DNA of 64,000 nt from an uncultured Gemmatimonadales bacterium (GCA_963701965.1 OY969695.1:1408001-1472000); one strand, 5' to 3'; numbered from the stretch's first letter, positions 1 through 64,000 are shown. Numbers and translations: made by a program. Notes: generated from the sequence alone by a model not told the origin.

Positions 1-1
1 C

Positions 2-100
2 ACGCGCATCCCCGCTGTGACTGGAACTTCCGAGACGTACGTGAACGTCTGGAAGAGCGGCAAGGCGAGCGCGACCTCGATATACACCAGGGAACGATAA
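2..100 (+). CDS. 3' end of an upstream gene (partial, unknown product)
   Basis: Open frame from window edge (…TRIPAVTGTSETYVNVWKSGKASATSIYTRER) ending TAA 98-100. Confidence 0.4.
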   Translation, partial: TRIPAVTGTSETYVNVWKSGKASATSIYTRER

Positions 101-151
101 CAGCCCGCGTTGGCCGCTGGCGGCGGGACCGGGCGTGTTGTTAGTTGGAGC

Positions 152-1708
152 ATGCGGCGATTTCTGATCATCGCCGGTGTGTGCGTGCTGGTGTTGATCG
201 CCGGGGCAGTGATCGCCCTGCGGGCGCTCGCCGGAGGTGCGGGCAAAGACAAGATCGCGTCGGCGCTCTCGACCATGCTCGAGATGCCCGTCACGATCGG
301 GGACTTGTCGATCGTGCTTTTTCCGGCGCCTGCAGTCAGCGCCGAGCACATACGCGTGGGATCCGGCGACAGTACCGCGGCGCCGGGCGTGAGCATCGGA
401 TCGGTTCGCATCGCCCCCACCCTGCTGTCGTTTCTTCCCGGTCGAACACGCTCGATCCGGCGCATCGATCTCGTCGGTCTCACCGTGTCGATTCGGCACG
501 ACCGGTCAGGACGTTGGCTGGTCCCCGTGCCACCGCCATCGGCGGCGCCGCCCGCCGCCCCCGGGGCCCAGCCCGCGGCGAAAACGCCAGGGGGCCTCGA
601 CCTCAACGCGTTGCACGTGCGCCGTGGGAGTGTCCGGGTAGTGGACGATGTCATCAATGCGGTCACGACGATCACGGCGATTGACGCCGATCTCGCGGTC
701 ACGGCCGGAGCCGTGTCGATTCCCGGTTTCTCCGGGCAGCTCGGGCAGACGGTGGTCACGGGATCCGCGAGCTACGGGGCGTCGGGGATCGCGCTCAACC
801 TGGCGTCCAAATCCATCGCCAATGCGGATTTGCCCGCGCTCTTTCGGTTGGCCGGCATGCAACCGTATCCCGGGCTCTCGATCAGCGGGGCGGCGCCCTT
901 CTCCATGACGACGGCGATCGGATCGGATCTCCAGTCGTTCACGGTGACCGGCAAGGCCGCTATCGCGCAGGTGCAGCTCGGCGCCATCGCGCTGCAGAGT
1001 CTTCAGGCGCCGTTTCGATTCGACAAGAAGATCTTCACGATGGATCCCATGACGTTCACGCTGTACAAGGGGCGTGAGACGGGGCGGGTGTCCATCGATA
1101 TGTCGGCGGCGAAGCCCGTCTATGCGATTCGGACGTCCATCGCGGGGTTGGACGTCGATCAGGCGCTCTCGGCGACCACGACCATGAAGCACACGTTGCT
1201 CGGCATTGCCCGGGTGCAAGCCGACGTCAAAGGGGCCGGGGCGACGTCGGCGGACATCCAGCAATCATTGGCCGGGACCGTCGGATTCGCCGTCAACCAC
1301 GGCATCATCACCAACTTTCCGCTGCTCTCGGCCATCAATCAAGCCGTCGGCATTACGGGCGGGAATACGAAAGAGACCGCGTTCGACAGCCTCACCGGTA
1401 CCGCGGTCATCGCCAATGGAAAAGCGCGGACGAACGATCTCACGCTGCGCGCTGGTGGGCTCACCATGACCGGCAAAGGCACTTACGGGCTGGATCAGAG
1501 CCTCGACATGCAGACGACGACGACGCTTGCGGCGACGGCCGCGCCGGCCATCCGGCAGATGCTGCACGCGCAAGGAGAAGTGGCGATTCCCGTGCATGTC
1601 ACCGGCACGGCATCGGCGCCGAAGTTCGCCGTCGACGTTCAGACGCTGGCCAAGAAAGGACTACAGGATCAACTCAAGCAGGGCCTCAACAAGCTCCTGC
1701 CGCACTAG
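152..1708 (+). CDS. AsmA-family (AsmA-like) protein
   Basis: N-terminal TM anchor MRRFLIIAGVCVLVLIAG, beta-rich body, C-terminal 'FDSLTGTAVIANGKARTNDL…GTYGLDQSLD…IPVHVTGTASAPKF' typical of AsmA; ATG 152 preferred over TTG 110. Confidence 0.8.
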   Translation: MRRFLIIAGVCVLVLIAGAVIALRALAGGAGKDKIASALSTMLEMPVTIGDLSIVLFPAPAVSAEHIRVGSGDSTAAPGVSIGSVRIAPTLLSFLPGRTRSIRRIDLVGLTVSIRHDRSGRWLVPVPPPSAAPPAAPGAQPAAKTPGGLDLNALHVRRGSVRVVDDVINAVTTITAIDADLAVTAGAVSIPGFSGQLGQTVVTGSASYGASGIALNLASKSIANADLPALFRLAGMQPYPGLSISGAAPFSMTTAIGSDLQSFTVTGKAAIAQVQLGAIALQSLQAPFRFDKKIFTMDPMTFTLYKGRETGRVSIDMSAAKPVYAIRTSIAGLDVDQALSATTTMKHTLLGIARVQADVKGAGATSADIQQSLAGTVGFAVNHGIITNFPLLSAINQAVGITGGNTKETAFDSLTGTAVIANGKARTNDLTLRAGGLTMTGKGTYGLDQSLDMQTTTTLAATAAPAIRQMLHAQGEVAIPVHVTGTASAPKFAVDVQTLAKKGLQDQLKQGLNKLLPH

Positions 1709-2691
1709 GACGCGCGGGCCAACCGCGCTGCGCGGTAGTCGGCCGGCGGGGCGTGCTCGGCCAGGAACGCCAGCAGCGCGTCGGCGACATCATTCCCGCG
1801 CTGGAACCGCTCATCCGGGTTTTTCGCCAGGCACTTCATGATGATCGCGGCCAGGGCCGGCGGCGTGCGGGAGTCGACCACTTCCGGCGGCACCGGCGCC
1901 TCGTGCACGTGCTTGTAGCCCACCGAGTACGAGTCGGCGCCGTCGAACGGGGGGAAGCCAAGCAGCATCTCGTACAGCATGACGCCCAGCGCATAGAGGT
2001 CGCTGCGGCCGTCGACCAAACGGCCCATGGCCTGCTCGGGTGACATGTAGTGCGGCGTGCCCATCGCCCGTCCCGTCCCCGTGAGCCGCCCGTGCCGGCG
2101 GGCCGTGGCGATGCCGAAGTCGGTCACTAGCGCGTAGCCGTCGTCATCGAACAGGATGTTGTCGGGCTTGATGTCGCGATGAATGACCCCGCGGCGATGC
2201 GCGTAGTCCAGCGCGCAGGAGACCTGCGCGGTCACCGTCGCGGCAAAGGCCGGCGCGACCGTCCGATCGCGGACCAACCGGTCGGCGAGCGACGCGCCAC
2301 CGAGGAACGGCATGAGGAGGTACACGACCTCCTCGGTCGAGCCGTAGTCGACGATCGGACAGATGTGCGGGTGCACCAGATGCGCGGCCGCCTCGGCCTC
2401 GCGCCGAAAGCGCTCCCGCATCTCGGCCTCGCGGGCCAAGTGCGCGTGCAACACTTTGATGACCAGCGGGCGCCCCAACTGCACATGCTCGGCGTAATAC
2501 ACATGCGCCATGCCGCCCGAACCGAGGCAATGCACGATCCGGTACCGGTTGCCGGTCATGCGCCGGAGCTGGCTGATCTCGGAATCCGGCGCCTCGGCGG
2601 GGCCGCCAGAGATCGGCGGGAGCGCGACCGAGCAGCGCGCACATTGCACGGCGACGGCCCGGTTCCACGTGCCGCAATCAGGGCAGAACAG
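1705..2691 (-). CDS. Hanks-type Ser/Thr protein kinase with N-terminal Zn ribbon, cytoplasmic
   Basis: GSGGMAHVY, VIK, HRDIKPDN, DFG, GTPHYMSPEQ motifs; CPDC…CARC; probable CTG start at 2691 (ORF caller start 2754). Confidence 0.9.
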   Translation of the reverse strand: MFCPDCGTWNRAVAVQCARCSVALPPISGGPAEAPDSEISQLRRMTGNRYRIVHCLGSGGMAHVYYAEHVQLGRPLVIKVLHAHLAREAEMRERFRREAEAAAHLVHPHICPIVDYGSTEEVVYLLMPFLGGASLADRLVRDRTVAPAFAATVTAQVSCALDYAHRRGVIHRDIKPDNILFDDDGYALVTDFGIATARRHGRLTGTGRAMGTPHYMSPEQAMGRLVDGRSDLYALGVMLYEMLLGFPPFDGADSYSVGYKHVHEAPVPPEVVDSRTPPALAAIIMKCLAKNPDERFQRGNDVADALLAFLAEHAPPADYRAARLARAS

Positions 2692-2696
2692 GGCGC

Positions 2697-3365
2697 TTAC
2701 CCTCCGAACTGCAATCGGACGAAGTCGTACGGGGGCCACGGACCAGTGACCCATACCCGCAGCGCCGGGTCTCGGCGATCCTCCGCGGCGACCGCGGTCG
2801 CGAACTCATTCCAGCGGGCGCGGTCGACAAGGAATGACGCCTGAGCGCTGTCCGCCGCAACGCCGGTCGCCACCGGTGTCCAGGAGACACTCTGACCCGC
2901 CAGCGTCCGAAAGATCTCCCGCGCGACCGCCTCGCCCGCCAACCGCTCGTGGGCCGCATCGGCACCAGCGATCGGCGGCGCGTGGCGCTCCACGTGCACG
3001 CGCCCGACGCTCCGGCCATCGACGAAGGCCAATGCATCGCTCAACGCGACGTAGTGCAGCTCCAACCACCGCACGATCGCTTCGCGCGACCGGAAGACGA
3101 CGCCCGGCGGCGCCGGCACGATGGATGTCTGCTCGAAGACGCTTTCGACGACCGCGCGGTGCGCGTCCAGATTGGGCGGCGACGGTGTCCGGCGCCAACT
3201 CCCGGCTTCTCCCCGGGCGCACTCGGTACTCACCGCCGCCAGATCGCGAAAGCCCACCAAACAGGCGCCGGACGGCAGCGGGCGCCCCTCCGCCTCCGGG
3301 CCGTTGACGACGCCGTACAGTCGGACGCCCTCCGCCGTCGCGGCGCCGCTGCTCACCGCCGCCAC
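2697..3365 (-). CDS. GvpL/GvpF-family protein
   Basis: N-terminal 'LYGVV', 'HRAVVE…IVPAPPG', 'ASFLVDR', C-terminal 'VTGPWPPYDFV' signature. Confidence 0.85.
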   Translation of the reverse strand: MAAVSSGAATAEGVRLYGVVNGPEAEGRPLPSGACLVGFRDLAAVSTECARGEAGSWRRTPSPPNLDAHRAVVESVFEQTSIVPAPPGVVFRSREAIVRWLELHYVALSDALAFVDGRSVGRVHVERHAPPIAGADAAHERLAGEAVAREIFRTLAGQSVSWTPVATGVAADSAQASFLVDRARWNEFATAVAAEDRRDPALRVWVTGPWPPYDFVRLQFGG

Positions 3366-4159
3366 TTCACACCTTTAATGAGCTGAAAGCCGATCGCCCG
3401 TTCATCCGACAGCTCGCGCAACAAGGCCAGCTCCCGCTCGACCGCCCGGCGCGCCCCGCGCCAACCCCATTTCCGCCATGCCCGCGTGGCGATCTGGACT
3501 TTCTGCTGCCACGTGAGGCGGACCGCCCGGGATCCGCGGGGAGTACCGCCCGCCGAGGTCCAGTCCTCGACAATGATCTCGACCACCCCCGCATCCCGTA
3601 GCATCTGCTTCCACTCGACCAGGAAATGCGGGCGAAGTCCAAGCCGCTCGACCACGAGCTCACGCTCATCCCGGGACAGCTCGGAACCCCAGGTCAGCTC
3701 CAACAGCACGACCGACCCCATCGGCTTGACCACCCGCACCAACTCGGCCACGGCACGGGCCGGCTGGCGAGCCGCCGCCAAAGCGGGCTCGCCGATAGCC
3801 ACGTCGAAGACGTCAGTCTCATGCGGCAGGTCGTCCAGCTGGGCGTGGCTATAGGACAGCGGCAATCGCACCGGCATGGCCCGGGCCCGCGCCTCGGCCC
3901 GCTCGATCCGGCCTCCATCGGCGTCGACACCCGTCACCGACGCCCCCGTCCGGCGGGCCAACCACTCGGCGGTCACCCCATCGCCACAGCCCGCGACGAG
4001 GACCTCCTGCGCCGCGGCGATTTCGGCGACGCGAACGACCTCACGGTACAGATCCTCGCCCGTGGCTCGCCACCGTCCCAGCACGGCGAGCTGGACGAGG
4101 CGGAGGATAGCGGGCGCTGGTGGGGGGCTCGGTCGCACGCGCGGTGTCGACGTGCTCAT
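3353..4159 (-). CDS. Class I SAM-dependent methyltransferase
   Basis: Motif I 'VLVAGCGDG', 'VTGVD', 'LPHETDVFDV', 'ELVRVVKPMG'; ATG at 4159. Confidence 0.85.
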   Translation of the reverse strand: MSTSTPRVRPSPPPAPAILRLVQLAVLGRWRATGEDLYREVVRVAEIAAAQEVLVAGCGDGVTAEWLARRTGASVTGVDADGGRIERAEARARAMPVRLPLSYSHAQLDDLPHETDVFDVAIGEPALAAARQPARAVAELVRVVKPMGSVVLLELTWGSELSRDERELVVERLGLRPHFLVEWKQMLRDAGVVEIIVEDWTSAGGTPRGSRAVRLTWQQKVQIATRAWRKWGWRGARRAVERELALLRELSDERAIGFQLIKGVKWRR

Positions 4160-4183
4160 GGACTCGAAACCTACGCGCACGGT

Positions 4184-5112
<929 letters not shown>

Positions 5113-5116
<4 letters not shown>

Positions 5117-5454
5117 CTGCGAACCGGCCGGCGTCGCCGAAAAGTCAGGAGAAAAGTGGAGCCATCGCGGGCGCCCGCGTCCGTGAGCGACACGTTTTCA
5201 TCCAACACTTCGTAGCCGTTGATCTTCATGACGAAGTCGGACGGGCTGCCGGACCGGTAGAGCGCATCGAGCGCGCGGATTTTGAGCGCGAGCACCGGTT
5301 CAGCGGGCGGAATTTCGACGCGCACCGTGTCCCAGACTTCGGGCATCTCCACGCGCAGCGTGATGCAGGATGCGGTTGAGGACGCGGCCGACGCGCACAG
5401 GCGAATGGCGTCCGGCCGGGAGCGCAGGGACGCCACGAAAGGAGTGATGGTCAC
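5113..5454 (-). CDS. Small ubiquitin-like/beta-grasp protein (YukD/EsaB-like), no C-terminal GG
   Basis: 'ITLRVEM…VRVEIPPAEPVLALKIRAL…FVMKINGYEVLDENVSLTDAGARDGSTFLL' follows the ubiquitin-fold pattern. Confidence 0.65.
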
Positions 5455-5720
5455 GCGGAAGGCAGGGTCGTGAAGAAGCGCGCGATCTGCGCGTCGAACA
5501 TGTAGGTCGAGCCGGTGACGGTGGTCGCGCCGCCGTCGGCGGGAGCGACGCCGATCACCAACTCCTCACCACCCTGGCCGCGGAACGTCACATACGCCGG
5601 GCCTTCCTTCTCCAAAAACGCGGGATACAGGCTGTTCCGGCGGGCGAAGAATTGCTTGGCGGCCGCGAGCACCTCGGGAGGCCCGAGCGACGTACGCGTG
5701 GTGACGAGTGTCGGGGGCAT
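5451..5720 (-). CDS. Hypothetical 89-aa protein
   Basis: Globular-looking sequence; GTGA overlap with downstream gene. Confidence 0.75.
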   Translation of the reverse strand: MPPTLVTTRTSLGPPEVLAAAKQFFARRNSLYPAFLEKEGPAYVTFRGQGGEELVIGVAPADGGATTVTGSTYMFDAQIARFFTTLPSA

Positions 5721-5729
5721 GGCGATAAC

Positions 5730-6965
5730 TTAACTCGCCCTCTCCGGTGCCCGGTACTCCAGCGGAATCCCCACGGTGAAGGTGGACCCTTCACCCGGCG
5801 TCGACACGAGCTCGATCTCGCCGCCCAGGAGGTGCGCCAGGCGCCGGCACAGCGCCAGTCCCATGCCCGTGCCGCCGTATTGGCGCGTGAGGGAGCCGTC
5901 CGCTTGCCGGAAGTCCTCGAACACGAGTGACACGGACGCGGGCGCGACGCCAATGCCGGTGTCCGTGACCCGATAGATGGCCCGACCTTTGGCGATCGCC
6001 ACCGAGATCGTCACGGCCCCGTCACCCGTGAATTTGTAGGCGTTGTCCAACAAGCTCACGAGGATCTTGGTCAACTTGCCCCGGTCGCTGAGCAGACAGG
6101 GCATCGGACCGGTCGGCTCCTCGATGACGAGCCGCGCCCCGTGCGACGGCCACTGGCGACGGGTGGTCGCCTCGCGAATAGGCTCGCGCGGATCGAACGT
6201 TTGAGGCTCGACGAGCGTGGCACCCTTGGCCAGTGCCGTGAGCTCCAGGAGATCCTCCACGAGCGACAGCAGACGATCGCCCGCGTCCCGCGCCTGGTGC
6301 AGATCGGCGCGCTGGCGGTCGGTCAACGGCCCCGACATCTCCTCGAGCAGCAGCGCCAGATAGCCCATCACGGTCGTGAGGGGCGTGCGGAGCTCGTGAC
6401 TGACGTTGGTGAGAAACTCTTCGCGCACACGTTGCGCGGCCCGCAGCTCGTTGATCAGCGCGGCTTTCTCGGCGGTAGCCGCCATCTGGGCGGCCACGAT
6501 GCGCAAGAGCGCGCGCCGCTCGGGGGTGGGACTCCCGGGTTCGGCGAAATAGAACGTCACGGCGCCGAGCACACCCGAGGGCGTCTGGAGTGGCAGCGCG
6601 ATCAGCGCCCGAAATCCCAGCTCCGTCGCCACATCCTGCCAATCCTCGAGCGATGGGTCGGCGAAGACGTCCGGCACCTCGATGGCCCGGCGCTCGCTGG
6701 CCGCCTCCCCACTCGGTCCAAATCCGACGCGCACGCGCATGTCGTCGAGCCAGGGCGCGTATCGCATCGGCCAGTTATAGGCGGCCGCCAGGCGCATCAG
6801 CTCCGATGCCCCATCGAGCATGTATACGGATGCGAAACTGGCCCCGACGACAGGACTGACGCGCTCGAGGGCGAACCGGAACACGTCGTCCGGTCGCTCG
6901 GCCGTCAACAACGCCTGCACAATCTCACGCACGACTACGAGCTGTACGTCGGCGGGTGCGCGCAC
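5730..6965 (-). CDS. GAF-domain sensor histidine kinase (soluble)
   Basis: H-box 'VSHELRTPL', 'LLDNAYKF', 'DTGIG', 'GGTGMGL'; N-terminal GAF; no TM. Confidence 0.92.
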   Translation of the reverse strand: MRAPADVQLVVVREIVQALLTAERPDDVFRFALERVSPVVGASFASVYMLDGASELMRLAAAYNWPMRYAPWLDDMRVRVGFGPSGEAASERRAIEVPDVFADPSLEDWQDVATELGFRALIALPLQTPSGVLGAVTFYFAEPGSPTPERRALLRIVAAQMAATAEKAALINELRAAQRVREEFLTNVSHELRTPLTTVMGYLALLLEEMSGPLTDRQRADLHQARDAGDRLLSLVEDLLELTALAKGATLVEPQTFDPREPIREATTRRQWPSHGARLVIEEPTGPMPCLLSDRGKLTKILVSLLDNAYKFTGDGAVTISVAIAKGRAIYRVTDTGIGVAPASVSLVFEDFRQADGSLTRQYGGTGMGLALCRRLAHLLGGEIELVSTPGEGSTFTVGIPLEYRAPERAS

Positions 6966-6990
6966 GATCGGGAAAAGCTACTGGGAACGC

Positions 6991-8508
6991 CTAGGCCAGC
7001 AACCCCTCAATGGCGGCGATGACGGGCGCGAACGACAAAGTCCTCCCGCTGACGCGGCGCGCTACTTCGTCGGCCGTCTCCCGCTGTCCCTCGGCGTACA
7101 GTTCTTCGACAATCCAGGGGCCGGCGCGGGGATTCCGGTACCAGTCGACATCGAATCGCTCCACCAGGGAGGCCGCCAGGACCGCGCCCAGTTGCCAGGC
7201 GCGCAGATACCGCGCCGAGTAGAACCGCGGATCGACGTCGACAAACGCATCGGCGGCGGCGTAACGGAACGAAGTCGCGGCGGACAACGTCTCGACGAAG
7301 AGATCGGGCAGGCGACTCCAGGGCACGCCGCCCCCGTAGAGCTGCACCTCGTAGATCAGTTTCGCGCAGTACCGGCGAAGGTAGTGGAGCTCCTCCAGCG
7401 CCGCGGCCCGCAGGTACCGGGGCATCTCCCGGGGCCCGAGCCCGGTGTAGCGCGCCAACCAGCCGGGATTCTGCGTCAGGTGGTCGAAGAGCATGGCGTA
7501 CGACTCGGTCACCGAGTTGTCGCCGGCCCACTGGAACTCGAACGGGTAGTCGCGCCGCGTATTGCCGAAATGCAAGGCGTGCCCGAGCTCGTGCAGCAGC
7601 GTCATGTAGTCGGTCTGGCCGCCGTGCGGGCGGAGCACGAGATACACCTCGTCAGGAATGATCACCGGGGCGCAGAACGCCCGCGCGCGCTTCCCTTCGC
7701 GGTCCCCGACGTCGAAGCGCACGCGCCCGCCGGCATCGGGGTCGACGCCCATCTCGCCCATCTGGCGGCGCACCGCGGGCTCCATGGCGCTGCCGGGGAA
7801 GAATTCGTCGAACTGCGGGGCCCGGAAGAGCGCCAGCGCATCGGCGCGGCGCAGCTCCGCCATCGGGACGCCGAGTGCGCGTTTGACGGCCGGCGGCAGC
7901 AGATCATGCCAGTGGGCTTCGGTATCCCGCAAGAAGGCCTGACAGGCGGCGACGAGGTCCGGCAGCACGATGCCGCTCAGCGTCTCGAACGTCGCGTTGT
8001 AGTCGCGGGCAATGTGGGCCGACTCGATGAGCTCCTTTTCCCGCTGCGTGCGGTCGAGGCGCATCGGGGCCAGCTCGGCAGCGACGAGCGACTCGCGGGC
8101 CGCGTCGATGGCCAGACGCTCGCGCCGGTCGACGGTATTGCCGATCTCGATGGCCGCGCGCTGATAGGGCAGGCTCCGGCCATCGGCCAGGGACATCATC
8201 GCCGAGGACTCCCACGCGATCTCGCGCTCCTCGAGCGGCGCCAGCGCGCGACCGGCGCGCGTTTCGACGATGAGATCGAGCAGGATGCGGGCGGCCCGCC
8301 CCTCATCGGAGCCGGCCGTGGCGCCCTGGTACGACTCGCGGGCCAGCGCCAGCGCCTCGTCGCTCACGACCACGGCGTGCCGCTGGTAGATGGGCACCAG
8401 CTCGGCGGTGGGCTTGTGCCCGGCGGTCGCCAGGTAGTACTCGCGGGAGATTTCCTCCAGCAAGGCTTGGCCCGCCGCCCGCAGCCGGTCGAGCGTCAGC
8501 TCAGGCAT
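6991..8508 (-). CDS. M3-like zinc metallopeptidase (oligoendopeptidase-like)
   Basis: HELGH zincin motif, downstream 'TESYAMLF'; ATG 8508 overlaps glyQS end. Confidence 0.75.
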   Translation of the reverse strand: MPELTLDRLRAAGQALLEEISREYYLATAGHKPTAELVPIYQRHAVVVSDEALALARESYQGATAGSDEGRAARILLDLIVETRAGRALAPLEEREIAWESSAMMSLADGRSLPYQRAAIEIGNTVDRRERLAIDAARESLVAAELAPMRLDRTQREKELIESAHIARDYNATFETLSGIVLPDLVAACQAFLRDTEAHWHDLLPPAVKRALGVPMAELRRADALALFRAPQFDEFFPGSAMEPAVRRQMGEMGVDPDAGGRVRFDVGDREGKRARAFCAPVIIPDEVYLVLRPHGGQTDYMTLLHELGHALHFGNTRRDYPFEFQWAGDNSVTESYAMLFDHLTQNPGWLARYTGLGPREMPRYLRAAALEELHYLRRYCAKLIYEVQLYGGGVPWSRLPDLFVETLSAATSFRYAAADAFVDVDPRFYSARYLRAWQLGAVLAASLVERFDVDWYRNPRAGPWIVEELYAEGQRETADEVARRVSGRTLSFAPVIAAIEGLLA

Positions 8509-9892
8509 GATTGCTGAGCAGGTCTTCGATCCGCGCATGGGGCGTATCGGCATCCAGGAGACTGGCGACGGCATCACCGACGCGGCTCGCGTCGACCCGC
8601 ACCTGCTGCATGTCATCGCGTCCGCGAATCGTCACGTCGCCCTTGGTGATCGTATCGCCATCGATGGTGATACAGTACGGCGTGCCGACTTCGTCCTGCC
8701 GGCGGTAGCGGCGGCCGATCGACCCGGACTCATCGTAGTACACGGGAAATTTCCGGCGCAGATCGTCGGCCAGTTTGTGCGCGAACTCGGGCATCCCGTC
8801 TTTCTTCGTCAGGGCGAACACGCCCGCTTTGATCGGCGCCAGCGCTGGATGCAACGCCAGCACGGTGCGTCCCTCGGCTTCGCCGGGGACGGCCTCTTCG
8901 CGATAGGCATTGACCAGCGCGGCGAGCGTCACCCGGTCGGCCCCGACCGACGTTTCGATGACGTACGGGACGTAGCGGCGGTTGTTGGGCTGGTCGAAGT
9001 ATTCCAGGCGCTTACCGGAGTACTGTTGGTGTTGCGTGAGGTCGAAGTTGCCGCGATGGTGAATGCCTTCGATCTCCTGAAAGCCGAGGGTGCCGCCGAA
9101 ATCGAACTGGATGTCGAAGGCGGCCCGCGCGTAGTGCGCCAGCTCGCTCTTCTCGTGCTGGTGGAATTCGAGGCGCGACGCCTCGAGGCCGAGCGCGGTA
9201 TGCCACTCCATGCGTTGGGCCTTCCAATACTCGAACCACGTCATTCCCTCGCGATCTTCGGGATCGACGAAGAACTGCATCTCCATCTGCTCGAACTCGC
9301 GCGTGCGGAAGATGAAATTCCCGGGCGTGATCTCGTTCCGGAACGCCTTGCCGATTTGCGCGATGCCGAAGGGGATTTTCTGGCGCGAGGACTGCTGGAC
9401 GTTCAGGAAGTTGACGTAAATGCCCTGGGCGGTCTCCGGCCGCAAATACACCACGGCCGAGCTCTCCTCGACCGGCCCCATGAACGTCTTGAACATCAAA
9501 TTGAACTGGCGCGGCTCGGTCAGCACGCAGGGCGTGCCCGGGTCGCCGGGATGCCGGCTCGGCTTCAGGGTGCAGGGGGCGTCGACGAGCTTGTCGGCGC
9601 GGAACCGGCCTTTGCACGTCTTGCAGTCGACGAGCGGATCGGTAAACGTCGCCACGTGGCCGCTGGCTTCCCAGACGCGCGGATGCATGAGGATCGCGGC
9701 GTCGAGACCCTCAATGTCATCGCGGTTCCGGACCATCGTCTGCCACCAACGGTCCTTGATGTTCCGCTTGAGCTCGACGCCGAGGGGCCCGTAGTCCCAC
9801 ACGGATCCGGTGCCGCCGTAGATCTCGGACGACTGAAAGACGAAGCCATGTCGTTTGGCCAACGACACGAGTTTGTCCATGATATCAAGCAT
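8501..9892 (-). CDS. glyQS: Glycine--tRNA ligase, homodimeric type
   Basis: SSEIYGG, YDYGPLG-like, LRPETAQG, FRNEITPGNFIFRTREFEQME, GRRYRRQDEVG. Confidence 0.97.
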   Translation of the reverse strand: MLDIMDKLVSLAKRHGFVFQSSEIYGGTGSVWDYGPLGVELKRNIKDRWWQTMVRNRDDIEGLDAAILMHPRVWEASGHVATFTDPLVDCKTCKGRFRADKLVDAPCTLKPSRHPGDPGTPCVLTEPRQFNLMFKTFMGPVEESSAVVYLRPETAQGIYVNFLNVQQSSRQKIPFGIAQIGKAFRNEITPGNFIFRTREFEQMEMQFFVDPEDREGMTWFEYWKAQRMEWHTALGLEASRLEFHQHEKSELAHYARAAFDIQFDFGGTLGFQEIEGIHHRGNFDLTQHQQYSGKRLEYFDQPNNRRYVPYVIETSVGADRVTLAALVNAYREEAVPGEAEGRTVLALHPALAPIKAGVFALTKKDGMPEFAHKLADDLRRKFPVYYDESGSIGRRYRRQDEVGTPYCITIDGDTITKGDVTIRGRDDMQQVRVDASRVGDAVASLLDADTPHARIEDLLSNHA

Positions 9893-10891
9893 CTAAGGGC
9901 GGGCAATGAGATACGGGGCGATACGGTCGCCGTGATTGCGGCCGTTCTCGATGAATATCTTGTTGGCGTCGTATCCCGAAGCCAACACGCCGGCAATGAA
10001 CACGCCGGGCACGTTCGTTTGCATGGTCGACGGGTCGTGCTTGGGAATGCCCGTGGCATCGTCGATGGCGACGCCGGCCCGGCGCAGCAACACGACGCTG
10101 GGCGTGAAGCCCGTCATGAGATACACGTGCTGCGCGGGCAGCCGCTCGATGCCCCGCGGGGTCTCGATGTCGAGCGTCTCCAGATCGATGCGCGTGAGGC
10201 GCGCGTTGAACCGGATCGCGATGCTGCCGTCCTTCACCCGGTTCAGCATGTCGGGCAAGATCCACGGCTTGACGTTGGCGTCGAACTGATCGGCGAAATG
10301 CACCACCGTCACCTTGGCGCCCGAGCGATAGAGATCGAGCGCCGCGTCCACGGCCGAATTGCCGCCGCCGACGACCACCGCCTCACGGCGGAAAGCCTCG
10401 TGGCCCTCGCGGTAGGTGTGCACCACGTGGGGCAGCGCCTCGCCCGGCACATCGAGCAGATTCGGCGTACCGAAGTATCCGGTGGCCACAACGACCGCGT
10501 CGTAAGGCGCCTCGACCAGACCCTCGGCACGGCGCTCGCTGCGCACGACGACGTGCGACCCGTCGGCACGAATGTCGACGACGGGCTCGTATTGCCGGAT
10601 CTGGAGGTTGAAGTACTGGACGACCATGCGATAGTAGGCCAGCGCCTCGCGCCGCGTCGGCTTCTCGCCGCCCGTCACGAACGGCAACCCGCCAATGCTG
10701 ATCTTTTCCGCGGTCGAAAAGAACGTAGTGTACAACGGGTAGCTGGCGATGCTCGACGCCACGCACGAGCGGTCGTAGATCGTGACGCGCAGTCCCGCGC
10801 GTTGCAGCGCAATACCCGCCGCGAGCCCGCAGGGACCGGCGCCGATCACCGCGACCGAGACGCCGGCGTTCCCCCGCCCGACCACTACCAT
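9893..10891 (-). CDS. YpdA-family (putative bacillithiol disulfide) FAD/NADPH reductase
   Basis: IGAGPCG, 'YP…FFSTAEKISIG', 'KPTRREALAYY', VGGGNSA, 'KIFIENGRNHG'; own ATG at 10891. Confidence 0.88.
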   Translation of the reverse strand: MVVVGRGNAGVSVAVIGAGPCGLAAGIALQRAGLRVTIYDRSCVASSIASYPLYTTFFSTAEKISIGGLPFVTGGEKPTRREALAYYRMVVQYFNLQIRQYEPVVDIRADGSHVVVRSERRAEGLVEAPYDAVVVATGYFGTPNLLDVPGEALPHVVHTYREGHEAFRREAVVVGGGNSAVDAALDLYRSGAKVTVVHFADQFDANVKPWILPDMLNRVKDGSIAIRFNARLTRIDLETLDIETPRGIERLPAQHVYLMTGFTPSVVLLRRAGVAIDDATGIPKHDPSTMQTNVPGVFIAGVLASGYDANKIFIENGRNHGDRIAPYLIARP

Positions 10892-12166
10892 CGCAGCAAC
10901 TGGTCGCGCCGGGTTCCCACACTCACGAACTCGAATGGGCGCCTCGACCAGGGCCTCGATGCGATCGAGATAGGTGCGCGCGGCGGCGGGCAGGTCGGCG
11001 CGCTTGCGCGCATCGGCCGTCGAGCATTGCCACCCGTCGAACCACTCGTAGCGCGGCACCATGTCATCGAGCGCCGTCAGATCGCTCGGAAACTCGGTGT
11101 ACACGTCGCCGGCCGCTTCGTATCCCGTGCAGATCGCAATGCGATCGAGCGTGTCGAGCACGTCGAGCTTGGTGACGGCCAGATGCGTGAGACCGTTGAC
11201 GCGCACGGCGTACCGCACGACGACGGCATCGAACCAGCCGCAGCGCCGCGGCCGGCCGGTCGTCGCGCCATACTCGTGGCCCAGCTCCCGCACCCGCGTG
11301 CGGAGTGGTTCGTCGAACTCCGTCGGCAAGGGCCCATTGCCCACCCGCGTGGTGTAGGCTTTGACGACGCCGAGCGCGGCGTCGATCGCGGTCGGCGCCA
11401 GGCCGGCGCCGGTCGCGGCGCCGCCGGACGTCGTGTTGCTCGATGTGACGTAGGGATACGTCCCGTGATCGATGTCGAGCAGCGAGCCCTGCGCGCCCTC
11501 GAGCAGGATGGCGGCGCCGCTTTGGCGGGCGCGGTGTACCGCGAGACCCACGTCCTCCGAGAGCGCCAACAGCCGCGGCGCGAGGCCGTGCAAAATCTCC
11601 AGCGTCTGGTCGACGTCGGCGCGCTTGGCGCTGCCGAAGTGCTCCAGCATCGCGTTGGCGTGCTCGGCCCCGCGGGTCACCAGCGCCTGGAGGTGGGACG
11701 GGTGGCGGAGATCGACGACACGCACGCCGCGCCGGGCGATCTTGTCCTCGTACGCCGGCCCGATCCCGCGACCGGTCGTCCCGATCTCCCGGCTGGCCGC
11801 GCTCTCGGCGTCCACGAGCTTGTGGTACGGCAACACGAGGTGGGCGCGATCGCTGACGTAGAGCCGCCCCTCGACATCGACTCCGTCGGCGACCAGCAGG
11901 TCGATCTCTGTGAAGAACGTCTCGGGATCCAGCACCACACCGTTGCCAATGGCGCAGCGGACGCCGCGATGCAGGATCCCACTCGGGATCTGGTGCAGCA
12001 CGAAGCACCGGCTGCCCAGGTCCACAGTGTGCCCGGCGTTGGCGCCGCCCTGGTATCGGACGACCCAATCCGCGCGCTCCGCGAGCACGTCGACGAGTTT
12101 GCCCTTGCCCTCGTCGCCCCATTGGGCGCCGACGACGACGACCGTACGAGTCTTGTCTTCGAACAT
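10885..12166 (-). CDS. purA: Adenylosuccinate synthetase (1-nt frameshift near 10934)
   Basis: GAQWGDEGKGK, GGANAGHT, EYGATTGRPRRCGW; true C-terminus 'EFVSVGTRRDQLLRW*' lies in the adjacent frame. Confidence 0.95.
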
Positions 12167-12170
12167 TGTG

Positions 12171-13310
12171 CTAGAGCGAGAGCCGGCGAGCGGCTCGAAC
12201 GATGGCATCGGCGGCGAGCGAGACACCGGTGCCGGAGAGCGCGGCAGCGGTATCACCGCCGCAATGGACCCGTGCCAGCGTGGCGAGCGTGCCCCGACTC
12301 ACCGTCACGGCCTCCCAGCCGGCGTCGGCGAACGCCATGGCGTCCACGAATATGCCGGGAAGCACGCGCCGAGCCCGCACGGCCCGCCCGTCGAACGCCC
12401 GAATCAGCCGTTCTGGCCGGCCGTGCGAGTACATGATCGTAAGATAACCACGATCGTCCACCGTGTCGCAGTTGATCACGATGCCGGGCGCGCGCCCCCG
12501 CACCCAGGCGCGGGCTCCCGCCAGCCCGAGTTCCTCGGCGCTGGTCAGGATGATGCCCAGCGGGAGATCCGCCGCCATCCGGGCGGAGAGCAGGACGGCC
12601 GCGACGCCCGAGGCGTTGTCGACCGCGCCCGGCGAGCGGGTGCCCACCGTGGAGACAGCCACCGGGATCGCGGCGCCCACCCCAATGGCGACCAGCCAGA
12701 TCCAGGCTGGACCCGTGACCTGCGCGGCGGCAAACGCCAGCGCCACGGCGCCGCAGAGGACGCTCGTGACAATGCCGGCGGCGCGGAGCAGAATGGGCAC
12801 CGGCTGCGACTTGCTGTCGAGATGTGCGCAGAGCCACACCGCCGGCACGCCGCGCGTTGCCTCCAGGTTCACGCCCGGTACCCGTCCACGACTCACGCCG
12901 GTCCGCGCGAGCCACTGCCCCGCCACCGCAGTCCCCCCGGCTCCGCCGAGCAGGGCGGCGATCGCCAGCGTGAATTGGCGGTGCGCGCCCAGGTGCGCGA
13001 CGGCGGCGATCAGGAACATCCAGGCGGTGCCCAGCGCGGGCGTCGCCCAGCGGCCTACCCAGGACCCGTACGTGAACGGCGCCTCCGCGACGGCGAACCC
13101 CAGAGACACGAGATACTCACGGCAGGCGTTGCGGGCGGCCGCCTCGGCGGCGCTGCCCGCGGGACGCGGGCTGGCGGCGAGACGGGCGAGCCAGGCCTGG
13201 GCTTCGTCTCCGACGCTAGCGGGTTGGTCCGTAGACCTCGAGCCCCATGCGCGCTTTGACTTCGGCCATCGTCTCGCGCGCGATCGCCGACGCCTGCGCG
13301 GCGCCGTCAC
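12171..13310 (-). CDS. M28-family membrane zinc peptidase (start uncertain, probably near 13215)
   Basis: AHLDSK, GAVDNASG, SAEELG, NCD, VH..GD motifs with two inserted TM hairpins. Confidence 0.8.
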   Translation of the reverse strand: MTAPRRRRRSRARRWPKSKRAWGSRSTDQPASVGDEAQAWLARLAASPRPAGSAAEAAARNACREYLVSLGFAVAEAPFTYGSWVGRWATPALGTAWMFLIAAVAHLGAHRQFTLAIAALLGGAGGTAVAGQWLARTGVSRGRVPGVNLEATRGVPAVWLCAHLDSKSQPVPILLRAAGIVTSVLCGAVALAFAAAQVTGPAWIWLVAIGVGAAIPVAVSTVGTRSPGAVDNASGVAAVLLSARMAADLPLGIILTSAEELGLAGARAWVRGRAPGIVINCDTVDDRGYLTIMYSHGRPERLIRAFDGRAVRARRVLPGIFVDAMAFADAGWEAVTVSRGTLATLARVHCGGDTAAALSGTGVSLAADAIVRAARRLSL

Positions 13311-14213
13311 CCAGCACCTGGTCGATCACGCCGGGCGCCGACGCGATTTCCGCGGCCCGCGCGCGGATCGGGGCCAGCACGGTCTCCACCCCTTCGAACA
13401 GCACGCGCTTGCAGTCAATGCAACCCCACCCCGCGCTCCGGCAGCGCGCGGCGACGTCCTCCACGACGGGCGGGGCGTTGAACGCGCGATGCAGGTGGTA
13501 GATGTTGCAGACTTCGGGCGTGCCCGGATCCGTTTTGCGGACACGGTTCGGATCGGTGACCGCGGGTCGCAGCTTTTCCCAATGTCGGCCGCGGGTTCGA
13601 GCACGCCGATGGTATTGCCGATCGACTTCGACATCTTGGCCTGGCCGTCGAGGCCCATGATGCGGCGCGTCGGCGTCAGCAATGCCGCCGGCTCCGGGAA
13701 ATACGGGAGGTCGGGCGCGAACCGCGCGTTCCATCGGCGCGCAATGTCGCGCGACAGCTCCAGGTGCTGGACTTGATCCTCGCCGACCGGGACGAGATCG
13801 GCGCGGTACAGGAGAATGTCCGCGGCCTGCAGAACGGGATAGTTCAACAGTCCGGCCAGGATGCTCTCGTGGCGCTGCGACTTGTCCTTGAACTGCGTCT
13901 GTCGCTCGAGATCGCCGATGGGCGTCACCGTGTTGAATATCCAGGCCAACTCGGTATGTTCCGGCACCGACGACTGGGCGAAGAAGATCGCGGTGTTCGG
14001 ATCGATGCCCGCGGCGAGCAGCGAGACCGCCAGATCGCGCGTGCGGGCCCGGAGGTCGGCCGGATCATAGGGCACCGTGATCGCGTGATAGTCGACGATG
14101 CAGAAAATCGACGGATAGCGTCGCTGGACCTCGACCCAATTCCGCACGGCACCGAGGTAGTTACCAATGTGCAGCTCGCCCGACGGCTGGATGCCGCTGA
14201 AGACCCGTGGCAT
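13216..14213 (-). CDS. trpS: Tryptophan--tRNA ligase (1-nt frameshift near 13581)
   Basis: SGIQPSG, HIGN, YPVLQAADIL, VPVGEDQ, KMSKS; C-terminal 'WEKLRPAVTDP…GCIDCK' in second frame. Confidence 0.95.
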
Positions 14214-15031
14214 TCGGCGAAACTAGAGAGACGGGCCACACGCCGCAACCGAGCGCGCTCCTCGAGCTCGCGGTGCGGGCGGCGGAGGCCGCGGCCCAGG
14301 TGATCCGTCGGGGCGCCGAAACGCTGCCGCGCCTCGCCTGGGAGGAGAAGGCGCCGCACGACTTCGTGAGCGATGTCGATCGGGCGTCGGAGGCGGCCGT
14401 GCGGGAGATCCTCCTCGGCGCGGTGCCCGGCGCCCAAGTGCTCGGTGAGGAGATGTCGCCCGACTTGGCGCTGACGGACGGCGTGGCGTTTGTCGTCGAT
14501 CCGCTCGACGGGACGACGAACTTTCTCCATGGGTTTCCCGAATACGCCGTCTCCATCGCCGCGCTCGTGGACGGGGTATTGGCGGCTGGCGTGGTCCGTC
14601 ACGCCGTGACGGGCGAGACGTTCACCGCCGTCCGCGGCGGCGGCGCCCGGCGCAACGGCGTGCCGATCCACGTGTCGACGACGACCACGCCGTCCCGCGC
14701 GCTCATCGGCACGGGTTTTCCGTTCTCCAGTCTCGACCGCCTCCACGAGTATCAGCCGCAGTTCGCCGCCGTGGCGCGACAGACCGCCGGCATCCGCCGG
14801 GCGGGATCGGCGGCGTTGGATCTGGCGCATGTCGCCGCCGGGCGGTTCGACGGGTTCTGGGAGCTCAAGCTCGCGCCCTGGGACATCGCGGCGGGCGTGT
14901 TGCTCGTGCGGGAGGCGGGGGGATTGGTCACCGATCTCGCCGGCGCGCCCGCCCCGGTCGCCCATACCGGCCTGGTCGCGGGCAACCCGACCATTCACGC
15001 GTGGCTACTAAAGGAACTATGGCATCCCTAG
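14207..15031 (+). CDS. suhB: Inositol monophosphatase family
   Basis: GEE, VDPLDGTTNF, RRAGSAALDL, WDIAAG; start uncertain. Confidence 0.9.
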   Translation: MAFGETRETGHTPQPSALLELAVRAAEAAAQVIRRGAETLPRLAWEEKAPHDFVSDVDRASEAAVREILLGAVPGAQVLGEEMSPDLALTDGVAFVVDPLDGTTNFLHGFPEYAVSIAALVDGVLAAGVVRHAVTGETFTAVRGGGARRNGVPIHVSTTTTPSRALIGTGFPFSSLDRLHEYQPQFAAVARQTAGIRRAGSAALDLAHVAAGRFDGFWELKLAPWDIAAGVLLVREAGGLVTDLAGAPAPVAHTGLVAGNPTIHAWLLKELWHP

Positions 15032-16527
15032 TCGAGTGCGTTCCGAATTTTTCCGAGGGCCGGAGGCCCGACGTCATCGCCCGTATCCGCGACGCGATCG
15101 CCGCGGTGCCGGGCGTGGCGATCCTCGACGTCTCGTCCGATGCGTCGCACAATCGCACGGTGGTGACGTTCGTCGTACCGCCGGAATCGGCCGTCGACGC
15201 CGCGTTCTTAGGCGTCCGCGAAGCGCGCGCGCTCATCGATCTCACGACGCACACGGGTGAGCACCCGCGGATCGGCGCCACCGACGTGGTGCCGTTCGTG
15301 CCGCTCGAGGGCGTGACAATGGAGGCCTGCATCGTCCTGGCGCGCACGCTGGGTGAACGCGTGGGCCGGGAATTGGAGATCCCGGTCTATCTCTATGAGC
15401 GCGCGGCCACGCGCCCCGACCGGGAGAACCTGGCCAATGTGCGCCGGGGCGAGTTCGAGGGTCTCCGCGACATCCTGCCGCGCGATCCGGCACGGGCGCC
15501 GGATTTCGGACCACGGGCCGTCCATCCGACGGCCGGCGCCATGGCGATCGGCGCCCGGCCGTTCCTCGTGGCGTACAACGTGTATCTCGGACCCGTCACC
15601 AATCTGGCGGTCGCCAAGGACGTCGCCAAAGCCGTCCGCGGCTCGTCTGGCGGCCTGCGCTACGTGAAAGCGTTGGGGTTGGAGGTCGATGGGCAGGCGC
15701 AGGTGTCAATGAACCTGGTCGATATCGACCGGACGCCGTTGTCACGGGCGTACGAGGCGGTGCGCACGGAAGCGGCGGCGCAGGGCGTCGCGCCGACGTG
15801 GAGCGAATTGGTGGGGTTGGTGCCGGAGCGGGCGCTGATCGACGCCGGGGCGCGGCACGTGCAGCTGCGCGGGTTCAACGCGGACGCGCAGGTGCTCGAG
15901 CGCAAAGTGCGGGCGGCGGTCAGTGGCGCGGCGGTCAATGGGTTCGTGGCCGCGGTCGCGTCGGCCAGTCCCACGCCGGGCGGCGGCAGCGTGGTGGCGC
16001 ACGTCGGCGCCCTGGGCGCGGCGTTGGCGCAGATGGTCGCCGGCCTGACTGCCGGACGACCGAAGTTCGCGGCAGTCGACGCCGAGATGCGCGACGTGGG
16101 GCGCGAGGCGGCCGAGCTCACCCGCAGCCTGTCGCGGCTCGTCGACGAGGACGCCACGGCGTATGCCGGTGTCTCGGCCGCCTACAAGACGCCCAAGGAC
16201 ACGCCCAATCGGTCTGGCGCGATCGCTGCAGCGCTTCTCGGCGCCGCGCGAGTGCCACTGGAAACGGCGCGCGCGGCGGCGCGTGTCGCCGCGTTAGCGG
16301 CGACCGTGGCCGAGAAAGGGAATCCGAATGCCGTGTCCGATGCCGGGGTCTCGGCGCTGCTCGCCGAAGCGGCGTGTCGGGGCGCGGTGTACAACGTGAG
16401 GATCAATGTCGCCGCCCTCGCCGACCGCTCGGCGGGCCAAGCGCTGATCGACGAGGCGCTCCGACTGGTCGTCGACGTCGCCCGATTCGCGGCGACGGCG
16501 ACGGCAGCTGTCGAGCGGCATTTATAA
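15019..16527 (+). CDS. ftcD: Glutamate formimidoyltransferase-cyclodeaminase (bifunctional)
   Basis: VECVPNFSEG, HPRIGATDVVPF, then cyclodeaminase 'SPTPGGGS', 'GNPNAVSDAG'; SD AAGGA before ATG 15019. Confidence 0.92.
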   Translation: MASLVECVPNFSEGRRPDVIARIRDAIAAVPGVAILDVSSDASHNRTVVTFVVPPESAVDAAFLGVREARALIDLTTHTGEHPRIGATDVVPFVPLEGVTMEACIVLARTLGERVGRELEIPVYLYERAATRPDRENLANVRRGEFEGLRDILPRDPARAPDFGPRAVHPTAGAMAIGARPFLVAYNVYLGPVTNLAVAKDVAKAVRGSSGGLRYVKALGLEVDGQAQVSMNLVDIDRTPLSRAYEAVRTEAAAQGVAPTWSELVGLVPERALIDAGARHVQLRGFNADAQVLERKVRAAVSGAAVNGFVAAVASASPTPGGGSVVAHVGALGAALAQMVAGLTAGRPKFAAVDAEMRDVGREAAELTRSLSRLVDEDATAYAGVSAAYKTPKDTPNRSGAIAAALLGAARVPLETARAAARVAALAATVAEKGNPNAVSDAGVSALLAEAACRGAVYNVRINVAALADRSAGQALIDEALRLVVDVARFAATATAAVERHL

Positions 16528-17052
16528 CGAGCGCTTGCGATAGAGCACGTGTTGGCGCAGCCGGTCGCCCGGCGGGAAGCCCGGGTGGTCGAAATCGTCG
16601 GCCGGATCGTGCGTCATGCCGATCTTCTCCATGACGCGGCGCGACCGCGTGTTGGCCGGGACCGCGAAGGCCACGATTTCGCCGAGCGCGAGTTGGGTGA
16701 AGCCGTAGTCGAGCGCGGCGCGGGCCGCTTCGGTGGCGTAACCTCGCCCCCAAAACTCGGATCGCAGGCGCCAGCCGATCTCCACGCACGGTGTGAAATG
16801 CGCCTCGAAACGGGCATGGGCCAGACCGCAGAATCCGGCAAAGTCCACGACGCCTGGGATCTCGACGGCCCAGAACCCAAACCCGTGCTCGGCGATGTGG
16901 GCACGAATGCGCATCGCCAGCGCGTCGCTCTGCCCGCGGTCGAGCGTTGACGGGAAAAATTCCATGACGCGCGCATCGCCGACCAGCGTGGCGAACGCCT
17001 CCAGGTCGTCATCCCGCCACGGGCGCAACACGAGCCGCGGAGTGACGATCAC
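16522..17052 (-). CDS. GNAT (RimJ/RimL-like) N-acetyltransferase
   Basis: TPRLVLRPW, EIGWRL, WGRGYATEAA, NTRSRRVMEKIGM; GTG overlaps map stop. Confidence 0.9.
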   Translation of the reverse strand: MIVTPRLVLRPWRDDDLEAFATLVGDARVMEFFPSTLDRGQSDALAMRIRAHIAEHGFGFWAVEIPGVVDFAGFCGLAHARFEAHFTPCVEIGWRLRSEFWGRGYATEAARAALDYGFTQLALGEIVAFAVPANTRSRRVMEKIGMTHDPADDFDHPGFPPGDRLRQHVLYRKRSL

Positions 17053-17801
17053 GCCGCCGTCAGGATCCGCGGGCCGTCGTCCGTGACGGCAATGGTGTGC
17101 TCGAAGTGTGCCGAGCGGGTGCCGTCGGCTGTGACGACGGTCCATTTGTCGGAGAGCGTGCGCGTGTCGCCCCGTCCGATGTTCACCATGGGCTCAATGG
17201 CAATGGTGAGACCGGAGACCAGCTTGGTGCCCCGTTTCGGCTTGCCGAAGTTCGGCACCTGCGGCTCCTCGTGGGGTTCGAGGCCCACGCCGTGGCCCAC
17301 CAGATCCTTGGCCACGGTGAAATGCGCCCGCTCGACGACGCCGAAGATCGCCGCGCCAATGTCGCCCGTGTGATTCCCGGCCTGGGCCGCGGCGATGCCG
17401 GCGTCCAGGGCGCGCCGCGTCACGTCCAGCAGCCGTTGCGTCTCGGCATTCACGCGTCCGACCCCGACGGTCGCCGCCGCGTCGGTATAGAAGCCGTTGT
17501 ACTTGACACCGACATCGAGCGAGATGATGTCGCCCTCGCACAGGATGCGTTTCCGGGACGGGATGCCGTGCACGATCTCCTGATTGACGGAGAGGCATAC
17601 ACTGCCCGGAAATCCATACAGACCCTTGAACGCCGGCAAGGCGCCGTCGTGGCTCCGGATGAACTCGTCCGCGATCTGGTCCAACTCGCCCGTCGAGATC
17701 CCGGCTTCCACGCGCGACGACAGTAGCGCAATGGTGGCGGCCAGGATACGGCCTCCCTGCGCCATGATCTCGATCTCGCGCGGCGACTTGAGTTGGATCA
17801 C
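17049..17801 (-). CDS. map: Type I methionine aminopeptidase
   Basis: IQLKSPREIE, VHGIP, DVGV…D, GHGVG…HEEP, AIEPM, SAHFEHT. Confidence 0.96.
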   Translation of the reverse strand: MIQLKSPREIEIMAQGGRILAATIALLSSRVEAGISTGELDQIADEFIRSHDGALPAFKGLYGFPGSVCLSVNQEIVHGIPSRKRILCEGDIISLDVGVKYNGFYTDAAATVGVGRVNAETQRLLDVTRRALDAGIAAAQAGNHTGDIGAAIFGVVERAHFTVAKDLVGHGVGLEPHEEPQVPNFGKPKRGTKLVSGLTIAIEPMVNIGRGDTRTLSDKWTVVTADGTRSAHFEHTIAVTDDGPRILTAA

Positions 17802-17817
17802 GAGTGCGGCTCCCGGC

Positions 17818-18474
17818 CTACCGGCCAACAGCGGCCCGGATGCGCGCGTGCACGGCGTCGAGCGACCCGGTGGCATCGATGATGTTGACCGGCACCGCGT
17901 GCGCGCGGTACCACTCGATGACCGGCGCCGTCTGCCGGCGGTACACTTCCAGGCGCGTCCGGACGGTCTCGGGTTCATCGTCCTTGCGGCGCACCAATTT
18001 GCCGCCGCAGGCCGCGCACCGCGCGCCCGGAGCCAGTCCCATGTACGGCGTCTGGCACCCTTCGCAGACGGTGCGCGCCGTCAGGCGCCGCAGGAGCTCG
18101 TCGTCCGACACATCGAACAGGAGCACGGCGCCCACGTGCCGGCCGAGATCGGCCAGCGCCTTCTCCAGACCCTCGGCTTGGGGCACGGTACGCACGACGC
18201 CGTCGAGAATCGCGCCGCGGGTCGCGTCGGGCGATGAGAGCGCGTCCTTCATGATCCCCAGGATCACCTCGTCTGGTACGAGCGCGCCCCGATCCATGAA
18301 CGATTTCGCTTCCAGCCCCAAGCGCGTTCCCGCTTTCACCGCCGAGCGGAGCACATCGCCGGTCGCCACCTGCGGGATGCCAAGCGCGGCGGCCAAGCGC
18401 TGCGCTTGGGTCCCTTTTCCCGCGCCGGGCGGGCCCAGCAGGACGATGATCAGGCTGTCGGTGGCGACGGCCAC
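17818..18474 (-). CDS. adk: Adenylate kinase (Zn-binding LID)
   Basis: GPPGAGKGTQ, CxxC…CxxC lid, RKDD. Confidence 0.96.
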   Translation of the reverse strand: MAVATDSLIIVLLGPPGAGKGTQAQRLAAALGIPQVATGDVLRSAVKAGTRLGLEAKSFMDRGALVPDEVILGIMKDALSSPDATRGAILDGVVRTVPQAEGLEKALADLGRHVGAVLLFDVSDDELLRRLTARTVCEGCQTPYMGLAPGARCAACGGKLVRRKDDEPETVRTRLEVYRRQTAPVIEWYRAHAVPVNIIDATGSLDAVHARIRAAVGR

Positions 18475-18475
18475 G

Positions 18476-19810
18476 TCAGTAGCCGCCCTGGGGAGAGATA
18501 CCCCGGGCCTTGACGCGGCCGCCTTTCTTCATGAACCCGTCGTACTTCCGGAGCAGCAGGTGTTGGTTCATCTGCGTGATCGTGTCCAGCGCGACACCGA
18601 CTACGATCAGCAGCGACGTCCCGCCGAAGCGGAACGGCACGTTGATCTGGTCCGCGATGAACATGGGGAGCAGCGCGATGAACGTGAGGAAGATGGCGCC
18701 CGGCAGCGTGATCCGGGACATGACCTCGTCAATGTACTCCGCCGTCTTCGTGCCCGGCTTCACGCCCGGAATGAAGCCGCCCTGCTTCTTGAGATTCTCA
18801 GCCAGGTCGACCGGGTTGAAGATGATCGACGTGTAGAAATACGTGAAGAAGACGGTGAGAATCGCCATCAGGCTGAAATAGAGGAACGTTCCTGGCGCGA
18901 AATACTCCGCCAGGTCTCGGGCCCACGGCCGGCCGCTGAACTGGGCGATCGCGCCCGGGACGACGATCACCGACTGCGCGAAGATGATCGGCATGACACC
19001 CGCCGAGTTGATCTTGAGCGGGATGTAGTTCTTCGCCGCCTCGCGCATGCGACCGCGGGCCATGGTCCGCTGCGGGATCTGGATCGGCACCTTCCGCGAG
19101 GCCACCGTAATCACGATGATGCCCGCGACCACGCCGACCATGAGGGCCCCCAGCACCAGCAGCTTCACGACGTTCGTGGCGCCCGTATTGATGTACTTCA
19201 TGGTGTCGAAGATCCCAGGCCAGAATCGTTCGACGATCGAGAAGAAGATGATGAGGCTTGCGCCGTTCCCGAGGCCGCGCTCCGTGATCTGCTCACCGAG
19301 CCACATCACGAAAATCGCGCCGGTCGTAAGGAAGAGCACCATCTGCACCCGGAAACCGAACCCCGGATTCACGACCGCGCCCTGCAGCGACTCGGTGAAC
19401 AGGGCGAAGCCATACGCCTGGACGATGGCCAGCGCCACGGTGATGTAGCGGGTCCACTGCGTCAGCTTCTTCCGCCCTTCCTCGTCCTTTTGCATCTTGT
19501 CGACCTGCGGCAGGACCGCGCCCGCGATCTGGACGAAGATGCTGGCCGAGATGTACGGCATGATGCCGAGGGCGAAGACCGTGGCCTTGGACAGGCCACC
19601 GCCGACGAACAAGTCGTACAACCCCAGCAGGCCGCCCTTCCCCTGATTATTGAAGAAGTCCGTCAGGGCCACGACATCGATGCCCGGCGCCGTGATGTGC
19701 GCGCCCACGCGGTAGATCGCCAAGCACAGGAACGTGAAGAGGATCTTGTCCTTGAGCTCGGTCGTCTTCCAGACGTTGGCCAGTGCCGCGGCCGGATTTG
19801 CTTGTGCCAT
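18476..19810 (-). CDS. secY: Preprotein translocase SecY
   Basis: FALGIMPYISASI, WLGEQITERG, GGFIPGVKPG, GGTSLLIVV. Confidence 0.98.
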   Translation of the reverse strand: MAQANPAAALANVWKTTELKDKILFTFLCLAIYRVGAHITAPGIDVVALTDFFNNQGKGGLLGLYDLFVGGGLSKATVFALGIMPYISASIFVQIAGAVLPQVDKMQKDEEGRKKLTQWTRYITVALAIVQAYGFALFTESLQGAVVNPGFGFRVQMVLFLTTGAIFVMWLGEQITERGLGNGASLIIFFSIVERFWPGIFDTMKYINTGATNVVKLLVLGALMVGVVAGIIVITVASRKVPIQIPQRTMARGRMREAAKNYIPLKINSAGVMPIIFAQSVIVVPGAIAQFSGRPWARDLAEYFAPGTFLYFSLMAILTVFFTYFYTSIIFNPVDLAENLKKQGGFIPGVKPGTKTAEYIDEVMSRITLPGAIFLTFIALLPMFIADQINVPFRFGGTSLLIVVGVALDTITQMNQHLLLRKYDGFMKKGGRVKARGISPQGGY

Positions 19811-19817
19811 TTTTTGA

Positions 19818-20300
19818 CTACTCCTCGACTCGGCCCCCAGCCGCTACGATGCGCTCCCGTGCGCCCGCACTGACCTTGACGCCGCGTACTACGACTGGCC
19901 GGGCCAGTGTGCCCGTCGCCAGGACTTTCGGCGCGCCTTTCGACTTCCGGGCCAGTCCGGCTTCGACCAGCGACTCGAGGGTGACGTCGGTCCCTTCCGG
20001 GATCCGCGTCAACGCATCGAGGCGCACGACCTGAGCCTCTTCCCGGAACGGATTCGTGAACCCGCGCTTGGGCACACGCCGCGTCAGCGGCATCTGGCCA
20101 CCTTCGAACTGTGGCTTCCCGCCGCCCGGGCCGTGGTGGCCCGCGCGCGCCTTGATGCCCTTGTGACCCTTGCCGGACGTCTTACCCGTGCCCGACCCGG
20201 GGCCGCGACCGATGCGCTTCCGGTTGCGATGGGAACCCGGCGCCGGACTCAGGGAGTCGAGCCCGATGTGCGCGATTTTCTTCTCTGTCTTGTCAGCCAT
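19818..20300 (-). CDS. rplO: 50S ribosomal protein L15
   Basis: RIGRGPGSGTGKT, FEGGQMPL; operon position. Confidence 0.97.
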   Translation of the reverse strand: MADKTEKKIAHIGLDSLSPAPGSHRNRKRIGRGPGSGTGKTSGKGHKGIKARAGHHGPGGGKPQFEGGQMPLTRRVPKRGFTNPFREEAQVVRLDALTRIPEGTDVTLESLVEAGLARKSKGAPKVLATGTLARPVVVRGVKVSAGARERIVAAGGRVEE

Positions 20301-20303
20301 CGC

Positions 20304-20552
20304 TTACTCCTTCACCGTCACGGATACCAAGTGACGCACTTGCTTGAGCTGGCCGGCCAGCGAGGCCGAAAACGGCCGCACCACGGTGTCCTGATGGTGC
20401 TTGAGGCCGATCGCGCGCAGCGTCGCGCGCAGCCGCTCCGGATGCCCGATCCCGCTCCTCACTTGTTTGATCTCCACGGTCTTCGCATCCGTCACCATCT
20501 TCGGCGTATGCGACGGACCGCGGGTGCGATGCCACACGAACCGCCTAGGCAT
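20304..20552 (-). CDS. rpmD: 50S ribosomal protein L30 (N-terminal extension)
   Basis: IKQVRSGIG…RATLRAIGL…VRHLV. Confidence 0.93.
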
Positions 20553-21363
20553 GCGCGGCCTCCTTGCCCTTGGCCCGCGACTTGTACCCCAGCGTCGCCG
20601 GCTCGAGACCGCGCTCGCGCGCGATCTGCTCGACCGTCGTCAGCCGATGCAATCCGTCGAGCGCGGCCAACACCATGTTGTGCGGATTGGTCGAGCCCAG
20701 GCTCTTGGTCAGAATATCCGAGATGCCCGCGCATTCCATGATGGCGCGGACGGCGCCGCCGGCAATGACGCCGGCGCCCGGTGCCGCGGGCTTCATGAGG
20801 ACGCGACCGGCGCCGTGCTCGCCGACGATCTCGTGCGGAATGGTGCCGCCCGTGAGCGGCACCGCCGCCATCCGGCGTCGCGCGGCGTCGACTGCTTTGC
20901 GCACGGCCTCGGACACTTCGTTGGCCTTGCCCGTCGCGAACCCGACGCGCCCTTGACCGTCGCCGACGGCGACGAGGGCATTGAACGAGAAGCGCCGGCC
21001 GCCTTTGACGACCTTGGCGACACGATTGATGGCGATGACGTTCTCCAGGAGATCGCCACCCTCGCGGCCGCCGTCACCGCCACGACCACCGTCGCCACGC
21101 GGGCGCCGATCGCCGTCGCGGCCCCCGGGGCCGCCACCACCAGGGCCACCGCCCGGACCGCCACGGCCGCGACCACCGCCGCCGCCCGGTCCGCCGCGCC
21201 CACGACCACCGCCGCCGCCACCCGGGCCGCCGCGACCGCCACGGCCGCCGCCTCCACCACCGCCGCCACCGGGCCGGCGCGGGGGACCGCCCGGACCGCG
21301 GGACGGGGCGCCGCCCGAGCCGGCGCCTGGGGTGCTACGCGATTCTGGTTGTTGATCTGCCAT
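20545..21363 (-). CDS. rpsE: 30S ribosomal protein S5 with long Gly/Arg-rich N-terminus
   Basis: [30 protein letters not shown]. Confidence 0.97.
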
Positions 21364-21365
21364 GT

Positions 21366-21725
21366 CTAAAACTCCAGGCCGCCCTCACGGGCGCCGTCGG
21401 CCACTGCCTTCACGCGGCCATGATATTTGTACCCCGCCCGATCGAACACGACGCGCGTGATGCCGGCCGCTTTGGCCTTTTCGGCGATCCGCTTGCCGAC
21501 TTCCGCCGACTTCGCGGTCTTCTTGCCCTCTTCGACGCCATGGCTGGACACGGTCATCAGGGTCCGCCGCGCATCGTCGTCGACGATCTGGGCATAAATG
21601 TGCTTGAGCGAGCGGTAGACGACGAGCCGCGGGCGCTCCGGCGTCCCGGCGATCTTCTTCCGCACCCGCAGGTGTCGCCGCACCCGCTTTTCCTCGCGGG
21701 TCTTGGGAATCCCGATTCTGCCCAT
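21366..21725 (-). CDS. rplR: 50S ribosomal protein L18
   Basis: [23 protein letters not shown]. Confidence 0.97.
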
Positions 21726-22264
21726 TACTTGCCTCCGGCCTTGCCCGCCTTCCGGCGGACGACCTCGCCCACGTACTTGATGCCCTTGCCCTTGTAGGGC
21801 TCGGGTGGCCGCAACGAGCGCAGCTCGGCGGCGACTTGTCCCACGATCTCTTTGTTCGCGCCCTCGACGATGATCGACGTGGGCTGCGGCGCCGTCAGCT
21901 TGATGCCCTTCGGCGCGCGGTATTCGACCGGGTGCGAGAACCCCAGGGCCAGCTGCAGACCGTAGGGACGCTGCTCGGCCTTGTACCCGACGCCGATGAT
22001 CTCCAGTTGCTTCTTGAAGCCGTCGGTCACGCCTTCGATCATGTTGGCGACCAACGTCCGGGTGAGCCCGTGCAACGCCTTGTGGCGCGGGTCATCGGAC
22101 GGCCGCGTCACCAGCACCTGGGCGCCGTCCACCGTGACGGTCATCTCGGGGTTCAGCATGCGCGCGAGCTCGCCTTTGGGGCCCTTCACCGTGACGGCGG
22201 ATCCGTTCACCGTCACCGTGACACCCTTGAGAATCGGGACCGGCTTTTTGCCAATACGCGACAT
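21725..22264 (-). CDS. rplF: 50S ribosomal protein L6
   Basis: [19 protein letters not shown]. Confidence 0.97.
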
Positions 22265-22272
22265 GGGCGCTC

Positions 22273-22674
22273 CTACCAGACGACGGCGAGCAACTCGCCG
22301 CCTTGCCGGGCGGCGCGCGCCTGCCGGTCGCTCATCAAGCCTTTGGACGTGCTCAGAATCGCCAGGCCCAAGCCGTTGCGCACGCGCGGGATCTCGTTCA
22401 CGCCGACATACCGCCGGAGTCCGGGCGAGGAGACGCGCTGCAGTTCCCGAATGACGGGCTGTCCGCTCTGCGCGTACTTGAGGATCACGCGCAGGATCTT
22501 GTGTCCTTCGTCCGTGTCGATGCTCCGGTAATCCTGGATCAGCGCGTTCTCCTTGAGCACGCGCGCGATCTCGACCTTGAGTTTCGACTGTGGCATATCG
22601 ACGCGCCAATGCTTCGCTCCGCACGCATTGCGGATGCGGGTGAGCATATCGGCGATGGGATCGGTCATCGTCAT
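22273..22674 (-). CDS. rpsH: 30S ribosomal protein S8
   Basis: DPIADMLTRIRNA, GLGLAILSTSKG. Confidence 0.97.
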   Translation of the reverse strand: MTMTDPIADMLTRIRNACGAKHWRVDMPQSKLKVEIARVLKENALIQDYRSIDTDEGHKILRVILKYAQSGQPVIRELQRVSSPGLRRYVGVNEIPRVRNGLGLAILSTSKGLMSDRQARAARQGGELLAVVW

Positions 22675-22687
22675 GGATTATCCTCGC

Positions 22688-22873
22688 CTACCAGCTCGCC
22701 TTGCGGACGCCGGGGATGAAGCCGTTGAGGGCTTGGTCGCGGAAGCAGATCCGGCAGTAGCCGAACTTGCGCAGGAACGCGCGGGCGCGTCCGCAGCGCT
22801 GGCAGCGATTGTGCCGCCGCACGGCGAATTTCGGGGTCCGCTTGGCCTTCTCGATCATGGCTTTTCTCGCCAT
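22688..22873 (-). CDS. rpsZ: 30S ribosomal protein S14 type Z (Zn-binding)
   Basis: 61 aa, RCQRCGR…CRICFR. Confidence 0.96.
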
Positions 22874-22875
22874 CG

Positions 22876-23625
22876 CTACGCTCTCGCCTGAAGTCTGGTC
22901 GCCGTGCCGCGCTCGTCGGCCCGGAAGGGAAGCCCCAACTCGCGCAGCAGCGCGAGCGCGCGGTCATCCCGTCCCGCGGTCGTCACGAGCGTGACATCCA
23001 TGCCGTGCACCTGCTCGATCATATCGTAGTTGATCTCGGGAAAGATCATCTGTTCTTTCACGCCCATCGAATAGTTGCCGCGGCCGTCGAACGACCGGGT
23101 CGACAATCCGCGAAAGTCGCGAATGCGCGGGATCGCGATCGAGATGAACCGGTCGAGAAACTCCCACATCCGCGCGCCGCGCAACGTGACCGCGGCGCCG
23201 ATCTCCTGGCCCTCGCGCAGTCCATAGTTGGCGATCGACTTCTTGGCCCGCTTGCGCACGGGTTGCTGCCCGGTGATGATCGCCAGCTCCTCCACCACCT
23301 TGTCCAGCACCTTGGGCTGCTTGATGGCCTCGCCGACGCCGACGTTGATCACGATCTTGCTCAGCCTCGGCACTTGGTGCGGGTTCTGCAGACTGAACTC
23401 CTGCATGAGCCGGGTCTTGACGGTCGACGCGTAGAACACGCGAAGCCGCGGCGGCGGCACGGGCCGCCCCGCGCCCGCGTGCGGTCCGCGCGGCGCGGCC
23501 GCGGCGTCGCGATCGCGACTCGCCTTCCGGGAGCTCCCGCCCCCACCGCCCCCGCCACCAGCCGGGGCGCCGGGCTTCTTCTCTTTGGTCTTGCCCTTCT
23601 CGCCTTCTTTCTCTTTCCCAGCCAC
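22876..23625 (-). CDS. rplE: 50S ribosomal protein L5 with N-terminal extension
   Basis: [24 protein letters not shown]. Confidence 0.96.
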
Positions 23626-23635
23626 GGTTCTCTCC

Positions 23636-24034
23636 TTACCTCGCGCGGCGAATGGCGCCGCCGCCCTTGACGCTCAAACGTTCCTTGGTCCCATCGTCGT
23701 CGATCCGGGTCGCGATACGCGTCGCCACGTTCGACGACGGGTCGATCAGCATGACGTTCGACAGGTGGACCGGCGCCGGCATCTCGATGATGCCGCCCTG
23801 ATCCTCCGGTCCGCGCGCCCGGCGGTGCTTCTTCACAATGTTCACGCCTTCGATCGTGACGCGCCCCCGCTTGAGATCCACGCGAATGATCTTGCCGTCC
23901 TTTCCGCGATCGTCGCCGCGCATGACGCGCACGGTGTCGCCTTTCGTGATCCGCGTCTTCACGCGCTCGACGTTGATCGCGTGCCGCGTGCGGTTCTTCT
24001 TCTTCCGGGTCTTCCGGTGGGTCAAAATGCGCAC
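23636..24034 (-). CDS. rplX: 50S ribosomal protein L24 with basic N-terminal extension
   Basis: KGDTVRVMRGDDRGK, EGVNIVKKH, APVHLSNV. Confidence 0.95.
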   Translation of the reverse strand: MRILTHRKTRKKKNRTRHAINVERVKTRITKGDTVRVMRGDDRGKDGKIIRVDLKRGRVTIEGVNIVKKHRRARGPEDQGGIIEMPAPVHLSNVMLIDPSSNVATRIATRIDDDGTKERLSVKGGGAIRRAR

Positions 24035-24035
24035 G

Positions 24036-24404
24036 TTACAGCACCTCAGGGGCGAGCGAGACGATCTTCATGTACTTCTTCTCGCGCAGCTCACGGGCCA
24101 CGGGTCCGAAGATACGCGTGGCCCGCGGCTCGCCGGCCTCGTTGATGATCACGACGGCGTTCTCATCGAACCGGATATAGCTGCCATCTTTGCGGCGCGT
24201 TTCCTTGGCCGTTCGCACCACCACGGCCCGCGCCACGTCCGACTTCTTCACGGTGCCATTGGGCAGCGCGTCTTTGACCGCGACGATCACGGTGTCCCCA
24301 AGTCCGGCGTACCGGCGGCGCGTGCCGCCGAGGACGCGGATGACCAGCGCGCGCTTGGCGCCAGAGTTGTCGGCGACCTTCACGATCGATTCTTGTTGAA
24401 TCAT
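24036..24404 (-). CDS. rplN: 50S ribosomal protein L14
   Basis: [23 protein letters not shown]. Confidence 0.98.
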
Positions 24405-24682
24405 CGGGCACGCTCAATGATCTCGACCACACGCCACCGCTTGTCCTTGGACAGCGGCCGCGTCTCCATGATGCGCACGACATCGCCGGCCTTGGACGCG
24501 TTCTCCTCGTCGTGGGCCTTAAAGTGCTTGGTGCGCGTGATCATCTTGCCGTACGTGGGGTGCGGCACGCGCCGCTCGATCGCCACGACGACGGTCTTCT
24601 GCATCTTGTCGCTCACCACGGTCCCGACGCGGGTCTTCCGGTGCGCTCGGTCGTGGTCGTGTGCTGCTATCGTCTCAGGCAT
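24401..24682 (-). CDS. rpsQ: 30S ribosomal protein S17
   Basis: [22 protein letters not shown]. Confidence 0.96.
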
Positions 24683-24872
24683 TGGCGCGCTCGCGTTCAC
24701 GAAGAATGGTCTTGAGCCGCGCGATATCCCGGCGCAGCCAGCGGAGCTCGAGGGGTTTGTCGAGTGTCTCGGTGGCGCCGCGGAATCGCAGGCGAAACCG
24801 GGACTCCTCCTTCTCGACGATCAGCGCCCGGATGTCCGCGTCACTCATCTCCCGGATCTCGTCAGTTTGCAT
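24675..24872 (-). CDS. rpmC: 50S ribosomal protein L29
   Basis: FRLRF…RRDIARLKT; operon position. Confidence 0.95.
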
Positions 24873-25290
24873 CCGTGTGCGCCTCCTCGCGAACGACGAA
24901 CTTGGTCTTGACGCCGAGCTTGGCGGCGGCGAGCCCCATCGCCTTCTTGGCGATGTCCGGCGTCACGCCCTCCAGCTCGAACATCACCCGGCCCGGCTTG
25001 ACCACGGCCACCCACCCTTCGGGCGAGCCCTTGCCCTTTCCCATGCGGGTCTCGGCGGGCTTCTTGGTGATCGGTTTGTCGGGGAAGATCCGAATCCACA
25101 CTTTGCCGCCGCGCTTGATGTGACGGGTCAGCGCGACACGCGCGGCCTCGATCTGCCGGTTGGACACCCACCCGGGCTCGAGCGCCTGCAGACCGTAGTG
25201 ACCGTTGACGACGGTGTTGCCACGCGTCGCCAGGCCAGTCGTGCGGCCCTTGAACATCTTGCGAAACTTGACCCGCTTCGGACTCAGCAT
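24862..25290 (-). CDS. rplP: 50S ribosomal protein L16
   Basis: [18 protein letters not shown]. Confidence 0.98.
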
Positions 25291-25297
25291 CGTCGCC

Positions 25298-25957
25298 TCA
25301 GGAACCCGTCGAGTACGTCTTGCCGCGGCGATCCTCGACGATCTCGCCCTTGAAGATCCAGACTTTCACGCCAATCGTGCCGAAGGTGGTCTTGGCCGTC
25401 GAGGTCGCGTAGTCAATGTCGGCGCGCAACGTGTGCAACGGCACCCGGCCCTCGTGATAGCCCTCGACGCGGGCGATCTCGGCGCCGCCCAACCGGCCGC
25501 CGCACTTGATCTTGATGCCCTGCGCCCCCATCCGCATCGCGCTCTGCACCGCGCGCTTCATGGCGCGGCGAAAGGAAATGCGCTGGGCCAACTGGTTGGC
25601 GACGTTGTCGGCCACCAGCTGGGCGTCGAGCTCGGGACGCTTGATCTCTTCGACGTTGATCCCGACTTCTTTCCCGCTGAGCTGGGTGAGCTCGTCACGG
25701 AGCTTGTCGACTTCCGCGCCTTTCTTGCCGATCACCACACCCGGACGCGCCGTGTGCACGGTCACGACGACCTTGCCCGGCTTGCGCTCGATATGGATGT
25801 CGGCGATCGCGGCGTGGCCGACGCGCGCCTTCAAGTATTTGCGCAGCAGCTCGTCTTCCTTGAGCAGCGCCGGGAAGTCGCGGTTGGCGTACCAGCGCGA
25901 GCGCCACTGCTTCGAGACGCCGAGCCGGAACCCGATCGGATTGGTCTTCTGTCCCAT
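25298..25957 (-). CDS. rpsC: 30S ribosomal protein S3
   Basis: [25 protein letters not shown]. Confidence 0.98.
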
Positions 25958-26460
25958 TATGCCTCGCCCGTCGGCTTCGCCGACTTCGCTTTACTGGACT
26001 TCGTGCCCGTCTTGGCGGCGCTCGCCTTTGGCTTCGCGCTGGACGGCTGCTTGGCCTTCGTCTTGGCCGCGCCGGTCTTCGGAGCGGCCGGCACTCGTAC
26101 GGGCTTCACGCGCTCCGAGACCACGATCTCCACGTGGCTCGTGCGCTTGATCACCGGCGTCGCCCGGCCCATGGCCGCGGGCGTGAACCGCTTGAGCTTC
26201 GGCCCTTCGTTGACCACCGCGTGCTTCACATACAACGCGTCGACGTCGACGGACTCGTTGGCCGTGCGCGCCTTGTGCTCGGCGTTGGCGACGGCCGAGT
26301 GCAACACCTTCGCGATCTCGCGGGAGGCGTGCTTCTTCGAGAACTGGAGCAGCGCCAGCGCCTCGTTCACGTCCTTGCCGCGAATCTGGTCGATGACCAG
26401 CCGCATCTTGTAGGGCGACTGGCGCGTCGTGCGCTGAATGGCGCGAACATCGGCGGCCAC
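25957..26460 (-). CDS. rplV: 50S ribosomal protein L22 with Lys/Ala-rich C-terminal tail
   Basis: [29 protein letters not shown] 26460. Confidence 0.95.
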
Positions 26461-26461
26461 G

Positions 26462-26806
26462 TTACTTCCCTCCCCGCGCGCCCGGGCCCGATGCGCCGCC
26501 GCCACCGCCCGGCGCCGACGGCACGCCCGTCGCCTTCTTGTCGACGGCCTTGCCCGAGTGCCCGCGGAAGAGCCGGGTGGGCGCGAATTCGCCGAGCTTG
26601 TGCCCGACCATGTTCTCGGTCACGTACACGGGAATGAACTTGTTGCCGTTGTGGACGGCAAACGTGTGCCCGACGAAATCGGGAATGACCGTGCTGGCTC
26701 GCGACCAGGTCTTGATCACCCGCTTTTCGTTGCGCGTGTTCATCGTGCCGATCTTCTTGATCAGGCTCTCGTGAACGTACGGCCCTTTGTGAACGCTTCT
26801 CGCCAT
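26462..26806 (-). CDS. rpsS: 30S ribosomal protein S19
   Basis: [21 protein letters not shown]. Confidence 0.97.
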
Positions 26807-26829
26807 GACTGATCTCTACCTATTGGGAG

Positions 26830-27660
<831 letters not shown>

Positions 27661-27683
27661 AGCGAGTCTCGTTGCTTGGTAGA

Positions 27684-27971
27684 TCAGCCTTCGAACACGT
27701 CGATCGAATCACCGTCGCGGAGCGTGACGATCGCCTTTTTCCAGTCGTGGCGCCGGCCCGCGGTCTTCCCGACCTTGCGCTCTTTTCCGCGCTGGTTGGA
27801 TGTCCAGACGCCGGTAACCTTGACGCCGAACAACGACTCGATCGCCTGCCGAATGGCCGGCTTCGTCGCCGTCGACGCGACCTCGAACGTGTACTCGCCG
27901 CGCTCCTGATAGGCGGCCGAGCTCTTCTCGGTCACCAGCGGGCGAATGATGGTGCGATGCAGCGTGGGCAT
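27684..27971 (-). CDS. rplW: 50S ribosomal protein L23
   Basis: [15 protein letters not shown]. Confidence 0.97.
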
Positions 27972-27974
27972 CGG

Positions 27975-28934
27975 TTATTTCCCCCGTCCCTTATTGCCAC
28001 CGCCGCGCGCGCCCTTCTTGGCGGCGCCCGGCTTGGCCGGTGCCTTCTTCGACTGCGTGCGCGACTGCCCCTTGGACTGCGCCGTGCCCTTGGCCTGCTG
28101 CGACCCACCGCGCGTGCCGCCCTTTGCCTGGGCCTGCCCCCGCTTGGGCGCCGCTTTCTTCTTGGCCGACTTGGCGGCCGCCGGCTTCGTGGCCGCGGCG
28201 GCCTTGGCCGCCGCCTTCGCGGGCTTCGCGGCCTTGGGCGCCTTCGCGGCTTTCTTCGTCTCGGCGGCGACTGGCCGCTGGCGCTTCTCGATGACCGGCG
28301 CCGTCTCCTTGAGCGGCTCCATCGTGAACCCGATCGCCGGCGCTTCAATGAGCACGACGTCGGACCACAGGAGATGATACGTCGAGACGTCGGCGTACGG
28401 CATCACGTGCACGAGTGGCAGATTCCGGCCGGACAGGAAGACGTTCTGCTTCACGCCGTCCGTCAGGATCAGCACTTTCTTCGCGTCCACCGCGAGCGAC
28501 GTCAACAGCAGGACCAACCGCTTCGTGCTGGGCTGATCGTACACGAACGTGTCGATGACGATGATGCCATCCTCGGCCGCCCGCGCATTGAACGCGCTCT
28601 TCCGGGCCAGCGCCCGCACTTGCCGCGGCACGTACTGCGCATAGCTGCGCGGGATCGGCCCGAATACGGTACCACCGCCCACCCAGTTCGGCGCCCGGAT
28701 CGAACCCTGGCGCGCGCGACCCGTGCCCTTCTGCTTCCACGGCTTCTGATTGCCGCCGGCGACGAGGCCGCGGGTCTTGGTCTTCGCGTTGCCCTGCCGC
28801 TGATTGGCGAGGTACGCCTTGACCGCCTGGTGCATGACCGGGACGTTCACCGTGCCATCGAACAACTCATCCGGCAACGCCACGCGTTCGCGCGCGGTGC
28901 CGAAGGACGAAAAGACGGGTGCGGAAGCGGCCAC
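27975..28934 (-). CDS. rplD: 50S ribosomal protein L4 with ~100-aa histone-H1-like tail
   Basis: [23 protein letters not shown]. Confidence 0.96.
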
Positions 28935-28937
28935 GGC

Positions 28938-29609
28938 TCAGCCCTGCTTGCGGACGACGACGATCCCGTTCTTGGGACCGGCCACCGAGCCGCGGATATA
29001 GAGGAGATTGCGCTCCGCGTCGACTTTCTCGACCCGGAGATGGGTCTGGGTGTGCTGCTCGTGCCCGAAATGGCCGGGCATGCGCTTGCCCTTGATCACG
29101 CGCGACGGATCGGTGCCGGGGCCCACGGAACCGGGGCGCCGGTGCTTGGTGTTGCCATGCGTGTTGGGTCCGCCGCCGAACGAATGGCGCTTGACGACGC
29201 CCTGGAACCCGCGGCCTTTCGTCGTGCCGGTGACCTTGACCTGGTCGCCGGGCGCGAATAGGCCGACGCCGATCGTGTCGCCGATCTTGAGCTCCGGCAC
29301 GGCGACGCTCTTGGGCCCGTCATCGAGACGCAGCGTGCGCAGGACCGCGGGCGGCGCGCTCAACCCCGCCTTCGCGGCGTGACCGATCGCGGCCTTGGTC
29401 GCGCGGCGCCCGCGCGGCGTGCGCTCGCCCTTCTTGGACTCGCGCGCGATGCGCTGCGCCCCGAAGCCGAGCTGCACCTGCTGCAGGCTGCCGGTCATGA
29501 CCTGCACGACCGGATTCGGCGCGGCCTCGACGACCGTGCACGGGATCTGGAGACCCTCGGCCGTGAACACGTGGGTCATGCCGACCTTTTTGCCAATGAT
29601 GCCGATCAT
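28938..29609 (-). CDS. rplC: 50S ribosomal protein L3
   Basis: [27 protein letters not shown]. Confidence 0.97.
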
Positions 29610-29613
29610 GGCG

Positions 29614-29922
29614 CTACTCGACCTTGATCTCGACGTCGACGCCGGCCGGAAGATCCAGCTTCGTCAACGCGTCGACCGTCTGGGCGCGGGAGTCGAGAAT
29701 GTCGATCACGCGCTTGTGCGTCTTGAGCTCGAACTGCTCGCGGGACTTCTTGTCGACGTGCGGCGAACGCAGCACGGTCCAGCGCTGCGTCTTCGTCGGC
29801 AGCGGAATCGGGCCCGACACCTGGGCGCCGGTCTTCTCGGCCGTGCGCACGATGTCGGCCGACGCTTGGTCGATGACCGCGTGGTCGAATGCCTTGAGAC
29901 GAATGCGAATTCTGCCAGCCAT
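29614..29922 (-). CDS. rpsJ: 30S ribosomal protein S10
   Basis: [23 protein letters not shown]. Confidence 0.98.
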
Positions 29923-30030
29923 GATATTCTCTATAAGGTAGAAGGATTATTGGGGAGGATTCCCCAGATCCCTCAGCGTGCGAGTCTCTTTGCCTACTGC
30001 TCGATTCGCCTGCGTAAGAATCGAGTCTCT

Positions 30031-31224
<1,194 letters not shown>

Positions 31225-31240
31225 GACTATTTCACCGTGA

Positions 31241-33337
<2,097 letters not shown>

Positions 33338-33370
33338 GTGTCAGATCCGTCCGCAAATTCCCAATTGAGT

Positions 33371-33547
33371 CAGCAAAAACGCGGGTGGACCGTGGCGCCC
33401 CGATACGTCGGGACCGGTATCCATCCGCTCTCGCCGGGTGCGTTCGCCACTGGTGCGCGAACGGGGACCCACGGCGCGCCGGCCGAGCTCGCTAGGTTTC
33501 CCTACGCCGTCCTAGCATTGCCCGTTCACCGACGTTGAATTTTGCTG
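33371..33547 (-). ncRNA. Candidate structured leader/attenuator upstream of fusA
   Basis: Several hairpins, terminal hairpin + U5, 8-bp complementarity between ends. Confidence 0.5.
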
Positions 33548-33557
33548 TAGCCTTACA

Positions 33558-33585
33558 AACTTAGACGACTATTGGACTTAGTCAA
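33558..33585 (-). promoter_or_regulatory. sigma70-like promoter internal to str operon (TTGACT-N16-TAAGTT)
   Basis: AT-rich patch just after rpsG stop, near-consensus -35/-10. Confidence 0.6.
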
Positions 33586-33591
33586 GCTGCC

Positions 33592-34062
33592 CTACCACCG
33601 GTAATGGGCGAAAGCCTTATTGGCCTCGGCCATCCGGTGCGTGTCTTCCTTCTTCTTGACCGCGTTGCCCTCGCCCTTGGCCGCCGCGATCACTTCCGCG
33701 GCCAGCTTCTCGGGCATGGACTTCTCGCTCCGATCCCGGGAGTACAAGATCAGCCACCGCATGGCCAGCGCCGTCCGCCGATCAGGACGCACCTCGACCG
33801 GCACCTGGTAGGTCGCGCCGCCCACCCGGCGGCTCTTGACCTCGACCACGGGCTTCAAGTTCGAGAGCGCCTGCTTGAAGACGTTCACCCCGGGCTGGTT
33901 CGTCCGCGACTCCACGAGGTCCATCGCCCCGTAAAAGATCCGCTCGGCGACCGACTTCTTCCCCTGCAGCATCATCGCGTTGATGAACTTCGACACGGTC
34001 TGGCTATCGTACCGCGCGTCCGGCAAAATCGGACGCTTGATCGACTTCTTCCGGCGGCTCAC
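33592..34062 (-). CDS. rpsG: 30S ribosomal protein S7
   Basis: [27 protein letters not shown]. Confidence 0.98.
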
Positions 34063-34472
34063 TTCTTCTTCCCTCCGGCGGCGGCCCCAGCGGAGCCCGC
34101 GGCCTTCGGCTTCTTCGTCCCGTACTTCGAGCGGCTCTGGTTACGGCCATTGACGCCGGACGCATCCAAACTGCCGCGCACAATGTGATAGCGGACGCCC
34201 GGCAGATCTTTCACACGACCGCCGCGAATCAGCACGATCGAGTGCTCCTGCAGATTGTGCCCCTCGCCGGGAATGTACGCGGTCACCTCGAACCCGTTCG
34301 TGAGCCGCACGCGCGCGACTTTCCGCAGCGCAGAATTCGGCTTCTTGGGCGTCGTGGTGTACACGCGCGTGCAGACGCCCCGCTTCTGCGGATTCGACTT
34401 GAGCGCGGGCGCCTTCTCCTTCTTGAGCACATCACTCCGGCTCTGCCGGACTAGCTGATTAATCGTCGGCAT
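34059..34472 (-). CDS. rpsL: 30S ribosomal protein S12
   Basis: [27 protein letters not shown]. Confidence 0.99.
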
Positions 34473-34507
34473 TCTCTAGGTGTGCGACTAAAATGTACAG
34501 AACGAGG

Positions 34508-34537
34508 AACTTATAGCCCTTATGGCGCTCCGCGCAA
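34508..34537 (-). promoter_or_regulatory. Putative rpsL promoter (TTGCGC-N18-TAAGTT)
   Basis: AT-rich region upstream of rpsL; imperfect consensus. Confidence 0.4.
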
Positions 34538-35755
34538 CCGGCGCGAAGCCCACTCGGCGAGGAGAGCACCGCACGCGATGCCAAACCAAATCCACGGCGG
34601 CACCGTGCGACCCGCCACCATGCTCCCGCCCGCCGGACCGAGCCGCGCAATGGTCGCGGCCAGGGGAGCGGGATCCGCCGGCGGCGCCGGCCGCGTGGTG
34701 GCCGGCGCATAGGCCACGCTGGCCACCAACCCCGCCCACCAGTCCCGATGGCTCGACACGCCGGTCGCGCTGTCCAATCGGAGCCGCCACGTATCGTCAT
34801 AGCCGACCTGCACGATGCGGCCGGCCGAGACGACGACCGGGTCCGGTCCGCGGCGCGCCAGGGACGGGTGCGACGACACGAGCGCGAAGTAGGAGATCGG
34901 GCGGACATTGTGCCACGCGCCCAGCCGCGCCGGCGCGATATCCCCGAGCACCCGGGCCGCCGAGCCGGCGATGACAACCCCGCCGCCGGAGCGCGCGTAA
35001 CGCGCGACGGACGCCGCGGCGCCGCGGGCGCCACTATCCAACGCGAGCACAGCGGCGTAGTGGGCGGTGTCGATCACCAGTGGCGCGCCCTGGCTGCCCT
35101 GGTCATGACCCGGCGCCAGCGCCAGACGCTCGTCCACTTTCCACCCGCGCTCCTCGAGCGCGCGCACGACGAACTTGGTCTCCCAGCCGACGGAGCCGAG
35201 GACGAGCAAGGGACGCAACAGGAGGGAGTCGGTGACGGACGCCCGCGCCGTCGCCAGACCGCCGCGCGCATCGCCGCGCGCCGCGGCATCGATCGTCCGG
35301 ACCGGCGCCGGCACCACGAACGTCATGCCGCCACCCGCCGCCTCCGCCGTGTCGATCGTGCCCAGGCGATCGGCGAGCGTCACCGAAGTCCCGCGCGGTG
35401 CGGCCACGGCGACGCGGGTCATGCCCGCGGGATCGGCCAACGGTTCGGCGACGATCGCCGTGGCCGGCGGCGGGGGCCCCTGCCATCCCCAGGTCACGGG
35501 CAGTCCGCCGCGGCGTACCGCGCGCAGCCAATCGCGGTCGGACGCCGAGGGCGCGTCGCGCATCGCGACGTACGCGGCGGTGGCGTCGTCGCCGCCGGTC
35601 GTCCAGCTGATGAGCGCGGCGCCCAATCGCGCTGGCGTGGTCCGCGCGGTGGCGCCGCCGCCGGCGAGGGCGCGCACGATGGACCACGCCAGCGCGCCGA
35701 TGGCCACGGCGCGCGCGAGCCACTCCACCGGCGCCCGGTCAGCGGGTGAGCGCAT
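34520..35755 (-). CDS. Membrane-anchored protein of MoxR/BatA cluster
   Basis: N- and C-terminal TM segments, C-terminal 'LLAEWASRRLRG' typical of MoxR-cluster membrane proteins. Confidence 0.7.
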   Translation of the reverse strand: MRSPADRAPVEWLARAVAIGALAWSIVRALAGGGATARTTPARLGAALISWTTGGDDATAAYVAMRDAPSASDRDWLRAVRRGGLPVTWGWQGPPPPATAIVAEPLADPAGMTRVAVAAPRGTSVTLADRLGTIDTAEAAGGGMTFVVPAPVRTIDAAARGDARGGLATARASVTDSLLLRPLLVLGSVGWETKFVVRALEERGWKVDERLALAPGHDQGSQGAPLVIDTAHYAAVLALDSGARGAAASVARYARSGGGVVIAGSAARVLGDIAPARLGAWHNVRPISYFALVSSHPSLARRGPDPVVVSAGRIVQVGYDDTWRLRLDSATGVSSHRDWWAGLVASVAYAPATTRPAPPADPAPLAATIARLGPAGGSMVAGRTVPPWIWFGIACGALLAEWASRRLRGAP

Positions 35756-36353
35756 ACACGATGATGTTCACGCCGAACCGCGTATCGTCGACCGAGCGCA
35801 AGCGCTTGCTGTCGGGATGGTAGCCCCACTCGGAGCTATAGTCTTTGCTGCTGTACAGCACCCGGATGCGATCGCCCGGACCGAGCACCGCCTGAAGGCG
35901 CGGGTGCACGAGATTGTCGCCCCAGCCGTTGAGCTCCTGGGTCGTGGTCGGCGGGCCGTTGTCGAACACGAAGAACGCGCGATAGAGATCGTGAGTGTTG
36001 GGCAGATCCACCAGCGGTCCGCACGACTTGGTGATCTCTTCCGTGGCCGTCTTGTGAAAGATCCCGCCAACGTCGTGGTTATGGTCGTCGACGAACAGCA
36101 TCCCGCCGCGGCGCGTGAACTCCCGCACGTGTTGTCGCTCGGTGTTCGTGAACCGGAATGGGAGGTGCCCGGTCAGGTAGACGAGGGGATAGTCGTACAG
36201 CGCGTCCGACCCCAGCGACACGGTCGCCCCGCTCGGCGCCACGTCGATCGATGTGTAGCGGGCGACCGAATCGATCAGGTTCGCGGGCACGAGCGGCGCC
36301 GCGTCCCAGTCGCCGGACTCGTACCGGCCCGTCGCGAAAACGAACGCGCTCAC
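35739..36353 (-). CDS. DUF4159-family protein
   Basis: 'GDWD', 'YPLVYLTGH…F', 'GGMLFVDD', 'FGVNIIVYALT'. Confidence 0.85.
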   Translation of the reverse strand: MSAFVFATGRYESGDWDAAPLVPANLIDSVARYTSIDVAPSGATVSLGSDALYDYPLVYLTGHLPFRFTNTERQHVREFTRRGGMLFVDDHNHDVGGIFHKTATEEITKSCGPLVDLPNTHDLYRAFFVFDNGPPTTTQELNGWGDNLVHPRLQAVLGPGDRIRVLYSSKDYSSEWGYHPDSKRLRSVDDTRFGVNIIVYALTR

Positions 36354-38374
36354 GGCGGGCCGGCAATGACGGGGATGATAGCCGCCGGACCAAGCCCCTG
36401 GCGCGCCCGCGGCGGCGGAGCGGCCGCGGCGCGCACCCGCTCCAGCGCGGGACGCACGTCCCGACCGGCGCGCAGCGCGCCCGCCGCGTCACCGAGCGCG
36501 GTGGCCAGCGCCGGATCCACGGGCATCGCCGTGACCTGCAAGAGCGACAGCGTGTCGGCGAGCGCCTGTGGCGACTGGGTGACGAGATCGACGAGCGCGG
36601 ACAAACGGGCGACCGTGAGGGCGCGGACCGAGTCGCGCGCCAGCGACCCGCGGGGCGCGGGTGCCGCGCTATCCGTCGGCCCCCCCGCGGCACCCTTGCC
36701 GCGAACCCGTCCAATATCGACCACGATCTTGGGCGACCCGCCGCGCACGTAGAGCCGGTTCATGACGCGGGCGGAGTCGAGGATCGCGAGCGCCAGTCGC
36801 GCGCTCGGCAGCGCGGTATCGGGGAGCGCGACGCCCAACGACCGCGCGGCGTCGGTCATGGCCTGGAGCGCCCGCTGCATGAGCGCACGCTCCCGATTGG
36901 CGCCGACGCTGCCGGCGCCGCCTTTGCTGGCATCGACGTCCTCGCGCTCTCCCGGTTCGCCGCCCGAGTCGGCGCCGGCCGGGGCGGCGTTCAGGATGTC
37001 GTCGACTTCCTGCGCCAACCGTGACTCTTCGCCGGCCAGTCGGCTGGATTGGGCAACGTACCGCGCGCGCGGCGGTCGCGGTCGGCGGGTCACGAGCGAC
37101 TCGACCGCCATCACGAGCATGCGCTGACTCATGAACGCTTTCTCGGTGACGGGCGGCGGCGCGGCGTCGAGCGCGAGCGAGTCGTACTCCTCGGGCCTCG
37201 CGATGCGCAACGTGCGCGTCTCCGATGTCCCGACCCCCGGCCCCGACACGGTGTTGCCGTCGCGCGCCACGGCGCGCACCGAGAGTTGGCTACCAGGCGT
37301 CAGCCCGAGGGGGCCGAGTGGGAGCGTCGCGTGAAACGACGAGGAGCGCCGCGCGCCGAAGGACACGCGCCCCGTGGTGCCCGTGATGCCGGTGAAGCTG
37401 CCTTCGGCCTGCCCCTTGGAGACGATGTACTCGAAGTACCCATTGGCCAAAGCGATATCGTCGATGGCCTCGGCATCCAGCTCGATCGCCGCGGGCGGCG
37501 TCCGATACGTCGCGTCCGTCCGCGGTTCGGTGAGCACAACGGCTGGCGGATCGTCGAGTCGCGGCGCCAGGACGATGACGCGACGCCGCTCGCCGTCGGT
37601 CAGCACGAGCGCCGTGGCCTGGGCCGGCATTGGAAGCCCGGTCTCCCAACCATTGCCGGCCGGTCGCACCACCAAGGTGGCCGACGTCGCCGCCCCAAGC
37701 CCGTCCGGCGAGCCGCGGCCGCGGATGGTGATCGCGCTGCCGACGAGGGCGGCGATCGTCGACGGATCGGACAGGTCGGTCGCCGATTGCCCCGCATAGG
37801 CCGGCGGCACGACGTGGACGCGCAACGCCGCCAGGCGGCTGCCGGTGATCGGCGGCCCCACCAGTGGCCGCTCGGCGACCGCGGGCGCGCCGGCGCGAAC
37901 CGCGTGCAGCGGCATCACGCGCTGCAGGATGACCGCGACGACGATCATGATGAGCGCCGACCGACCATAGGCGACGACTGCGGCCCACAGCGCCACGCGC
38001 GGCAGATCGATCTCGCGCACGGTCCGCTCCAACGGGCCGCGCGTCGCGACGGGCCCAGGATCGATCGCGGTGACGAGCGCGTACTGGAGCTCGGGGGTGT
38101 GTTCCTCGACCCACAACGCGACGCGCTCCAAGACCCACGCGTGCCGGATCCGCCACAGGCGGAACCCGATCGCCATCACGCCGGCCACGGCCGCCAGCAT
38201 GCGCACCGCCGCAAAAAAGGTGTCGGAGAGCTTGGCGGCGTGGCCGATGGCGCCGCCCGCATCCAGCACGACACCGGCGGCGACGAGGCCCCACACGATC
38301 GTATTGATGATGCCGGCGCCGATGAGGATCTCGCGCACGCGGCGCGTCTCGGAGCGCGCCGTGGTGCGGGACAT
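36350..38374 (-). CDS. DUF4175-like membrane protein (Ig-like + helical domains)
   Basis: Three N-terminal TMs, 'VVPPAYAG', 'DDPPAVVL', 'AIDDIAL', 'ARDGNTVSGPG'. Confidence 0.7.
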   Translation of the reverse strand: MSRTTARSETRRVREILIGAGIINTIVWGLVAAGVVLDAGGAIGHAAKLSDTFFAAVRMLAAVAGVMAIGFRLWRIRHAWVLERVALWVEEHTPELQYALVTAIDPGPVATRGPLERTVREIDLPRVALWAAVVAYGRSALIMIVVAVILQRVMPLHAVRAGAPAVAERPLVGPPITGSRLAALRVHVVPPAYAGQSATDLSDPSTIAALVGSAITIRGRGSPDGLGAATSATLVVRPAGNGWETGLPMPAQATALVLTDGERRRVIVLAPRLDDPPAVVLTEPRTDATYRTPPAAIELDAEAIDDIALANGYFEYIVSKGQAEGSFTGITGTTGRVSFGARRSSSFHATLPLGPLGLTPGSQLSVRAVARDGNTVSGPGVGTSETRTLRIARPEEYDSLALDAAPPPVTEKAFMSQRMLVMAVESLVTRRPRPPRARYVAQSSRLAGEESRLAQEVDDILNAAPAGADSGGEPGEREDVDASKGGAGSVGANRERALMQRALQAMTDAARSLGVALPDTALPSARLALAILDSARVMNRLYVRGGSPKIVVDIGRVRGKGAAGGPTDSAAPAPRGSLARDSVRALTVARLSALVDLVTQSPQALADTLSLLQVTAMPVDPALATALGDAAGALRAGRDVRPALERVRAAAAPPPRARQGLGPAAIIPVIAGPP

Positions 38375-38419
38375 TCTTGATCAGCGTGTCCGAGCGGCGC
38401 GGAGTCGGTCGCATGATGG

Positions 38420-39556
38420 TCACGCGCGCCGCCGGACGAGCGGCTCGGCCAGCGCGGCGATGAGCGCGAGCGCGAGCAACGTCACGACGACGTTGCGATT
38501 CCCCCGGCCTGCGCGGGCCGCGCCAGCGACGATAGCTGCGTGCTTGGACCCCGTGCCGCCGAAGGCGCGCACGGCGGAGTCGCTCAACGGAACGGCGCCT
38601 CCGGTGCCGCACGGCGACGTGATGGCGCTCAATAATCGCGGGGGCGGATCGGTCGTGCCGATGGCGACGTCGCGCACGGTACCGGCGCCGAGCGGACGCT
38701 CGACGACGGCGGGCTCGCCGTCGACCCAGCGGGCGATCGGGTGGCCATCGGACAGGCGCCGCAAGCGGACAAACGGCGCGATGACGACACCGCAGCTGGT
38801 CGCCACGGCGCCCACGGTATCGTAGCGGACACCGCTGTCGGGGCGCGGCCAGACAATCAGCGCATGGCGTCCGCCGCGCGCCCAGGCGCTATCGGCCGCC
38901 GTTGGCACGCCGGCCACCACGCGCACTAGGTCGAATGACGCGGTGACCGAAGCGGGCGCGATCCGGACGGCACGAATGGCGGCCCGCCATTGCGACCGGA
39001 TGGCGATGGTCGCGGCGTCGACTTCGGCGGATGTGAAGGGCGAGACAACAACCAACTCGATGGAGTCCGCGCCCGCCGCGGCGCGCGACGCGGCGCGCAG
39101 GGCGGCGACCAGGCCCGCCGACAGCGAGCCCGGGGCGTTGGAGCGCGGGGGCAAGGGCGCGTCGGCGACCGCCGGCGCCGCGATGGTGTCGAACGGAACG
39201 ACGATGGCGCCGTTCGCGATGTAGCGCGCGGCACTGTCCGCGGCCTCGCCCATGGAGGCGACGGCCGCCGAGTGATCGACGGCGACAATCCGCGTGAGCG
39301 CCACGCGCCGGGCGCGCAGCGTCGGACGCGCGAACGCCGCGCCGGCGAGCAGAATCGTCAGGATACGGAGCGCGAGGAGAACGCGATCGACCGGGAGGCG
39401 GGTCAGGCGGCGCACGGTGGTCGTGCCGGCCGGTACGAAACGGGCCGTGGGCAGCGGCACGGCGGGCGGCGCGCGCAGGACCAGCAGGTGCAGTGCCGCG
39501 ATCGCCGCCGCGACCGCGAGGGCCGCCGCCAGGTATCCGGGTGCCGCGAAAGTCAT
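38420..39556 (-). CDS. BatA-domain membrane protein with degenerate VWA-like segment
   Basis: 'MTFAAPGYL…LHLL…PTARF…LLALRIL…FARP' BatA N-terminus; 'VDHSAA'; C-terminal TM. Confidence 0.8.
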   Translation of the reverse strand: MTFAAPGYLAAALAVAAAIAALHLLVLRAPPAVPLPTARFVPAGTTTVRRLTRLPVDRVLLALRILTILLAGAAFARPTLRARRVALTRIVAVDHSAAVASMGEAADSAARYIANGAIVVPFDTIAAPAVADAPLPPRSNAPGSLSAGLVAALRAASRAAAGADSIELVVVSPFTSAEVDAATIAIRSQWRAAIRAVRIAPASVTASFDLVRVVAGVPTAADSAWARGGRHALIVWPRPDSGVRYDTVGAVATSCGVVIAPFVRLRRLSDGHPIARWVDGEPAVVERPLGAGTVRDVAIGTTDPPPRLLSAITSPCGTGGAVPLSDSAVRAFGGTGSKHAAIVAGAARAGRGNRNVVVTLLALALIAALAEPLVRRRA

Positions 39557-39571
39557 CGGGAGCTTAGAACA

Positions 39572-40620
39572 TCACGACGGTGAGGCGACGATCCGACGCA
39601 CCGCGTGGTCCGGGGCCTCGTCCGTGGCGCTCAGAATGTACGTCGCGCCCGCGGCGCGCCAGTCGCGGGCCACGGTCGCGCGCCAGTCGGCGAAGGCCTG
39701 GATGTATGCGTGGCGCGCCGTGCCGATCAGCGGGCGTCGGAGCGACGGATCCTCGGGATCCTCGACCGACACATTGCGCACCGACGGGTCGAGCTCTTCG
39801 GGGGACACCACGTGAATCGCGTAGACCTCGCCGCCGGCCCCGCCGAGGACGCGCGCGGCAGCCAGGACGGCGGTCGCGTCGGCGGCATTGGTGAGGAAAT
39901 CGGAGACCAGGACCACGCGCGCGCCGCGTGCGACGGCGGCGGCCGCCGAGAATAATCGCGCGAGCGAGGCCGGGCCGGCCGAGGCATTGCTCCCCAGCGC
40001 GCTCGCGATATCGCCGACCACGCCGCTGCGCGTGCGTGGCGGCAACGTAAGAATTGCGCGGCCGTTCGCGGGCGCTTGCGCGCCACGCGAATCGAGCGCT
40101 CCCGGCCCCCGCCCACGACGCGAGTCGCGGTCGTTCCCACTGGCCAAACCGAGTCCGCGTTTCCAAGCGAGCGCGCCCGGTCCCGTGCCACGGCCATCAC
40201 GCTCGCCTTTGTCTCCGGTACCGAGCGCCGCAGGCGCGAGGCACAACCCAACCGGGTCCCCAGCGGCGTGGGCGATCGACGCCAGCGCGAGCGTGAGCCG
40301 CCGCGCATGGTGCCGCTTGCCGAGCGTCTCAACGGGAAACGCCATGGACGGCGATGTGTCGACGGCAAAGACCGTGGGCAACAGCGCGTGATCGTCACTG
40401 AGCCGGATGAACGCCCGATCGCTTCGGGCCAGGAGCTTCCAATCGAGTCGCCGGGGATCGTCGCCTTGCGAATACGGCCGGTACTCGGTGAACTCGGCGG
40501 CCGCCCCGCGGCGGCGCGACCGGTGCACGCCGTGCGCGCCGGCGGAGACGAGCTGGCGGGCCGGCCACCGCACCCCGCGCACGGCGTCGAGGAGCGACGC
40601 GTCCTCGGGGGTGGTGCCGT

Positions 40621-40624
<4 letters not shown>
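39572..40624 (-). CDS. DUF58-domain protein
   Basis: EFTEYRPYSQGDDPRRLDWK, VDTSPSM, LVSDFL. Confidence 0.92.
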
Positions 40625-41634
<1,010 letters not shown>

Positions 41635-41639
41635 GGTTG

Positions 41640-41679
41640 AAAAATCCCTACCCCCACCCGGAACGGGTAGGGGTAGGGA
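41640..41679 (-). terminator. Intrinsic terminator after rpoC
   Basis: TCCCTACCCCTACCCG-TTC-CGGGTGGGGGTAGGGA followed by TTTTT on minus strand. Confidence 0.85.
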
Positions 41680-41700
41680 GATAGAGAAGTGTTAAACCGC

Positions 41701-45995
<4,295 letters not shown>

Positions 45996-45999
<4 letters not shown>

Positions 46000-48900
46000 G
46001 AGTTTCCCTCACTCCCGTTGCCGTTGCCTGACCCGTTCGACCCATTGGCTGGTGCTCCGCCATTCCCGCCGCCGTACCCGTCGGCGGTCGCCCCGAGGGT
46101 GACCTTGATGCCGAGGGCTTGCAGCTCCTTCACCAGCACGTTGAAGGACTCGGGAATGCCGGGCTCGGGAAGATTCTGGCCTTTGACGATCGCCTCGTAG
46201 ACGCGGCTGCGTCCGTTGACGTCGTCGGACTTCACGGTCAGGATCTCCTGGAGCGTATGCGCCGCGCCGTACGCTTCGAGCGCCCACACTTCCATCTCCC
46301 CGAACCGCTGCCCGCCGAACTGCGCTTTCCCGGCGAGCGGCTGCTGGGTGACCAACGAGTAGGGCCCGATGCTGCGGGCGTGGATCTTGTCGTCCACCAG
46401 GTGCGACAACTTCAGCATGTAAATTTCACCGACCGTGACCGGGCTGGCGAAAGTCTCGCCCGTCCGCCCGTCGCGCAGGCGGACCTTCCCGCCCGGCGTG
46501 ATCCCGGCCAACCGCAACAACTCCAACACCGCCTGATCGACGTCCGCGTCGCTCTTCTTGCGGAGAATCGTCGCCAGCACGGGCAGCTCCTCGGCCGCCA
46601 ACGTGTCGGCCGGGTCGCGCGCCTCGAGCTTTTCGAGATCGGGCACGACATCCCGATACTGCCCGCGCGCCCGATCGCTCTCGGCGGCATCTTCAATGCC
46701 CGCGCGGTGGAACGCGAGTTGATGTCCCATCTCCTGCTTCTCGCGCTCCGCCAACTCCCGGGCCGCGGCGGCGCAGAAATCGCGCACCCGCGTGTACACC
46801 TCTTTCGTCGCGCCCGTTCGTCCGCGGGACCCGAGATCGTTCAACGTCGCGTCGGCGAGCAGCTCCACGCGCTCACCGCCGTCCGTGGACGAGGGCTTGA
46901 GATCCTCGAGGATCGCCTTGATATCCGCGTCGCTGATCTCCGGTGACTTGGTGACCAGTTGCAGCGCCTCGCGGGCCCACTTGAGCGCGGCGAGCTTGAG
47001 CAGCAAGCCGATCTCGCGCTCGTTGGCGCCCTGGAAGACGGGCGTCTTGGCGTAGAAACCCAACAGCCGCGCCGCCCAGCCCAGGTGCGTCTCCAGAATC
47101 TGGCCGACGTTCATACGGCTCGGGACACCGAGGGGGTTGAGCACGATGTCGACGGGACGGCCTTCGGGGAGGAACGGCATATCCTCCTCGGGGACGATCC
47201 GTGCGACAATGCCCTTGTTCCCGTGGCGACCCGCCATCTTGTCGCCGACCGAGATCTTGCGCTTCTCGGCCAGATAAACCTTCACGAGCTGGATCACCCC
47301 GGGCGGCAGCTCATCGGGCTGCAGAATCCGGTCGATCCGCTCTTCGGCCTTCTCTTCGATTTTCGCCTTCTCGTCGTTCGCCGCGTCGATGACCGTGCGC
47401 GCGCGCTCGTTCACCGCCTTGCTCTCGACCCGGAACGTCTTGAGGTCGAGGGTCGCGATCTTGAAGCCGTGCAGGAACTCGCGGTCGAGCTTCGTCCCCT
47501 GGGGGATCGCCTCTTCGACCGTTCCTGCTTTGAGGGCCAGCGCCACTTTCTGCCCGTCGAGCAACTCAACCAGCTCGGCGTCGCGCGCTTCGTTTACCCG
47601 GATCTTCTCTTCTCCTTCCAGCCGGCGCACTTCGCCGATTCTCTCACCGCGGTCCTTCTCGACCACTTGGTCTTCGATTCGCGAGAAGATCTTGACGTCG
47701 ATGACCACGCCTTCCATGCCGGGCGGCACTTTGAGCGACGAATCCTTGACGTCTTTGGCCTTTTCGCCGAAGATCGCGGTCAGGAGCTTCTCTTCGGGCG
47801 ACAGCTCGGTCTCGCCCTTCGGCGTGATCTTGCCGACGAGAATGTCGCCCGGCTTGACGTGGGCGCCGATGCGGACGATACCGCGCTCGTCGAGGTCGAC
47901 CAGCGACTCCTCGGCGACGTTCGGAATCTCCCGCGTGATCTCTTCCTGGCCGCGCTTGGTGTCGCGGACGTGCAGCTCGAGCTCCTGGATGTGGATCGAC
48001 GAGTACACGTCGTCTTTCACCAGACGCTCCGAGAGAATAATCGCGTCCTCGAAGTTGTGACCGTACCACGGCATGAACGCCACGGTGACGTTGGCGCCGA
48101 GGGCCAGCTGCCCCATCTCCCGTGCCCGCGCCATCGGCCAGCACATCGCCGACCTGCACGCGCTGACCGGCGTGCACCAACGGCCGCTGGTTGATGGCGG
48201 TGTCTTGATTCGTGCGCCAGTACTTCTTGAGCCGGTACCGGTCGCTCTGATTGAGGCGGGCCAACGGCGAGCCGGCGGCCGCGCTGGCGCGCGCCGCGGC
48301 GGCGCCTTCGGCCTGACCGGCGTCGACGATGATCTCATCGGCCGTCACGCGGGTCACGAGACCCGGGCGGCGGGCGACGACGACGGCACCGGAATCGATC
48401 GCGACCTTCTCTTCGAGCCCGGTTCCGACCAGCGGCGTCCGGGGATTCAGCAACGGCACGCTCTGCCGCTGCATGTTGGATCCCATGAGCGCGCGGTTGG
48501 CGTCGTCATGTTCGAGAAAGGGGATGAGGGCGGCCGCAATAGACACCAGCTGCTCCGGCGCCACATCCATGTAATCGATGCGGTCGGGCGGGGTCAGCGG
48601 CGCGTCACCTTGATGCCGGCACAGCACCAACTCATCGAGGAACGTGCCATCGGGATTGAGCTTGGTGTTGGCCTGCGCGATCGTCGCGTCCTCCTCGCGG
48701 TTGGCATCGAGCCACGCCAGCTCGCCCGTGACCTTTCCGTGCTTCACGATGCGATACGGCGTCTCGATGAACCCGAGGTCGTTCACCTGCGCGTAGCAGG
48801 CGAGCGACGTGATCAACCCAATGTTCGGACCTTCCGGCGTCTCGATCGGGCACATACGCCCATACTGGGAGTAGTGCACGTCGCGCACCTCGAACCCGGC

Positions 48901-50631
48901 GCGCTCCCGCGTGAGGCCGCCCGGTCCCAGCGCCGACAAACGCCGCTTGTGGGTCAGCTCGGCCAACGGGTTGGTCTGATCCATGAACTGCGACAGCTGC
49001 GACGACCCGAAGAACGCCTGGATGACCGCCGAAACGGTCCGGGCATTCACCAGATCATCGAGCGAGATCTTCTCGGGATCGGTGTTGATCGACATGCGCT
49101 CTTTGACCAGCCGCGCCATGCGCGAGAGACCGACGGAGAACTGATTGGCGATCAACTCGCCGACCGACCGGATCCGGCGGTTGCCGAGGTGATCAATGTC
49201 GTCCGTGTGCCCGCGGCCTTCGTGCAGCTCCACGAGATAGCGCACGATCGCGACGAAGTCGTCGCGGGTGAGCACGGTCTCGTTCGCCGGGCGGTTGAGG
49301 CCCAGGCGCTGGTTGATCTTGTACCGGCCGACACGCCCCAGATCGTAGCGCTTGGGCGAGAAGAACAACCGCTCCAGCGCCTGCTTCGCCGTCTCGCGGT
49401 TCGGGGCATCGCCCGGCCGCAGCAGCGAGTAGATCTGCTTGAGCGCCTCCTCCTCGGAATGCGTCGGGTCCTTGCCCAGCGTGTTCTTGATGAGCGCCGA
49501 CTCCACGCGACCCGAAGGCGCGAAGACCTGGACCTTGATGACGTCGGACTTCCGCAACCGCTTGATCAGCGTCGCGTTGAGCGGTTGGTCGGCCTCGGCG
49601 TATACCTCGCCCGTGGCCGTGTCGATGACGTCGCGCGCCAGCACCGGCGGCTGCTCGCGCTCGCCACGCTCGATCGCATCCAGCTCATCGCGGATGTCGA
49701 CGGTCGTGTAGGACGCGAACACCTTGATCTTCTTGTACTTGAGCTCGCGCAGACGCTCGGCCAGCTCCTCGGTGAGCTCCGTGCCGACCGCGATAGTCCG
49801 CTCGGCCTCGGCGGCGGCCTGCTCGGCCTTCGCCTTCTTGGTCTTGGGCTTGGGCGCATCGGGATCGTGCTCACGACCGGGCAGCACGACCTGTTCGGCG
49901 ACGATGGCACCGGCCAGCTCCCGCAGCTCCTGGCGGTTGGAGCGGATCTTGGTCAGATCGAGCTCACGGACACCGAAGAAGAGGTTGTACAGATCCGCGT
50001 CGTTCCCGTAGCCGAACGCGCGCAGCAGCGCGGTCGCCGGGAACTTCTTCTTCTTGTCGATGTGGACGTAGATCACGTCGTGAATGTCGACCGTGAACTC
50101 GACCCACGATCCGCGGAACGGAATGATGCGCGCCGAGATCAGGCGCTGCCCGTTCGGGTGCGTCGACTCCTCGAACACGGCGCCCGGAGACCGGTGCAGC
50201 TGACTGACGACGACCCGTTCGGCGCCGTTGATGACGAACGTGCCGAGCTTGGTGAGCAGCGGCAGCTCGCCGAGATAGACTTCTTTCTCGATGATGTTGC
50301 GCGGGCGCTTCACGCCGTTGACTTCTTCGTTGATCACCAGCTGAAGCGTCGCTTTGAGCGGGGCCGAGTACGTCATGTCGCGCTCGATGCACTCCTCGAC
50401 GGAGTACTTCGGCTCGCCCAGCGAATACTTCACGAACTCCAGCGAGAAATTCTCGTGGACGTCCGTGATCGGAAAGAGGTCCTTGAAGACGCGCTCCAAA
50501 CCGATATCTTCGCGGTCTTGGCTCGCCGCGTCGAGTTGGAGGAGGGCCTCGAAGGCCCGGGTCTGAATGTCGAGGAGATGCGGCATCCGCATCCCGCCGG
50601 CGAGCTTGCCAAAGGATATCTGCTTCATCAT
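45996..50631 (-). CDS. rpoB: RNA polymerase beta subunit (1-nt frameshift near 48120)
   Basis: [33 protein letters not shown]; two ORFs join as [13 protein letters not shown] if one G is removed. Confidence 0.97.
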
Positions 50632-50773
50632 GTCAGGCTTGGTCCCAGTGTGATACGGACGCCGGACGGGAGACGGAGGCCCGGTCGTCCCGGCACGCGC
50701 ACGCGCCGAAACGACTCGTCTCCCTCTCCCTGCCCGACTTGGCCCTCTGTCGGCCGTACGCCAATCGGTCCAG

Positions 50774-51181
50774 CTACTTCACCTCGACCGTCGCGCCCTG
50801 TTCCTCCAACTTGGCCTTGATCTGCGCGGCCTCGTCCTTCGAGACACCCGCTTTCACCACTTGCGGCGAGCCGTCGACCAGGTCCTTGGCTTCCTTGAGT
50901 CCGAGCGCGGTGATCTCGCGCACGACCTTGATGACCTGAATCTTCTTCGCGCCCGGCTCCTTGAGCGTGACCGAGAACTCGGTCTGCTCTTCGACCGCCG
51001 GAGCCGCGGCGGCTCCGCCGCCAGCTCCGCCCGCCGCCGGCGCCGCACCGCCCACGGGGGCAGCGGCGATCGTCACGTTGAACTTGGTCTTGAACTTCTC
51101 GATCAACTCGGCGAGCTCGAAGACCGACATGTTGCCGATCACGTCGAGGATCTCGTCGCTGCTCATGGTTGCGTTAGCCAT
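50774..51181 (-). CDS. rplL: 50S ribosomal protein L7/L12
   Basis: [25 protein letters not shown]. Confidence 0.98.
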
Positions 51182-51244
51182 TGTGCTCGTCTCTCTCTCT
51201 GTAAAGTAACCAGGGGGGACTTTCGGAATCCCAGGTAACCCCCG

Positions 51245-51754
51245 TCACCCTTCCCGCTGTACGCGCAGCGCTTCCAGTGCGCCGGCGAACGTCGACAACA
51301 CCCCATTGAGCGCTCCGGCGAACCCGGCGAGCGGCGACTGCAGCGCTCCGCCGAGCTGAGCCAGGAGTTGTGCGCGCGACGGCATCGTCGCGAGCTTCGC
51401 AACCTGCGCCGAATCGATCGCCTTCCCGTCGAGGAGACCGCCCTTGACGGCCGGCTTCTCGAATTCTTTCGCAAAATCCGTGAGGACTTTGGCGGCGGTG
51501 ACCGGATCCTTCCCGATCACGATGCCGGTCGGACCGCGGAGCCGCGTCCCGGTCAGACCGCTTTCGTTCACCGCCCGCAAAGCGAGCGTGTTCTTGATGA
51601 CCAGATACTCGACTCCGCCCTTCCGCAGCCGGCGCCGGAGATCGGTCATCTGCTTCACGTTGAGGCCCGTGAAATCCGTGTAGTACAAGGCCTTGGCGCC
51701 CTTCATCTTGGTCCGGAGCTCGGCCACCAGCTCCTCTTTCTCGGTACGTTTCAT
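51245..51754 (-). CDS. rplJ: 50S ribosomal protein L10
   Basis: DFTGLNV, VIKNTL, LATMPSR; ATG 51754. Confidence 0.96.
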   Translation of the reverse strand: MKRTEKEELVAELRTKMKGAKALYYTDFTGLNVKQMTDLRRRLRKGGVEYLVIKNTLALRAVNESGLTGTRLRGPTGIVIGKDPVTAAKVLTDFAKEFEKPAVKGGLLDGKAIDSAQVAKLATMPSRAQLLAQLGGALQSPLAGFAGALNGVLSTFAGALEALRVQREG

Positions 51755-51755
51755 C

Positions 51756-52448
51756 TTAACGGTAGGGTGTCGTGTCAACCGTGATGCCGGGGCCCATCGT
51801 GCTGGACACGGCGACGTTGCGGATGTACACACCCTTGGCCGCGGCGGGCTTGGAACGGACCACTTGGTCCATTAGGGCGTTGAAGTTCGTCTCCAAGGCA
51901 TCAACGGCGAACGACACTTTGCCGATCGGGGCGTGGAGATTACCGCCTTTGTCGACCCGAAACTCGATCTTGCCGGCCTTCACGTCGCGCACGGCGCGCG
52001 TGACGTCGAACGTGACCGTACCCGCCTTGGGATTGGGCATGAGTCCGCGCGGACCGAGCACCCGCCCCAGTTGGCCGACCTGACCCATCTGGTCGGGCGT
52101 GGCGATCATCACGTCGAAGTCCAGCCAGTTGTCCTTGATCTTCTGTATGAACTCGGTGCCAACGAAGTCGGCGCCCGCGGCCTGAGCCTCGCGCGCCTTG
52201 TCGCCGGCGGCGATGACGAGCACGCGAACGGTCTTACCAGTGCCCGCGGGCAGCACGACGGTGCCGCGTACGAGTTGGTCAGCGTGCCGGGGATCGACGC
52301 CGAGGTGCACCGCGACCTCGACCGTCTCGTCAAACTTGGCATACGCTGCCTGCTTGACGAACTCGAGGGCCGCGCGTGGCGCCTGCGGTACGCCGATAGG
52401 CAGCCGCTTGGCCGCGTCGGTGTACTTCTTCCCGTGCGTCGTCTCCAT
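51756..52448 (-). CDS. rplA: 50S ribosomal protein L1
   Basis: [25 protein letters not shown]. Confidence 0.98.
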
Positions 52449-52870
52449 CAGCCCTTGACCTCCAGGCCCATCGAACGCGCGGCGCCAGCGACCATGGCCT
52501 CGGCGGACTCGATCGAGTCGCAGTTCAGATCAGGAAGCTTGATCTCGGCGATCTTCCGCACCTGGGCGCGGGTGACCGACCCAACCTTGATCTTGTTTGG
52601 GGTGCCCGATCCCTTCTCGATGCCGGCCTCTTTCTTCAGCAAGACCGCCGCGGGCGGCGTCTTGGTGATAAAAGTGAACGACTTGTCACTATAGATCGTG
52701 ACTTCGACCGGCAGGATGGTATCCTGCCCCTGCGTTCGCGCGTTGAACTCCTTCACGAACGCCATGATGTTGATCCCCTGGGGACCAAGCGCGGTCCCGA
52801 CAGGAGGTGCCGGATTCGCGCGCCCCGCCGGAATCTGGAGCTTCACGAACCCCGTAACTTTTTTCGCCAT
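52448..52870 (-). CDS. rplK: 50S ribosomal protein L11
   Basis: [18 protein letters not shown]. Confidence 0.98.
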
Positions 52871-52957
52871 CGTGTCCCTCTCTCAGCGTCGTCCCTACGA
52901 CTCCCACTGTTCTTTTCACGTCGGCGTGGTCTCCGACGTCCAGCAACCCTGCAGGCG

Positions 52958-53500
52958 TCAGTACGCCTTTAACTGCAAATAGTCGAGCTCAACCGACGTC
53001 GGCCGTCCAAACAACGAGACCGACACCCGAACCTTGCCTTTGTCCGCCATCACTTCCTCGACCGTGCCGTTGAAATCCGTGAACGGCCCTTCGGTGATGG
53101 CCACCGCCTGTCCCACCAGGAACGGAATCTCTTCCTTGGGCTCCTCAGGCTCGGCGTCCGACGCGATTCCGAGCAGCCGGTTGACCTCTTCCGGCCGCAA
53201 CGGCTGCGGCAGCCGATCATGCCCAACGAACTTGATCACCCCTTGGATGCCGTTGATGGTATGAATCGTTTCCTGGTTCATGACCATTTCAACGAGCACG
53301 TACCCGGGATACATCTTCCGTTCGACGTTCACCTTCTTGCCGTTCTTGATCTCCACCACTTCCTGCGTCGGCACCAATGCCTGCCGGATGGACCGATCCT
53401 CGGCCCGGGCGGGATCCAATTCGATCTTCCGCTGGATCAGGGACCGGACTTTGTTCTCGTGACCCGCTGTCGTCTGGATCGCGTACCAGCGGTGCTCCAC
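52958..53500 (-). CDS. nusG: Transcription termination/antitermination factor NusG
   Basis: WYAIQT, YPGYVLVEM, GPFTDF, FGRPTSVEL; GTG 53500. Confidence 0.96.
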   Translation of the reverse strand: MEHRWYAIQTTAGHENKVRSLIQRKIELDPARAEDRSIRQALVPTQEVVEIKNGKKVNVERKMYPGYVLVEMVMNQETIHTINGIQGVIKFVGHDRLPQPLRPEEVNRLLGIASDAEPEEPKEEIPFLVGQAVAITEGPFTDFNGTVEEVMADKGKVRVSVSLFGRPTSVELDYLQLKAY

Positions 53501-53502
53501 GG

Positions 53503-53800
53503 TCAACGACCCGCGAATGCCTGCGGAATCCATCGCACCAGTACCGCTTGAAGCGTGACGTCCATCAGCGCGATGACGCCGCCGATGAACAGGGAAAGCA
53601 CAATGACGAATACCGACATCTTCCGCACTTCCGGAATGTCGGGCCAACTGACCCGGCGCATTCTCATTCATGATGGCGCGGTACGTCGCCGGCAGCGCCG
53701 CGATCCACGCCACGAGCCGGGCGGGAAAACCGACCACCGACGACCCGAACCGCGCGATCCAACTCTCGTGACTGCCGGTCCGCGCCACATTGACGGCCAT
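53503..53800 (-). CDS. secE: Preprotein translocase SecE (1-nt frameshift near 53661)
   Basis: Removing one A restores IMNEMRRVSWPDIPEVRKMSVFVIVLSLFIGGVIALMD…GR*. Confidence 0.9.
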
Positions 53801-53953
53801 CTACTTCGTTTCCTTATGCACGATGTGCTTGTCGCACCGCGGACAGTACTTCTTCCACTCGACGCGCTCGGGATGCGTGCGCTTGTTCTTCGTGGTGAAG
53901 TAGTTGCGATTCTTACAGTCGTTGCAGGCCAGAATGATCTTTTCGCGCGCCAT
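53801..53953 (-). CDS. rpmG: 50S ribosomal protein L33 (Zn-binding), not in ORF track
   Basis: Hand translation: [50 protein letters not shown]. Confidence 0.96.
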
Positions 53954-53974
53954 GATCCGTCTCTATGATTGCAG

Positions 53975-55168
<1,194 letters not shown>

Positions 55169-55234
55169 GACTGATATGCGTCCAGAAAAGTGTCTATGAT
55201 CTATGCTGTCGACTTCAGTTCCTACTCAACAACA

Positions 55235-55307
55235 AGCTCGCGATCGGGATTGAACCGATGACCTCACCCTTACCAAGGGTGTGCTCTACCGACTGAGCTA
55301 CGCGAGC
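55235..55307 (-). tRNA. tRNA-Thr(GGT)
   Basis: GCTCGCG acceptor, TAGCTCAG D arm, CACCC-TTGGTAA-GGGTG, GTTCAAT; no encoded CCA. Confidence 0.96.
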
Positions 55308-55365
55308 GGCTTGCTTCATCTACTTTCTCGCTGCGCACTCCACACTGATACAGCATCACCCAGCA

Positions 55366-55438
55366 AGCGGGAGACGGGGCTCGAACCCGCGACATCAAGC
55401 TTGGAAGGCTTGCGCTCTACCAACTGAGCTACTCCCGC
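55366..55438 (-). tRNA. tRNA-Gly(TCC)
   Basis: GCGGGAG acceptor, CAAGC-CTTCCAA-GCTTG, GTTCGAG. Confidence 0.96.
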
Positions 55439-55449
55439 GTCTCCCTCGA

Positions 55450-55532
55450 TGGTGGGAGAAGGATTCGAACCTTCGAAGGCGTACGCCGGCAGATTTACAG
55501 TCTGCTCCCGTTGGCCACTTGGGTATCCCACC
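55450..55532 (-). tRNA. tRNA-Tyr(GTA)
   Basis: GGTGGGA acceptor, GCAGA-CTGTAAA-TCTGC, long variable arm, GTTCGAAT. Confidence 0.96.
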
Positions 55533-55571
55533 AGACAGCCCCTCTCGCCCGCAGCGCGCCGAACAACAGAG

Positions 55572-55644
55572 AGCTGACGGCGAGACTTGAACTCGCAACC
55601 TGCTGATTACAAATCAGCTGCTCTGCCAATTGAGCTACGTCAGC
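55572..55644 (-). tRNA. tRNA-Thr(TGT)
   Basis: GCTGACG acceptor, GCTGA-TTTGTAA-TCAGC, GTTCAAG. Confidence 0.96.
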
Positions 55645-55667
55645 ACAGCAATTTTGCGCGAGCCCGT

Positions 55668-55696
55668 AGAATACTCTAGACAAAAGTGAGTGTCAA
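55668..55696 (-). promoter_or_regulatory. sigma70 promoter of tRNA-tuf operon (TTGACA-N17-TATTCT)
   Basis: Consensus -35, 17-nt spacer, near-consensus -10, GC-rich discriminator ACGGGC. Confidence 0.85.
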
Positions 55697-55737
55697 CCTG
55701 TTCTCATTCCGCTCTTTACCCCGCCGCCCCCAACCCA

Positions 55738-57273
55738 TCACCTGACCTTCTTCCAAGATGTCCCGACGCCCGAGTCCGCGATCTGTATCCCCTGGGAAGC
55801 GAGCTCATCCCGGATGGCGTCGGCCTTCTTGAAGTCCCGGCTGGCCCTCGCGGCCGCTCGCTCCGCGAGACGGCCGTGCACCCATTCACGAACAGCGGCC
55901 TCTTCCGGCGTTTCGTCGTTCGTAATCGCGATGCTCACTTGGCCGACCGTCGACTGACTCTTCACGCCAGACACCGCGACGTTTGCGTTAAGACCGCCTG
56001 CGGGGTAAAGACCACGTGGCCGCAGAGGCGGGACGATCCCGAGCGTCGCCTCGACGAAGTCGAGGCCGCGCCGGGCGTGGTCGACCGCGGAGCGGTCGCC
56101 ACCCTTACGGTCGAGGTCGGCATTCGCGGCATGCACAAAGTCGAACACAGCAGCCAACGCCCGCGGCGAGTTGAGATCGTCGGACAAAGCCTCGCCAATG
56201 CGCCCCTCCAACTCGGCCCCGATCCTCGCCATGGCCGGCGTGCCACCCAACGGCGCATCGTCCAGCCGCTCAGCAAGCTCAGCTATACGCGAAACAGCGT
56301 TCTTGGACGCCTCGAGGCCTTCGTCGGTCAGGTTCAACACCTGCCGATAGTGCGTGTTGTAGATGAGATGCCGAACGGCAGCCGCTGGCACCCCTTCGGC
56401 CCTCAAATCGCCGACGGTGATGACGTTGCCAACGCGCTTCGCCATCTTCGCCCCTTCGGTGAGCAAGAACTCCCCATGGCACCAGTGCCGCGCGAACGTA
56501 ACACCGGTCGCCCCTTCCGACTGGGCGATCTCGTCCTCGTGATGCGGGAAGATCAAGTCGATCCCGCCGCAATGGAGATCGAAAGTCTCGCCGAGGATGG
56601 TCATAGCCATGGCCGAGCACTCGAGATGCCACCCGGGCCGCCCGCGCCCCCAGGGCGAGTCCCAGGCGGCGCCGGTCCGCTCATCCTCGGGCTTGGCCGC
56701 CTTCCATAGCGCAAAGTCCTGCGCGTCTTCCTTGGAATAGTCGTCCTGCGACACCCGCGCGCCGGTCTTGATCTCGCGCGTGTCGAGGCGCGACAGCCGC
56801 CCATAGGCTGAAAACCGCCGAATGGCGTAGTACACGGACCCGTCGTCGGCGCGATACGCGATCCCGCGCTCCATGAGCCGCGCCACGAGCGCGATCATCT
56901 GCGGGATGTACTCCGTGGCCCGCGGATAGTGCTCGGCGGGCACGATCTTGAGGTAATCGCGGTCGGCGAAAAAACGCTCCACCTGCGGCGCCGTCACCGC
57001 GCCGATCGTGATATGCTCCCGCGCCGCCTTGGCGATGATCTTGTCGTCGACGTCGGTCAGGTTCATGACCTGCTCGACTGTCCACCCGCGCAACCGAATC
57101 GCCCGGCGCAGCAAGTCCTCGAACAAGAACGTCCGGAAATTGCCGATATGCGCGGGATTGTAGACGGTAGGCCCGCACGTGTACACGTGCACGGTCTCCC
57201 CGTCCGCCGGGGCGAACGCTTCGACCGCGCGTGACATCGTGTTGTAGAGCAGGAACTGGGGGCTTGGCGGCAT
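55738..57273 (-). CDS. cysS: Cysteine--tRNA ligase
   Basis: YTCGPTVY, HIGN, DFALWK, GRPGWHLECS, FPHHEDE, KMAKR. Confidence 0.97.
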   Translation of the reverse strand: MPPSPQFLLYNTMSRAVEAFAPADGETVHVYTCGPTVYNPAHIGNFRTFLFEDLLRRAIRLRGWTVEQVMNLTDVDDKIIAKAAREHITIGAVTAPQVERFFADRDYLKIVPAEHYPRATEYIPQMIALVARLMERGIAYRADDGSVYYAIRRFSAYGRLSRLDTREIKTGARVSQDDYSKEDAQDFALWKAAKPEDERTGAAWDSPWGRGRPGWHLECSAMAMTILGETFDLHCGGIDLIFPHHEDEIAQSEGATGVTFARHWCHGEFLLTEGAKMAKRVGNVITVGDLRAEGVPAAAVRHLIYNTHYRQVLNLTDEGLEASKNAVSRIAELAERLDDAPLGGTPAMARIGAELEGRIGEALSDDLNSPRALAAVFDFVHAANADLDRKGGDRSAVDHARRGLDFVEATLGIVPPLRPRGLYPAGGLNANVAVSGVKSQSTVGQVSIAITNDETPEEAAVREWVHGRLAERAAARASRDFKKADAIRDELASQGIQIADSGVGTSWKKVR

Positions 57274-57309
57274 CCGGCGCAGCAAGGTAGGACCCGCCAC
57301 AGGGGGCGG

Positions 57310-57900
57310 TCAACTGAGCACGTGAAGCGCGAACGCGAGCGCGGATGGCGCCACAATGCGCTCCGCGCTGACGGCGACGAGCATGCTCCACACAATAATC
57401 GCCGCCGCGTCGCGGCGATCCCAAAGGTCCGGCCCGTCGCCACCGCGCGCCGCCGCGCGCGCCTGGGCGAGCGCCGCCATCCAACAGCACGCCGTGGCGC
57501 CGAGCGCGAGCGCGGCCGTGAGCGCCGGCGCCGGCGGCGCCAAACGCGAGACCCACCCGGCGACCGATACGGGCCGCGGCGCCACCAGCGCGGCGACCGC
57601 CCGCGCCACTGGCTCGCTGGTCAGTGGCGCGACTCCAGCCGCGAACCACCGCCGAAATGCCGGCGTGCGACCCGACGGCCCCGCGGCACGCCACACGACC
57701 GCGCCAACCGGTACGACCGCCAACCGCGGCGTCCACGCCACCACGGCGAGCAAGTGCCGCAGCACGGGCTCGAGCGCCAGCGCATGCGAGGGATGCGGCG
57801 AACCGAGGAGCACCGGCAGGAGCTCCGGCGCCAGCGTCAGCACGAGCGCCAACGCCGCCCCCGCGTGCGCCGCCGCGGCCGCCGCGATCAGCCAGCCCAC
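57310..57900 (-). CDS. Integral membrane protein (about 4-5 hydrophobic segments)
   Basis: Hydrophobic stretches; GTG 57900 overlaps ABC gene end; start uncertain. Confidence 0.6.
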   Translation of the reverse strand: MGWLIAAAAAAHAGAALALVLTLAPELLPVLLGSPHPSHALALEPVLRHLLAVVAWTPRLAVVPVGAVVWRAAGPSGRTPAFRRWFAAGVAPLTSEPVARAVAALVAPRPVSVAGWVSRLAPPAPALTAALALGATACCWMAALAQARAAARGGDGPDLWDRRDAAAIIVWSMLVAVSAERIVAPSALAFALHVLS

Positions 57901-58472
57901 GCGAGAGCACCTCGAACCAGCGACAGCACGCGATCGACCTGGCTGGGCGCTTCGCGCGCCGCGAGCACCACCGTCACCCCGGCGCGCGCCAGCGCCGGCA
58001 GGAGATCGGGCGGGATCGGCGCATCCACGAACGCGAGCCGTGGTCGCGCCGCCAGCAGGCACGCCATGCGCAACCGGCTGACCGCATCATAAGGAAGGCC
58101 ACCCACGACGGACGCGTGGCATTCGGAGAGACCGACGCCGTCGAGCGCCTCCGCCACCGCCGTGGCGCTCGCGGTGCGCGCGCCCAGCGCGACGGCGTCG
58201 ATGACGGTCATCCACGCATAGGCCACGCATGCGCCGGAGACGTACGTGGCGGCACCGGCCGACTCGACGCGCCCGGCGTCGGGACGCAGCAATCCCGCCG
58301 CGCAGAGCAAGAGCGTGGACTTGCCCGATCCCGCCCCGCCAACGATGGCGACCCTCTCGCCGGCGTGGACATCGAGGTCGACGCGCCGAAGGACACGCAC
58401 GGCCGCCGCGCACCCCGGTACGCCGGACCGGTACGACTTCCGAAGCTGGCGGATCGCGAGCACGCGCGTCAT
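57888..58472 (-). CDS. ABC ATPase-like protein with degenerate catalytic motifs
   Basis: 'LRKSY…VLRRVDLDVHAGERVAIVGGAGSGKSTLL…LRPDAG'; ATGA overlap with upstream gene. Confidence 0.8.
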   Translation of the reverse strand: MTRVLAIRQLRKSYRSGVPGCAAAVRVLRRVDLDVHAGERVAIVGGAGSGKSTLLLCAAGLLRPDAGRVESAGAATYVSGACVAYAWMTVIDAVALGARTASATAVAEALDGVGLSECHASVVGGLPYDAVSRLRMACLLAARPRLAFVDAPIPPDLLPALARAGVTVVLAAREAPSQVDRVLSLVRGALAWAG

Positions 58473-58942
58473 CGCGCCACCATCCGCAAAGCAATCATAA
58501 ATGCCGCGGTAGTCTGGACATCGTACCGCGCGACGATCGACCCGCGGGAGATCGCGATGAACGCCGGCACGGCCCGGATCGCGAGCGCCCGCGCCAGGGC
58601 GCCGTTGGGGTCCAACGCCAGGGCGGCACGAACGCCGAGCGCGGTTGCCCATCGCGACACCGCGCGGCCGGAGTCTGGCGGTTCGGCGGCGACGATGATG
58701 GCGCGGACGCGCAGGGCCGCGGCGGCCGAGTCGAATCGCGCCGCGACCGGTCCGCAGTGGCCGCACCGGCGGCTGACGTACAGCACGCCGACTGGTGCGC
58801 CGAGCGTCGCATTACCCCGGACCGGTAGCAAAGCGGGCGGCGAGAGGACCGGCGGCGCGTCGACGCGGCGCCGGACCAGCGCCGCCGCCGGCAGAGCGGC
58901 GGCACTGGTGAACAGCAACGCGGTCAGAAGCCAATGTCGCAC
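58469..58942 (-). CDS. Membrane-anchored thioredoxin-fold (TlpA-like) protein, CGHC
   Basis: N-terminal TM, 'VLYVSRRCGHC', 'LDPNGALARALAIRAVPAFIAI' cis-Pro region. Confidence 0.75.
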   Translation of the reverse strand: MRHWLLTALLFTSAAALPAAALVRRRVDAPPVLSPPALLPVRGNATLGAPVGVLYVSRRCGHCGPVAARFDSAAAALRVRAIIVAAEPPDSGRAVSRWATALGVRAALALDPNGALARALAIRAVPAFIAISRGSIVARYDVQTTAAFMIALRMVAR

Positions 58943-59112
58943 AGAAACGTGCCGAGCGCGCCACAATACCCGCGCAGCAGACTCGAGAAGAGGAGTGTCC
59001 GGGGAAAGACATCGGTGCACAAGCCGGCGGCTGCGACCGAGCACTGGGCGGGCGCTGGCGACGGCGTGCCGAATGCCGTCACGACAACAAACAGGAACAC
59101 GAGGGGTTTCAT
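58924..59112 (-). CDS. Small secreted 4-Cys peptide (62-aa precursor)
   Basis: SD GGAG before ATG, signal peptide with A-P-A cleavage site, twin CX7C. Confidence 0.65.
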   Translation of the reverse strand: MKPLVFLFVVVTAFGTPSPAPAQCSVAAAGLCTDVFPRTLLFSSLLRGYCGALGTFLCDIGF

Positions 59113-59156
59113 GCGAATCTCCGGAGGACGGTGAAAGAACTGCGGCCTGCGGAGAC

Positions 59157-59193
59157 GAAAATCGTGGTGGCGAGGCCCGGGGCCATCACCACG
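59157..59193 (-). terminator. Probable terminator after AI-2E gene
   Basis: CGTGGTG…GGCC-CCG-GGCC…CACCACG then ATTTT on minus strand. Confidence 0.5.
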
Positions 59194-59219
59194 CGCGTAC
59201 GCGCGCCATCGGCGCGTTG

Positions 59220-60445
59220 CTACGTCCGGTGCGCCGCCTCGCCGAGGGCGATGAGATCGGGCCCATTGCCGTCGACCGTCGCCCCGCCCACGCCGCCTTC
59301 GGCGGCGGGCACGCGCAGGACGAGCGGCCGGTCCCGGCGGGGCCGGCGAAAGCCACGGCCCTCGTAAATGCGGGCGACGAGCAGCCGGTGTACGAGCACC
59401 ATGATGGCCACGAGCAAGGGCACCGACACCAGGAGCCCGATGGGCCCCAGCAACGTCCCGAAGATGAGCACCGCCATCATCGTGAGGACCGGCGGCAGAT
59501 CCACGCGCTTCGACATGAGATTCGGCGACACCACGTTCCCTTCAATGACGTGGATCAGGACGCCGAGCCCGATGACCAGCGCCGCCTTGGAGAGGCCATT
59601 GGGGCCGCCAATGACGAACAACGCCGGCACCGTCGTCGACAGCAGCACGCCGTAGACCGGAATGATCGCGGCGGCCGCGGCCAACACGCCGAACGTCAGC
59701 CAGTAGGGCACGTGGATGGCCCACAGCCCGATCGCCGTGAGCGCGCCCAGGATCAGCATCGTCCACAGCTGGGCAACAATGTAGTCGCGCAATCGGAGCG
59801 CCATCTCGATCAGGACATCGCGCACCAGGTCCCGGTGGCCGGGCGGGAAGAGCGCGATCACCCACTCGCGATACACCGCCGGATCGAGCGCCAGGTCAAT
59901 GCCCATCACGATGACCGTGAAGACCGCCGTGATCGTCGCCAGGGCCGAGAAGACGCGCGGCAGGACCTCGTTGACGAGACCGGACAGTTGCGACGACAGT
60001 CCGCCCAACAACTCCGTCTGCGTCGTCGCGATCTGCTTGGCCAGCCCGGGATAGTTGGTCGCCAGCCGCTGGATCGCTCCCGAGAGAGACGACACGGACT
60101 GGGGGACGAGGTTGATGAGTTGCTGCGTCTGCTGGGCGACGGGCGGCACGAGGAGCGCCACCAGGCCGAACCCGGCGCCCAGCGTGATGACGACACCGAG
60201 CCAGAAGGCAATCGGCCGGGGGAGTCGCGTACGGCGAACGAGGAAGTCGGCGACGGCGCCCAGATAGAGGGCGAGCAACGACGCCAGGAAGAGCAGGAGA
60301 AAATGTCCGCGGCCTTGAGGACCGTGTACAGCAGGAGGCCGGTGAGGACGACCGCCGTGAGGAGCGGCGCGATGCGGACCGGCGCGCGCGAGGCCGGCCG
60401 TTCCTGCCGCGGCGACGTCACCGCCGTGACCTCGCGCCGGGCCAC
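59220..60445 (-). CDS. AI-2E family transporter (1-nt frameshift near 60301)
   Basis: Multi-TM; 'DYIVAQL', 'IPVYG', 'IEGNVVSPNLMSKRVDLPP', 'LGPIGLLVSVP'; adding a T gives AADIFLLLFLASLLALYL. Confidence 0.88.
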
Positions 60446-60449
60446 GCTG

Positions 60450-61238
60450 CTAGGCCGACTTCTTGTCGTCCGGCAGGTGCTCGACTTCCGCCGAGTGGAC
60501 GATCTCCTCGTCCTGCCCGGCGTTCAACTGGCGAGCCGCCGGAGCATTCCCGCCTCCGAGCATGCCCATCTTTTGCTTGAGCGCCAGGAGCTGGGTGTCG
60601 GCGTTGGCCGTCGTGGCCGATTGCTCGAGCTGCTTGAAATCCTTGGCCAGCCGATCGCCCGTGAACTCCTCGTCGATCTCGGCGGACGCCTTGATCTGGC
60701 GCTCGCTCTGCTCAATGCGCTCTTCCATCCGGGCGAATGCCTCGAACGCGGACTTCTCGGACAGCGCCGACATCGTCTCGGCAATGCGCTTCTGCGCTTG
60801 CGCCCGCCGCTGCCGCGCGATGAGGAGATTCTTCTTGCGCTTGGCCTCCTCGATCTTGTCGTTGAGGTCGCGCAAGGAATTCTTGAGCTTCTCCGTCTCC
60901 AGCCGGTGGGTTTCCCACGTCTGCTGGAGCACCTGCCCGTGCTGCACGTGCTCGGACTGCCGCACGAGCGCCTGCTTCGCGAGGTCGTCCCGCCCTTCGC
61001 GCACGGCGAGCACGGCCCGCTTTTCCCAGTCCTCGGACTGGCGAAACTCGACTTCCGCCTGATCGCGGAGTCGCTTCTCGTCGGCGATCGCCGTCGCCAC
61101 CTGCTGCTTCGCCTTCACGAGCTGCGTCTTCATGTCGACAATGATCTGATTCAACATCTTCTCGGGGTGCTCCGCCGAGGAGATCAGATCGTTGATGTTC
61201 GACTTGAGGAGCGTCGAGAGGCGATCGAAGATGCCCAT
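60450..61238 (-). CDS. pspA: PspA/IM30 family protein
   Basis: MGIFDRLSTLLKSNINDLISSAEHPEKML, 'GRDDLAKQAL', 'AFARMEERI'. Confidence 0.93.
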   Translation of the reverse strand: MGIFDRLSTLLKSNINDLISSAEHPEKMLNQIIVDMKTQLVKAKQQVATAIADEKRLRDQAEVEFRQSEDWEKRAVLAVREGRDDLAKQALVRQSEHVQHGQVLQQTWETHRLETEKLKNSLRDLNDKIEEAKRKKNLLIARQRRAQAQKRIAETMSALSEKSAFEAFARMEERIEQSERQIKASAEIDEEFTGDRLAKDFKQLEQSATTANADTQLLALKQKMGMLGGGNAPAARQLNAGQDEEIVHSAEVEHLPDDKKSA

Positions 61239-61253
61239 AGAGATCCGTCCCGG

Positions 61254-61659
61254 TCAGCGCCCGTCGCGGAAGGCGCCGAGTTCCCGCAAGTGAGAGCCAA
61301 GCGCCAGCGTCATCCCCTCGTAGGCCGCGAGGAATTCCTCGTAGTCGAGAATGCGCCAGCTCCAAAGCCTCGGTAATGACAATGGAGTCCCGTTCAATCC
61401 CATACGAGCCGTGGACGAGATCGGTTGCATTCAGTTGAAGGAGTCGGCGCGCCAAACTGGCGGACGCTGCCGCATCCTGCGGCACGTTCATGACCTTGAC
61501 CCGCAAGACCACCACGGGCGGCGAGTAGTGGACCACGACGTCCAAGTCCAAGGCGCCGTTGGGTTTAACGATCCACAACCCCGGCTCGACCTCGCTGTGG
61601 CTCGTGCCTTCGGCCGCCAGGCGGTCGAGGAAGCTCTCAATGTCTTCGCGGGTGACCAT
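61254..61659 (-). CDS. YbjN/CesT-like chaperone-fold protein (1-nt frameshift near 61350)
   Basis: 'RRLLQLNATDLVHGSYGI'; removing one T gives ELAHLDYEEFLAAYEGMTLALGSHLRELGAFRDGR*. Confidence 0.75.
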
Positions 61660-61743
61660 GTTAGCAACGATAATAGTGTTCTCGACGTGCCAAGCATAGA
61701 CGCTACGGTCACACTACGGGCAACGTCGCCCCCAGGTTTTACT

Positions 61744-64000
61744 TCACCCGGCCTTTCGCCGGGTACGCCGCCCGAGCAAGGTGCGTAGGTACTGCCCCGT
61801 GTACGAGGCCTCCACCGCCGCCACGTCCTCGGGAGTCCCGGCCGCCACGACCGTCCCGCCACGGGCCCCGCCTTCGGGCCCCAAATCAATGATCCAGTCG
61901 GCGGTCTTGATCACGTCGAGGTTGTGCTCGATCACCAGCACCGTATTGCCCCGATCGACCAACCGGTGCAGCACGTCGAGCAGCAGCCGCACATCCTCGA
62001 AGTGCAATCCGGTCGTCGGTTCGTCGAGAATATAAAAGGTTCGCCCTGTGTCGCGCTTCGACAGCTCCGTGGCGAGCTTCACCCGCTGGGCTTCGCCACC
62101 CGACAGGGTCGTCGCGCTCTGCCCCAAATGGATGTATCCGAGCCCGACGTCGCGCAGGGTCTCCAGCTTCTGGCTGATGCGCGGCTGATTCGCGAAGAAC
62201 GTGCATCCGTCCTCGACGGTCATCTCCAGCACATCGGCAATGCTCGCGCCCCGAAACCGCACTTCCAGGGTCTCGCGGTTGAATCGCTTGCCCTTGCACA
62301 CATCGCAAGGCACGAAGACGTCGGGCAGGAAGTGCATCTCGATCTTCACGAGACCGTCGCCCTGACACGCCTCGCACCGCCCGCCTTTCACGTTGAACGA
62401 GAACCGTCCGGGTCCGTACCCGCGAATCTTCGCCTCCGGCATCTCGGCGAACAACTCGCGAATCGGCGTGAAGAGCCCGGTGTACGTCGCGGGATTCGAC
62501 CGGGGGGTCCGGCCAATCGGACTCTGGTCGATATCAATGACCTTGTCGAGATGCTCCAGTCCCGTGATGCGATCGTAGGCGCCTGGGATGACACGGGCCC
62601 GATAAAAGTGCCGCGCCATGGACCGGTGCAGGATGTCCTCGATCAACGTCGACTTCCCGGAACCCGACACGCCGGTCACGGCCACGAAGCACCCCAGGGG
62701 GATGTCGACCGAGATGTCGCGCAGATTGTGCTCCCGGGCTCCTTCGATCCGCAGGTGTCGGCCAGGCTCGGGCGACCGGCGCACCGGCGGGATCCGGATC
62801 GCCAACTCGCCCTTGAGATAGCGGCCCGTCAACGAATCCGGCGTCTCGAGGACATCCTCGATCGTGCCCTCGGCGACGACCAGCCCGCCGTGCTTGCCGG
62901 CCCCGGGGCCGAGATCGATGATGTAGTCGGCCGCGCGCATCGTCTCCTCGTCGTGCTCGACGACGATGACGGTGTTCCCCAGATCCCGGAGCCGCGCCAG
63001 CGTCGCCAGGAGCCGGGCGTTGTCGCGCTGATGGAGACCGATCGACGGCTCGTCGAGGATATACAACACGCCGACCAGGCGCGATCCGATCTGCGTCGCC
63101 AGGCGGATGCGCTGCGCCTCGCCGCCGGACAGGGATTCGGCGGACCGGTTGACGGTCAGGTAGTCGAGCCCGACGTCCACCAGGAACCGCAGGCGCTCGC
63201 GGACTTCCTTGAGAATCGGCCCCGCGATCTCCGACTGCTTGAGCGAGAGCGAGTCGAAAAACCGCTCCGCCTCGGCCACGGACAGCTCGGTGACGTCGCC
63301 AATGTTCCGGTCGGCGATCGTCACCGCCAGCGACTCGGGCTTGAGCCGCCGGCCGCCGCACGCCGAGCACGGCACCGAGACCATATACTGCGCCAACTCC
63401 AGACGCACCGCATCCGACTCCGTCTCGTCGTGCCGACGCTGGATGTTGGAGATGATGCCTTCCCACTTGGCCGCATCGCCGCCGGACACGCCGTGCAACA
63501 ACACGTCGCGGACCGAGGGCGGCAGCTGTCCCCACGGCACGTTGAGATCGAACTTGTACCGCTTGGCCAATCCGGGCAGGATCACTTTCCGGAGATACCC
63601 ATCGGGCTCGCCCCACGGCAGGATCACGCCTTCCAGCAACGAGATGCTGGGATCGCCGAGAATGAGCGCGTCGCTTACCTGGCGGCGCACGCCCAGACCA
63701 CTGCAGGCGGGGCACGCGCCAAACGGCGAATTGAACGAGAACTGCCGCGGCTCCAGCTCGCTCAAGGCGATGCCGCAGGTCGGACACCCATACCGCTCGG
63801 AGAACAGTTGGGGCTCGCCCGACCCCGCACGCGACACCTCGACCAGGCCGTCGGCCAATCGCAATGCGGTCTCCAGCGAGTCGACCAGCCGATTGCGATC
63901 CTCGGCGCGCACGGTCAGGCGATCGACGATCACCGAGAGACTATGGTTCTGCCGGCGGTTGAGCTTGGGCGGGTCGGACAACTCGATCAGGGACCCGTCG
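61744..64000 (-). CDS. uvrA: Excinuclease ABC subunit A (5' part outside window)
   Basis: FSFNSPFGAC, LSGGEAQRIRLATQIG, TGVSGSGKS, IGRTPRSNP. Confidence 0.98.
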   Translation of the reverse strand, partial: DGSLIELSDPPKLNRRQNHSLSVIVDRLTVRAEDRNRLVDSLETALRLADGLVEVSRAGSGEPQLFSERYGCPTCGIALSELEPRQFSFNSPFGACPACSGLGVRRQVSDALILGDPSISLLEGVILPWGEPDGYLRKVILPGLAKRYKFDLNVPWGQLPPSVRDVLLHGVSGGDAAKWEGIISNIQRRHDETESDAVRLELAQYMVSVPCSACGGRRLKPESLAVTIADRNIGDVTELSVAEAERFFDSLSLKQSEIAGPILKEVRERLRFLVDVGLDYLTVNRSAESLSGGEAQRIRLATQIGSRLVGVLYILDEPSIGLHQRDNARLLATLARLRDLGNTVIVVEHDEETMRAADYIIDLGPGAGKHGGLVVAEGTIEDVLETPDSLTGRYLKGELAIRIPPVRRSPEPGRHLRIEGAREHNLRDISVDIPLGCFVAVTGVSGSGKSTLIEDILHRSMARHFYRARVIPGAYDRITGLEHLDKVIDIDQSPIGRTPRSNPATYTGLFTPIRELFAEMPEAKIRGYGPGRFSFNVKGGRCEACQGDGLVKIEMHFLPDVFVPCDVCKGKRFNRETLEVRFRGASIADVLEMTVEDGCTFFANQPRISQKLETLRDVGLGYIHLGQSATTLSGGEAQRVKLATELSKRDTGRTFYILDEPTTGLHFEDVRLLLDVLHRLVDRGNTVLVIEHNLDVIKTADWIIDLGPEGGARGGTVVAAGTPEDVAAVEASYTGQYLRTLLGRRTRRKAG

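Follow-up and report, generated by a model that had tools for sequence, protein, structure and literature searches.

The window, a 64,000-nucleotide stretch of DNA from an uncultured Gemmatimonadales bacterium, carries a cassette of four open reading frames, all on the minus strand, between positions 57310 and 59112 (Table 1). A preliminary description of this DNA had proposed a 62-aa ORF with a Shine-Dalgarno sequence, a signal-like N-terminus and the cysteine pattern C-x7-C-x17-C-x7-C, and the sequence holds all of these as claimed. The three downstream genes, each said to overlap its predecessor, were confirmed at the coordinates listed; the thioredoxin and peptide ORFs share 19 nt. An alternative thioredoxin start at 59044, which would cover the peptide gene, is not supported and was ruled out, since the GTG at 58942 is kept at the same position in 4/4 close relatives. 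All four frames are open and agree with those of relatives.

Table 1. Features of the peptide locus, in window coordinates
Feature	Position	Strand	Remarks
G+C-rich leader hairpin, then ATTTTC	59163..59193	-	5' leader stem-loop or weak terminator; in 5/5 leaders
Shine-Dalgarno GGAG of the peptide gene	59119..59122	-	from sequence; 6 nt 5' of the ATG
Peptide precursor gene	58924..59112	-	62 aa, ATG start
Predicted Sec signal peptide, residues 1-22, A-P-A end	59047..59112	-	from sequence and A22 conservation; heuristic
Thioredoxin-fold CxxC protein (CGHC), N-terminally anchored, 157 aa	58469..58942	-	GTG start; family accessory
ATGA overlap at the thioredoxin/ATPase junction	58469..58472	-	relatives have the ABC-2 permease gene here
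Degenerate ABC ATPase, 194 aa	57888..58472	-	ABC_tran E 2e-13
Yip1-like multi-pass membrane protein, 196 aa	57310..57900	-	GTG start; aligned with its family

Elsewhere in the window, the AI-2E gene (60278-60445), a YbjN/CesT-like gene (61254-61659) and rpoB (47644-50631) each look frameshifted, probably through indel errors in the assembly; the AI-2E homologue of G003, a genome of the same genus, is uninterrupted. Four ordinary tRNA genes lie between cysS and tuf (55235-55644), and tRNAs were the only families at gathering score in an Rfam scan of 55-62 kb.

A terminator-like hairpin had been placed between the unit and the AI-2E gene. The hairpin exists and is conserved in the aligned leaders, with two-sided changes at 2 pairs, but its role as a terminator is unconfirmed because only four T follow it and the terminator scan did not flag it. 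In relatives, 24/38 leaders have a TANNNT hexamer 60-100 nt upstream (6.7% background), usually just 5' of a hairpin, and this position suggests a stem-loop of the 5' leader. The peptide gene likely has its own promoter in many relatives; the leader of the window lineage has no TANNNT element. Additionally, a second short stem in the window leader pairs with the Shine-Dalgarno sequence. As a family trait, such a sequestering hairpin was rejected (0.69 for 44 leaders vs 0.66 for 250 control genes).

A new family of four-cysteine peptides

The cysteines of the window peptide are C24, C32, C50 and C58, and their spacing is unique to it among the 20,524 ATG-started ORFs of 50-90 aa in the genome. 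The marks of a signal peptide are K2, a hydrophobic core and A-P-A, with A22 invariant in 34/34 alignment rows; with the signal peptide and cleavage site assigned by eye and heuristic, the predicted mature peptide has 40 aa and all four cysteines.

Searching with the window peptide as a single sequence matched only the peptide itself. The family was reached through its thioredoxin neighbour, which had matches in 8/61 genomes and, as a profile, in 43/401 genomes of the window's family, inferred to be Gemmatimonadaceae (hereafter family genomes). Twenty of 30 thioredoxin-profile loci were examined further, 19 of which held 32 four-cysteine peptides; the other ten comprise four with a different cysteine peptide and six without any. 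A core-motif scan of 185,579 GTDB genomes returned 47 matches, and 41 were confirmed as loci. By record title, 40 of these are Gemmatimonadota and one is 'Bacterium HR33', which we take to belong to the same phylum. Profile searches gathered 118 proteins at 90% clustering, every named one of them 'hypothetical', and 92 clusters at 50% identity. In a sample of the phylum, 26/361 genomes matched, all from three families of the window's order, and nine other families gave 0/123. The peptide is patchily present in the window's own family as well (19/401 genomes). An unpublished genome (G012) supplied a query and alignment rows, and the conclusions rest on other loci.

For 34 peptide members, no Pfam family was common to more than one and no NCBIfam family to more than three, all of the matches being weak. 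PDB sequences gave 0 matches to the family at E <= 5, and an Atlas search with one family peptide returned only unnamed clusters, all below 0.9. The openly accessible literature searched gave no description of the peptide family or the cassette, no paper on the motif IRGWCY and none joining Gemmatimonad with Yip1. The peptide is a real new family, unnamed in the libraries searched. The earlier suggestion of a new peptide system thus stands, as the peptide falls into no family of Pfam, NCBIfam or the PDB, and the cysteine spacing is conserved in relatives beside homologues of the thioredoxin and ABC genes.

The window peptide is a divergent member. The family motif RGWCY, found as RG[WY]C in 71/92 representatives at 50% identity, is missing from it, and it is more hydrophobic than the family (GRAVY 0.98 vs a median of 0.29). 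Its net charge is 0 and the family median is -2; in a set of 168 peptides with heuristic cleavage and one over-represented genus, 3 are cationic and 165 anionic or neutral, with Q as the predicted first mature residue in 83 of them and D in another 51. N-terminal pyroglutamate, raised in the preliminary description, is therefore possible for the window peptide but is not a family-wide feature.

AlphaFold2 gives the window peptide two helices, 21-35 and 41-60, with only modest confidence (pLDDT 68), and the mature peptide is predicted to be a helical hairpin, as had been proposed. Fold searches for the peptide gave no Foldseek match at E <= 0.001 and a best VIA Z of 4.9. Related sequences gathered by the four-cysteine profile fitted the pattern in 256/260 cases. 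Their C1-C2 and C3-C4 arms are short-short in 24, short-long in 5, long-short in 0 and long-long in 227, and among 50% representatives the same classes hold 16, 4, 0 and 68. A short C3-C4 arm (<=5) was thus found only together with a short C1-C2 arm (<=4). Furthermore, the upstream type of paralogue has either four cysteines or just the inner two. The covariation of the arms and the paralogues that keep only the inner pair fit nested C1-C4/C2-C3 bonds, which makes the nesting suggested earlier for the window peptide (C24-C58/C32-C50) likely.

Several variants and other peptide loci were seen alongside the family. One genus (L014-L024) has three tandem precursor genes, the first with four cysteines or the inner two only. 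Short-arm C-x3-C-x17-C-x4-C variants (L063, L165, L166) are followed by a DUF5128 beta-propeller gene and not by a thioredoxin or permease gene. Another locus (L007:390-2984) has three tandem signal-peptide ORFs of the form GGxCTxLGC...C...C, then a thioredoxin-like ORF and a beta-propeller of six blades (DUF5128). L029, L030, L032 and L035 represent a different system, in which peptides with a long leader, rich in Ala and Gly and patterned C-x2-C-x29/30-C-x3-C, lie, often in pairs, beside a CxxC protein and an ABC ATPase. A C39 peptidase that stands alone (PF03412, E 8e-23) and a membrane protein of no assigned class complete the L030 locus. These long-leader peptides had no NCBIfam match (4 tried) and no Pfam match (2 tried), and a Yip1 identity for the membrane protein of such sister loci was not supported.

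The full cassette and its reduction

The full cassette in relatives runs from one or more peptide genes through a thioredoxin gene (25/41 loci), an ABC-2 permease, an intact ATPase and a Yip1-like gene to cysS. Across the 41 loci, the permease follows the peptide in 40, the ATPase in 39, the Yip1-like gene in 35 and cysS in 34. Missing genes mostly reflect contig ends; the Yip1-like gene is absent from L041, while L063 and L068 have other arrangements. The permease comes directly after the peptide, within 130 nt, in 15/41 loci. Upstream of the peptide lie pspA in 33/41 and AI-2E in 28/41. AI-2E and the peptide are often separated by a DUF1611 gene, and the Yip1-like gene and cysS by an MscS gene (L060, L047 and others).

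The CxxC proteins after the peptide were recognised by profile in 15 loci and by a second motif, YFFRxDCxxC, in 10; 15/41 loci are without thioredoxin. The window copy matches AhpC-TSA at E 1.7e-4, below the curated cut-off, and one homologue passes Thioredoxin_2. Its CGHC had been read as the PDI active-site motif. Since homologues differ between the cysteines (CARC, CLYC, CPQC, CAHC, CSHC, CPHC, CRYC), only CxxC is conserved and a PDI-like family signature is not supported.

ABC2_membrane_2 matched 8/37 permeases, and neither the permease nor the Yip1-like profile found a sequence relative in the PDB. One intact family ATPase scored best against the DrrA and lantibiotic-protection profiles, without reaching their cut-offs, and 37/38 ATPases of full-length loci keep all four catalytic motifs. 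Pfam Yip1 (PF04893) matched 2/35 members of the Yip1-like family (best E 1.6e-5), and comparison of the family with the Atlas gave 0.96 (227/256 features) to a cluster with Yip1 on 47% of it. The window copy itself has no direct Pfam match. A Yip1-like model (pLDDT 93) had no Foldseek match at E <= 0.001 and a best Z of 5.8; weak ABC-membrane fold matches of the model were disregarded (TM-scores <=0.33). The peptide is present in every one of the 16 genomes that have the Yip1-like gene, by profiles built from those same loci.

Tree distances at 33 loci correlate with those of cysS (Spearman) at 0.90 for the ATPase, 0.90 for the permease, 0.92 for the Yip1-like gene and 0.53 for the peptide, with 0/999 permutations as high and 0-3 conflicting supported splits per gene. 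Distances that track cysS point to vertical inheritance; to judge from the sequences, this indicates a cassette passed down at one chromosomal spot, although its genes are linked to cysS.

The window's genome (G000), G003 and the metagenome contigs L126-L128 (3/18 loci of one search) have no permease but keep the thioredoxin, ATPase and Yip1-like genes. A search of the rest of the window's genome, which is 95% complete, gave no permease orthologue, the best match scoring 21.8 bits vs at least 60 for orthologues. The window ATPase, which has the N-terminal motif Y-R-x-G-x-x-G-C, keeps Walker A (GGAGSGKS), and its signature, Walker B and H-loop sites read LPYD, VDAP and AARE. The Walker B Glu, the signature and the H-loop are lost in all ATPases of the permease-less lineage, with Walker A kept. 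Permease loss, ATPase motif loss and drift of the peptide motif coincide in G000, G003 and L126-L128. The working ABC/membrane pair proposed for this genome is therefore not supported: the permease is missing, the catalytic motifs of the ATPase are lost, and the membrane gene encodes a Yip1-like protein and not the permease. All four genes of the reduced copy are nonetheless under purifying selection, with pairwise dN/dS, by simple counting at high GC, of 0.22-0.43 for the peptide (4 sequences; L128 was left out because its signal part is missing), 0.39-0.60 for the thioredoxin, 0.09-0.45 for the ATPase and 0.15-0.43 for the Yip1-like gene.

Further losses are graded within the same genus. G000 and G003 have lost the permease. 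G001 (L171) and G005 (L172) have given up the signal peptide, thioredoxin and Yip1-like gene, and keep a signal-less four-cysteine ORF of 35-36 aa immediately before a dead ATPase. The signal-less peptides (L171, L172 and L128) start with M-C and have four cysteines at spacings of 7-13-7, 7-12-7 and 6-17-7. In G002, only a three-cysteine peptide and the thioredoxin are left, with one cysteine, the ATPase and the Yip1-like gene gone.

Of 94 family genomes with cysS, we also read 70 over the 1.5 kb preceding that gene (the top 30 matches and 40 picked from the remaining 64), and 68 of them could be oriented. An ABC-like ORF precedes cysS in 42/68, with the signature in 3, the Walker B Asp-Glu in 7 and the H-loop in 3; some of these ORFs are cut at the 1.5-kb limit, and the Yip1-like gene fell within range at 3 loci. 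A dead-motif ATPase with an N-terminal G-x-x-G-C is found before cysS in about 40/68 family genomes (L181-L248, e.g., L186, L211, L233), nearly all without the Yip1-like gene. These orphan ATPases gave dN/dS of 0.10-0.58 in 10/10 hand-picked close pairs. A quick tree places the window ATPase in one group (support 96) with 13 orphan ATPases and 4 intact ones of the family, and separates all 30 cassette-type ATPases from the genome's 14 other ATPases at a support of 89, which is not firm; ATPase branches in the tree are long.

Possible roles and comparison with known systems

The reading we favour, at a probability of roughly 0.45, is that the peptide belongs to the cell's own envelope and is handled by bacteriocin-style machinery, the window holding a trimmed copy of the cassette. 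The precursor would be exported by Sec and cleaved after A-x-A. The anchored CxxC protein would then oxidise C1-C4 and C2-C3, a task that might fall to general periplasmic oxidases in the 15/41 loci without a CxxC protein. Where the cassette is full, the conserved IRGWCY helix may be recognised by the ABC-2 permease with its DrrA/LanF-class ATPase and Yip1-like accessory, and this complex could detach the amphipathic hairpin from the inner membrane. In the window lineage, the permease is gone, the ATPase is seemingly unable to power transport and the peptide has lost its motif and become more hydrophobic, so the peptide would stay membrane-bound with the Yip1-like protein, while the dead ATPase may serve as a non-catalytic partner. 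The output, the least certain step, might be envelope protection or a local self-signal.

Several observations count for this reading. The locus is fixed, beside cysS in 34/41 and pspA in 33/41, and its distances track cysS; the RG[WY]C core is widely kept and the peptides are nearly all anionic or neutral. The losses in the reduced lineage coincide, with dN/dS < 1 throughout. Additionally, the peptide has been kept in genomes whose putative self-protection transporter is dead (G000, G003) and in one that has neither the ATPase nor the Yip1-like gene (G002). Against it, cysS linkage alone could yield the tree congruence, adjacency to pspA is no proof of co-regulation, and the signal-less versions in G001, G005 and L128 misfit obligate export. 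Patchy distribution (19/401; 26/361) and tandem divergent paralogues would be expected of competition genes, and a set of oxidoreductase, ABC and Yip1 proteins is typical of bacteriocin loci (PMC8659200, PMC10707071, PMC4887032).

Because Yip1 and ABC proteins are known from bacteriocin loci, the main rival is a Sec-exported, unmodified, anionic two-disulfide bacteriocin, for which the ABC-2 permease, ATPase and Yip1-like protein would shield the producer or release the peptide, in the manner of YknWXYZ and SDP, with the Yip1-like protein alone protecting the window's host. The gene set mirrors Yip1-bearing circular and leaderless clusters (PMC8659200, PMC10707071, PMC11580447), and YknW, a Yip1 protein, protects against the disulfide peptide SDP (PMC4887032). 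The same reading would suit the best scores of the intact ATPase, with DrrA and lantibiotic-protection ATPases though below their cut-offs, the peptide in all 16 genomes with the Yip1-like gene (profiles from the same loci), and the patchy presence and tandem paralogues. We nevertheless consider it less likely than the envelope reading, since only 3/168 peptides are cationic, three families share the core motif by vertical inheritance, and the peptide is kept without the Yip1-like gene (L041; G002) or a working transporter (G000, G003). The label 'bacteriocin-like' of the preliminary description accordingly fits the gene set but sits poorly with a peptide of median charge -2 that is vertically inherited at a core locus.

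Slightly less probable is a wider version of the envelope-peptide reading, by which an undescribed, ancestral Gemmatimonadales envelope module, with bacteriocin-style machinery serving a non-toxic stapled hairpin, would have left its ATPase, in most Gemmatimonadaceae, as a dead-but-selected protein alone before cysS, with the peptide perhaps its partner even when signal-less. A secreted pheromone-like signal, released by the ABC/Yip1 module and with its receptor encoded elsewhere, would agree with a small, disulfide-stabilised, anionic peptide with a variable loop and conserved core, and with the likely own promoter (TANNNT in 24/38 relatives' leaders). It is improbable, since the neighbouring genes identified include no kinase, receptor or regulator and the window lineage is without the TANNNT element. 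Least probable of all is that the cassette once worked and that the window copy is a relic in decay, now inactive, as the graded losses within one genus (G000, G003; G001, G005; G002) and long ATPase branches might suggest, because the four frames are open in G000, G003, L126 and L127 at dN/dS of 0.09-0.60, signal-less peptides still have four cysteines, and 10/10 orphan ATPase pairs gave 0.10-0.58.

Gemmatimonadota are frequent soil bacteria that have received little study. The locus offers a peptide family specific to one order, which has a defined scaffold, length variants occurring in nature and its own transporter, and whose peptides are short enough for synthesis. It also records the stepwise dismantling of an ABC cassette in one genus, in which the dead ATPase and the peptide's four cysteines are retained, and this retention points to a non-catalytic role. 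If the peptides proved antibacterial, a diderm phylum would have a class of bacteriocins that are anionic and exported by Sec.

The eukaryotic alpha-hairpinins and twin-CX9C/CX3C proteins are helical hairpins with nested disulfides. The short family variant C-x3-C-x17-C-x4-C recalls them, with Nigellin-1.1 matching at Z 4.1 and rmsd 2.0 over 38 aligned residues, values in the background range; as there is no sequence relationship either, the likeness is an analogy of shape only. Sec-dependent class II bacteriocins are small unmodified peptides with a Sec signal, a cationic mature part and antibacterial activity with cognate immunity. The window precursor resembles them in its 62 aa, its heuristically assigned signal-like N-terminus and a locus with no modifying enzyme beyond the CxxC protein, but it is not cationic (net charge 0, family median -2).

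Glycocins such as sublancin 168 and glycocin F have two helices, two nested disulfides and often a neighbouring thiol-disulfide oxidoreductase (PMC12457901, PMC6606811). The cassette peptide, with two predicted helices, predicted nested disulfides and a frequent CxxC neighbour, may resemble them in architecture. However, it has a Sec-type A-x-A leader and a stand-alone ATPase with an ABC-2 permease, whereas glycocins have a double-glycine leader and a C39 peptidase/transporter, and the oxidoreductase is optional in the cassette. No glycosyltransferase lies among the window genes around the peptide, and the next gene in the 41 loci is a thioredoxin, a permease or a beta-propeller. The view that this is not a standard glycocin cluster is thus upheld by the leader, the missing glycosyltransferase and the missing C39 peptidase/transporter.

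Circular and leaderless bacteriocin clusters, e.g., that of bawcin, place Yip1 beside ABC genes and a short helical peptide (PMC8659200, PMC10707071, PMC11580447), whereas the cassette peptide has a predicted signal peptide and four cysteines and is anionic. DUF95/SpoIIM, a mark of circular bacteriocins, had no Pfam match among the cassette membrane proteins. EntV of Enterococcus faecalis is described as a Sec-directed core-genome peptide that needs the thioredoxin-family oxidase DsbA (PMC6606811). The cassette peptide would likewise be a Sec-directed core-genome peptide oxidised by a thioredoxin-like protein, but EntV has one disulfide, is cleaved by GelE and has an unlinked dsbA, and no sequence similarity to the cassette peptide was found. 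The Bacillus SDP toxin and YknWXYZ combine a small disulfide peptide with an ABC system that has the Yip1-family accessory YknW (PMC4887032), and the cassette also has a small, putatively disulfide-bonded peptide, an ABC system and a Yip1-like accessory. While YknXYZ is MacAB-like with a membrane fusion protein, the cassette permease is of ABC-2 type with no fusion protein seen, and the cassette peptide has two predicted disulfides and shares one operon with its transporter. Collectively, by analogy, the locus is of the kind that joins a disulfide peptide to its own oxidoreductase and to ABC and Yip1 proteins, but with a new peptide family.
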